Shown: positions 1 through 64,000 of the stretch, piece after piece
Position numbering within the stretch: position 1 is the first letter of the stretch
How the letters are laid out: each line of letters begins with the position of its first letter
Source: Paraphysomonas bandaiensis
Taxonomy: Eukaryota > Protista > Chrysophyceae
Length of the DNA stretch: 64,000 bases
Reading direction: 5' to 3'
Assembly: GCA_965644295.1 (NCBI GenBank)
Contig: CBFFRP010000323.1
Coordinates: forward strand, 1 to 64,000
Made by a program: the position numbers and the translations under genes
The notes under the pieces: generated by a model
Told to the model about the DNA's origin: nothing
What the model saw: the letters and a program-made list of their open reading frames with translations, nothing else
Databases searched by the model: none

Positions 1-211
1 TGGTGTTATAGTATGCAGTGTTTTGTGTACGGCTGTAGACTAGAAGCATAATTTCCTCTTACTAAAAGGAGTTCTGTAGCAACTACAAAGAGAACCTTGC
101 TTTCGACTACCTGTAGCGTAGACTGTGTAAAAGGCAACTGGGGTATTCCGTCCGTATACGATTAGCAACGTCCGTTAACAACCAGACCGAGTACCGCATA
201 CTTTCTCTACG
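1..211 (+). repeat. 5' LTR (partial)
   Basis: Aligns to 4765-4973; identity ends after ...CTTTCTCTACG. Confidence 0.93.
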
Positions 212-224
212 TAAGAGGAAATTA
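211..224 (+). promoter_or_regulatory. Putative self-priming primer-binding site, complementary to LTR nt 49-62
   Basis: GTAAGAGGAAATTA (211-224) is the exact reverse complement of TAATTTCCTCTTAC (49-62, also 4813-4826). No TGG-type or GGTTATGGGCCC-type PBS is present. Confidence 0.75.
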
Positions 225-231
225 GGAAAAT

Positions 232-3200
232 ATGAAGAAAAATGGGATCGAAAAACCCAAGAGGTTTGCAAGATATCCATCGCAATCAGCCAGAGATACA
301 TCGGACACAGTGCCGAAGTTGCGATATGGCGCAAACAGCAACCTGGCGACTTTCAAGCAGAAGATGGTAGTGGCAGCTATGGAGAAGTACGGAAACCTTG
401 CAAGACTGTTGGAACTCGACGAGTATTATGAGCCTGATCCAATCGAATTGAGTGATTACGATAAAAGAACAGATCCACTAGGCATACAGCTCGATCGAAT
501 GAAGAATAAGATCAAGACCAGGGATAGGCTGATATCTGAGATGGAAAACAACAGAACGCCATTCTACGGATATATGCTCAGACATTTAAGCAACGAGTCT
601 TTGGATGCAATCAAACTGTTAGACGAATACGAGCAAATAAACAGGGAAAAGGACCCTTTGTTGCTATGGCGGGCTATCAAAAAGACGCATAAGGTTGCGA
701 CTAACTCTAATGTCGAGAGAGTAAGGAAAGCAGAGACAAGGCGAAAGTATCAAGAGGCCAAACAAGGGCCATACGAGAGCATTGTTAGTTATAAAGAACG
801 ATTTGACTACCTACTCGAAGCATATAAAGATGTAGGGAATGCAGAGATGGAAGAGTCAGATATAGCAATGGACTTCTTCGAGGGTCTTGATGACACGAGG
901 TACGGCGAATTCAAGACGAATTATCTCAACGATCTCATGATGGGGACTCAATCTGCCCCAGATCATGTAAACGACGTATACGTAAAAGCATCTAAATTCA
1001 TGAGCCACAACAGAACACAGAAGTCGGGAGGCGGATCATCGTTCATGAGTAGGTCTAAAAACAACAAGGGTAAGAAATCGGGGGACCGGGATGACACAGC
1101 TGAGCAGCGCAGGAAGAATGACACGGAATCGAAAGGCAGCAACCGAGCCCAGAAAAAGAAGCCACTAATATGTTGGAGCTGCGGAGAACCAGGACACCGA
1201 ATGAATGAATGTCCCGACAGCAGCGATCAGGAACCGGAGAATAGAAAGTGCAAAACCACAATGCTGAATGCATTCACATCGGGGAGCGAGCCATTCCAAT
1301 GGTATGAAGTGTTGTTGGACAACCAGGCGGATGTCTCCGTGGTGCACCCGAGATTGCTGACAAACGTGAGACCGGCAACCAGAGGATGCTCCGTAGCAGG
1401 ACTATCAGGTCACGAGCTGGAATTGCCCAATGTAGGCGAGCTGGATCAATTCTTCACCTGTAAAACAGCTGATGAGCTAAGGGCGAGCGTGCTATGTCAG
1501 GCAGACGTGGAGGACATCTATGATGTGACCTACAAACAAGGAGAATCGTTCACTGTACACTTACCCAACAGCGACCTGACATTCTATCGAAGAAACAAAA
1601 TGTATGTGGCCGACATGCGTGACTGGGCGACAGCTCACGCCAATGTCACAACTGTAGCAGAGCGCGAAGCTCAGTACTCGAAGGTGGAAGTAGCGAGAGC
1701 GCGAGAGGCACGAGATCTGGTCCGAAACTCAGGTTTCGACTCCGAGCGAGATGCTGTAAGTTTAGTCAGTGATGGTAACATTACAGGGGTGCGACTCACC
1801 CCGAGAGACATAAGGAGAGCGTTCGATATCTACGGAAACCCATTCGAAGCCGTTAGGGGCAAGACGACTAGCAAAAAAGTCAGCCGACAATACGTGGATA
1901 CGGCACTCAAAGCGGAACAGCAGAAGGAGCAAAGGCTGTACACCGACATCTTTAATGTGAGACAGCAACCGTTCATGCTCACACTCGCGGAGCCGATGGG
2001 ACTGACTATTGTAGCAGCACTTGAAAACGAAACCACAGACCAGTTGGGATTGGCCCTACAAGAGCACGTAAATCTGTTACGAAGCTATGGATATATTCCA
2101 ACAATCGCTTACCTGGATCCACAACCGGGATTCAAAGCTTTGAGAGGCAAGATCACAGGGGTGGAGATCGACATCGCAGGAGCCGGAGACCACCTAGATA
2201 AGATAGACGGAAAAATCAGGCGTATTAAGGAAACAATACGTAGCGTGAATGCAGGTTTACCGTGGAATTTGCCTGACGCAAATGTCAAGGACCTCGTGAG
2301 ATACTCGAACAGTCGAATGAACTTGAGGAGGCCTTCCACCAATGGTTCTGCAGTAGCACCGCGAGTGGCACTGACTGGACGAAAGCCCGATTACAAAAAG
2401 GAATTATCTTTGGCTTTTGGGGACTACGTGGAGTGCTACGACCCCAAGATTAAAAGCAACAATGCTGAACAGTCCCGAACAGAGCCATGCATCGCATTAT
2501 ATCCCACAGGAAACGCGAACGGGAGTTGGATTTTCCTGAATATGAAAACGAACAAATACATCAGCAGAACGAATTGGCGAAAGATGATCACAACGCAGAT
2601 AGTCATCGATGCAGTGAACAGGATCACATCACTGCAAAACAATGGAAAGAAGTCGAACTCACCGGCCGGAAACAATGACGACGAAGGCCGCGTGACCAAA
2701 TATAGCGAAAGCGCACTGCAAGCCGAGACTGGCGAGAACGACATGACCGAAGCACCAAGAGAGCCCGATAAAAATGAGCAGGACGACACAACAGAAATTC
2801 CAGAACTGGTTGACGATCACGATGATGATGACGATGATGGAGGGAGTGACAAAGGGGTGCACGGGCAGGAGTCGAGTGTTGGAGCATCACTACAGCAGGG
2901 CAAAGAAGAGAGCCCCGCAACATTCAGTAGTCACGCACCTGACGACACAGGCGAATCGGAAATTACAGGGGTGGTAAACAATACATACAAAGTACCTCCA
3001 TCGGTCAAAGGACAGTCGGGACGGAGAGCTGCCGGCGCGTTGAGGAAGCCAGTGATGTACAGAGCCTATCACACCAGTGTAACACAGGGTTTAAGAGAAC
3101 ACGGTAACGAAGCGTACCTGGCGATAGTGCAAGAACTGAAGCAGCTGTTACATCACAAGAAAGCGATTGTCCCGGTACACAAGAGCGAGCTATCGAGGAC

Positions 3201-4692
3201 ACAGCTGAAGAGGACCATCAGATCTCTTATGTTCTTGAAGACCAAGTACGACGGACTGGGAAGATTCGAAAAGATCAAGGCGAGGCTGGTGGCAAACGGA
3301 GCCCAGCAAGATCGAAAACTTTACACCGACACGTCATCACCTACGGTAGCATTGCAATCAGTATTCACTTGTTTAGCTATAGCGGCGAAAGAAGGGAGAC
3401 ACATATCGACTGTTGACATTGGCGGCGCGTACCTGAATGCGGAGATGACCGGCGAGGAAGTGATCATGGAGCTGGAGCCCATGCTGGCGACGATTATGAA
3501 GAAGCTTGACCCCTCAATCCAACCTTTCATTGATGAGCGGGGGAGACTCCTAGTACGCCTGGATAAGGCATTATATGGATGTGTTCAAAGCGCGAGGCTT
3601 TGGTACAACACCATAAGAGCTTACCTGGAGTCAATCGGATTTGTGGCTAACACAGTGGACCAATGCGTTTTCAACAGGACGGCCAATGGCAGCCAGTGCA
3701 CGGTAACCCTACATGTGGACGACTTGTTAGTAATGTCGCAGGACAAGAGTGACACAGTGTGGCTGGTGGAACAGTTAAAAAAGCAGTATGGTGAGGTAAA
3801 GTACTGTGATGATAGCGACATGTCGTACATAGGTATGCATGTGAGTGTAGCCGACGGAAAGGCAGTGATATCGATGAAGGCCTACCTAGACGGGGTACTG
3901 GAAGAGGCAGCGGTCGCAGGTAGAGCAGCGTCTCCGGCGACATCCTCATTGTTTTCCCAGAGCGAAACTCAGAAATTGAGCAGAAAGGAGACCGCTAGTT
4001 TTCATTCCGTGGTGGCCAAGCTACTATACCTGGCGACAAGAGTGAGACCGGATATTCTGTTGAGCGTGGCTTACCTCGCCACCAAAGTGAAGAGCCCGAC
4101 GCACGAGGATCAACAGAAGGTGGAGCGCGTGTTGAAGTACCTCGCACAGACCAGTGACAAAGTCCTGCACCTGAGAATAGGGGAAGAAATGAGCGTAAGA
4201 TGTTTCATTGATGCGTCATTTGCTTTGCACACAGACGGAAAAGGTCATACCGGTGTGGTGGTTCAGGTCGGGGGAGCAACTGTGTTATGTAGGTCCACGA
4301 AGCAGCGTATCGTGACTAAGGACTCCACCGAATCAGAGTTGGTTGGCCTATCGGATATGTTTTCCTGTGCGATGAAGATACATGAGTTTATATGTGCGCA
4401 GGGTTACAAACTGGACCCACCTGTGGTGTACCAGGACAATATTTCGAACATCAGCCTCGTGACGAAGGGAGGAGGCAAATACAGGTCTAAATACCTACGC
4501 GTGAGACAAGCTTTGGTCAAAGAACAGCACGACAATGGTTGCATCAAGCTGGAGTACTTACCAACTGGGAAGATGTTGGCCGATGTGTTAACGAAGCCCC
4601 TTCAGGGCGAATTGTTTCGCTATCTGACATGTTGTATCGCAGGAAGCGGATACACATGCCACAGGGGTGCGAAGGAGAATACAGCGCAGTAG
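232..4692 (+). CDS. Gag-Pol polyprotein (Copia)
   Basis: Zinc knuckle CWSCGEPGHRMNEC; protease LLDNQADVS; integrase LYTD...YLD...IDGKIRRIKE; RT KARLVANG, KALYG, LHVDDLL; RNase H FIDASFA, TESE, YQDN, ADVLTK. No internal stops. Confidence 0.96.
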   Translation: MKKNGIEKPKRFARYPSQSARDTSDTVPKLRYGANSNLATFKQKMVVAAMEKYGNLARLLELDEYYEPDPIELSDYDKRTDPLGIQLDRMKNKIKTRDRLISEMENNRTPFYGYMLRHLSNESLDAIKLLDEYEQINREKDPLLLWRAIKKTHKVATNSNVERVRKAETRRKYQEAKQGPYESIVSYKERFDYLLEAYKDVGNAEMEESDIAMDFFEGLDDTRYGEFKTNYLNDLMMGTQSAPDHVNDVYVKASKFMSHNRTQKSGGGSSFMSRSKNNKGKKSGDRDDTAEQRRKNDTESKGSNRAQKKKPLICWSCGEPGHRMNECPDSSDQEPENRKCKTTMLNAFTSGSEPFQWYEVLLDNQADVSVVHPRLLTNVRPATRGCSVAGLSGHELELPNVGELDQFFTCKTADELRASVLCQADVEDIYDVTYKQGESFTVHLPNSDLTFYRRNKMYVADMRDWATAHANVTTVAEREAQYSKVEVARAREARDLVRNSGFDSERDAVSLVSDGNITGVRLTPRDIRRAFDIYGNPFEAVRGKTTSKKVSRQYVDTALKAEQQKEQRLYTDIFNVRQQPFMLTLAEPMGLTIVAALENETTDQLGLALQEHVNLLRSYGYIPTIAYLDPQPGFKALRGKITGVEIDIAGAGDHLDKIDGKIRRIKETIRSVNAGLPWNLPDANVKDLVRYSNSRMNLRRPSTNGSAVAPRVALTGRKPDYKKELSLAFGDYVECYDPKIKSNNAEQSRTEPCIALYPTGNANGSWIFLNMKTNKYISRTNWRKMITTQIVIDAVNRITSLQNNGKKSNSPAGNNDDEGRVTKYSESALQAETGENDMTEAPREPDKNEQDDTTEIPELVDDHDDDDDDGGSDKGVHGQESSVGASLQQGKEESPATFSSHAPDDTGESEITGVVNNTYKVPPSVKGQSGRRAAGALRKPVMYRAYHTSVTQGLREHGNEAYLAIVQELKQLLHHKKAIVPVHKSELSRTQLKRTIRSLMFLKTKYDGLGRFEKIKARLVANGAQQDRKLYTDTSSPTVALQSVFTCLAIAAKEGRHISTVDIGGAYLNAEMTGEEVIMELEPMLATIMKKLDPSIQPFIDERGRLLVRLDKALYGCVQSARLWYNTIRAYLESIGFVANTVDQCVFNRTANGSQCTVTLHVDDLLVMSQDKSDTVWLVEQLKKQYGEVKYCDDSDMSYIGMHVSVADGKAVISMKAYLDGVLEEAAVAGRAASPATSSLFSQSETQKLSRKETASFHSVVAKLLYLATRVRPDILLSVAYLATKVKSPTHEDQQKVERVLKYLAQTSDKVLHLRIGEEMSVRCFIDASFALHTDGKGHTGVVVQVGGATVLCRSTKQRIVTKDSTESELVGLSDMFSCAMKIHEFICAQGYKLDPPVVYQDNISNISLVTKGGGKYRSKYLRVRQALVKEQHDNGCIKLEYLPTGKMLADVLTKPLQGELFRYLTCCIAGSGYTCHRGAKENTAQ

Positions 4693-4973
4693 ATAGGAAG
4701 TGTTCTTTTCAGTTTAGTACTTGAAGTGACTGTATAAGATACGCATAGGGTACATAGGAGTGTATGGTGTAATATTATGCAGTGTTTTGTGTACGGCTGT
4801 AGACTAGAGGCATAATTTCCTCTTACTGATAAGTTCTGTAGTAACTATAAAGAGATCCTTGCTTTGACTACCTGTAGCGTAGACTGTGTAAAAAGGCAAC
4901 GGGGGTATTCCGTCCGTATACGATTAGCAACGTCCGTTAACAACCAGACCGAGTACCGCATACTTTCTCTACG
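4670..4973 (+). repeat. 3' LTR (start inferred at 4670 after CACAGGGGTG; alternative start 4701)
   Basis: 4765-4973 matches 1-211 directly. The start is inferred from the short purine-rich tract and the imperfect terminal inverted repeat CGAAGGAGAA...TTCTCTACG. Confidence 0.75.
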
Positions 4974-5055
4974 GAGACATAGACGGTATACAGGCCTGTA
5001 TTTATAATGTAACTCCTGGCTGCAGCAGAAGCCTGCAACAAGCTTCCAGTTCAGC

Positions 5056-5786
5056 ATGGCTCCACTCGTAGTTTAGTTCAGAACACATCACCGCACCTTG
5101 TATCATCTGAGAGTATGTGCGAGCAGAGCTTCATATGTGTGGCTATCGGCAGTCTCGGTGTTGAGTTCTTTGAAACGCATCGCTTCTTCTTCATGCTGTC
5201 GTGCTCAGTGTCTAGTTTCATATCCGCCATACTGCTATCAGTCGCCATATCTGGTGCATCTAATGACGACTCCGCTGTTATCGCATGCTCATGGGCATAC
5301 GGTAGTAGTGATGATGTGGACTCTTATGTCGGATTGAAGCGCTTTGTTACTATCACTAATAACGATGATGTAACGGGCGAATCTTGGGGTGATGTAGACT
5401 GTAACAACGAAAACTATTGCAATCGATGTCAAGACGCCGGGTTGAATAGTTTATATAGTGTTGCAGTTATATTTATCTTGAATGTTGTTTGTGGCGTTCA
5501 ACCATACTTTCGTATTGCCTCAGACAGAGATAGGAATATTCATAAAGTGATGCAGTTACTTTGCACAGGATTTTGCGTTTTTCTTGCTATTGCCTCTATT
5601 GGATCATTTTCAAACGAATGTTTTAACATTCTTCCAGAAGAGTTTGACTACTTGCATGGCCCAGGTTACTCTTGTTTGACAGCCGCTTTGGTTTTTAAAG
5701 CATTTGAGTTTTTATTCCATTTATGGGTTCCAGTGGAGCGAAAATATATGCCTGAGCGGATCTCCTCAGTTTTCGTCGATAAGTAG
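5056..5786 (+). CDS. Amastin/claudin-like four-TM protein
   Basis: Hydrophobic helices, W...YVGLK motif after TM1, Cys-rich loop (CNNENYCNRCQDAG), GPGY before the last helix. A probable intron at 5068-5126 joins MAPL to SFICVAIG in frame. Confidence 0.65.
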
Positions 5787-6409
5787 GACATTGTGGGACT
5801 TCTGGTCGAGAATAGAGAAGTGCTATTTCTGCTCGTTTTAGCGTTTTACACTTGTGTACAGGGACAGTTTAAATCATCTGACCATCTGTATGTAGATCAG
5901 TTTTTAAGTATAAACGATCTTGTCTACTTGACCTCCACTCTCCAGGGTAGCCGATCCTTGACGTAATGGTTGTGCAGTATTTCGATTAGGTTGCAGCGGG
6001 ACCATCGGAGCAGTCCATACCTCAAGTTGATACCCCATCAACGAGGAGTGTATATCTATCCGTATATGGTGGAATTGCAAAGTTTTGTGGTGTTCGAAGT
6101 TTACATTTATTTTTGAACTACACAAACTCGCTCAGCTCAATACTATATATATATTAAATGCTAGAATCAATACAGCAATATTCATCTCATGAGCGACCAA
6201 TAATTCAAACCATACATACTCGCCACTTAAGATGTTCGTATCAATTGAGTCTTATACTGTCAATGTCAGGGGTGCGTAACGACTAATTGATTTTCAATTA
6301 ATTGCAGTTAAATGCCAATTAGTGACATGGCAATAATTGAAATTGGGACAGCAAACAATGATTGCAATTATAGTTGATCAATTAGTTTTCTATTATTTGG
6401 AAAACCTTC

Positions 6410-6660
6410 TATTGAATTACAACCAACTCCTAAGCCTATTATTGCTAGTAGTTATCCTGTAGTCTATGTAGCAATGAAATACAGAATATACAGGACTGCA
6501 CCATAGGAGTAGCTATTAAAAGTATACTGAAAATATAGTATCTTTGTAGAACAGAATGTTGGTGTCGATGATTGACGTGTTTCCTCAGTCACAGTACAAC
6601 ATCATAATTATTTTACTATATCTCTATTATCGTAATTCAGTCAGTACTGTGCTACTACAT
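6410..6660 (+). repeat. Dispersed AT-rich repeat (second copy at about 50535-50815)
   Basis: Shared blocks TACAACCAACTCCTA, GCTAGTAGTTATCCTGTA, AAATACAGAATATACA, ATAGGAGTAGCTATTA, TTTGTAGAACAGAATGTTG. Confidence 0.85.
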
Positions 6661-6987
6661 GTATATTTTATTACCTTCAATACCATCAATTAGAGTGAGT
6701 AAATAGTTACTTCACACAACATAATTATAAGCTGTACGAAATACACGTCGCTAGTTAAGTATTTAATGTCCAAACTTACTATTATAGGTCCACTAACAGG
6801 TGAATTCATGAGAAACGGATAGTACAACTCACTAGCTACTGGAAAGATATTCACTAGCTGCAAATATTAAAATGTAGTCAGAAAGTTAATATATACATGT
6901 TACCAAACGATATATATACTATATGATATATTACGTTCACTTTAGTTGTCATTTTAATAGCTAAAAAAGCTAGATATATTATATTGA

Positions 6988-9655
6988 ATATTGAATGTCT
7001 AATTATCAGCAATAGGCGTTTAAAAGTCAGCACTCAACTAGCATTCAAATTTAACTAATTAGTGTTACATTGAAAATCTGATTATTAAGAAGCGCAAGCT
7101 TGTGCGTTGCCGCGACCAACCTAACAACTCGCGCGACACTATGCATAACATGACTCTCATCTAGTTACTATTGCATGCACCGACAAGTGCTCAACTATAC
7201 AACACGATTTAGTTAGCTACATGGGCATACGACGAGTTGCGTGTTTAAGCCGGATCATACGCTCCTGCCCAATCTACTTGTCCTAACACAAACAACTTGC
7301 GGTCGGTGTCTTCGGCATATGTCTCCTGTATATGCGGCAGATCTTTAGGGCCCTCTTCAAGGTGGTGTTCACAGCAGCAGGTAGTCTGGAAGGGAGAATA
7401 AAGTAGCTATAGCGCCGGGTCCTCCCACGGTCACGAAGCGGTCTCACTGGTGCAATTTTGCACACTGACGCATGAAACAGACATCTACCAAAATCTGTTA
7501 CAAATTCACGCTGACTCCAATGTCTTCCCTCCATTGTGTGCACTCATCCAGCACATGCATCCACCTTGCACTCTTCTCCCGAGTGACTTACACTAGTAGG
7601 AAACCGTGCACCTTCCCCGCTCGGATGAAAACCTACTAAGCAAGAATAACATAAAAGCACCACAAATGTACCTGACACTGCTTGGAGAACAGTGCCAGAG
7701 CCTTGATATAATCTCAATGACCTGGGTCAGGAGAAACCAAGACTAGGCAGTTGACGTGTGAGAAGACATGACAGGTCTAATCACATCATTGCCATTGCCA
7801 TGCATCCATGAGGAAAGTTTGACGCATTACCTCGGTCATTGGCCGGCCACACAGATACCGAATAATGTGAACTCATATACTCAGCATCAATCACTCAAAG
7901 CAAACGCAGGGAGCAAGCAGAATGTTGATATACCTGACATCTGCTGACTTCAGGTGTTTTGAGTTCTTAAGGTGAACATCCCGGATGCTTAACTTCAGCA
8001 GGCAGCCCAATACCCCGGTTACCCTTCTGGTGGGCCCTGTCCCGGATGCCCTTGAGGTGGGCCCATTCCCGGATGCCTGTTTATTCGTCAGGGCCCAAAG
8101 ACGTCTACACAAGTGACACTTATTAGTGTCCCTTGTACCACACAAGCATTTGGCTATGAGTGGGCAGAACAATATATCTGCTGACTATATAATATGCGGC
8201 TCACGTTAGTTTCCCGGAGAAATATCTCCGGTACTTATCCCCCAGAACACCACGAAAAGGTGCGAGTCCGACTTTGTTGAGGGTAACTAATTAGTGCTTA
8301 ACTCTGATATCCTACTATTGAGCGTTGCGAAAGCTGCTTGTGCGTCACCGCAAGCGCCAAGTATGCAACCACTTACACTCTATCTGCAAGCGCCGTGAGC
8401 AAGCAGAAGTTGATGTCCCTGACATCTGCTGACTTCAGGTCCATGCAATAACTGTATAAACAGCAGTCATCATCGTTATTTGTATAAAAACAATTTGACA
8501 TCAAGATTTTGTTTCTCAAAACAATTGATACAAACTATTCAGAAAATAAAATGTAAGAGCTGTACTATAAAAATTTGAAATTTTGAAAAACATTATTAAA
8601 TAGTTATATTTAATCACGGGCAATAAGGAGGCTATATCGTCCCGAGCTCAGAATTTTGAAACGAGAGCTAAAAGCTGGAGTTTTAAAATTTAGACAATGG
8701 ACGATATGCTACTCCTTATCCCTAGGTTAAATTGTAGCTTATATATCCTCATGATGTTGTTGAAAACTTAATATTAGATTGTATAGCTATTTTAGTAGCT
8801 TGCTTGCTGTAATAAGAAATTCGTGATTCCTGTGATTAACATTAAGATAACAAATGAGAATTCATATTGTTTCAAATGAATGGTATATATACTGGCTGTA
8901 TATGCTTTGGGAATAGAATTGCACTATAGATCAACTCAAACAACAAACCCCCTAACTTATATACATAATAGCTACAACAAATGCACTCCTACCACATACA
9001 TATGACTGTCAATATCATAATTAAGATAGAAGTTAGCTTCTGTTGAACCGAATGTTGAAGTTGAATGTCTATATTTGCCCGACGCTGATATGAGTGCTCT
9101 GTTGAGACAAAATCAGGTCAAAAAAGGCTTTTTTTGATACAAATGGGGATAGTATATAATCCCACCGTACACACGAACCCCACCACTCCTACACGCAGGA
9201 ACATATCACCGCCCCGCATGAAACCTTCAGGCCCTCGACCGCGGCGCCGCCTCCGACAACTCTACCTATGCCTGAGGCCCAAACGGTGCACTGAGACAAC
9301 GCCACATTCCACCTCACCACCCACCTCTCAGCACACACATCTAGCACTCGGTACACTCAGGGCCTTAATATAGAACCATGTACCTCAGAGCCTGGCGGAA
9401 TCTCATCCCAAGGGGAGACCCCTGATAACACCCGCCAGTGAGTCCTAGGACACACGATCATTGGCGAAACTCACAATCAACATTAAGAACGGAAGTGGTC
9501 GCACCTTGGTGCTTGCGGCGCTAAATAGTAGGATAATTGAATTTGTACTGATTAGTTATCGGTAGAGGTCTAAATAGTATGTCTAGCATTCAACTAGCCA
9601 CTACATTGGTGCAGGTTTTTAACGCCTATTGCTAAATAATAAGACTTTCAATATA
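6988..9655. mobile_element. Degenerate modular repeat element(s), possibly derived from a tyrosine-recombinase retroelement
   Basis: Modules recur at 33260-34625, 42300-42465, 49015-49470 and 49940-50045. Two modules are internally duplicated, and the outer ends are mutually inverted. Confidence 0.55.
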
Positions 9656-9833
9656 TATAATATATCATAAATCATAACAAAATCTTGCTCAAAAAAGTGT
9701 CACAATGGAAGAATTGTTCATGTCCTTTTTTATTCACATTGCGTTGCATCTGTTACTCAAAGACAAGAAACTTTTACAAAACCTACTAAAAGAGTATATG
9801 AAAGAAAACTTAAATACAATGAAAATGTAGTCG

Positions 9834-11176
9834 TCAAATCTCATTGTATAAGAAAACGTGTTCAATATTTTCACTTTCATCGGGATCAAACGTAACATCA
9901 CTATAAAAACCACTGTTATTCTTATATTGTGCACACGCTTTATCAAAGTGGGGCAAATTAGTCTGGAATCGCATATATATATGAGTATCATTTGGGTTGG
10001 GGATTAGATCTGCTGTGTTTGGGTAGAGATAGTAATAACGGCACATACGAACGAAACTTTCTTTGTCGAAATACCGTACTTTCGCGCGAGTGTGCATGTG
10101 AACAATTTTGGATACAATATCATGAGCACCATGAAGGGCTCCAAATTCTTGACTCGATATGGAGTATCCAAAGTTGAGCACCAAGTACATCAACATTAAG
10201 TCACCACCCTTGCACCGGAATGCATCCATATATCGTTTCCAGTTTATCTCTCCTATAGCCTGCAGCATTCCTCGTGATACAGCATATGTAGCCCCACCGT
10301 AAGGAAAGAGTCGGTACGTTATATGAGGCACAAAATCTGTGCTCGTTGAGTTCAGTATGTAAGGATGACCAATGCGTTCGCCTGGGGGCCAGTGCATCGA
10401 TTTACATGGGTTCTTCATTCGGCCAGTATTGTGATAAGTGGGTTCAAAGCTATGAGAAGTTTTGTTATAGGCAAACACAGCACCAGGTCTAGGTGCGTTG
10501 TGAATGTGTGCAAGACATGGAGTAGTTGTTGATGTACAACAAGACCAATGAGTAGAATTAGAGGATACACGACAACGCGCGTGACCACCAGACTTAGGAC
10601 CTACGAGACAGTAAAAACAGTATGGGTTATATTTACTATACACTCACCAACTTGTCCTAATAACAAAGGAATAGAGGCATTAATTCCACTCAGTATCTTG
10701 TGAACCAGACGAAGAAACGGTAAACTGTCATCGTCCATCACATAAATCCAATCTACATGAGGAAATGACTTGTTGGCAAAGTATATACCGGCTAGAGGCC
10801 GATGAATGCCTTTGTACACTGAGAACTTTTCTATTTTATTGCCGGGATGTCCGTCGTATCTGATGATCTTGCTCATCAGTCGTCGCTTTGTTTCCACGCC
10901 AGCATCACCAGCAGATACATCCACTCCGGTCATCACTATAGTTTGTGTGTTACGCAGAAATGTTTTGAGCATAAAATCCTGAACGACATGATTCCCACTA
11001 TGGCTGTGTACTACAAACGCTATACTGGGGTAGCGTATAGTCCCATTCACAGGCTCAAGATCATCGCCCTCATACGACACTCCGGATGCTCGTATGAGTG
11101 CAGTAAGAACCACAACTATGTGGAGAAATGTAGATACAGGCACCATATTCTTGTTCTGCCAACGAATAGAGTGCAT
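9834..11176 (-). CDS. Fringe-like / GT31 glycosyltransferase
   Basis: N-terminal signal anchor, DWIYVMDDDS (DxD), PYGGATYAVSRG. A GT-AG intron at 10601-10647 joins the two ORFs. Confidence 0.8.
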
Positions 11177-11316
11177 GGGACTCTATTGTCTCTAAAACAT
11201 GCTGTACTTACATAAACAAACTCATACAGTGCTCACCGCTTTTGTATTTAGGAATTCCAGGCTGCATATCAAGCACAGAGCGAGAACATGTGCGTGTACA
11301 ACTCCAGTATCTGTGA

Positions 11317-12894
11317 ATGTATGTATGTATGTATGTATGTATGTATGTATGTATGTATGTATGTATGTATGTATGTATGTATGTATGTATGTATGTATGT
11401 ATGTATGTATGTATGTATGTATGTATGTATGTATGTATGTATGTATGTATGTATGTATGTATGTATGTATGTATGTATGTATGTATGTATGTATGTATGT
11501 ATGTATGTATGTATGTATGTATGTATGTATGTATGTATGTATGTATGTATGTATGTATGTATGTATGTATGTATGTATGTATGTATGTATGTATGTATGT
11601 ATGTATGTATGTATGTATGTATGTATGTATGTATGAATGTATGTATGTATGTAGGTATGTATGTATGTATGTATGTATGTATGTATGTATGTATGTATGT
11701 ATGTATGTATGTATGTATGTATGTATGTATGTATGTATGTATGTATGTATGTATGTATGTATGTATGTATGTATGTATGTATGTATGTATGTATGTATGT
11801 ATGTATGTATGTATGTATGTATGTATGTATGTATGTATGTATGTATGTATGTATGTATGTATGTATGCAGGTTTGTATGTATGTATGTATGTATGTATGT
11901 ATGTATGTATGTATGTATGTATGTATGTATGTATGTATGTATGTATGTATGTATGTATGTATGTATGTATGTATGTACGTATGTATGTATGTATGTATGT
12001 ATGTATGTATGTATGTATGTATGTATGTATGTATGTATGTATGTATGTATGTATGTATGTATGTATGTATGTATGTATGTATGTATGTATGTATGTATGT
12101 ATGTATGTATGTATGTATGTATGTATGTATGTATGTATGTATGTATGTATGTATGTATGTATGTATGTATGTATGTATGTATGTATGTATGTATGTATGT
12201 ATGTATGTATGTATGTATGTATGTATGTATGTATGTATGTATGTATGTATGTATGTATGTATGTATGTATGTATGTATGTATGTATGTATGTATGTATGT
12301 ATGTATGTATGTATGTATGTATGTATGTATGTATGTATGTATGTATGTATGTATGTATGTATGTATGTATGTATGTATGTATGTATGTATGTATGTATTA
12401 TGTATGTATGTATGTATGTATGTATGTATGTATGTATGTATGTATGTATGTATGTATGTATGTATGTATGTATGTATGTATGTATGTATGTATGTATGTA
12501 TGTATGTATGTATGTATGTATGTATGTATGTATGTATGTATGTATGTATGTATGTATGTATGTATGTATGTATGTATGTATGTATGTATGTATGTATGTA
12601 TGTATGTATGTATGTATGTATGTATGTATGTATGTATGTATGTATGTATGTATGTATGTATGTATGTATGTATGTATGTATGTATGTATGTATGTATGTA
12701 TGTATGTATGTATGTATGTATGTATGTATGTATGTATGTATGTATGTATGTATGTATGTATGTATGTATGTATGTATGTATGTATGTATGTATGTATGTA
12801 TGTATGTATGTATGTATGTATGTATGTATGTATGTATGTATGTATGTATGTATGTATGTATGTATGTATGTATGTATGTATGTATGTATGTATG
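11317..12894. repeat. (ATGT)n tetranucleotide microsatellite, about 1.58 kb
   Basis: Near-perfect array with only about five interruptions (near 11636, 11654, 11867-11875, 11978, 12398). Confidence 0.99.
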
Positions 12895-13014
12895 ATGATG
12901 TTGTGTATCTTCGCAGTGTGTGGCAGTTTGGTTGTGCGAGCATTGCTCCTCAATCTCTTTTTTATTCTGCGAACTTCCAAACACGCTACTTATTCTGGTT
13001 CCACTTTGTATCAG

Positions 13015-14123
13015 ATGTCTGTTTCTCGAATTGCTGTGTTTTTGGTGATAGTGAGTGTGCTGTATGGGTGTCTGCATAGTGTATTGAGGAAGGAGTATAG
13101 GGTGCACAGTGAGGGAATCGTTTTGCTCACAGGGGCCTCCACTGGCATAGGCCGACATGCTGCCGAACACCTCGCGGATAAAGGATACACTGTATTCTGC
13201 GGTGTCCGGAAACAATCCGATGCGGACCGAATCGCATCGCTCAACAACAAACACATGATTCCCGTTTTGATGGACGTCACCGATCATGACTCTTGCGTCT
13301 CAGCGATTGAAAAAGTCAGAGAATCATCTGCATCAACTGGACTTCCATTCGTTGCTTTAGTGAATAATGCTGGAATCAGTCGCAAAATTGTTGCGGAATT
13401 TCACGATCTCGAGGATGCTAGAAAGGTATTCGAGACTAATTTCTTTGGTGCTGTAGGTTAGTATCATAGGCTGGTTTTATTCCGAAACTCATTGTATGCG
13501 GTATATGTAGATTTGACTCAGCTTTCGCTGCCGTTATTGCGGGAGAGTAGGGGACGGGTAATTATGATATCAAGTCTCTCTGGGCGTGTTGGTAAGTATC
13601 TGTGTGGTCGATCGCTAGTGTAGTAACCAACCTCGTCATCGAATACAGCTACTCCCATGTCCAGCATATATGCAGCTTCTAAGTTTGCTCTTGAAGCCTT
13701 CTCCGATAGTCTCAGGCGTGAAGTGGCTGGCTTCAATATTTCAGTTTCTATTATCGAACCGGCGTATGTGGCTACGCAGATATTTGAAAGTAACAGCGCT
13801 GCATCATCGAAGGTGTGTATATCCCATTACCACAGGCTAACATCATATTAAATAAATCGATGCAGGTGTATGAGGATCTTGATAGCCCGGCCCGCACTCT
13901 GTACCCATCCCTACATTCGGAAGAATATTTTGCAAAGCGTGCAGAAGTTATATCGAAGGCAAGCCCCGCAACTGTCACTTCTGAGGCTATTGCTCACGCA
14001 ATATCTTCTGCCACACCTCAAACGAGATATGTGGTCGCTAATGTCAATGGTCTACCGGCTGTTGTCATGGATTGGCTACAGTGGGCTCTACCTGATAGGT
14101 TGGTCGACATCCTTGCAAACTAG
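13015..14123 (+). CDS. Short-chain dehydrogenase/reductase (retinol/17-beta-HSD-like), spliced
   Basis: [22 protein letters not shown] motifs; N-terminal hydrophobic anchor; three short introns. Confidence 0.92.
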
Positions 14124-15047
14124 GACCGATGCGCTTATGGACTATTCATTGGTATGTAAGAGTTAAAATTTACTAAGTTGCTTACATGAGTTCAGTTTGC
14201 AATATTAAAATTATAATATAACAGCAATTTGATTTGAAAATGTAGTTTTAACTGTTTGAGACTGCAAAAGATATGTATTGTAATATCTACGCCCTCCCTA
14301 GGACATTACTACTATTAGTAACTTACTATATATAAATAGCCATATGAGCGGGGTATGAACGTACCGAGATATTATGTATTTAGCACCATTGTGTACTGGG
14401 AAGTTATACGAAAGTCAGTACACAAGTAGATTTTCTCAGTGATTGCTGGAGGCTGACTACAGCACGAAAGCTGATTTGCAGGTAATATATGACGAGAAAT
14501 AGCTAATATTACAGAGTGACAAGGGCGTGTGCTTGCAACCTTCCCATTGATGCCAGTGAGTCACTTCGCTCCAAATTCGCTGAATAAAAACAGCTTCTAT
14601 TCCCTCTGAAGAGATTCACAGCATGTGGCATTGTAGAGATCGCATAAGTCCAAGCATAGTGCAGTATATTCTAGCAATGATCAAGAGTAGTTGGTTGAAA
14701 ACTGCATCAGAGCATACTTGTTGACTTCCACGACTCTCTTCAACTGCTCGTACTGAGAACTGTGTATGCGGTATGCTCATACTCTGCCTGTATCTGGATA
14801 TCAAGTAAGTGGTTCAATATACAGAGTGTATTCTATGTATACCATATATATCTATCCGTATCTTTTTACAGTAAGTTCGGTCAGAATACTGCTGTATAGA
14901 GCTCATGTCGAGGGCTGCATCAGTCTTCGAGTGCGTCGATTTCATATGCTAAGAATTACTAGCTACACATCACCATATATACACACCCATCAATACACGC
15001 CTCATCTCTCAACATACGCCGATAGTATCAACTCACCCGTTCATCTC

Positions 15048-17369
15048 ATGATATACATGTTCTTCACAAGCATCATTGCTGCACTGATTGTTCCGGCCCT
15101 CTCGCTGACCCCTCAAGACGCTCACAGCTTCATTCGGGAGGATGTTCTATCCTATGGAGCAGACATCACCAGCAGCAGTCTATGCTCATCTTACACCTGT
15201 TGTAACATCAGCCAATCAGAGAGCTGCAGCATATCAACTATGCCGAAGGACGAGTCGACTCTTGTTCTTCCAGGTACGTCTATCCGACACATGTGTGTGA
15301 TATCAGTGAGACAGACTGACGATGTCACAGGAGGCGACACGCGATGCATATTCAGCTACAGCACTCCGGTATAACACACTCTGTAATGATCCGTCCCTCC
15401 TCTGATTGGCTGATATCTTTAACAGTTTGCTTTTCAAGTGATTCCGGGTGTAACCGACAAGGTCCTCCTTTACTTTCAAGGTCAGAAATATGCCCTCTGA
15501 GTTTATTTCACGGGTGTCTCGTAGGTGGTGGAGCGTGCTGGGATGAGGGTTCTACCCGAGCAGGGTTGTGTACTACCGACAGCTCCCCTCAAGGGCCCAG
15601 TGGAGTATTCGACCGATCCAACGAAGAAAATGCCTTTCGAGACTACACTATTGTACATGTGCTGTATTGCTCGGGAGACATCTTCGGTGGTAACGTGGTC
15701 AGGGATTATGATGACAAAGATGGTGTTCCCGTTACTCAGAAAGGTTTGCATGTTACCAGTGTGAATTTGATATACATATTCTATACTATTACTCCTGTAT
15801 TGGACATGGTATCTCATGTTGTAGTGTCATGGCGAAAGATAATATAATCTTGTATGTATAGGGTTCAATAACGCTCAGTCGGCCCTCGATTGGATCGTTT
15901 TGCAACAGTCAACCGGCGCTTTGGACTCCACACTGTCATCTCTAGTTGTAATGGGCTGCTCCGCAGGGTCTATCGGAGCTCAATTGTGGGCCAATGAGGC
16001 TGTGAAGAATATAAAGTGGAGCCAGGTATTGTCCCCAATATTTAAAAATTTGTATTATGATTGTCTAACGTTTGTATGCTTTTGCGCAGGCTGCTGTCAT
16101 TCCTGATAGTTATGCTGGAGTTTTCCCAGAAGGCTCCCAGGGACCACTCATATATGAGTATGTGAGTATCGTAGTGGTTTGATGATATTATGTATTTGTA
16201 CCGCACACAATGTAGTGTGATCATTGTAATATGCAGGGTATGTGCACGGTAGCCAAAGGCTTCATCAACGACGAAAACTATGCTAAATGCCTGGACGAGA
16301 CTTTAACACTACAGGACATTAATGCTGAATTCATCGCCGCAAATCCAGATGTACCGTTTTCATTTATACAGGTAAACAGATTGGCTATTTCTAATAACTT
16401 TGCGTTAATTTTTTTCTTAGTCTAAGACAGATGCCGTTCAAATATCGTTCTATATGTCTGTAGCTTTTTCGATGAACATGAGCCCACTAATTTCTCCAGC
16501 TGAATTCTATTCCGATGTCAACGATATTTTTGAGGTAAATCTATGGGATGTAATTGGCAAGAATTGTATGGTTGGTTGTATTGGTCATAATGCTAATGTA
16601 TATGTTGTCGTGTACTTGTATATATATGTGAGTTTATGCAAGGTAGAAGTATCACTATAGGTATATGTGGTAGACATATACTTATACCTCTTACGATCAT
16701 GTTGAGCAATTTTGGGTGGTGTATTATTACAGGGTTACAATGTTAACAAGAACTTTTTGACTTACCTCGTGGATGGAGATCAGCATTGCTTCACTCCACT
16801 GAATGTATATTACTCAGCTGGTAATGAATTACAATTTCATAGAAGAGAAGCGCATGATACGTTGTGCTTTGATTATTTGTGGATGAGAAATCTTGCGAAA
16901 TAATTGTTTCCCTCGTCTATGTATATTATTTCATCTTATTTCTATTTCGTCTACCCTTTTTACAGACGCCATCAGCGCTACAGATAACGGCGAGACATCG
17001 ACACAACAACTCATGAAGGAGGTACGATGTATGCTTCGTGTCACTGCAGTGTATTGTATTCTTGATTTCGCGGCCACAATAGTCACACATGCATTTTATA
17101 GATATATATGTGCTACTATTTGTATGCTGGGCATTCCTGTTTTTTGTATGTGTCCTAAGTTCCGGTGGAGACCTGAATTTTCAGATATATGTTATAACTT
17201 CTATTCTCTGTGTATGTAGTGGGCGGGGTCGTTCCCATTACCTGAGTCTGGGACTGAATCCACTGTGTGTGAAGGAACGCTAGAGTCTTCATCTCTCGGT
17301 GCTGTTAACAACCAAACGTATTGCTCCACTGACCTCTACCCGAAAGAATATACGGAGCATTATGATTAG
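15048..17369 (+). CDS. Secreted pectinacetylesterase/Notum-family carboxylesterase, multi-exon
   Basis: Signal peptide, GGDTRC, FQGGGACWD, YCSGDIFGG, nucleophile motif GCSAGS, DGDQHC. Confidence 0.85.
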
Positions 17370-18769
17370 CTCCCTTGCCCATTTAGGTTGGATATCTAAC
17401 CTAGGAACATGAGGTACATATCTGGTAGCTATGATTCCGTTCAATTAGAATCAAGAATATCAGTAGCTACGGTGCATTCAACATACGATTATACGGTCAC
17501 AAACTGTAAGAAGACATTGATACAATCGTCTCTTGGCGGCTAAATAATTGCATAAAATTTATATAATTTTAACTATTTCTATCGTTTATACGGTGAAGCA
17601 GTGGGTTCTATGTTACTCTCAACAGATACTATCAGAATTATAAAAACAGCCGTCATTTCAGTGCTGTTGTTGTTTTATTACCTTCGTCATATATATGTAG
17701 AGTAATGACGTCTGGATTATGTTGGTGGACTCAGATGAGTTGATTATTGCACATTGTCCATCCCTTACGTAATTGAAACAACCTAATAGTGACAGGGACT
17801 AAGCGAGCACGCAGTAGAAATAGTTTTATTTCCAGTACTAAATGATGGATTAAAGTCAATACGACGACCAAACTTGATGAAACGGTCCAAACCTGGTGAA
17901 ATTTTACAATGTTGACTTCAGTTATGTGTTTGATGCGTCTTACATTATATATAATGTAGTAAGTGTGAAAAGAACATGTTTTAAAAGACATTTAATACGT
18001 TTTATATTAGTTGCAGATCAAAAAAGTAAGAATTTAACTGTGAAATTTATATATAATATATGCATACTATAGTGCTATATATTACAAAGTGCTAATCAAC
18101 GGAACTTCTGGCAAGTTTACCAGTCAGTAATAATTGATGCAGATTCCACTGCATCTGTGTCTACATACTCCTTATTAGTGGGTTCCTGAAAATAGCTCCA
18201 CCACGGAATTCTGACTCTTTACTGGAGGGGATATGAGACTTGTTCTGGTGACCTACATTCAATGTTACGTACATTTTACACAAATACAAGCACGCAAAAA
18301 TTATACCAGATTCAAGTGAGAAGTGGGCGCACTGACTTATCCTCCCGGGTAGTGCCACATATCTTCTTGTTTTCTGTACAAGATGATAGGTACCATCATT
18401 GTCTTGATAGCATAATTAGTACTACGCATCTTAGTGACATTGTTCGTCACCAGGGGAACACTTGATCACACTAGACTCCACCTCTTGCCCTGACTGTACA
18501 AAAATAACAAAACATAATAATATATATATATAATATGTACTACATACCAGATTGATCTACTATCGTCTGAGTCATTGGTAATTATATCACCACAATCCCA
18601 ACCCTCCTCCCTCCTCTGACATCAAGCATCGCCTTCTTTGCACGCGCTGCCTTCTTTCAACATTTGTCTTTTTCATCGCCGCACGCTGCTCTTCTCTGAT
18701 ATGGGGAATACATTGAGCAGGGTTCCCACCATATATCCGTGGGTGTAGAACCGTCTCAGTTCCGGGCCA

Positions 18770-20390
18770 ATCCACAACCTACACGGCAAAACTAGGATCA
18801 GAAATGCAGGCATTGGGATACGGCAACAAACAATAGTAGGTCAATCAAGGTGATGTGCAAATTAGTTTTGGGTGAATCGGAAACATTAATATCTATTAGC
18901 CAAATATCAGATGCAGGTTGCAGCATCGTATTCCAACCAAATATACAAAAATGGAGCTCTTTTGTCCACAGCAAGGAAGTACAACGGGCTCTAAGATTCA
19001 AGTCAACTTATCTGAATAGGCACCATTCAAGACCTTCTTTGCAATCTTGCGTCGACATCCAGCTGCTCAATGATATCATCGGCACATCGGTGCCTGGCTC
19101 ATACATCAATAAAATATGTACTAAAATTGTACCTCATAACTAGAGTCAGCCTATCATAATCAGAAGTCAAGATACCATAAGTTACCAAAAGAGCAACGGA
19201 TGCGCACAGAGCATTACAAATATGGTTTATATATACCATATATATATAGTAACTACGTCAAAAAAAAGGACTAAAAGCAGTAATGGGATGTAGTGACAGA
19301 GCCTACAGCAGAATGGGTGGATCAATGCGCGCTCTCATCTGAGAATGTTTTGAGACCTAATGATCCCACTAAATGCAAGAAGATCATAAGAGCATTCATG
19401 GACGTTTTTCGGAAGACACAGAACTGAAGATTTCGTTGTTGAGTGCATTAAGAAAATTGTGGATTATTTGCGGTCGAAAGACAAATAAATGATTAAAAGA
19501 ATACAATGCTGTAGCCTGCATCTGATAATTGGCTGATAGATATTAACGTTTCCGATGCACCCGGAACTATAAATTAGCTTGCCGTACCCCAGTGCCTGCA
19601 TTTCTGAATCTAGTTTTGTCGTGTAGATTGTGGATTGCTCACCGATTAAATCGGTGAGTAAGCTTCTTGATGTTTTAATTGATATGATGATGGATGCAAC
19701 CTGAATCTATAATCCTGAATTCCTGCCGCTGATGACTTATGTGCAGGGCGTTATATTTTGTGGTCATTCCGAAAAATGCCCTGTAGTCACTGTCTTCATT
19801 TTGCCCCTTCGTCTTCTCATAGTCTTCTAGTCTTGAGTGTGATTCCTGATTGCTGGTTCTGGGGTATGTTTGAGAACTGTTCATGAAATGGTGCCCTTTT
19901 CCTTGATTGTTTCCTCTAGGGCATCGTTTATTAGGATGTATACTATTATGGGTTTGCGATAGATCAAGACCCTGATTTTCCTCTGCTTTTTGGAGAAGTT
20001 CTTAGCGTCGAAGGGTGGAATGGAGCCCTTCCTTTTGTCCGATGAATCGGAGTCAGAGTTATCATAACTGTTAATCTTGGAACCCATACGCTACCGAGTT
20101 AATATTTACTGCTGGTTGTTATTTGTTATACTCAATGAGACGTATACTTCGTAGTAGAAGGTAAATTATAATAAGCTTCATATAAGGAATAATGCCTAAT
20201 AGTATAATAGCAAGACACGGTAGAAAGTTGAAAGAAGCATTGGGACTCATATAGCAAGTATCTTGTACAGTCACGCATCTTGTATAGTCTAATAATAAAT
20301 CAGTCAATTGTTAGTTTTTTTATATCTTGTTGTATTCCACGTATAAGATACGTTAAGAGGTATACTTGAACTAGTGAATCTTAATACAAA
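18770..20390. mobile_element. Decayed Copia remnants (second family) in both orientations
   Basis: Minus strand: Gag-like start (IPPFDAKNF) and protease IIDSGC. Plus strand: ETLISISQISDAGCSIVF. 18770-18930 is inverted relative to 19505-19640. The LTR-like block 20110-20388 recurs at 33175-33250 and 35030-35143. Confidence 0.75.
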
Positions 20391-20536
20391 CGGAATATCA
20401 GAAATGTAGTTTACAAAACCAAAAAATAAACACTGAATTAATCATGGTATTATATATACAGCAAATGTTGGTCACAAATTGATATATAACTTACATAAAT
20501 TTTTACATATGTACTAGTTTCAGGCGTTTACTAACA

Positions 20537-23500
20537 TTAACTATAGAGTTTTCCTCGTACATTATCCAGATTAGGTTCATATGTGGTTTCAGACTCCACA
20601 TAACTCAAGTGAGCGACTGACCGCTTGGAAAGGAAAACCTTTTTAATTTTCTCAAAACAAGCTAATCCAACTTCCTCTGATGACACTGCCAGCTCCAACA
20701 ATGTATTATTGTGAGTGTAAGCTTTTAACAGTGACTCTCCAGCCCTCGAATCCAATCGATTATTGCGCAACGATACTTGACGCAAAGTACTGTTCTTGGT
20801 CAAGGCTTCGCCTATTTTGACACCCCATTCAGAACCCATGCGATTACCATCCAAGACTATCCGTTTTAGAGAGTTGTTCAGAATTAATGCTTGATAAAAT
20901 GACTCCAAAGTGGAGCCACCTGCGATAGCAAGGTTGTTTTTATCCGCAATTAGAGTCTGTATAGCGTGATTCTCTTCAATCCCATCAGCCAAGGAGTACG
21001 CAAAATTGCTCCCAAACTTATTATCTCCGATATCCAACTCAGTAATAATATCGTTCTCTTTCAGCATGGTTTCTAGAGCTACATTGCAGTCATCTTCAAA
21101 GCAGTTCCCACGAACTCTTAAGACTCGGATTGTGAAGTTATTGCACATGGCCGAGAACAGATTCGCTCCAGTTTCACTCGACAGGCCACAGAAAGAGAGA
21201 TCGAGCTCTCGCACAACAAGATTTTCCTGCACTGCTCGTAGAAGTCCAACACCATAGTGACCTAATGTATCGGTACTGGTTCCAAATTTGAGTCCACATT
21301 TGTTGTCCCCCAGCCTCAAAACGCGTATACGACGGTTTTGCCTTAAAGCCCAAAACATTTGATTCATCCCAACTCGACTGATGTAATTCCGACTCAAATC
21401 CAAGTGCTTCCAAGCGACAGTCACCACGCGGAAGAATTTCGACACCTCGTGGGCAGCACTTGCGCTGACACCACAATTTGCCATTTCCACATGCTCCGTC
21501 CATTCAGATGCCAACGCATTCAACAACAGTCTGGATCCACGATGGCCGAAATCAGGATTATCGTTTAGAATGATTTTCTTTAGTTTGCATCCAGTAACCA
21601 CTTCTCCAGCGATGACATACTGCTTTGTAGCATCAGCCAGTTTATGTGCCACCGCATAAGTCAAAAAGTTCTCTGACAAATCCAACTCTGTAAGTGTTTT
21701 GTTATTTTTGATGGCTCGAACCAACCGTAGACCACCTTCTTCGTCCAGTTCGTTTCTTCCCAGTAAGAGAGTTTCGACGCTGCATGACTCCAAGCTCAAT
21801 GCTGCCATAATCGGGTCCATCGCATAGAACCCTATCTTGCTTCCTGTTAGGTCTAGCACTCGCAATTGGTGCATAACACGCTCAATGTTAATTGCCACGA
21901 GACCGCCGCCTTTTGGTCCCATGAGAGCATCTCTAATCATCAACTTCTGAAGGGTTTCACATGCACCTATAGCATTCGCTAGTTGAAGACAACACGGTTC
22001 ATCAAACATCATGCCATTCATCTTCAACTCTATGATTGAGCGGCTATTCGTAATACCACCTAATATTGGCAAAACTTGGGGTGGGAGGAGAAAAATATTT
22101 GATACATTGAGCTTCTTCAAAGATCGATTGTGCAAGAGTCCGCTGCGAATCGAATTCGCGGCGGTGATCGCTGTTCCCGCGCGCTCAAATGAAACCCCAA
22201 CAGGGTTGTCGGATATGTCCAAGCTTGTCAGAGTACAGTTAGGCATCCCAACCGCCTCCATAATAAGTTGAATATTTATGGGGCCCAAGTTGTTTCTCGA
22301 CACATCCAAATGGCACAATACAATCCGCTGTTTCCAGTGCTCAGGGAACTCACCAGCTTCGCTTACTGTTGTCTCTGACCCATCGTAGTCAGACATACCG
22401 TCATCTAGAATACTGTATCCTTCTTGTCGTTTTTTCAAACGATGCTCCTCTCGTTTTCTTTCACGGCGCTTCTTCTTCAGTATTTTTTCTTCTTCAATCA
22501 ACTTCTTCTCAAGTATGCGCGCATTGTAACCAAAAGCATCACCTAGGCACTGGGCGAGCTGTTTACCGCCATTTATACCCAAACAATTCTTGCTGATATC
22601 CAAGGCAGTGAGAGTACGGCTTCTCTTGATGAGATTACCTAATGCTGCACCAGTGGCCTCTCCCAATTGATTATCGGCCAGACACAGCTCAGCCAAACAC
22701 GAGCGACGTTTTTTGTTAGCAGCACCAGTTGTCACCGTTCCATTATCACTAGTTTCAACAGTAGATTTACCGGCCCCACGGCGGGAGCCCCCCCTACGCG
22801 AACTTCCGTAGAAGGAGCTTCCATAGTACGAGTTAGATGGGTTGGAGCTGCCTCCACGAGATGACCCTCCTCGTCTTTTCTGCCCTCCAGGTCGGCCTCC
22901 TAACGCCCATATCATTGGGCCGCCCTTCTCTGTTCCTATATTATTTCCGGCAATGTTTAAAGAGTATAAGCAGGGATGCCTTTTAATAGCTGCGGGTATA
23001 ATATCTGCAATATTCGGCCCAAGGTCATTATACGACACATCTAACGACATGATAGTCTTATTGCTTTTCAGACCAAAGAAAATATACCTTCCGGCAGATG
23101 GAATCATCTCTCGAATGTAAATAGATGGATACCGAATGAGAGCACCGAGCCGGTTATGGCTCATGGAAATCACTTGCAGAGTGCGACTTTGCTTAATCCA
23201 TGACCCAATGAACTTTCCAGAATACGGCCCAATGCGGTTGTAGTCTATACGAAATGTGCGAATACTTTTGTGTCCTTTCATTGATTGACAGAGACGGTTC
23301 ATTCCTCGACAACCTATTCTGTTATGCGATGCATTGACATAAATGAGAGTCTGCTGATTGATAATAATATCCGCCAGCATGACCGCATCTCCACAGTCTA
23401 ATTCGTTTCGCTGTAGCGAGAGTTTCAAGAGAGTAATAGGCTTAGGTGGTGTGAAGATGCCTGGAACAATAAAGGTACAAGTTTTCTTGCGAAAGGCTCG

Positions 23501-26500
23501 GCTAATAGCCCTCCAAGCAATTCTCGCTGGAATCCCAAGCTCACTGTCATCCATGTCCGCTTCATCTCGGCTAGCCGCATAACACTCCGCTAAATACTGC
23601 ACAATACGGTCGTTGAAAACATCGCCTCCGAGGGGGTCACTTTTCTTACGCGATAGTATCTTACTGAAATTGCTGACACCTTTTTGCACTACTTTCACGC
23701 TTTGCAATAGAGTTTCGCCCACTTTAGTCTTTAATAGAGCGCTTTTTGGGCGCTGATCTTCATCTAAAGTGTCATATGCTGTATACTCTTCTTGGATATT
23801 CTCAACCAATCCAGCGCTCCAGTCAGACAAACGTGTAAAGCCAGGAGGGGGGTTAAGGTTAAAACATACCGCCAGGTGTTGGGCCGCCAGACCTTGAAGC
23901 TTTGAACTCATTTTATTAAATTCTTTATACGCAATGGTGTCCCACCCCATATTGTAGCAATGTACGAAGACTTGATCAGAAAGAAATATATCGGCATACT
24001 TGCAGAGCCGCCACATGATTTCCTGTGTTTTGGTAGCAATGGTAGTCTTTGATTCCTCCTTATCATTCATCTTTTCATCATAAAGTTCTTCATCAGGTAA
24101 CCCATCAGGATCATTCATAATAGCGCTAGTACTACCAACAGCATCGCGCCTCGACATGTCCTTTACCTGTTTCTTGCGCAATATGAGCTCAAATCCCGTC
24201 AGATGATCCCCACTATTTTTAGTCATACTATCCTTTAGAGTACGATGTCCCGGCGGTACCACGGATTGTTTAGAAATATCTGCAACCTCAGCAGACTCCA
24301 TTATACCGTAACGCAAATCATCTTCGTCAGAATCGAAGTCAGAGTCAGATCCATATTGTTCATTATCAATATTGTTCTCTGATACATCCATACCAAGCAA
24401 AACCCATCCAGCAGCTTGCCCCCCTTCGAAATCATCGTAGAAATTATCTTCTGGGTACCTCTTCACATGAACCACGTTGGCCCCGATTGACCCTATCGAA
24501 GGCTTTCTCTCAATAGACTTCTTATTGGTACCTACAGATTTCGAGGGCGTGGTCGTAGATGACACCATTCCAGAAGAAACAGAGCTATTTTCCCCTACTC
24601 TCTGCGGGCGGAATGTACCAACCGCAGCTTCATCACGATCGACAAAATAACCATGTTCTAGGAAGAAGTCTCGCTCATTAGCACTGAGCTGATACGACTC
24701 CATAGCGTCTGGTACATATTCCCCATTGTACTTGACATTCTCTCGCATTTCTAAAATTTCAGGAAAAGATGTGTAAAACTCGTCGTCTGCATACGAGGTA
24801 CCATCATCCATCATACCATCATTGATGTTGGAGTACAAGAGGAGATAATAAGCTGCCTCTTTCAGGGCAATCGATATAGGCGTATCTCGCTGGAAATCTT
24901 CTTCGGCAAGAAGATGTGGGTGTACATGTATGAGCCATCGAGTGATTTCTGGATCAGCAGAACACATGACAATGTGCAGTAAACTCAAACCCAAGGAAGT
25001 TCGCATATTTGACAGATTCAAATTAAAAAGAGCTGCCCACTTAACCTCAATATATTTCTCACGGATGGAGAGAAGTCCAGGTGGACGAACGTCAGGTTTC
25101 GGTAGCAGGCCATACCGTCTTTGATCCTTGATAACATCGTCCCATTGTTGAATAAGCGGTAAACTAATATGCACATTCTCCACTCCAAATGCTCTATCAT
25201 CTACCTTTTTTACCAAGAAATCCACAATATAGTCATGCATTGCAAACCGGATCTTATTAATTTTTCGATCGAGCATACGGAAGACGCCTAATATGCGGAG
25301 AATGTTGAGAGCATAGAGATATACAAACAGAACCATTGACACATCAAGGACGAGATATCTCCCCGTCTTTGCGGGGCTCCTCATCAGTGTCCTAACCACT
25401 TGAATAATTGTCTCAACTAGCTCCTGATACCCTCTATTAGTTTCATCATCCTCAGGCTGAGGAGGGGCCGACTGGTCATACAGTACCAGAGTTGACCCAA
25501 TAAATACCACCATCAATCTACCAACCCAATCTACCCACCTATCCTGGACATCCGCGTATGGCTGAATAGTGTACGTTAAAAAGATCATAATGATATTGAC
25601 TCCAACAATAATTAGAGCCCTCGTTTGCCAAGTAAAGTAAAAATTACTCAAAGCTGCAATGAATACATACACAGTTAATTCGATCGGTAGCAGCAAACTG
25701 AACCACATCCGAGTCCATCTGTACGAGCACACCAACAGCAACATAGCTGATGTATCAACAACATAATCCCCTATCGAAATCGTTAATACATGGTCGCTAA
25801 CGAATTCAATTTTGGCCATTGTTAGTTCATTGTTTAGTTTTTGGTTTAATTTACGTAGGGCGCGTTCACGAGATGTCATTTTCAAGTCCTCTCTCCATTC
25901 ACCAGATACTAGTTTTAGACCACTTGTATTCATAAGGTCTGTGCAGAGTACGTCAACATGAATTCTAGAAGCCAATGCTACCACACTTCACACAACTCTT
26001 ACCTTTAGAAGTCTTGTTACGTTCGCTTGGACGGCTATATACAGGTCCCGCACAAGTAATGAACCGCTTAAACTGTAGCAAACCAGTAAATCGAATGTAA
26101 ATAAGTAACATCGTGTCTATACACAACGCTTGGAAACAAAAAAATACCTTGTACATCAATACTCGAAAGTGTTTGACAAACGTGCTCTTCAAGAAGGCTT
26201 TCATTGCACGTTTACGATGAGTGTTGAGGAATACTTTGAAAGCTTGCACGCTCGACGCGACGAAGTCTACGACATATGTTATCCGTTCACCTGCAAGAAA
26301 GAACGGAGTAAGAAAGACGCGATATAATATACGTGGGGGTTATACTTGTGGACATGGACTTGGCTTTCTTTGTTCTGACTACGTCCGATTCGATGTTACA
26401 ACACAGAAGCAAGGCTCTCTTTCCAAAATAGGATATTGGGGCTTTGACGATCACCAGAGGTACGAAGCACAGCTGGATGAGGTTGACCACAAACGACACG

Positions 26501-28641
26501 ACAGCATAGAGGGTGTAATACAGTATTTCTTCAAGGTAGCCATACTGATTCTTGAGCTCAATGCGGATAGACAATAGGAGGCGATCCTTCCAATGAAAAT
26601 CGTTCTATGTGACAAACCATTACAGTGGGAACTGATCAGAAAATGCACATTCTTGATTTATTGCAATATAAAAATTGATACGTATATATATATATATTAA
26701 AATTGATACATACCTCATACGATTTTTTCTCAAAAGTGTATTTGCCACACACGTTCGACACGGCATCAAACCACCTCGACCCAGTCAATTCCGTATACCC
26801 CAGATTGACAATTCGGTATATAAACCACGCAAAAACTGTCATAAATAGTGGCACCCCGATGCACGATAGAGTGTAAAAACAAGTGCCAAGGATCGAATCA
26901 CAAGGAAGGATATTGACATCGTCATAAAAACCTGTACATCAGTTGTGTTAGAGATGCTCTGAGTGAAATTACATGCGACATTCTAAGTTAATTAAACACG
27001 ACCTTACAATTCGAAACATCAAAATTTACTTACTTTTCTCTCGTACACGTTCATATGATGCCATATATTGTCTATTGGGACATTGCCACTTTGATTTGTC
27101 GATGGTGAATGGTGGAAAGGCTTCGTAGTAACAAGGTGTGTTGTAGTTATATTGTCTTCGGTGTGTCATTACGAGTGCATCGTTCCAATCCGTAATCACT
27201 GCCGCCACGCGTTAGATGATCACAAAGGAGAAATTAAAACTAGCTAATATATATAACCGAAAACAGGTAGTCATATGCACACAAGAAAATGACGTCATAA
27301 CATAATAACGCATTGTACTTACTCATGAGAGATTGCAGCCAGGTGTATAACACCGGCATGTACAGAATGATGACCAGGCATATGCTCAACTCAACTTTAC
27401 TCTTTATCACTCGTTTGAGAATAATAGTAGAAGTGTAGTTGACATTCTGAGACACGTACTGGACAAAAGCGGATTCTGCAGATTTGATAAATATAACCGC
27501 TGCGGAAAAGTATGTGAGTGCAATAATGGTATCGCAATGTAGCTCCGGCTTACATAAAAGAAATATAACTATGGTCGCAGAGGCGCATATACCCAGTATA
27601 GCCCCAAATATAGCAGGATCGGGAATATCGTAATCCTCCTGCTGACTGATAGCGTACATGGCGGCAAGCACCATTATCACACAACAGCACAATTTGAGCA
27701 TTGACATGATGATCCGTACACCACCACGGCGGTACCATCCATCCGCAATGTAATCTTTCAACCATTTGCGAGATTCAAACCGGTCAGTGTAGTCTTTGAT
27801 TTGCCACATTTGGAGAGTCAAGAAAAAGGACATTATAAAGAATGCAGCACCCATGAAGTAATGAGAAAAATAAATGATGGCGTGCCAATTCCTTGCTTTC
27901 TTAAAGTCCACCTCAATATCATATCCGTCAAGGTACCTGCATAGTTAATGTTATTATGTAGACGTAATCTATTAAAAACAAGATACACAGCTCTTCATGC
28001 CACTCACTCCAAAAAGGAACAGTGTACAATCTTATTTATTATTGCTTGTTATATCAGATCATAACATGGATTCACGAAATGTGTACTTACGATTCATAAC
28101 CAAGAATTCGTCGAAAGGGCATATCGTAGTTAATTTCTGGCGGTTCACTAGGAATAGACGGCATATACTTTAAAACAAATTCAATGACAGTATTTAAGAA
28201 CGTCTGAATGATGTATACAACGTCTACGAAGGGCCTCGAATAGAATCGGATTGTATAAAAGAAGGGGGATCGACAAAGAACATTGAAAACGGGAGGGAAA
28301 TCAACATCAGGATTGTCACAAATTAATGCTACGATCTGAAAGAATAAAAATGCCCGTAACACCCTCATCACACTAACATTATTAGTGAACTCGAAGTTAC
28401 GATGCTTTCCCTCTGGAATGTCGTCTTCAGATTTGGTTGAAAGTGAGTCTTCTGATATCTCATCTTGAAGAGCCACTGTGTTCGTTCTCTTAAATCCAAA
28501 TTTATGTTGTGGTGCAGCTGCAGTGAACTCGATTCCATCCACAACAGTCTTCTCTAGAGAGAAACTCGGCTGTTTAACTAATTTCGGACCTGATGAGCCC
28601 AGAGTGTTCGAGCTTGATTGTCTTTGAATAGAAGCAGCCAT
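20537..28641 (-). CDS. Very large multipass membrane protein with an ankyrin-like repeat and a C-terminal RNase-inhibitor-type LRR array
   Basis: Hydrophobic upstream exons (LFFQIVALI...IQPYADVQD), ankyrin-like LSLLHIVM...DTPISIAL, and many LxxLDLSxNxLG repeats in the long last exon. In-frame introns at 25939-26002 and 26073-26147. Confidence 0.85.
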
Positions 28642-29269
28642 TACTACTACGAATTACAAAGTATCAGAGTGAACCTCCGATGACCTCTGCGATTCGCTCT
28701 ATTCAGCTGAGTATTAATTTGATTGATGAGAAGTGCGTTACTCGTTTGTATGAAGCGGTCTGTTGGTTTCCCTTCTTTTCACGGTAGTTTTTGGAGGAGT
28801 GTTTGTACCGTCGCACTCTGTTGGTGTCATGTGCAGCAGTGTATAGGTACGAGGAGTGGTACCGGAAGTGTGACTTGTCCAATACAGAGTACACTGCAGT
28901 GTACATAATACGTTTGTTATACCGTCATCACGAGCAGCAGTGAGTGGACACCAAAATAACGGATATGTGGCAAAATACCGTCTGTATGCATATATACGCA
29001 TACCGACCACTACAGGCAGAAGTTACACATACATAGCTGAGTGTGAGGTTGTTTTATTGTATATGCTACTGCTGTAGGCGGTGGAGTGTGTATACATACA
29101 TGCTTCCTCCATAGTCTTTAATGGACATATAGATATTCGAGCTATCCTCAAGTGATACTTGTTGAATTCATAACAAGTGAGCCTTTAAGAATATTGATCG
29201 ACCTGATAGTGATGATGAGAGGGACTCTAGTAACATAAGAAGACTCCAGTGTTGTTTGTCGATAGTTTG

Positions 29270-32200
29270 ATGTCGTTCTCCACTGATGGTGAAGAAATCA
29301 CCCATTTTACAGATGAGGATGATAGGAGTGATGATGAATACTTCCAAGAGATTGGTGACGTCACCTCCTTCCGAGACATACCATTTCAATCGGAGGAAAT
29401 GAAGCATTTATTGAAACTAGAAAATCCTCCCGATGATGATAAATATGGATCACGGGTTACGTACAATGCCACGCATATGTTTCCAAATTGGATATTGGAC
29501 AATGCGGAATGGCAATCTACTGAAGCGAAGAACAAAGATAATAAAGTATCTGAAGTTTTACAGACACCTTATAACCAAAGGACCCAAGAACAGACCTCCA
29601 CTCTTATTCATTGGCTTATGTCGGTGTGGGAAACAGCGAATATGATGGGATTCAAGCGATGTGGAGCAATGACTAAGGTACGTCTTACGTTAAAGTACTT
29701 CTCTCTGAATATGTATTGCCCGTATGTGAATGCGAATTGTATAGTTGTTGACATTCCACTACAGGTGTTTCATTTTCTCACATATGAACCCGGGGAGAAT
29801 ATTATCACTGAGGGAGAAAGGGGGCTTACATTTTATATCGTTATATCTGGAAATTGTGTTGTACACAAAGAGGGAATAGGAAATGTCGCCGCACTGTCGA
29901 AAGGACAAAGTTTTGGTGAGATAGCATTGACACAAGGCAAAGACCTCAGATCTGCCACAGTTCAAGCTGTAACTAAGTAAGTTGTGGGTACTTTTCAAAA
30001 TATATACGATGCGAAGTATATTATTGAATACCGTCGAATAGTAATTCTGCTGTGCTATGACTCACATGGACTTGAAAAGTAGCTGAGAAGTATGCTTGTG
30101 CAGGGTGGAGGTGCTGAGACTTCATAAGATTGATTACGACCACTTTGTTAAAGATATTCAGGTACTAAATACGATACGTCTGTATTTAGTAATAATTTTT
30201 GATCTAATTAATACATTTTACTGATTACAATTATATATACTTACGTATACATTGTATATAGCTCGCAGAGAGGCGAGAAAACCTTCAAGTTCTCAAATCC
30301 TGCCGTCTATTTGATCACTGGAGTCGCGCGAAAATCCAAAAAATGGTTACAACTTGTCTAAGAAAGAGTTATGACGCTGGGGAGTACGTGTTTCATCAGG
30401 TATTAAATGTGTGTATTATATTCTTTCTTCTATTTTGTCAACGCTGTGAGGATGCCATATGTAATTCATATAGACTACACTCTGGCATATGTAGTACATA
30501 TGTCATCCTTGTGTTATTTCAAAGTTGTTCGATGTAATGAATTAATCTACAGGGAGATGTACCAGACAACATTTACTTCATTGTCGATGGTACTATATCG
30601 ATAATAAAAGAGATCCATATTGTTGTTCGGAATAGGTATATCACTGCTGGTGCTTAACTCTTGTATCCCTAAACACTTTATAGGTGGCCAGTCGGAAATC
30701 ATGAATGGGCTGGTGTTGCAAAGAAGAAAATCAAGCCTTATATTGTCAATGAACTTGGCCGTGGTTCTTATTTTGGGGAGCTTTCTATCGTAAAAAATAA
30801 GAATAGAACAGCTTCTGCTAGAGCCAAAACAAGGTAGCAGCATTACGAATCGTACGATTCAAAGCTCATGGTTATATATAGATGTACGGTCTTATCGCTT
30901 GATAAGCTTGAGTTTGTTCACCTCCTTAGAAGCGGAAAAACGATGGAAACTGTGTCTAATTTCGTGACAGATTACCAAGGTATACCTATGTATTTAAGTA
31001 AATATTCTGACGTTATTTTGTACATGCTTGTTGTGCAGTTTGTTATTTGTGTGTGCGGTGGATGTGAACTTTGTTGTTTTATTTCGCTTCTATTATCCGT
31101 AGATGATCGAGAAATCTTGAATACAATGGCGGATTTAAAAGGGGGACCTTCAACAACAGCACAACTCAACGAATATGTGAAAACTGCTGATGATCCGAAC
31201 GAAACGATTGGTTCTCCACAATATACGAAAACTGCTACTGCGTCACCGGAAGCACCTGTAAAGCCTGCTGGAACCCGACGAACAACGTAAGATTGACGTC
31301 ACCACTATGATGTGATTATAAATTCATTGTTTAATGACGTGATTTTGAACTTTGACACGTGCTGAACCCTATTGATTATCTAACTTCCGCTGTGGGTACA
31401 GGATCGTTCGTATTCCAACGAATGTTTATGAAGTCATTGGTGGGTTCAATTGCCTTATGATGCTATATATCTTGACTATGCTTTGTAAAGGTCCCAATCA
31501 AGGGCTGCCGTCTCCTGGATTTGCAAAAAATGCTAGTAAATCGCCGAAAAAGTCCCCAAGCAGATCACCAGTGAGGGGGAAAGCTAAACAGGTTTCTTTC
31601 CCAACACTTTCAAAACCTACTGTGAAAACAAAAGAAGTGAAGCCAGAGAAGAAGTCTAGTAGCCATCGATTCCGACAACAACTTCAGGCTGCTGTTGCAG
31701 CGACGGAGACGAACAAATCCGGTAGTAGGGGCGGTACAACTATTGTTGAAGATCCGACCACGGGAGCAAAATATGAACCTAAGCATGGAGCCGCAGCTAT
31801 GCAGGAAGGAGGCGTCGACTTAATGCGATCTTTGATCGACAATATCACCACTGCCAACCGGTAGGTAGCTGCATTTTAGTGTAGTATATTCATTGGATGG
31901 TCAATGTGTATTATGCGAACGTTCTGACTGTGCATTAACGTTATGTTGCAGGAAATTACACTATTTAGATGATACTACGAATCTTAAAAGTGTCGGCGGT
32001 CTCCAGCGTGGGCATATACGTGGAGGCCATAAAAGGTATTCGCTCGTATTGTGTGTGTTCGTACAACAACTTCAAATAATTTAGATTTCCTTTTTAACTT
32101 TTGTGTGATACGAATATAGACTATCGTTCATGACTTCTACTCACGGAACTGCTATGACAAACCCATCGCCAGTGTCACCCACTCGATTCGAAATGAACCC

Positions 32201-32883
32201 GGAGCTACTTGATCATCGAAGGAATAAAACACCAGTGTATACGTGAGTTTTCACTCCTTGGACTGTTATAGTATACTTGCTCTTATACTTTGAGATCGTT
32301 GTGTTATTATGTGTTAGACTAATTGTTGCTCTGTATTTCTTGTAGGACTAATCCGAAAGCACAACCAAAACCCGTTATTAAGTGCGAGGGAAAGGTGAAA
32401 AGGTCATACACTATTTACCTTTACCTGATGTGTATGTGCGCGCAGTCTCATCCAGTTATGATGATGGTCAATTCGGTTGTGATGACAACTTCGAAAGGGA
32501 GGAAAGTAAAGTAAGTATTTGACATCCAATTAGAGTAAATCATGTAAAAAATAGAACTAAACGAGTTCTGTTGCTGCTGTTGATACATTTTTATGGATTG
32601 ATGTATATATAGGACAAGTGATACAAGCGAGGTGTCGCAGTATGTAGACGCAGTTGTCAACAACCAGCCTGTACCCGAGAAGCAAGTCATGACTCGCTCG
32701 CTGTCAAGGCAACTATCCAGAAAAATGTCTCGACAGGTATCTGACGATGGCAGATCTGTTGCTACTGCGCGTGCTGCCTCGCCACCTTTCAACGCGCGCA
32801 AGACATATGATACTGTACCTGGTTCTCCTCAACAACGCCCACATACCTCTCCCACTAAAAATAAAACTCCCGCATTTCTTTGA
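29270..32883 (+). CDS. Tandem cyclic-nucleotide-binding domain protein with low-complexity tail (start uncertain)
   Basis: IITEGERGLTFYIVISG...FGEIAL...RSATV, and a second domain FHQGD...FYFIVDG...FGELSI...RTASA. Many short introns. Confidence 0.85.
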
Positions 32884-33169
32884 TATTATTAGATGGGCTA
32901 ATGGTACTGTTGAACTGATGTACGTTATTTCTCTATAGACGAGATAATATATCTGAATTTGCATAGGTAGTTATTTGTGGTCTATATTTCTTTTTGCGTT
33001 GTTAAGTTTCTTGCGATAATTTGTACAGTGGTTGTATTATGTACCAATATGAGCTGTGGCTTGTTTGGACTATTATATCGGTAAATATTAATTGTTAATG
33101 TCGTCCCACTTGATCGTTGCCACTAGGGTTCTAAGTATATATATGTTGCTGGTCATAATAGCCAATGAG

Positions 33170-35145
33170 AAGAGTATTTCGTATTACAAGGTAAATTATA
33201 TAGTCTTTACATAAGAAATAATGTAACAGCAAGACATGGTTGAAAGGAGCATATATTATATTGAAAGTCTTATTATTTAGCAATAGTCGTTAAAAACCTG
33301 CACCAATGTAGTGGCTAGTTGAATGCTAGTCGTACTATTTAGACCGCTACCCATCATAACTAATCGTAGGACTCACTGGCGCGTGTTGTCAGGGGGTCTC
33401 CCCTTGGGGTGAGATTCTACCAGTCTCTTAGACATGGTTGGAAGGAGCATTAGAACCAATCACATTGCAGTGTATCTTGTACAGTCACGTAGTAGTGAAT
33501 GTCTAATTATTAGACATTCACTACTCTTTCTAATTAACTCTGATACCCTACTATTTAACGCCACAAAGTCTGCTTGTGCGACACCGCAAGCATCAAGGTG
33601 CAACTACTTAAGCTGCTGAATCACTCAAAGCAAACGCAATGAGCAAGCAGAATGTTTCCTCAACAAAGTCGGACTCGCACCATTTCGTGATTATTTGAGC
33701 TATTTCTACGGGAAACTAACTTGAGTCGCATATATAGTCAGCAGATAATACTCTGCTCACTCATAGTCAAACACATAATAATATGTGTCACTTGTGTAGA
33801 CGTATATGGGCCTTGACTAATAAACAGGCATTCGGGAATGGATCTACCTCAAGAAGGTATCCGGGAATAGGTCCATCTGAAGGGTACCCGGGGTATTGGC
33901 ATGTCTGCTGAAGTCAGCAATTACGATGATTTATTTCACCTTAAGGACTCCTAAATTCTGAAGTCAACAGATGTTAGGTATATATTAAAATTCTGCTTGT
34001 GGTCACTATACGTTTGCTTTGAGTGATTGATAGCGAGGATGGTTGCACCGTGGTGCTTGTGACGACGCACAGATAGTAGTAGGATAACAGAGTTAAGCAC
34101 TAGTAGTTAGTTTAATTGTTTTTTGCTACAGTAGTTCTGACTCTTACACACCTATTGTTTGCATGTCCAAGTTGATCGCTGGTTTCTGAGTAAATTCAGC
34201 ACTCCTTTTGACATTACTATCGCATGGTAGTGTACCAGTCGCTTGCCTTTCGACTCCAATTTCCCTAATGCATCCAATAACAAAAATCCTATGTTCTATG
34301 CTTTCCGAAGAATGTCCATGAATGCCCCCTCAACAAAGTCAAAATCGCACCTTTTCGTGGTGTTCTTGGCGATAAAAGTACCGGAAATATTTCTCCCCGA
34401 AACTAACGTGGGCCGCGTACGTATAGTCAGCAGATAACATTCTTCCCACTCAGCAGATGTGTCAGCAGATTTTTTTCTGCAGGTACATCAACATTCTGCT
34501 TTTGCTCAATGCGTTTGCTTTGAGAAAAAGTGGTCAGATAGTTTAGATAGTTTTCGTAGCGTTAAGTAGAAGGATATCAGAGTTACCGACTCTTAAACGC
34601 TTATTATTACTAATAATAAGACTTGAACTACTCCATGAATGCCTGGATGCTGCGCCTTTGGCTCCGAATACCAATTTTGTGTTCCCTACTGAGGCATATT
34701 GAGTTCTAATTCAAATAGGCTGACTCCAATTGATGCATGAGTCAGGTTTCCATAACCAAAGATATCTTAGAACCGCTGGATGTCGATGCCAGATTGCAAT
34801 GGTCTTGAATGACGCATAGTAATTTGACTTCGTAGAGACCTTTGTACTTCGTTGCTGTGGACCAAAAAATCCCCACCATCATCGTATACACGGGATCCAT
34901 TCGGTTCGAATACGATGTTGCAACCTGAATTTGCTAGTTAGTTGATAGATATTAACGTTTTTGATGCATCCACAACTAATTTGCACTTGTTGGTTAGTCC
35001 TAGCTTGCCGTAACCCAGGACGTATCTTATATAGTCTGTGTGTCTAATAAAAATTTAGGCAATTGTTATTTCATTATCTTGTTGTATTCACTTGTATAGT
35101 ATACTATGTTAAGGGGTATACGTAAATTAGTTAATCTTAATATTT
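33170..35145. mobile_element. Nest of repeat fragments (modular family plus decayed Copia protease/LTR pieces)
   Basis: 33260-33430 is the reverse complement of pieces of 9395-9650; 33660-34110 of 7890-8375; 34765-35020 of 18800-19075. 35030-35143 matches 20280-20388. Confidence 0.8.
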
Positions 35146-35961
35146 TTGGATACACACACACAACAACCTGTGTAAAATAATACAGCACAGAAATACATGT
35201 ATGAGCTAATACCTCAGAGGTATGAGATGGTCATTGACATTTGACATGACATTTGAGATATTAAAAAGAAGACATAGGGTTGTGACGCATTGTACAGAAT
35301 CGAATTTATGTGTGAGTGATCATTGACAATTATTACCAGGTGAAATACTGTTCACAGTTGAGTTTTGCTGTTTGTGAGCAATTAAAAGCTGTACTTTTCA
35401 ACACTATTTCAGTTTCTCAGTTTCACACTATTACTCCTATCTTCTTAATACCTCAGTAGTTCATGTAATACTGTTAATTACTGCTGTATTCTTCAAGTAA
35501 CGGTCATAATTCAAATATTCACGTTGATCATTTACTTTACCTACTTATAATTGATTCTGTAATCTTAATGTTGCGTCGGGAATTCTTGTGTTATTTTATG
35601 ATTATATTACGATTTCACTTTTATTTGACGAGAGTATCCTTTGTTCTGGGTGTCTCTAATCTATAAATCACTAACTATAAAGTTGACAATCAAATGGCAT
35701 TGGCGGACACCTTTATCTCCTTACTCTTGCTCTTTGTTACATAAACATATCTGAAACATGGATTACTTCTAGATGCAATGCGGAATAACGAATAGTAATC
35801 AGTTTGTTCGGGAAACTGTCCTTTGATGCCAATGCACCATTACGCTTGTAATATTTATGATGCTAATTAACACAAAGGGTAATTGGTGATTGAATATGAT
35901 AAATACAACATTACTATCTCCAACAACATATTGGTGTGAATATCGAAATAGAAAACGTAAT

Positions 35962-36351
35962 TTACTTCGCGTCGCCTCCTTTTTCCTCTTCGGGCACATC
36001 TGCTTCAATACCCGCCTACAAACCCTATAAGACTAACTCATTACCAACTAATCCGCCATACCTGATCCATTAATTCGGCAATTGACCTTTCAAGATCATC
36101 GATTCTGCTTCCCATTTCGTCAACTGCGTAACGATTCAGTTAAACACAATCATTTCAGCCGCTTGTTTCTTACTTCTGCCGATGATCGTTGAAGACATCT
36201 GGTTGAAACGGTTTTGCTGTCATACAGTCAGATTAACACACAGACAGTCATACGCAGTCTGCTCTACCATCTGCTCCAGTAAATTCTGGACAAAAATAGT
36301 CAGATCTTGAGAGGTCTCTGGTGTTGCATCGCCTGCTCCTGCGTCTGCCAT
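35962..36351 (-). CDS. HSBP1: Heat shock factor binding protein 1 homolog (4 small exons, absent from the ORF track)
   Basis: Spliced translation [80 protein letters not shown] matches the HSBP1 signature. Confidence 0.92.
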
Positions 36352-36762
36352 TGCTTTCTATAAAACACAACACGATAATATGCGTAGCTACTCTGTTGGC
36401 GGGGGAGAAGAGGGTCTTGTTTGAATAGAGGGATTGAAACTATAACTGCGCTGCGCTGCGCTGCTGTATGCTGTGATTATATAGTACTGTAGAGGTATAC
36501 AGCGAGCCCTACACCTACAGCGAGCCCTACATTCATATACATACAACACACACACACACCTGCACCAGCACCAGCACCAGCACCACTTGAAAACAACACA
36601 GCTTGAATTCACCGGTATACGTATCTGTATATGTCCCGCATACAGTACCGACCATGGAGTGTGGGTGCCCGGCGCATATATATGGACCCCTGTGTACAAG
36701 CACACACCACATAGAGAAATAGCCACACCATTCGTAACCTTGAGTCCAACCTATCGATAGTT

Positions 36763-38023
36763 ATGCTATTCCCTCTGGACTCTTTCGATGTCGCCGAGGA
36801 CCCATCAAAATGTAAGCCTGTAAAGATACTGAAAGAAGAAAAAAACAAACTCAAATATGAAGAGAAGAAAAAACGCGCCCTCGCTCGTCACAGAGCCCAT
36901 AAGATGAAGAAACACGAGTCGATTGAGTCAATGAACGACGAGGCGAGGTTGATGTATATTCAAACTCAAAAGGAAATTAAAAATCGCGAAAGAGAGAATG
37001 CGAAGAGGTCACTGGAGGCTCCTGTGAGAGTGTGTATAGATCTTGACTACATGGATGAAAACAGCGACAAGGAAATGCGCAGCTTAGTAGTCCAAGTGCG
37101 TCTGTCATATGTGGAGATTAAGCGAGCTTTGTCTCCTCTTTCTCTCCATTTGTGCTCTTTGACTGGAAAAATACATCGTCATCTGGCTGACCAAGGAGTG
37201 GACAATTGGTTCGTACATAGGCATTCTGAGACTGTATTGGACACTTTTCCGAGCCAAAATATTGTAATATTATCTCCTGATGCTGAAGAAGCACTTATGG
37301 AATTAGACCCTCTCAAGGTGACTGCCTCCTCAATATCTACGTAAAGTATATACTATGTAAAGGGTTATGTGCTCTCTATGTGCATTCTTCACAGGAGATA
37401 TACATTGGTTCACGATATACTTCTTATTGGCGATGTGTTTCAGGTATATGTTATTGGCGGTATAGTTGATCGAACCATAAGAAAGCACATTTCGCTATCA
37501 AAAGCTAACGATCATGAGGTATGGGTATACATGCTTGACATAAGAGGTTTTTAGTCATGTCAATGCATTGAATTTCTTGTATAGGTTCAAGCGGTTAGAC
37601 TTCCAATAAGAGAGTATTTTCCCGATTGTCCGAACACGGTTCTTAATATAGATCAGGTGCTTCAGCATATCCATGGTCTATTATCTAGAATTACATCTAT
37701 CATACAGTCATGCATATGTCTTATTGCAGTGTAGCTATTTTCTTTACATAAGCATGTTTATACTGGTTGTCGACTAGGTCCTGCGATGTCTATGCGTCTA
37801 CAATCATACCACTGATTGGGTAACCGCGTTACGAGAGGCTGTACCTGTTAGAAGGGCTATTCCCGGCCGTGAAGAGCGACAAAAGCGAGCCGATATGGCA
37901 ACAGCGGACAACCTCGTTTTGGATACATATGTAACAAACAGAGACGACACGGTAGATGAAGAGGGAAATGAAGTGAATACAGACAAGGAGGATGACTATA
38001 ATGGCTGTGTGACAAGCGGTTGA
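36763..38023 (+). CDS. TRM10: tRNA m1G9 methyltransferase Trm10 family
   Basis: VCIDLDY, ILSPDA, VYVIGGIVDRT, AVRLPIREY, VLNIDQV, DWVTALREAVP. Confidence 0.92.
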
Positions 38024-39211
38024 ATTCCCACGGATAACGCAACAGTTCATTTAGAAGTAATAGTAACAATGGATATCATCATCTACAGTTTTCAATGTTT
38101 AGCCATCAGTAGTTCTGGGCCAGAATACCCCTCACCCCATATTTTCCTATGAAAGAAAGACTATCAATGTGGCTGTTAGCGATGCTGATATATCGAATAC
38201 GTCAAAATTTGACATCAGATATCAGACCCACCCATTCTGTGTCACTTGTTATAAGGGTTTCGCTCCTAAAGGCTTAATATGTAATTATCCTTGTTTAACT
38301 GAAAATTTTATTTAGAAATAATGGAAAAAGGATCAGTATGTATTGCTTAATCTTCCCCCGAGTGTCATACAGCTATACTATAAAATCACAAAGTAATTTG
38401 CTGAATTTTGGACTTTATCAATAATCAGCTTATTAAAAGTTTCGATAATCATCCCTCATCATCATTGCCATTCACTATATTGACGTTGACACTACAACCA
38501 ATCAATATTATATGATCTCAGATACACACAATCTTATACAGTCGATGCCCCATTCCAAGAGCGTGCCCTAGTAAAGTGCTAGTGTTGATTAAACTAAGTA
38601 ACGTATAGATTGTTAATAAAATCCCGGTGTTTTCTTTGTGTGTCGGCATCAAGCATGCCCCGGCTAGAGGCTAGATCTACAATATACACTATACTTGCAA
38701 GCCCATATGGGATTACGAGAAACCCCGCGCATTTTAGGGGAGGAGGAAGCTCGGCCAATGCCGCCTATAATGAGTCATGTATGGCCACGAGAAGCTTCGT
38801 GAAATCTTTGTTAGGTAATGGGAAGGTAAACATGGCCCTACTAAAATCTGAACGAATTTAAGTCTTGCATAGCTATGAGAAAGTGAGCACGGGTGGGAGG
38901 CAACAGAATAAGCAAGTGATCTATAGTACAGTTACGGCGATACACGGACAGGCGGGTGGTAGAATCAGCGCAAAATATCGGTGTTATATGTGGTGTCCCA
39001 GCGAGCCTGCACTATGCATGACCACTGTCGGAATGGGGCAGGCGATATATCTCAGTCTCACTTGTTGCGTTTCGCTCATTTGTAAGTAATTAAAAGCTGC
39101 ATTTTAAAGTTTATGAATTATAACTGTTACTTAAAGAATATAGTACTTAAGACAGTGCTTATAGTCACAGGAATGTTGTTAACTTACCTGTACACATATC
39201 AAATGTAGTAC

Positions 39212-40180
39212 TTAACAAAGACGAGTACATACAGGGCAGTTTCTCTTGGCAGAAGGCTGAGAATCATTAGCTCTTATCCTCCGTCTTGCATTCATAAATT
39301 GTTTTACTGCCACAAAATTAGAGCCGTATGACCTATACTGGTCATTAGTTGGTGCCAAAAAAGCACAATCACATTCACGACACCACGTAGCTACACCAGA
39401 TCTGTGTCCTCCACTAAAGTTGTACTGGATGTGCCACAATCCTTTCTCATTTTGAAATACCACCAGTTTATCTACTCTCGATACATTAATTGCTTCAAAG
39501 TTATGTATGATTTCACCGTCTGTTTGTAGAGGAAACATGAGTTCCAGCAAACCATAGTAATTTGCTTCTCGTATCATTTCCTGTAAATGCGCCTCTGACA
39601 GTTCAACAACGAAGTTTTCAGGATCGCGCAAAAAATTTAAAATATGCCTAAAATGCGTCCCATCACGGTCAATAAAGAAATACTTTTCATCATCCAATGG
39701 CAGGGAATGTCTTCCAGAAAACATAGCGCCTATCATTGTGTCAGGGAATCTTCTCAGTGTGGTAAGTGAAGTTGTGTATCGCATTCCGCCAACGTCAATC
39801 TTGATCTGACTTGAAAACGTTTGAATATGTTCCAGCCTCTTTTTCTCTTCATTCCACTGCTCAATCTCCTTCTTCATTTCATCGACCTCTTCTTGTGCGA
39901 CTTCTAATATTTTGATTGCTTTAAATTCGGCATCTTTGGTCGTCTTAGCCGCCTTGGATTCGGCATCTTTGGTCGTATTGGCTGCTTTGGATTCAGCATC
40001 TTTGATTTTTTTTCGTGATTGCTTCTCAGTTTCTTCAATAGTTCGCTCTTGCAGCTCCTTAAAATCAGATATCTCTCTCTTCAGTTTATCTTCTCTTGCT
40101 TTCAACTGAGTGAGAAGATCATCAAGACTCGACTTCAACTGATTAGCAGCATTCTCTGTCACCACATCCATATCTCCCAT
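39212..40180 (-). CDS. Coiled-coil plus KCTD-type BTB/POZ protein, intronless
   Basis: IDVGGMRYTTSLTTLRRFPDTMIGAMFSG, FFIDRDGTHFRHILNFLRD, EANYYGL. Confidence 0.92.
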   Translation of the reverse strand: MGDMDVVTENAANQLKSSLDDLLTQLKAREDKLKREISDFKELQERTIEETEKQSRKKIKDAESKAANTTKDAESKAAKTTKDAEFKAIKILEVAQEEVDEMKKEIEQWNEEKKRLEHIQTFSSQIKIDVGGMRYTTSLTTLRRFPDTMIGAMFSGRHSLPLDDEKYFFIDRDGTHFRHILNFLRDPENFVVELSEAHLQEMIREANYYGLLELMFPLQTDGEIIHNFEAINVSRVDKLVVFQNEKGLWHIQYNFSGGHRSGVATWCRECDCAFLAPTNDQYRSYGSNFVAVKQFMNARRRIRANDSQPSAKRNCPVCTRLC

Positions 40181-41709
40181 TTTAATATGCCAGTATTCTT
40201 CGTAGAGTTGTCTCACGTTAAGTTAGATGCAGTGATGCAAGGTATGAATCTGGGCGATGTTTGTATTCCACGCAGGTCCTTTTTTTGGATTGTTTGGTCC
40301 TTCTAGAGCTACACGACTACGTACTAATATACAGGTACACTGTACAGGTATACCGGTACACGATCGAACCCACAGTATACAGCAGTATACCAGTATATCG
40401 TACTATACAACATGCAATAGTATTTTTCGATTAAAAACTTGGTGTTTTTTGCGGTGGTGTGGGGAAAAAATCAGCGGAAACCTGCGCTGCAAGAGGACAC
40501 AAGAGCAGAGCCCGTATGCATGAGATAACTGGGAATAGAACTGGAGTCACATCACAAGGGAGGGGTACGGACCTCGAGGAAGAAGAACTGTCAGGTGATG
40601 TTGTTGGTGCAGTGTGTTGATCTGGATGTCGTGTGAAGCACAGAGAGGTGAGTCATTCCAAGATGATGATGATGATGGTGAGACTCACTCACACTTATAT
40701 CTGTATTCACGATATAAGATTCTTAAGTAGTCGAAGGCATGAACGCATATGTATGTGTATACGTATGTATCTCTGCGGATGTTCACGAGCTCGAGCAGCC
40801 GATTCATGAGTAACTGCTGAAAACTAACTGTTTAAAGTAGCATCTTGGGGGCTAGAGGAGCAGCTGGTTGTATACCTAAGGCGACATAGTAGCAGAATAA
40901 GAGGTTGGATTTACGTATCGAAGGAAGGTTCTACCTGTTGAGGTATTCTATGAAATGCAATACTGTAAACTTCATAATTAGAAGTCGTGAATACAGTACT
41001 TAATAACAGTAGTGGATGGGAGCACTGAAATGTTGTGAAGTTTATAAGACAATCCGAAATAAAGTGACTGTAATATGTGGTAAATGCTTAATAATATAAA
41101 TTATTACTTGGCTGTACCACCGTGACCCATGCATGATTACACAGAACCCAGCCTATTCTGGGGAGAGGGGGACTCAATGTCTTACTCGGTCTGTACGTAT
41201 ATACTTTCCTTTTCGGGATCCATACGTGTACACGCTCTATATGAGCAGTTGAGATGGCTGAGGGGTACAAGGGACAATTTCTAGTGCATTGTCAGCATCA
41301 TCATAAACACTTTTATGTCGCTATAATACTCTCAACTTAGATTGTACTCAATATTAATAAAAGAGACTGTTAAACTCCTTTTTGCACACTCAAGTGTAGA
41401 AGAAGTATAGTAGTATTCAAATGGTTTGTGCATACTGTGAGGTTGGTATCTGAGGCACCATTCCAAACTTCCACATCATCCATCTCTTTTTGACCAGCAA
41501 TCACGCAATCACCAGATATATCTTTGTACACCATCTTGTATCTGTATTTCATAGTTAGGAGCTCATGTTAAGCGTACTCACTCCTACTGTAGCCTTGATA
41601 TGTACTGACAAATATGTAGTTGTTGTTGACAAATAAGCTGATATTTTACTCTTTCGGAGACAGAAGCTGTTCACTACCAGCTCGTTCGTTTATTTTGGGT
41701 TCCTCAAAG

Positions 41710-41981
41710 TTCAGAATTTTGAAACTTCAGACATAACTTTTAGTCATTTGTATGGGATATCAAATTAATCCTACCATGATACAGAGTATCTAAAAATCGA
41801 TTATTTATTATAGGTGTAAATATTATGATATAATAGTACTCTGCACTCACTGAAATTTAATTTTATCGGCTCAGGTTACTATAATAAGTAATTGAGTTTA
41901 GATATAATATATCATGGTAGGATTGATTCGATATCCTATAAAAATGACAAAATGTTTAGTCTGAACTTTCAAAATTCTGAA
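41710..41981. repeat. Long imperfect inverted repeat (MITE/foldback-like), arms about 85 bp
   Basis: TTCAGAATTTTGAAA...AATCCTACCATGATA versus TATCATGGTAGGATT...TTTCAAAATTCTGAA. Confidence 0.8.
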
Positions 41982-42299
41982 GTTCATAAAAAAATGATGA
42001 AAATAGATTAGATCAGATCAATGAGTGCAGAGTTCGTTTATATGATTCACATGACGTCATTATTTTACTGAGGTGAGTTCATAACACTTTATTTAGACCA
42101 TAATAGATGGAAGAACATATATATTTACCCCTGCTTATGTTTAGTGACGTTGTTGTTGAGAGTTTCCTCACTAATCTTTGGTGATACCTCGAAGGGTACG
42201 TGCATTCTGATAACAAGTAGGTACTGATATGCAACGTCACCGATGATGGCTCAGGGTAAGTAGTCTTTGTTTGGCAATGCACTGAGTGTTTCAAGTGAT

Positions 42300-42465
42300 A
42301 GTAAATGTCTTATATTATATCTTATAGTAGCAATAATAGGCGTTTAAGTATCAGAACTAATCTAGCATTGTAGTTTAACTAAATAGTGCTTAATTCTGGT
42401 GTCCTACTATTTTAACGATACGAAATCTTCTTGTGCGTCATTGCAAGCATCAAGGTGCAACCATA
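42300..42465 (+). repeat. Solo terminal modules of the modular repeat family
   Basis: AATAGGCGTTTAA...CTAGCATT...TCCTACTATT...CTTGTGCGTCA...GGTGCAACCA, as at 7000-7125 and 8285-8375. Confidence 0.75.
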
Positions 42466-43225
42466 TATTGCCGTTAGGATTCTAGAATATTGCAGTGCAT
42501 AGTACATACTATATATATATCGTAGGTATTCTAGTATTAAGTAAAACTCAACAAAGTGATGTATACTGTATACTATGGTATATATATAGCAACTAGCAAC
42601 TGATTAAAGGTCAATGATGAACAACATCTGACGACAGCAGAAAATGATCTGGATAATATGTATAGTTTGACATGATGATAGCTTATGTTATATGAATATA
42701 CATAAAGATAGTGCTAAATTATTATAATCTGTTAAATCAGTTATCGTGAGTTGACTCAGTTCATAATGTCAAAACACTAAACAAAGTCAATATCTTACAG
42801 TGAGCTCAATGACTAAATGGAATATGACTACCGATTAATGATACTTATAAGATGTTGTAATAATGGTATTGTTGGAATGGTTAGAAAAATATTGCAATGT
42901 TATTGACAGGCGCAACCTTCTAACAATACTATTGCAATATAGTGCTTATCAGCCCTCTGGAGTAAAACTATAACACAATCGATTTTCACAACATAATTCT
43001 GAATGTATTTGCAAATGAGAAAATAAAATAATTACCCACATTACACATGCCACATTACAGTTAGTCGCATATTATTTTATAAAATCACATATGACAAATG
43101 TTTATATAGAATCTGTTTTTAGAATCATAACTGAAGACTGACAAACACGACCGCGTCACACACATAATATTGACACCGTCAACTGATAGGGATGAAATGA
43201 GACAATTCTTGCGATACCAGAAGCT

Positions 43226-45934
43226 TCATACAAGCTCAACACCATTAGCATTAACTTGCTTTTCAGAGTTACTTTCGGAACCCTCGAGTGGCTTATAGTT
43301 ATCACTTGGAGTGTCCCGTCCCGTAGGAGGAGCTGTTTGATCATGTTTGGGTGTACTGTCTACTGGAATGATTTTAGTCCGCGCACTATTGACTTCAGGT
43401 GTCACCATACGAAAACACTTAACAAAGGGGCGTAGTACCATAATTACACACGCAAAGTATTTGTAATACGGCTCAAGTCGTCGTTTCCATACTTTTCCCG
43501 CCTCGGTGCCATTAGAAGCCCATAAGTTGCCAATGGGGGCAACAATGTAGTAAGTCACAAAGAGAGCCACGAACATTGCTATCGGAAACCTTTTTTCCGG
43601 ATGGTGACCACAAGTCTCCAAGTAAGAATCATCACTCTCAGTGCGGAAGTGAGTCAACAGGCACGTAATCCACTCAATAGCAGACTCATTGTTTTCTACT
43701 CGCTTCTCTATAAAATAGATGGGACGCATTACAAAAATCAGGACGGGAAGTACTCCGACAAACAAAAATACTCCAATGAACATTGTCCGATACGACTTCC
43801 ATAGCTTTGAGAAAGACCCTGATACTGCAAGAGACACCTTAATCGTAGTAAAGACCACAGCAGCCGTTAGAATCGTAGCTACAGAATAAATAATCACACT
43901 AGGAATGTTACGAACGTTGAATAATTCGACGATACTTTGAGAATCCCAAGAGCAGTAGAGCTGAAAGTTAGTCCTTCCCACCATATCCGCACTCTGGGGG
44001 TATAGGATTTGGAAGAGCGTTAGAAATAACATCACAGCCCCAAACCCATAGACATAGATGTAGCGATATTTCTTCACACTTTTCGCCTCAAGAATCACAC
44101 GGCACCATAATTCTGATGCCATCGCAAAGAACATGAAGTAAATAAAGTTGTCATAGAAAGCAAAATATATGGCCGAAAATGCACAGGAAAAGTCAAGTGG
44201 AGTGTCTCCAGCGTCTTCTATGGATCGGCTCTGATTGTTATCCTTGCATACAATCTCAAAGTCTTTCCTACCAGTCAAAATTAAACAGAACAGCACTGTG
44301 GTTGGCCACATAGCCCATAATATCGCAACTAGGAATGGATTTCTTTTATTCGGAGAAGTAAGAAAGTAGAGGTTATAGAGAGCCAATGAGAGTGTGACTA
44401 AGGAAAACCATTGCGTTGTGATCAGAAAATTATAGAGCATGTCAGATTCCTCATATGTGAATGCCCGGAATGGACAGGAGGACACACACCCGAAACCTAT
44501 AGTTGTTATGTTAAAAGGAATTATAAAAATGTAGTGCAAGCATACAATACAAATAATCATTGTAAAATAGAGATGTATATACACTTCATAGTAGTATCAC
44601 TACTTAATATAGTGCATAGGTTTCAAAGCAAGTGTAACATACCATGCAGCCATTGCACCCTGTTTCCGTTGGGATCATCAGGAACTACAAACGCATACGG
44701 GCATTCGGTTTTACCCTGAAAGGTAGTATTCATCATGTAATTCGGATCCGTTTCGAGTAACACTGGCCCCCATCCTAATTAAATTAATTAGATTCATATG
44801 TTGTTTTATAGTATATATTATACATTACACGTACCGAGATCAACCGCAGCAATTGTCTGTGTGTCATTCGGAAACAACGCCAAATTCCCAGCAGTGGCAG
44901 AACAATCCATTCCAAACTCAGGCACAATATCCAGGAAATCAGCACAGGTATCTAAAAACGTTGTGCATATTGATAGATGTGGAAATGAAGGGAAAACGAG
45001 TGGTCCGAATAAAAACGATAATGCGAATGACTCTTGCGGAGCTGGATACATTAATCCACAAGCCATTTTTCTAAAATCGGTTTGACAATCATCTTTCGTC
45101 ATTAAAGGGAAGTTAGATATCCATTCAATAGCACCATATTCCACCATAGACTGTGCCACATAAGGTGGCAAGTATGGTGGTAGATTGGGATCAATACTGG
45201 ATGGTGACGGCGTCGCAATGTCATCGGTCACACCTTGACAAATATTGCCAATGTATGGTTCTGCAGATTCTGCCACAAGGAGAGTATTCTATATAAAACA
45301 TATGAATTAGAATATTCATAGATAATATGTCATATCACTCTGATGATATATAATATAAAGACAAAAGAGAGTACTATCTACCTCTGTGTACGCCATGGCA
45401 TTGCATTGATCAGGGTCATTCGAAGAGTCAAACAATTCGCTTGAACAATTCATAGCAGTTCCAAGATTCTCCATCCACCCAGCACATGAAGATCCCAAAT
45501 AAGTAGTGGAGTCGCAGAGTGAACGACAAGGACGCTGGTAGGGTAGTTCATCATCGCTTTCTAGATAGTCAACAAATCACACTTCACAGGCAGTACCAGA
45601 TATAAGCATACCTGTTGATACAGTGGGCTGATAGACAACAGCACAAACGAGACGCTTCATGTCAGACTTGCAGTCTGCCCCCAGAAAGGCCCACGAAGGG
45701 CTCATCATAGATATGGCCAACGCATTCAACTCATCTGAACGTATATACACATTAGCGTATACATGAAACCATAAGAAAGCGACCTGCTGATGAGCCTTCC
45801 GGAACAAAGAAATCATAATCGACAACACCCGAGCAGAGTGTGTATGGATTATAAGCATCTGGCAGCGTCTCAGACGAGACAGTGGCGATAAACCCCACCA
45901 CAGAAGAGAAAACGAGAGAGGCGATACGAGTCAT
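43226..45934 (-). CDS. Frizzled/Smoothened-like 7TM receptor with two cysteine-rich (FZ) domains
   Basis: Signal peptide; CRD1 CKSDMKRLVCAVVYQP...RPCRSLC; CRD2 CQTDFRKMACGLMYP...ICTTFLDTC; CP...C...CP linker; seven hydrophobic segments with a Cys-containing last extracellular loop (WITC...TC). Confidence 0.82.
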
Positions 45935-46074
45935 TATGATGTCGGATGAAATTATGATTGCTAACGGATGACATTCTAGCTAACACAGACATGGCCCCTG
46001 CCCTGAATCTCTGCCCTTGCCTCTGCCTCTGCCTTCGGTGTCATGTGAGTGGATTGAGGGACGGATATGATACA

Positions 46075-46120
46075 CATACATATACATACATACATACATA
46101 CATACATACATACATACGTA
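46075..46120. repeat. Short (TACA)n microsatellite in a divergent promoter
   Basis: About 10 TACA units, the same motif as 11317-12894. Confidence 0.9.
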
Positions 46121-46467
46121 CACACTGCTGTAGACAGACCTCTAGACATACCACTGTATACCATAGAATACAGCAGTATACCGGTAGAGAGATGGAGGGC
46201 ATCAACAGAGGTCTCTATTCAAAATACCTGGAATACTTTGGAATACCGCCTGCTCGAAATACAGTGGGAAGGAGAAGAAGAATACATACTGTATTTACAG
46301 TATACTGTGCGTTCGTTTCATTGTCTGTATGGGCATACCAGCGCAGTGTACTCCTGTACCTCTATAGCATATGCAGCCAACAGCATGCTGTGGTACACTC
46401 AGACAGAGCAGCAGTCATGATTATACTCATTCACTGAACAACAGCTAGAACACTAATTTGTATTCAT

Positions 46468-46782
46468 ATGGAATCTTCTGAGGCTACTTTCCAGAGACTG
46501 AAGCAAGACACAGGGATTGATTTCAATGCCCTGCGAGAGAAATACAAGAATATGCCCCGTGAGTGTGAAGAGAATAATGGACAAGACAACTCACAGGAGA
46601 GCGAAGTGAATCGAAACAGAGATGCCTTAAAACAGCTGGACAAATATAAGGTGTGTAAAACCTGTCACGGACTTGGAACAGTGACAGAGGTGTACAATCA
46701 TTTTAACATTGAAACTAACTGTCCGGATTGTGATGGCGAGTGCATCATGCATCAGGAGATCCCTACACTAAATGCCCCGTAA
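46468..46782 (+). CDS. Small protein with a DnaJ-type zinc finger
   Basis: CKTCHGLG and CPDCDGE; 104 aa, no J domain. Confidence 0.75.
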   Translation: MESSEATFQRLKQDTGIDFNALREKYKNMPRECEENNGQDNSQESEVNRNRDALKQLDKYKVCKTCHGLGTVTEVYNHFNIETNCPDCDGECIMHQEIPTLNAP

Positions 46783-48281
46783 TTCCGTTGGCTTAATATA
46801 GTAGTCTGTAAATAGCTAAATAGAGTTTTTTATGTCAACCCCAATGACCTGACATTCGATTCTTGCGATGAATCATTTTCAAGTATGAAAACTTAAAATT
46901 AATATTTCTTATAGAGAAAATATTCAATCCAGTTTCTGAAGAATAAATATGAGGAATTTTTTCTATACAAACTTGTTCAACGCAAATGCCACTTTTGATA
47001 TAATTAACCACACAGTGTTAGCAGGATAGACTAGACAATACGACAACACAATACCTCGACTAGTAGTTGATAAAGGAGTCAGCTTTCGCTGGTTAAAGCC
47101 TGCGATTTAGCATTACGAACTAACAGTTTAAGAAGGAGACTTTAAAGTACACAATGTGAATTCACTTTGCTGTACATAGAAAATAAATGATTGCGTATGG
47201 CTGATAATGGGCCACTTGCGAAATTCTAATCAATGAAATTTATATTGTTTCAAATCAAGAAGGCAGCAAGTCAGTTGTGCGTTCATTTAACCAACTAAAC
47301 TCCAAAAAAGTAATGAATTTTGGAGGAAGTGTGGTACTTTGTATTTATTATTACTGATATAAAACATGATTAATGAACTAAGAAAAATCTATATTAGTGG
47401 GTTTAAAACTTGATTGCTACTGATGTAAAGGATTTTGAAGTCGTGAACATGTGAGCCCTTTACAGAAATAATAACGGCTATGAATAATATCTGCACTTTA
47501 AAAGGTCCATGCAGAGTCGTGTATTGCTATTCTAATTCATTATGATCGATGTAAGCTGATATCAATTCTAATGCCTCAGAGATAGTCACCAGTACATAAC
47601 CTAAGAGTTAATAATCTCACCAGTGTAGAGCATGAGGATGACAAGCATTTGTAGCATTAGTTACAAGTTGCACTCATACAGATCTCAGATGGACCATCCC
47701 TCCTTTAATATCATCGAGTGGGATATGTCAGTGTGGTGTCCGATCAGAGTAGATTACATCTATTCACTTCTGATCACTCATGTTATCTGTTGGATAGAAC
47801 CCATACGTCTAGTATTGCAGAGCCCAGTTGTGCCCTCCGGGATAGCATCAGCTGGTCGCTAGATACGCTGGACACTTCTGTCCTTATCTTCTAGACGTGA
47901 ACCCACTGGGAGTGAAGGAGATGCTGATGTATATATTACTGTATTCTCTGTAGTCAAGGGCATGCTGTGCACCTGTCTAGCGGATATCTGTCCGGCTCCC
48001 GTAGCCGTAAACGTGAAAACTGAAAACCGTTGCAAATATCTCATCCACTCGTGCATACTAACATACGCACATCTTCATGTGATGAATACACGAGAACACC
48101 ATCCGACTCTTCCGACATGAATCGCCAGCGAATTTCATACTCTCTACACCCGCTAATAGCAACCACTGGAGTGCTTCTAAGATAATAGCATTGGAGTCCA
48201 TTCCTTACAGTTGATTCTATAGTGCTGTCTTGCTCTGTAAACTGATCTGTCTGTTCGTTTCTAATTAACGTTAGCATTGAG

Positions 48282-48584
48282 ATGAGTGCCAATCAAAAAG
48301 TTGTTGTACCATTAGATCCAGGTGCGTCTAAGAGGCATCTTGTAACAACTCAAAGGTCTGGGACTGTAATGCCGGCTGAGCATAAGAAAAAACACAATAA
48401 GACAAAAAAATCAATTGGCGACTTTTTTAATTGTTTCTCTTCTGCCAAAGAAAAGAATGTGAACAATGACCGGACAAAGTCAACGAATACAACTGATTTA
48501 GGGGTAGTAAAGGAAGATAAAGGCGAAGATAATGACAAACAACAGAAAACTAGCACTGTGGGTGCACGACCTCCTACTGCATAG
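48282..48584 (+). CDS. Hypothetical small hydrophilic protein
   Basis: ATG-initiated 100-aa ORF, Lys/Thr/Asp-rich, with a central FFNCFS patch; no recognisable domain. Confidence 0.35.
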   Translation: MSANQKVVVPLDPGASKRHLVTTQRSGTVMPAEHKKKHNKTKKSIGDFFNCFSSAKEKNVNNDRTKSTNTTDLGVVKEDKGEDNDKQQKTSTVGARPPTA

Positions 48585-49014
48585 TTTACTCATATGAGTT
48601 ACTAAATACTTTGTCTGGATCACAATATTCATATTATCTCCTGATTTGTCGTCTTATACTCTTTTTGTTTCCAATCAGCCATATGATATATAAGACGGAG
48701 TTGTGTTATATAGGCATTAGGTATGTTGTCTGTTGTGTGATAATAATTTATAGCTGTGTATGTCCTTCCTATAGAGACAAATATAAGTTATCATTGCATA
48801 CGCTAGGTATGTAGCAATTCAGGTGAACATATTTCTTAGCAGCGCACGAAACATTAGGCTTCAAAATATGTACTATTAGAGCAATGTAACTTAAAATTAG
48901 TACCTCTGCATTGATAATCTGATGGCTTAACGACGACAGCAACATCCTAACGTCACACTGATACTTTTATATACTCTACGCTTACGACATACACCGCTAC
49001 TACATCTACTAGCA

Positions 49015-49470
49015 ACTTACCCTCGACAAAGTCGACTCCCACCGTTTCGTGGTGCTCTGGGGGATAAGTACCGGAGATATTTCTCCGGGAAGCTAACACG
49101 CATATATCATATATAGTCGGCAGGTATTGCTCTGCCCACTCATAGTCAAATGATTGTGTGGTACAAGGGACACTAAAAAGTGTCACTTGTGTAGAAGTCT
49201 TTGGGACTTCACGAACAAACAGGCATCCGGGAATGGGCCCACCTCAAGAGCATCCGGGGTATAGGGTATAGGGGTGCCTACTGGCCTACTGAAGTCAAGC
49301 ATCTGGACTACTTCACCTTAATGACAGAGAGGGGAAGTGGTTGCACCTTGGTGCTTGCGGTGACGCACAAGTAGCTTTCGTAGCGCAAAATAGTAGGATA
49401 TCAGAGATTAGCTCTAGTCAAATTGTTTCGCTACACTAGTTCTGACACTTACACGCCTATTGCTAATAAA
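49015..49470 (-). repeat. Copy of the modular repeat family
   Basis: Reverse complement of 7967-8287, plus the terminal modules seen at 8290-8375 and 7005-7035. Confidence 0.85.
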
Positions 49471-51172
49471 CATTCACCACTACTAGCAACTTACACAACA
49501 CACACATAATACATTCACTGATTCACTGCTATTGGCTAATATTTTCATATTCCATAGTACTTCATATTTCATTCGGTTGTACAACTATACATACTACATA
49601 CTACATACTATATACACGTATCTACTGTGTTAACTATTACTACATACGTTTGTTATGTATAAATGAAACGGAAAACATACGACATTGAACTGTCGTACTT
49701 CAACTGCAAAAAAACACGTTATACTTTAAAATTTATAATTTATAATTTATAATTTATAGGAGTTATAGTGAATTTGTTTTCTGAGTGCGATATATATGAA
49801 GATAAAACAGGAAATTTTATTATTTTGTGTGTGTTGTTGTTCTAGCATCATTAGTTTTCAATGTAGTGAGCAGAACATTCGCCCCTAAACAATATTTAGT
49901 TTCCTAGCACTGCGTAATTACAGAGAATCTATGGATATAAAGGTGGGAAATATCTCCGGTACTAATCACCCAAAGAACCACAAAAAGGTGCGAGAAATAT
50001 TTCAGGTACTTATCCCTCAGACCACCACGACATTGTTGAGGGAATATCAATCCTAACACTTCACAAACTATATACCTTGTATATATAATATACATATCGA
50101 CATCAGTAACTGAGTTCACTATATGGTATATGGGTGTATTTTGAGATGGTATGGTGGTGTTTTTAGTGAGATGGTATAGTGGTGTATAGTGAGATGGTTA
50201 TAGTCCATACTTGTGAACTGTATATGTAATATATATGTGTAGTCGGTGACTCTTATAGCTGTAAAACTGAAGTAATATGGAAGATTATTAGTAAAAAATA
50301 TTATAAATAATACATTTCACACTGTTATTATCTTCATAGTTAGTTATTGTGAATAGTTATACCCTTTTCCAACCATCATCAAAAATTTCACCAGGTTTTA
50401 CATCAAAAACCAGGTTTTGGTATTATTACCTCGACTTTATGGTTGCGACTGAGCTCAACTTTTCCTACTATGAGTTGACTTCAATTATTGCACACTATTA
50501 ACTCTCTTAAATTGCATAACATTGTCTCTTCATATTGAACTACAACCAACTCCTACGTGCGTACTTGAAGTTTGGTAAAGCCAATCGCTAGTAGTTATCC
50601 TGTATTCTATGTAGCAATTAAATACAGAATATACATGACTACACTATAGGAGTAGCTATTACAAGTATACAAAGAAACTGAAAATATAGTAGCGGTTAAA
50701 GATACGATTTGTAGATTTGTAGAACAGAATGTTGATGTCGGTGAATGACGTGGTTCCTAACTCACAGTGCTACAACATCAAAATTTCACTATATCTCCTA
50801 TAATATCAATCAGTCAATGTTGCACTAACTATAAGCTTAAGTTAATACTTCAAGATTGTGTGTTCTCGTCTAGAAATGTTTACCACAGTCCCTAAGTACG
50901 AAGTACATATCACGGAACTGATCAAATGAGAATTTAAGCACTAAAATAAAGTCAATACAATGTCTACGTATTATTACGACGCTATAAACCAGATGGCACC
51001 GTTCTTCAAATATATTCATATTAGCAATCTCTAGCGGCATTGAGGCCAAATGCAAAAAACTATAAAACATTGAATATTCACACTTAAACCAGTAGCAAAA
51101 ATGTGTCTCTAAGACCCAGAAGTTATCGCATATCTAGAATTATGTACGAGCCCCGCCGTTTCAGTTACTACC

Positions 51173-53768
51173 TTACTCCAGGGTTTTATACAAGTCCAAA
51201 ATGGCTTTAAACTTTTCTATTCCAGCTGGGGACAACTGTCCCCTCGTACCCTCTGCCTTGAGTGCAGCTAATTTATCCCTGAGTTTGCCCATAGTAACCC
51301 CACGAGCATCATCAAATGCCTTGCGTTTACTTTTCTTTTTCGCTGTGAGCTTGTTCTCAAGTTTAGTTCGCTCGGCAGCATGCTCAATATTTAGCTTTTC
51401 AATTTCCTCAGGCGTTCTATTCTCACCAACAGCTTGAGCCATAGACTTTGAGTGCTCATGAGCTTGATCATCTAGTTCCCGTAAGATGTCTGAAGACATC
51501 CTGTTCTCCATTAAATTGTATTCTTTTTCCATATAATCCTCCATCTTTTGCGTTATTAAAAACGAAAAGAAAATAAACTCGAAGTCAAACTTAGTTTTGT
51601 TCATAAAGGTCTCATCTTGTTGGGTGCTTTTATAAGCCCGCTGTAGTGCAAGGCGCCGCGCGAGCTTAGCCTTTGTTGACTTCTTTACTGCTTCTGATAT
51701 TTTCAATATAGCATTCGCGCCGTTTTCGGCTGGAACAGAGTTCGATGGGCCGGTCTGTACTGGGCCTCGCGAATGGAGTCGTTCGAGTGGGGCAACAGTC
51801 ATTCGAGGGGACAAACTACGTCGCCTGCATGGTTTCTGGTGTGGCTCAGCATCGCAGTCATCAATAGTGCTAGTGGCATGAGAAACCGTTCTACTGGGAG
51901 CTCTTGACGCAGCTCTCGACTCCATAGAAGCTTGCATTGCGAGCGCTCCAGGAGTGCCCCCATCCGCACATCCGATGCCAAGCCCCTCAGAAACAGACTG
52001 TCGACGTGAAGGGGTGTCGTGCGCACAGAATGAACGTGACCTGCTTCTACTACGTCTAATCTCTTGAGTCTCTGACTCCGTCACTGAAGGGGCTTTCTCA
52101 GAGGCAGATTCCATTCGTTTAGGTACATTACGATGGCCAATGTTATTCACCGAACTAACAATTTTGGCTGCACTTGAACAGTCCGTTTGAAACCTTTCGT
52201 TAAGATTTGCCCAAGATTCTGCCTCCAGATTCTCCAAGCTCTCTGCCAGGTTAAATATCTCCACTTCAAAACTGGACTGTAAACTTTTCTTGAGGGCATG
52301 CAGCTTTTCCTTGGCGGCATCAAGATTACGGTGAATCATATCGCACAACAACTTTTCCCCTGAAAAAGAGTTTCAGAACAAGTAGGAATACATGTCATTA
52401 GACTAGTCATGGCTACCTTTAGAAAATAGTGAGTCCAGAACAGAGCTAGTGATAGCGTGAGCCGCCTAAAGAGTGGATACGATACAAGAGTTACCACAAG
52501 ACACAAAAAACCAGTGTGCTATTTCATTTACCTGGTGGCACAACCCTTTAAGCCGTTCTATATCCGCCACCAGCTTCTCGCCTTCAGACGATGTAATTCC
52601 TTCAGCAATCAGACGTTGATAAGCAACGCTCTGTCGCTTGGAGTACACATAGAAGTCAGATCGGGCGGCATTAGTGGCCTATGGATGCAGGACAGGAATA
52701 AACACAAAGTTAAATACCGAAGGATTACAAATTCATTACATTAAGTGCCAATAAAATATAAATTGTTATTTCTCACGTAAGTGTTCTGTTTATGCACACA
52801 ATTAATGACTCACTATACCTGTAATCTGCTGGCACTGTCCACTACACTTTCAACGCGATGCCACCACTCCCTTACGTTGCGGCGCGCATCTTCAAATCTG
52901 TCGCCTATACCAGCATTAACATAAAAGATGACTTACCAACTACTAGCCACTACAAGTACCGCAACATCGCTCGTGGTGCAATATTACATATACACTGGTC
53001 GAATCATACCTGGAAGGAGCTCTTTCGCCCTAGACAGCCAAGTTCCTCTTTTTAGGCCTGTAGCGTTATCATCTAGTGGCAAACCTACGACACTTTTTGG
53101 AAGGCAGCCAGCAAGTAAAGTCTCCGCATTTTTATTCTCCGGAGTTCGGACCTGGAAAAATTTCATAATTCGACAAGGGATACATATACAGAGACCATCA
53201 GATACCTAGGTATAAAAAGGATAACGCTATGCAGATAGTGTATTACAAAACGAAAAAATGTACCTGAAATCTGACTTGTATAAAGATATAATCTTTATCC
53301 ATATTGTCAGGTTTGCCGAATATCTCGACATACTTCGAATACAACCCTATCGAGGCATCAGACATACATCGACAAGAACAAAGAGCATACCAGACTTAGC
53401 ACATTTCTCAAGAACAACCCGTTTAGTTTCTTCATCTAGCTGGGCAACAAACCTGAGGTTCTTATCGTCATCCTCTGGTCTGGCTATCTCTCCATGTCGC
53501 CATGAGTAGCCATTGACCACAACGAACTCCTCCGGCTTCATGAGAAGACTCGAGTCACCATCCGTCTTGATCACTTTGTGAACCTGAAACACATCACTGT
53601 GAAGTGACACACCTCTCAGTCTGTCTGCTCTCTTACCGCCTCAAAGTTATCTGTGCTGTCCTTACTCACAGATATGATCAGCCAGGAGTTCTCATCATCG
53701 GGCTGCTTAAGGAATCCAGAATCCCTCCCGAATTCACTGTCTAACGCAGTACTCCCTCCTGCCCCCAT
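51173..53768 (-). CDS. Uncharacterised multi-exon protein with predicted N-myristoylation and a C-terminal coiled coil
   Basis: Starts MGAGGSTA; a chain of GT-AG-bounded exons; last exon has an SR-rich disordered stretch and a charged helical tail. Confidence 0.65.
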
Positions 53769-54316
53769 CGCTTTACACTATGTCACCCCTCCTTCGGTTC
53801 TGACCGTACATGTCTAGCGGATACTTCCATCAATTCCTCAGACTAATTTTGATGTCTGCCTCCCGCCTCTCGCCTCTCGTTATGCCTGTAGGGCACTGCT
53901 GTACTGTACTGCACTCCTCCCTCTATGTACATCTACATACAGATACATGCACTGTAGATACACACACATGTATTTGCACATCTGTAGGGCCTGTATACGA
54001 TTATATACGGTAGGATATATAGCTGGCAGTTTTACAGACCTTTGTACTGCTATATTCGTACTATTCGGCGTGTAGAGCAGTACAGGTCAGAAGGAACCGC
54101 AATGCAGGAATTTATACGTTTCTGAGTACACGTCGTATATACATGTGTATGTATTGCCCCGTATGACTGACTATACTTTGGTACACTCTGTATGCCGTAC
54201 AGGAGCACGGAGACTGTGTACTATCTATACGGTACACAGCACTGCTATAAGCAGGCAGAGATAGCGTACATATACACACCACTTTACTGCCATTGTCGTC
54301 ATATTTATCTCTTGCG

Positions 54317-57300
54317 ATGAGTGGCGTTAAACTATCAGCGAAGTGGCAGTTAGATGCTGCTCTACTGTCCCGTCCAGTCGATCTCACTTCACTCGTCAGT
54401 CTATCTCGATCTCATCCTCAAAAGTTTACTGAAGACGACACGATCCATCGGCTCGTTTCTAATCTACTAAACGAGGAGAATCTCTCCAAATCTGATAAGG
54501 TGAGTGGCTGGTAATGTGATGGCTTCGTTTATTATTCTCTGCTCGTCAGGATACTAAGCTGGATGTGTTAAACATATTGGCTAACGTCGCTGGAGGTGAT
54601 AAAGAAGCCAGAGCAGAGGTTAGGGTGGCTCTAGGGGGGATAAGTGAATGGTTCGATGAGTACATTGCTACTGAAGAGGCGGATCCTACCATTGTAAGCT
54701 ACTCTGAGGTACCGCTTGTTAGATACTGACGTAGAATATTACATAGGAGCCTGAGCTGCATAAGGCAATGGTTTTGTTGCTGGCGCGATGTTGGGACTAC
54801 AAACTAAAGACAGAGGATGTGTTGGAACTTACCCAGGGCAATCGTAGAATTGCTCTTTGCACTGTGGTTGGGTTGCTGGAGGATGGAGAGACATATTCCA
54901 CTGTACTGAAGCAGCGCCAGAGACCTACTGAAGGGCAGATGGCTCAGTGGGAGCACGAACTCATCATTCAGCGGTATGCTCCACTTGTATCATACTACTG
55001 TATATGTACTTCATATATATGCGCGTATTCATTGTCGGCATGTTCCCTGTATGAACCAGTAGTGTCGAAGCATTATATTGACACTGTAGTTCTGCTGTTG
55101 TGTAGATTCGAGAAACCCCTTCTGCTCCAGATTTGTAGGCTCCTACGAGGATTTACTCATCCAGGTTGTTATTTTATGCTGTGTTGTGTGTCGAGCCATG
55201 TCACGTGTGCTGGTTGTCAGGCACATACTTCGAGGCGTCTACAGAAGAGCTTGCTCTCTACAGGTGATAGCATATGATGTTCTGTTATCTTATAGTTGTT
55301 AACGGAACATGACCTGGTAGTGTGGAGAGATTCTCTGACGAGATCAATACTCTTCTTGAGATTACCCTGCGATCTCGGCTGGTCGAAAAACTTTGCGTCG
55401 CTATGTACTCATGTATATTTGAGGACCATGCAGAAGATGATGGGATTGAGGTTTGTACTGGATATATTTTTCATGAACGACCATGTCCATCAGATATATA
55501 GATAGCTGTGTTACTGTATGTATTATTACATATGAAACTTTAAAATAGGATGTAAATATGAAACTTTACATATTACATAGGATGTGGAGCAGCGAATCTT
55601 GGAAGATACAGATCACGTTGCGGTGATGTCAGTGCACGCCTTCCTTCAGGTATGAAGTACCCTCCGCGTTGAGATTTAGCCTAAATGTAACTCCAGAACC
55701 TCTACTTTTACGCATCACACAATCACGACGAATTTAGAAGGCATATGCTTGTAGATACACTCCTCATCCCGAGACTCATTCTGCCATACCTAAACTGCTG
55801 CACACAACAGGTTCTCTATCATTGGAATGTAATGCTTTGTAAGGCGTCATAATGTATGTGACAGGCAATAATGCTTAACAGCCGGGCGGAAGTCTCATCC
55901 AATGCTCTGGACCATCATCCCAATCTCGTCAAGGGTATCGCAGCTTCTTTGCGAACACTTATCATAGCTTCGTTCAGAGCTCCACCAACACAATATGTGA
56001 TGTCTCTGTTGCGGCGTCTGAATCCCACAGCCTCTATGCTGAAAGCCTCCTCATTTTGTCTCCATCACTACCAGGTGTACTCCTTGCTATGTCTGCTAAA
56101 CGTGAACATGGGAGCACTGGACCTCTCAAGACAGTTCGTGAACGATAACTCCGTAGTAGACGCGTATCGGGCCCATTCTTTGTTACATGAAATGGCCACG
56201 TTATACTCAAAGATGGACAAAAATGCTCAGGCGCAGGTATGTATGTTTTGTATGCTCTCTCGAGTTTGTATTGTCGTCTGTTGGTGCGTTTCTAAGACGT
56301 GTGCAGGTGTATAAGAGAGTAATGGCGCCAGGCTCGCTACCTATCTGTCGAGACACGCCCTCGTATGTGGCAGTCATGTCCGTGCTACATGGTGGAGCCG
56401 CTGGTGCTGATGTTGTCTAGATCTTGTATTCTGTGCTCTGAGAGGCTGTATGTATAGGTCAACTTGATTACTGTCAGTCTGCAAGAGACGGGTCTAAAGA
56501 GGGTGACGACGAGGAGGAGGTGTGTTACCACAGCACCTGCTCTTACTTGGAAGCTAAATTAGTATTTGTAGGTGTGGGATAGCAGAGCTGAGGCCAAAAG
56601 GGTATGCTGCATTATTGTTTGTTCAATTGCATTAATGCCGTGCGTATCGGAGATGCTTATTTTTGTTGATTTGAGTGGCCCTTGTAAACGTGTTGTATAT
56701 GTACCTGTATTGCAGGCACATGCAGAGCGTATGGAAATGGCCAGGCAGGCTGCAGAGGCGGAAGCCGATGCGAAAGGTACTACGAGGCACAGTGGCAATT
56801 CAAAAGGTGCGTATACACAGTCCTCTGTTGTATGGTCTAGTTAATGGCTTATTGATATGCTGGGCTATGTGTTGTAATTTCTCATTATGAATGTGACGTA
56901 CAGGCAAGAGTGGTAGTGCATTTGAAGTTGCCCTCGCCACTGCCCAGGACATTGAGGACAGACGGCTGGAAGCAAAGGAGGCAAAGGCATCAGGTGCACT
57001 CTTGACAATGTGTGTTTGTGTTCCTGATATATATCACTTATATAGGGCTGGACCCCAAAGACCCGAAGGGTGCCAATATTGCCGAGAGCAAGAGCGATCA
57101 ACAGCAGATCAGGGGGGATGGTTATCGGCTGCTGGGAGACTTGCCGTCTCTGGCTGGAGGAAAAAGCTCCAGAGACGTACAGGTGTGTTGCAGTGAAGGC
57201 ATCGTGTTCGCTCATATATACAGCTATAAAAAAAGGCTCGTTATGGTGTACATTATGTGTTAGGTTGCCCTTGCCCTGGAACTTCCTGGTGAAAGTACAA

Positions 57301-58040
57301 AGCCTGTGCCCAAGATGGTCATTGGGGGACGTGAGGTGAACGATGAAACTGTGAAGAGGGACTCAAACATTCCTGAAGAATTTTTATGCGGTGAGTGTTG
57401 TTTGCTCGGGTAGTACAATTTTGACATGATTTATTCTATGCAGCCATAAATGGTCACGTTATGAAAGATCCCGTTAAGTCGAAACGAACAGGTGTTTTTA
57501 CGTATAAGTAAAAGTGCCTAGCTTCTGTGCTATTTGTGAATGACGTAGTGGTGTGTTCTGTCATATTGATTTTACTGTGTGGCACATTCGTAGGAACTGT
57601 CTACGAGAGAGCGACGATTGAGATATGGCTCAAGACTCGTGGTTCTGTTTGCCCTATTACTCATGAGGTATGCTATCTCATCGTTAGACAGCCTATACAG
57701 CACTGTATACAATTTCGTGTCCATGCATGTAGCACCGATATGTGAAATATTTATTGATGCTTGCCACCAGACACTCACTCCGGATGATCTTGAACCTGAT
57801 ACCGAACTCAGAAAAAGGTACACTTACTGTGAATACGCTCGTTTCTTTGTTTCTGTGATGTATGATCATCGCAGTACAATGGCAAAGGAAATATATAGCC
57901 ATTCTGTTTCGTAACATGCATTGATTTTCTGTGACTGCATTTTGTTCAGGATAATGCGCTACCACATCCAGAGCAAAGCACGCCCACCGATATCAGCTTC
58001 AAATCCATCTGCGGACGACGACGATTTATACAACTTCTAA
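54317..58040 (+). CDS. Helical-repeat (ARM/HEAT-like) protein with a C-terminal U-box (putative E3 ligase)
   Basis: Spliced IPEEFLCAINGHVMKDPV...VYERATIEIWLKTRGSVCPITHETLTPDDLEPDTELRKRI. The N-terminal repeat class is inferred from Leu-rich helices only. Confidence 0.85.
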
Positions 58041-58523
58041 TCCAAAATTCTAGTTCCAACTAGAAGTTAGTGTGTGGATATACTGATGTTGGCATTTTGT
58101 TCCAAAACGGAATATTGTATTGTGCGGAGAAATGGTGTTTTCCAGTCATCATAGTATGAGTTGTAATACGTAGATATGATTGGCTGTAGTTTACGTGAAC
58201 CAATATCGTACGTTGGACTAATTAAAACACAGTTTCTGAATGCCAACATGGATGTGCACCGGGTCATATGAGTTTCAAACAAAAAGAAAGGTCGTTTTGA
58301 TAGTCGTGGTTGATAATTTGTTGGCGTATAGTGTATAGTAGCTTGTACAGCTACGACTTACAACAATATTACCTTCAGGGCTAGGGAAGAATGAGAGAAC
58401 ATGAGGACTAAGTTCGGCATAAAACCAACTATGTCTTTAGAATACTGTATCTACGTTACAAAGTCAATACTCTATATAATAAGTGATAGAATTTATGAAA
58501 GATTTTGAGGTAGTGCTATATTG

Positions 58524-59901
58524 CAGGGCTTGAGAACAATATATTAAATTGCAATGTATTGTAAAATATATTGATTGTAGGGAAATATTATTCAACCTAG
58601 TCACACTATTTTTGGTGGAATAACCAATAACCTAATCAAAGTAATAAAAAACTCAACCTAGTCAATTTTGGTATTCAACCTAGTCGTTCTTTTATCCATT
58701 GATTACACACTGGCTGTGACTGCTTAACATACCATCTCACACCACACAATATATAGTATATTACAAACATTCAAACATAACAATAAACTCTTATATATAC
58801 GTAACACAGGTGTACGTCCGTCTATGACTATCGAGCCTATCTATAGCATATAAGTATATAGCGATGGGTCCCCTGTGAGTGTTATGGGGAGGAGGGGTCC
58901 ATGAAGCTGTCGATATATTCTATGGTCTGCAGGACATCTCCACTGAATGACTTCGATGGCTGCATTGACTTTCAGGAACGCATAAATCCCCCTTGTTTTA
59001 GACCAATGAAGAAAAAAAGGAAGTTTTCAGGGCACAAAGTTGATATATTTGTAAAAACAGCATCATAATAGTGGACAGTTACTTCTATTAATATAATATA
59101 CAATATATATATCACTGATAGAAGAGACGCCTGTTAAATGAATGCTTACAATAGTAGAGATAGTTGCAGCTGTTTTTGAAGTCCGACTTAACCTTGCTGT
59201 CAATGAACTCATCGGTAGTAAAGACAAAGAAACTAAGCAAAGATATGTGGCAAAACCTAACGAAGAAGGCAGTCGATGTCTCACTGGACAAGTAGACCTG
59301 CTAATGGGGAAGTTAAAAGCAGATTTAAAATGCATCCTTGCTACCAGGAATGATTAATGTCACTCGATGGTCATCTATTTTCAGTTTCTGCTCAAGTGGT
59401 CGCGTATAAAAGATCCTGTATCAAGAATCAAAGGTCACCGGATGTAGTTACTGATATGATTCCTACTGCTCGACAGAATTTCGATATTGCCACCCTTGTA
59501 AACGATTTGACATTATCTCAGTGCTGTGCAAAAGTATGCATCCCTCTACACTTAGTATTATAATATTCTTTCTAAAAGCTAGTCGAAACATGTGGCCAGA
59601 TGTATACTTTAACTAATTTTGAATGAATGTGGTGATAACAACATTAAAGATGGTTCAGAGAATGGGTAGGAGGAAAGTTGTTACTAGCTAAGCAGTAGGT
59701 AACATTTGTCTACTACCTTAATGACTATTACTAAATAAGGAATCTACGCAAGTGTTTAATTGCTAAATTGCTGAATAACGATACTATTATATTGCAATAT
59801 ATTACAATAGTATGTTGGGTCGGTTTAAAAACTTCATTCTCACTATTTTTGGTGAGGCGCTATCTAACAATAGTATTGCAATATATTGTTCCCTAACCCT
59901 G
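58524..59901 (+). mobile_element. Internally deleted hAT-like DNA transposon
   Basis: TIRs CAGGGCTTGAGAACAATATATT / AATATATTGTTCCCTAACCCTG; degenerate 8-bp TSD CTATATTG / CTTTATTA; subterminal TCAACCTAGTC x3; internal RLNLAV remnant. Confidence 0.7.
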
Positions 59902-60334
59902 CTTTATTAGTTTTTATCTTTTCGATAAGCTAAATTAAGAGTGTTTTGTCATGATTCATTCTAAATCCTAATTCAGTTACGCTCTTGAGCGGAGCATCAA
60001 CTGACACCCGGCGCACATAAGCACATAACTTTCACACCATATCTCCTGTTGCCCATCAATACAGCTGCTGACACCTTATACTGGCTCTTACATATCCAAA
60101 CACATGAGTACACTTATATTCATTAGACTCGCATAACTAACATATGTAAGCAACGCTCTATCGATCATAGAGCACTTGCTCGTATATCATACGGCAGAGG
60201 AGAACTATTCATCAATGCGATAACAGACACAAATAGCATCACGCATACTGGAAGTGTATACCAGAGAATACACGCATACTCTGTTCCAATAAGCCATACC
60301 ACTTCCAATGCCCGCTTTGTAGCGTCCAACGACT

Positions 60335-60470
60335 ATGCTCAATGCTTTCACATCTGAAGGTGAACGTTTTGAGAGGTATGAAGTGCTTCTGGACATCCAG
60401 GTGGATGTATCTGCAGTCCATCCATGGCAGTTGAAGAATGTGAGACCCACAAGCAGAAGTTGCACCGTAT
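60335..60470 (+). pseudogene. Isolated protease fragment related to the Copia element at 1-4973
   Basis: MLNAFTSEGERFERYEVLLDIQVDVSAVHPWQLKNVRPTSRSCTV aligns to MLNAFTSGSEPFQWYEVLLDNQADVSVVHPRLLTNVRPATRGCSV (nt 1261-1395). Confidence 0.88.
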
Positions 60471-61066
60471 ATGCTTCCATTGCACTGTTGCCTGACCCCG
60501 AGCTACAGATACATGCATGCCAAGATGCGAGGCCCTTCGCTCTTTCCCTGAGAGCGCGTACATGGAACACTCACTCGTAGATCGTCAGCAGTCTCAGGTA
60601 ACTCTCACATCCGTCAACTGCTATGGATGGACTGCAGAGCCTAGTCACCATCAACTGCCAGCTGCCAGCCCAGTCGTTGCTTCGTAGTACTGACACAGTG
60701 AGATCCGCCGTATGATAGTACGTATTGGCATCCTTTGTATATTTTTGTTCCAAGATGCCTCTAATATTGAGACAACAATTATATGTATTCCAGCCGTATT
60801 TATAGTTCAGTAATATAGAGTATATTTGATTCAATTTAGTTCCGAAAAATAAGATGCTGACTGCGATACGTATGCATGTTGTCGAAATACAATGTATTCT
60901 ACTGTATTCGGCCCCTCCCTGTATGTGTACATACAGTAGCATGGAGTGCAGAGCGAGGATCTCCCAGTCGCCTCATATGCGGACTGCTCTCAGCTCAGTC
61001 TCGCAGTCATATTAAGTGATTGTCTTCTGGTGCAGTGCACTCTGTGGATCTGTGCTATCAACCGCT

Positions 61067-64000
<2,934 letters not shown>

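Follow-up and report, generated by a model that had tools for sequence, protein, structure and literature searches.

The element at the start of this window (the whole 64-kb stretch analyzed, which is the first 64 kb of contig C323 from a genome of 62.5 Mb in 669 contigs) raises the question of how a Copia retrotransposon begins reverse transcription when no tRNA primer site follows its 5' LTR. The first-pass annotation had proposed that the element primes from its own transcript, in the manner of Tf1. Here, we examined the pairing behind this proposal in the window, in other copies in the same genome, and in relatives from marine metagenomes. Tf1-like self-priming by the element's own RNA is very likely on this comparison (probability of about 0.8), a reading supported by covariation in 11 families, by a subfamily with a matched C>T and G>A pair, and by the lack of a match in any sampled tRNA.

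Anatomy of the element

Because the window begins at the contig end, its 5' LTR is missing 95 nt at its start; all other copies share the 30 nt preceding the position of window nt 1, indicating that the LTR continues upstream. The limits of the complete 3' LTR were set by homology with other copies (Table 1). The sequence at the junction of the 5' LTR and the internal region is a perfect reverse complement of a segment within the LTR (14/14 pairs), as originally described. The window contains three copies of this 14-mer (at 49, at 211 on the minus strand, and at 4813) against an expectation of 0.02, and a triple occurrence was reached by 0 of 100 shuffles.

Two details of the first-pass annotation required correction. 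"LTR nt 49-62" reflects window numbering on a partial LTR; in full-length numbering, the 14-mer is LTR nt 144 to 157, and the CA before it is LTR nt 142 to 143. In addition, G211 is the last base of the LTR, already inside the duplex, and not the first base beyond it. Other elements of the description held: gag starts 20 nt past the LTR end, and TGG is absent directly after the 5' LTR. The 14-mer is also truly unchanged in both LTRs, although alone this says little, given an estimated chance probability of ~0.4 with an LTR divergence of ~6%.

Table 1. Coordinates of the element's features within the window
Feature	Position	Strand	Remarks
5' LTR, partial	1..211	+	Direct repeat of 4765-4973; ends at G211
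CA dinucleotide	47-48	+	Initiator-like; proposed RNA 5' end
Proposed self-primer segment	47..62	+	49-62 (TAATTTCCTCTTAC) paired in the window copy; whole 16 nt (CATAATTTCCTCTTAC) paired in sister subfamilies
Candidate primer-binding site (GTAAGAGGAAATTA)	211..224	+	Last LTR base and next 13 nt; complement of 49-62
Single gag-pol ORF, 1486 aa	232..4692	+	Reaches 23 nt into the 3' LTR
Polypurine tract (CACAGGGGTG)	4660..4669	+	Directly before the 3' LTR
Complete 3' LTR, 304 nt	4670..4973	+	Termini CG...CG
3' LTR copy of primer segment	4813..4826	+	
Probable 3' half of 5-bp target-site duplication, GAGAC	4974..4978	+	By analogy with other copies; 5' half off the contig

The two window LTRs (1 to 211 versus 4765 to 4973) are only ~94% alike, with the divergence concentrated within the first 140 nt. 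The 5' copy is similar to the LTR of L004 and the 3' copy to the 5' LTRs of L002 and L003, a pattern that points to an older insertion or to a recombinant of two subfamilies. Further along the window (11208 to 13461), long ORFs of 470 to 714 aa overlap on both strands, probably marking a compositionally biased or repetitive stretch.

Copies within the genome

The sister copy L031 (C324:9000-15500) is complete, with 287-nt LTRs at 722 to 1008 and 5392 to 5678, a flanking target duplication of GATTC, and ACAGGGGTG before its 3' LTR. The same ACAGGGGTG precedes the 3' LTR in 12/12 copies. Matching 5-bp target duplications were found in 10 of the 12 copies analyzed; one of the other two sits in a (CATA)n repeat with ambiguous phase, and the other is rearranged. 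The LTR termini, CG...CG, were fixed from 12 copies with target duplications. Most copies analyzed have identical LTRs and intact ORFs of 1460 to 1467 aa, indicating a young family, and one that is probably active.

About 5 of the 12 full copies (L076, L078, L079, L080, and L083; also L029) lie inside (CATA)n/(TATG)n microsatellites, with CATAC as a frequent target duplication, which suggests a target preference. At L034 (C107:32000-36000), positions 1470 to 2161 form a palindrome in which LTR nt 1 to 144 are joined to the reverse complement of the site plus LTR. Its junction coincides exactly with the 16-nt inverted repeat, and the inversion extends to the genomic flanks. We considered the L027/L034 palindrome as a "snap-back fossil" of reverse transcription and ruled this out, since the palindrome includes genomic flanks; these indicate a template switch at the 16-nt inverted repeat, whether in vivo, during amplification, or in assembly.

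Assignment to Ty1/copia

The polyprotein carries a CCHC knuckle at aa 314, an integrase fold at ~aa 565 to 805, and a reverse transcriptase domain at aa 999 to 1230. The last of these matches Pfam RVT_2 (PF07727; E = 2e-27; E = 1e-28 on the close relative P0001). The region from aa 380 to 960 had no match in Pfam (rve included) or in a PDB sequence search. An AlphaFold model of this region reached a pLDDT of 80 to 93 over model residues 185 to 425, and Foldseek matched the model to the retroviral integrase core plus C-terminal domain (E = 5e-10; probability, 1.00). The resulting order, gag-integrase-reverse transcriptase, is that of Copia. The element is a Ty1/copia retrotransposon by its RVT_2 domain, its integrase upstream of the reverse transcriptase, its 5-bp target duplications, and its polypurine tract.

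The LTRs of the window clade end in CG...CG in place of the usual TG...CA, termini that are common in Ty1/copia but not defining. In distant relatives, the LTRs of L086 and L088 end in ...CA, and those of L087 have TG...CA. The integrase triad of the window element reads D-D-D (aa 572/629/659; window ~1945 to 2210), and the HHCC finger is absent. The third triad residue is D in the CG...CG clade (KIDGK) versus E in the relatives at 30 to 32% identity (VAESK). Since D-D-D occurs in the CG...CG clade and E in the ...CA-ended relatives, the changes in the triad and in the LTR ends go together.

Covariation of the LTR segment and the site

A protein search returned 257 relatives, of which almost all lie on contigs from marine metagenomes, together with one Chaetoceros transcript. 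The covariation set consisted of 11 families (the window family and ten fetched from contigs; Table 2) from 98% down to 30% polyprotein identity; as the window, L031, and L067 families are close kin, these represent only ~8 or 9 independent lineages. Pairs were counted by script, with the 3' end of the primer and the first site base as anchors, a MAFFT alignment having set the arms out of register. LTR ends were taken from the 5-bp target duplications in 12 copies and from LTR pairs in relatives.

Table 2. LTR segments and sites in the ten families compared with the window element
Family	Polyprotein identity	LTR segment	Site	Paired length
L031	75%	CATAATTTCCTCTTAC	GTAAGAGGAAATTATG	16 nt
L067	68%	CATAATTTTCTCTTAC	GTAAGAGAAAATTATG	16 nt
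L068	59%	CATAATTTTCTATCAC	GTGATAGAAAATTATG	16 nt
L069	47%	TAATATAGTTTTAC	Its complement	14 nt
L071	44%	CTTTTTGGTTAATAC	Its complement	15 nt
L072	42%	CTTATTTGCTATAAC	Its complement	15 nt
L073	40%	CTATTTTGCTTTTAC	Its complement	15 nt
L086, L087, L088	30-32%	Different letters again		16, 14, 15 nt

An LTR/site duplex of 14 to 16 nt was kept in all 11 families. Watson-Crick pairs filled 154/154 cells (14 positions by 11 families), and all 14 duplex positions had changed on both sides, with 2 to 4 pair types each. Control registers slid by 1 to 3 nt were paired in 69 to 76 of the 154 cells (45 to 49%). The first-pass annotation had looked to covariation in relatives to judge its proposal, and the outcome is strongly positive. 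In a cross-test of eight families, each site matched its own element over 14 to 16 nt versus 6 to 11 nt in families with other primer letters; the window and L031 families share a core and cross-matched at 14 to 16 nt. Shuffled sites never gave a match as long as that observed. Within the genome, where plus and minus matches of LTR and site lie ~156 nt apart, a variant subfamily combines TAATTTTCTCTTAC (C>T) in the LTR with a G>A change in the site, without exception among the copies listed. Two exact-pattern scans of contigs from JGI metagenomes yielded only chance matches and an already known contig.

In the established model of reverse transcription, the primer serves as the template for the plus-strand copy of the site. 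Were the primer the element's own LTR segment, plus-strand synthesis would copy it into the new site, so that a change in the segment would be passed on and the two would always match. The position of the duplex is also what self-priming would predict: it starts at the last LTR base in 10/11 families and one base past the LTR in the eleventh (L087), and we count this in favor of self-priming because minus-strand synthesis must begin at this point to create the LTR edge.

A stem this well conserved could instead have a structural or regulatory function in the leader (gag translation control, packaging, or dimerization), with priming by other, unrecognized means. The placement of the gag start suits translational control, since the ATG forms the last three bases of the 16-nt site, inside the duplex, in three subfamilies (L031 1008-1023 and the equivalents in L067 and L068) and lies within 20 nt of the site in most other families. 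However, a structural stem would have no need to begin at the LTR edge as consistently as this one does, and the 0 to 20 nt between LTR and gag contain no other candidate site. Moreover, a role in translation control could exist alongside self-priming rather than in its place. We consider a purely structural role very improbable and self-priming the better account of the stem.

One relative shows an unusual 3' end. In L073 (40% identity; ~7700 to 7734), the 3' LTR ends 5 nt after the primer segment. This short LTR could be a deletion or an aberrant copy that ends near the proposed RNA 5' region.

Comparison with host tRNAs

A different possibility is that a host tRNA, a tRNA half, or another cellular RNA primes the element and that the LTR complement is coincidental. 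Host tRNAs were sampled with an Rfam tRNA scan, in which 63 of ~2500 first-look candidates were scored, and with ARAGORN, which gave ~35 distinct tRNAs on 30 fetched loci. The first-pass annotation had noted no tRNA-derived site, and this stood up in the sample: the sites matched nothing inside the ~35 tRNAs, and the longest matches, 9 to 10 nt, were in flanks. Exact matches to the 14-mer elsewhere in the genome were LTR/site pairs or lone LTR copies, none of them at a scored tRNA locus, and single-mismatch singletons were about as frequent as in a reversed-pattern control.

The comparison covers a sample of the host tRNA set, which leaves a host primer some room. Nevertheless, each family's site is different and matches its own LTR, leaving little room for a host RNA primer: a different fragment of host RNA would have had to be copied into the LTR of each family. 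Together with the absent TGG and the lack of matches at sampled and scored tRNA loci, this makes a host primer scarcely credible.

Proposed priming mechanism and transcription start

For self-priming, we infer the following course. Transcription would start at the CA just before the LTR segment, and the first 15 to 16 nt of the RNA would fold back ~150 nt onto the site that starts with the last LTR base. Cleavage by the element's RNase H directly behind the conserved ...AC (window nt 62) would then provide the 3'-OH from which reverse transcriptase would extend through U5. Predicted leader folds from three families are consistent with this course, the minimum-energy and centroid structures both closing the primer/site stem (z-scores of -2.3, -4.4, and -3.4). 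The context at the predicted cut, AC/TAA (the slash marks the cut), is conserved in most families and is at most suggestive of such a cut.

The proposed start at the CA bordering the segment has circumstantial support. In 11/11 families, the edge of the duplex lies within one base of (Y)CA (gCA, cCA, or tCA), which resembles the usual initiator motif, YYA(+1). The distance from the primer segment to the LTR end is fairly constant (94 to 148 nt), whereas the upstream part of the LTR varies from 104 to 383 nt, as expected of R-U5 and U3, respectively, if the segment marks the U3/R border.

Alternatively, the primer may still derive from the LTR segment while the 5' end of the genomic RNA lies farther upstream (e.g., ~30 nt past the TATAAGA at 4733). 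In that case, the primer would be freed by two cuts or act in trans, from a second packaged RNA or from short promoter-proximal transcripts. In the window family, this TATAAGA precedes the segment by 78 nt, and across families no TATA box was found at a fixed distance (-30) upstream of the segment. Against this, the TATAAGA is not conserved in distant families, and both the universal (Y)CA at the duplex edge and the contrast between variable upstream and fairly constant downstream LTR parts favor a start at the segment itself. An upstream start is therefore unlikely, and we retain the CA as the proposed RNA 5' end.

Two polyA metatranscriptomes yielded no assembled contig over U5, the site, or the gag start, and contigs cannot in any case show RNA starts. 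Within U5, the starting points of three Logan contigs of a 98% relative vary and are uninformative. The ends of contigs at position 916 of L031 do not mark a polyA site, as they fall on a subfamily SNP bubble.

Spliced antisense RNA across pol

Assembled contigs over the pol region of L031 (2216 to 5142, homologous to window ~1430 to 4460) skip ten segments of 46 to 112 nt. The skipping was seen in four runs from three or more studies: two polyA metatranscriptomes, one cDNA metatranscriptome, and one organism-labeled run. The skipped segments are bounded by CT..AC on the plus strand, so that on the minus strand they read as GT..AG introns. Spliced copies in DNA were ruled out, since two junction 26-mers are absent from the genome, indicating RNA splicing. 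A ten-intron spliced antisense RNA thus spans pol of the L031 subfamily.

In both polyA metatranscriptomes, the depth of intron-containing bins equaled the exon share (2.9 versus 7.54 × 67/174 and 4.08 versus 10.6 × 67/174). Because exons alone account for this depth, the assemblies contain no unspliced or sense form at these places. We also ruled out an antisense protein-coding gene, the spliced RNA having no ORF above 120 aa. The window copy keeps 9/10 antisense donors and ~6/10 acceptors. The antisense strand has 8 strong donor-like motifs (AGGTRNG), and the sense strand has 1 to 2.

Relation to known systems

In Tf1 of Schizosaccharomyces pombe, bases 1 to 11 of the RNA anneal to the site, and RNase H cleavage falls between bases 11 and 12 (PMC7175516). 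Tj1 and Tcn1, Gypsy elements like it, are predicted self-priming relatives (PMC7175516; Tj1 in PMC4600332). As in Tf1/Tf2 and the Tf1/sushi group, the site beside the 5' LTR of the window element complements its own LTR, and there is no tRNA site. The window element differs from Tf1 in its duplex of 14 to 16 nt rather than 11, in its CG...CG termini, and in that its start and cut are proposed only. Furthermore, the Tf1/sushi group is Ty3/gypsy, with the order reverse transcriptase-RNase H-integrase, whereas here integrase precedes RVT_2; the element is therefore not a member by descent.

Within Copia, the closest parallel is the plant Ty1/copia TAR lineage (Houba and Osr-1), for which self-priming was predicted by Neumann et al. 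2019, citing an earlier Houba/Osr-1 proposal (PMC6317226). The plant Copia proposals that the first-pass annotation had mentioned are thus found in the literature. TAR elements likewise lack a tRNA site, and their self-priming is likewise predicted from sequence; in contrast, the host here is a marine stramenopile, with relatives on marine metagenome contigs and in a Chaetoceros transcript. Drosophila copia, Osser, Bryco, and Bianca use half-tRNA priming, with sites that match an internal portion of tRNA-iMet or tRNA-Ile and do not vary between families (PMC6317226). They share with the window element a nonstandard primer and a site without TGG, but the site here differs by family and matches its own LTR. 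Fungal GalEa elements are also Copia without a tRNA site; their authors described a "conserved hairpin site" and found no LTR complement (PMC5445492), whereas the LTR complement here is perfect. The diatom CoDi elements are stramenopile Copia as well, and the Chaetoceros transcript is a 38% relative; the CoDi paper (Maumus et al. 2009) contains no analysis of primer-binding sites or primers. For diatoms, stramenopiles, and oomycetes, a full-text literature search turned up no description of self-priming.

Tf1, a Gypsy element, is the sole case in which self-priming has been proven; for Copia, there are sequence-based predictions in plants. Against this background, the element is a well-supported new example of self-priming rather than a new principle, and it very probably works like Tf1. 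A wider joint reading is tentative and, taken as a whole, somewhat doubtful. In it, self-priming would be ancestral and universal in a large, old marine stramenopile Copia clade (at least 30% polyprotein identity) and independent of TAR. The duplex, by hiding or abutting the gag start, would act as a switch between translation and reverse transcription. One subclade would have changed its triad from D-D-E to D-D-D along with its LTR ends from ...CA to ...CG. Finally, the main polyadenylated RNA of the element in the sea would be the ten-intron antisense, which may control the element.

Such elements will be missed or misplaced by annotation tools that require a tRNA site and TG...CA ends. As a natural series of covariation, the clade is unusually clean, its 11 families showing changes on both sides at every duplex position. 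Its young copies with identical LTRs and its abundance in ocean metagenomes make it a good study system. It is suited to asking how often LTR elements gave up tRNA primers, and whether within Copia this happened once or several times.
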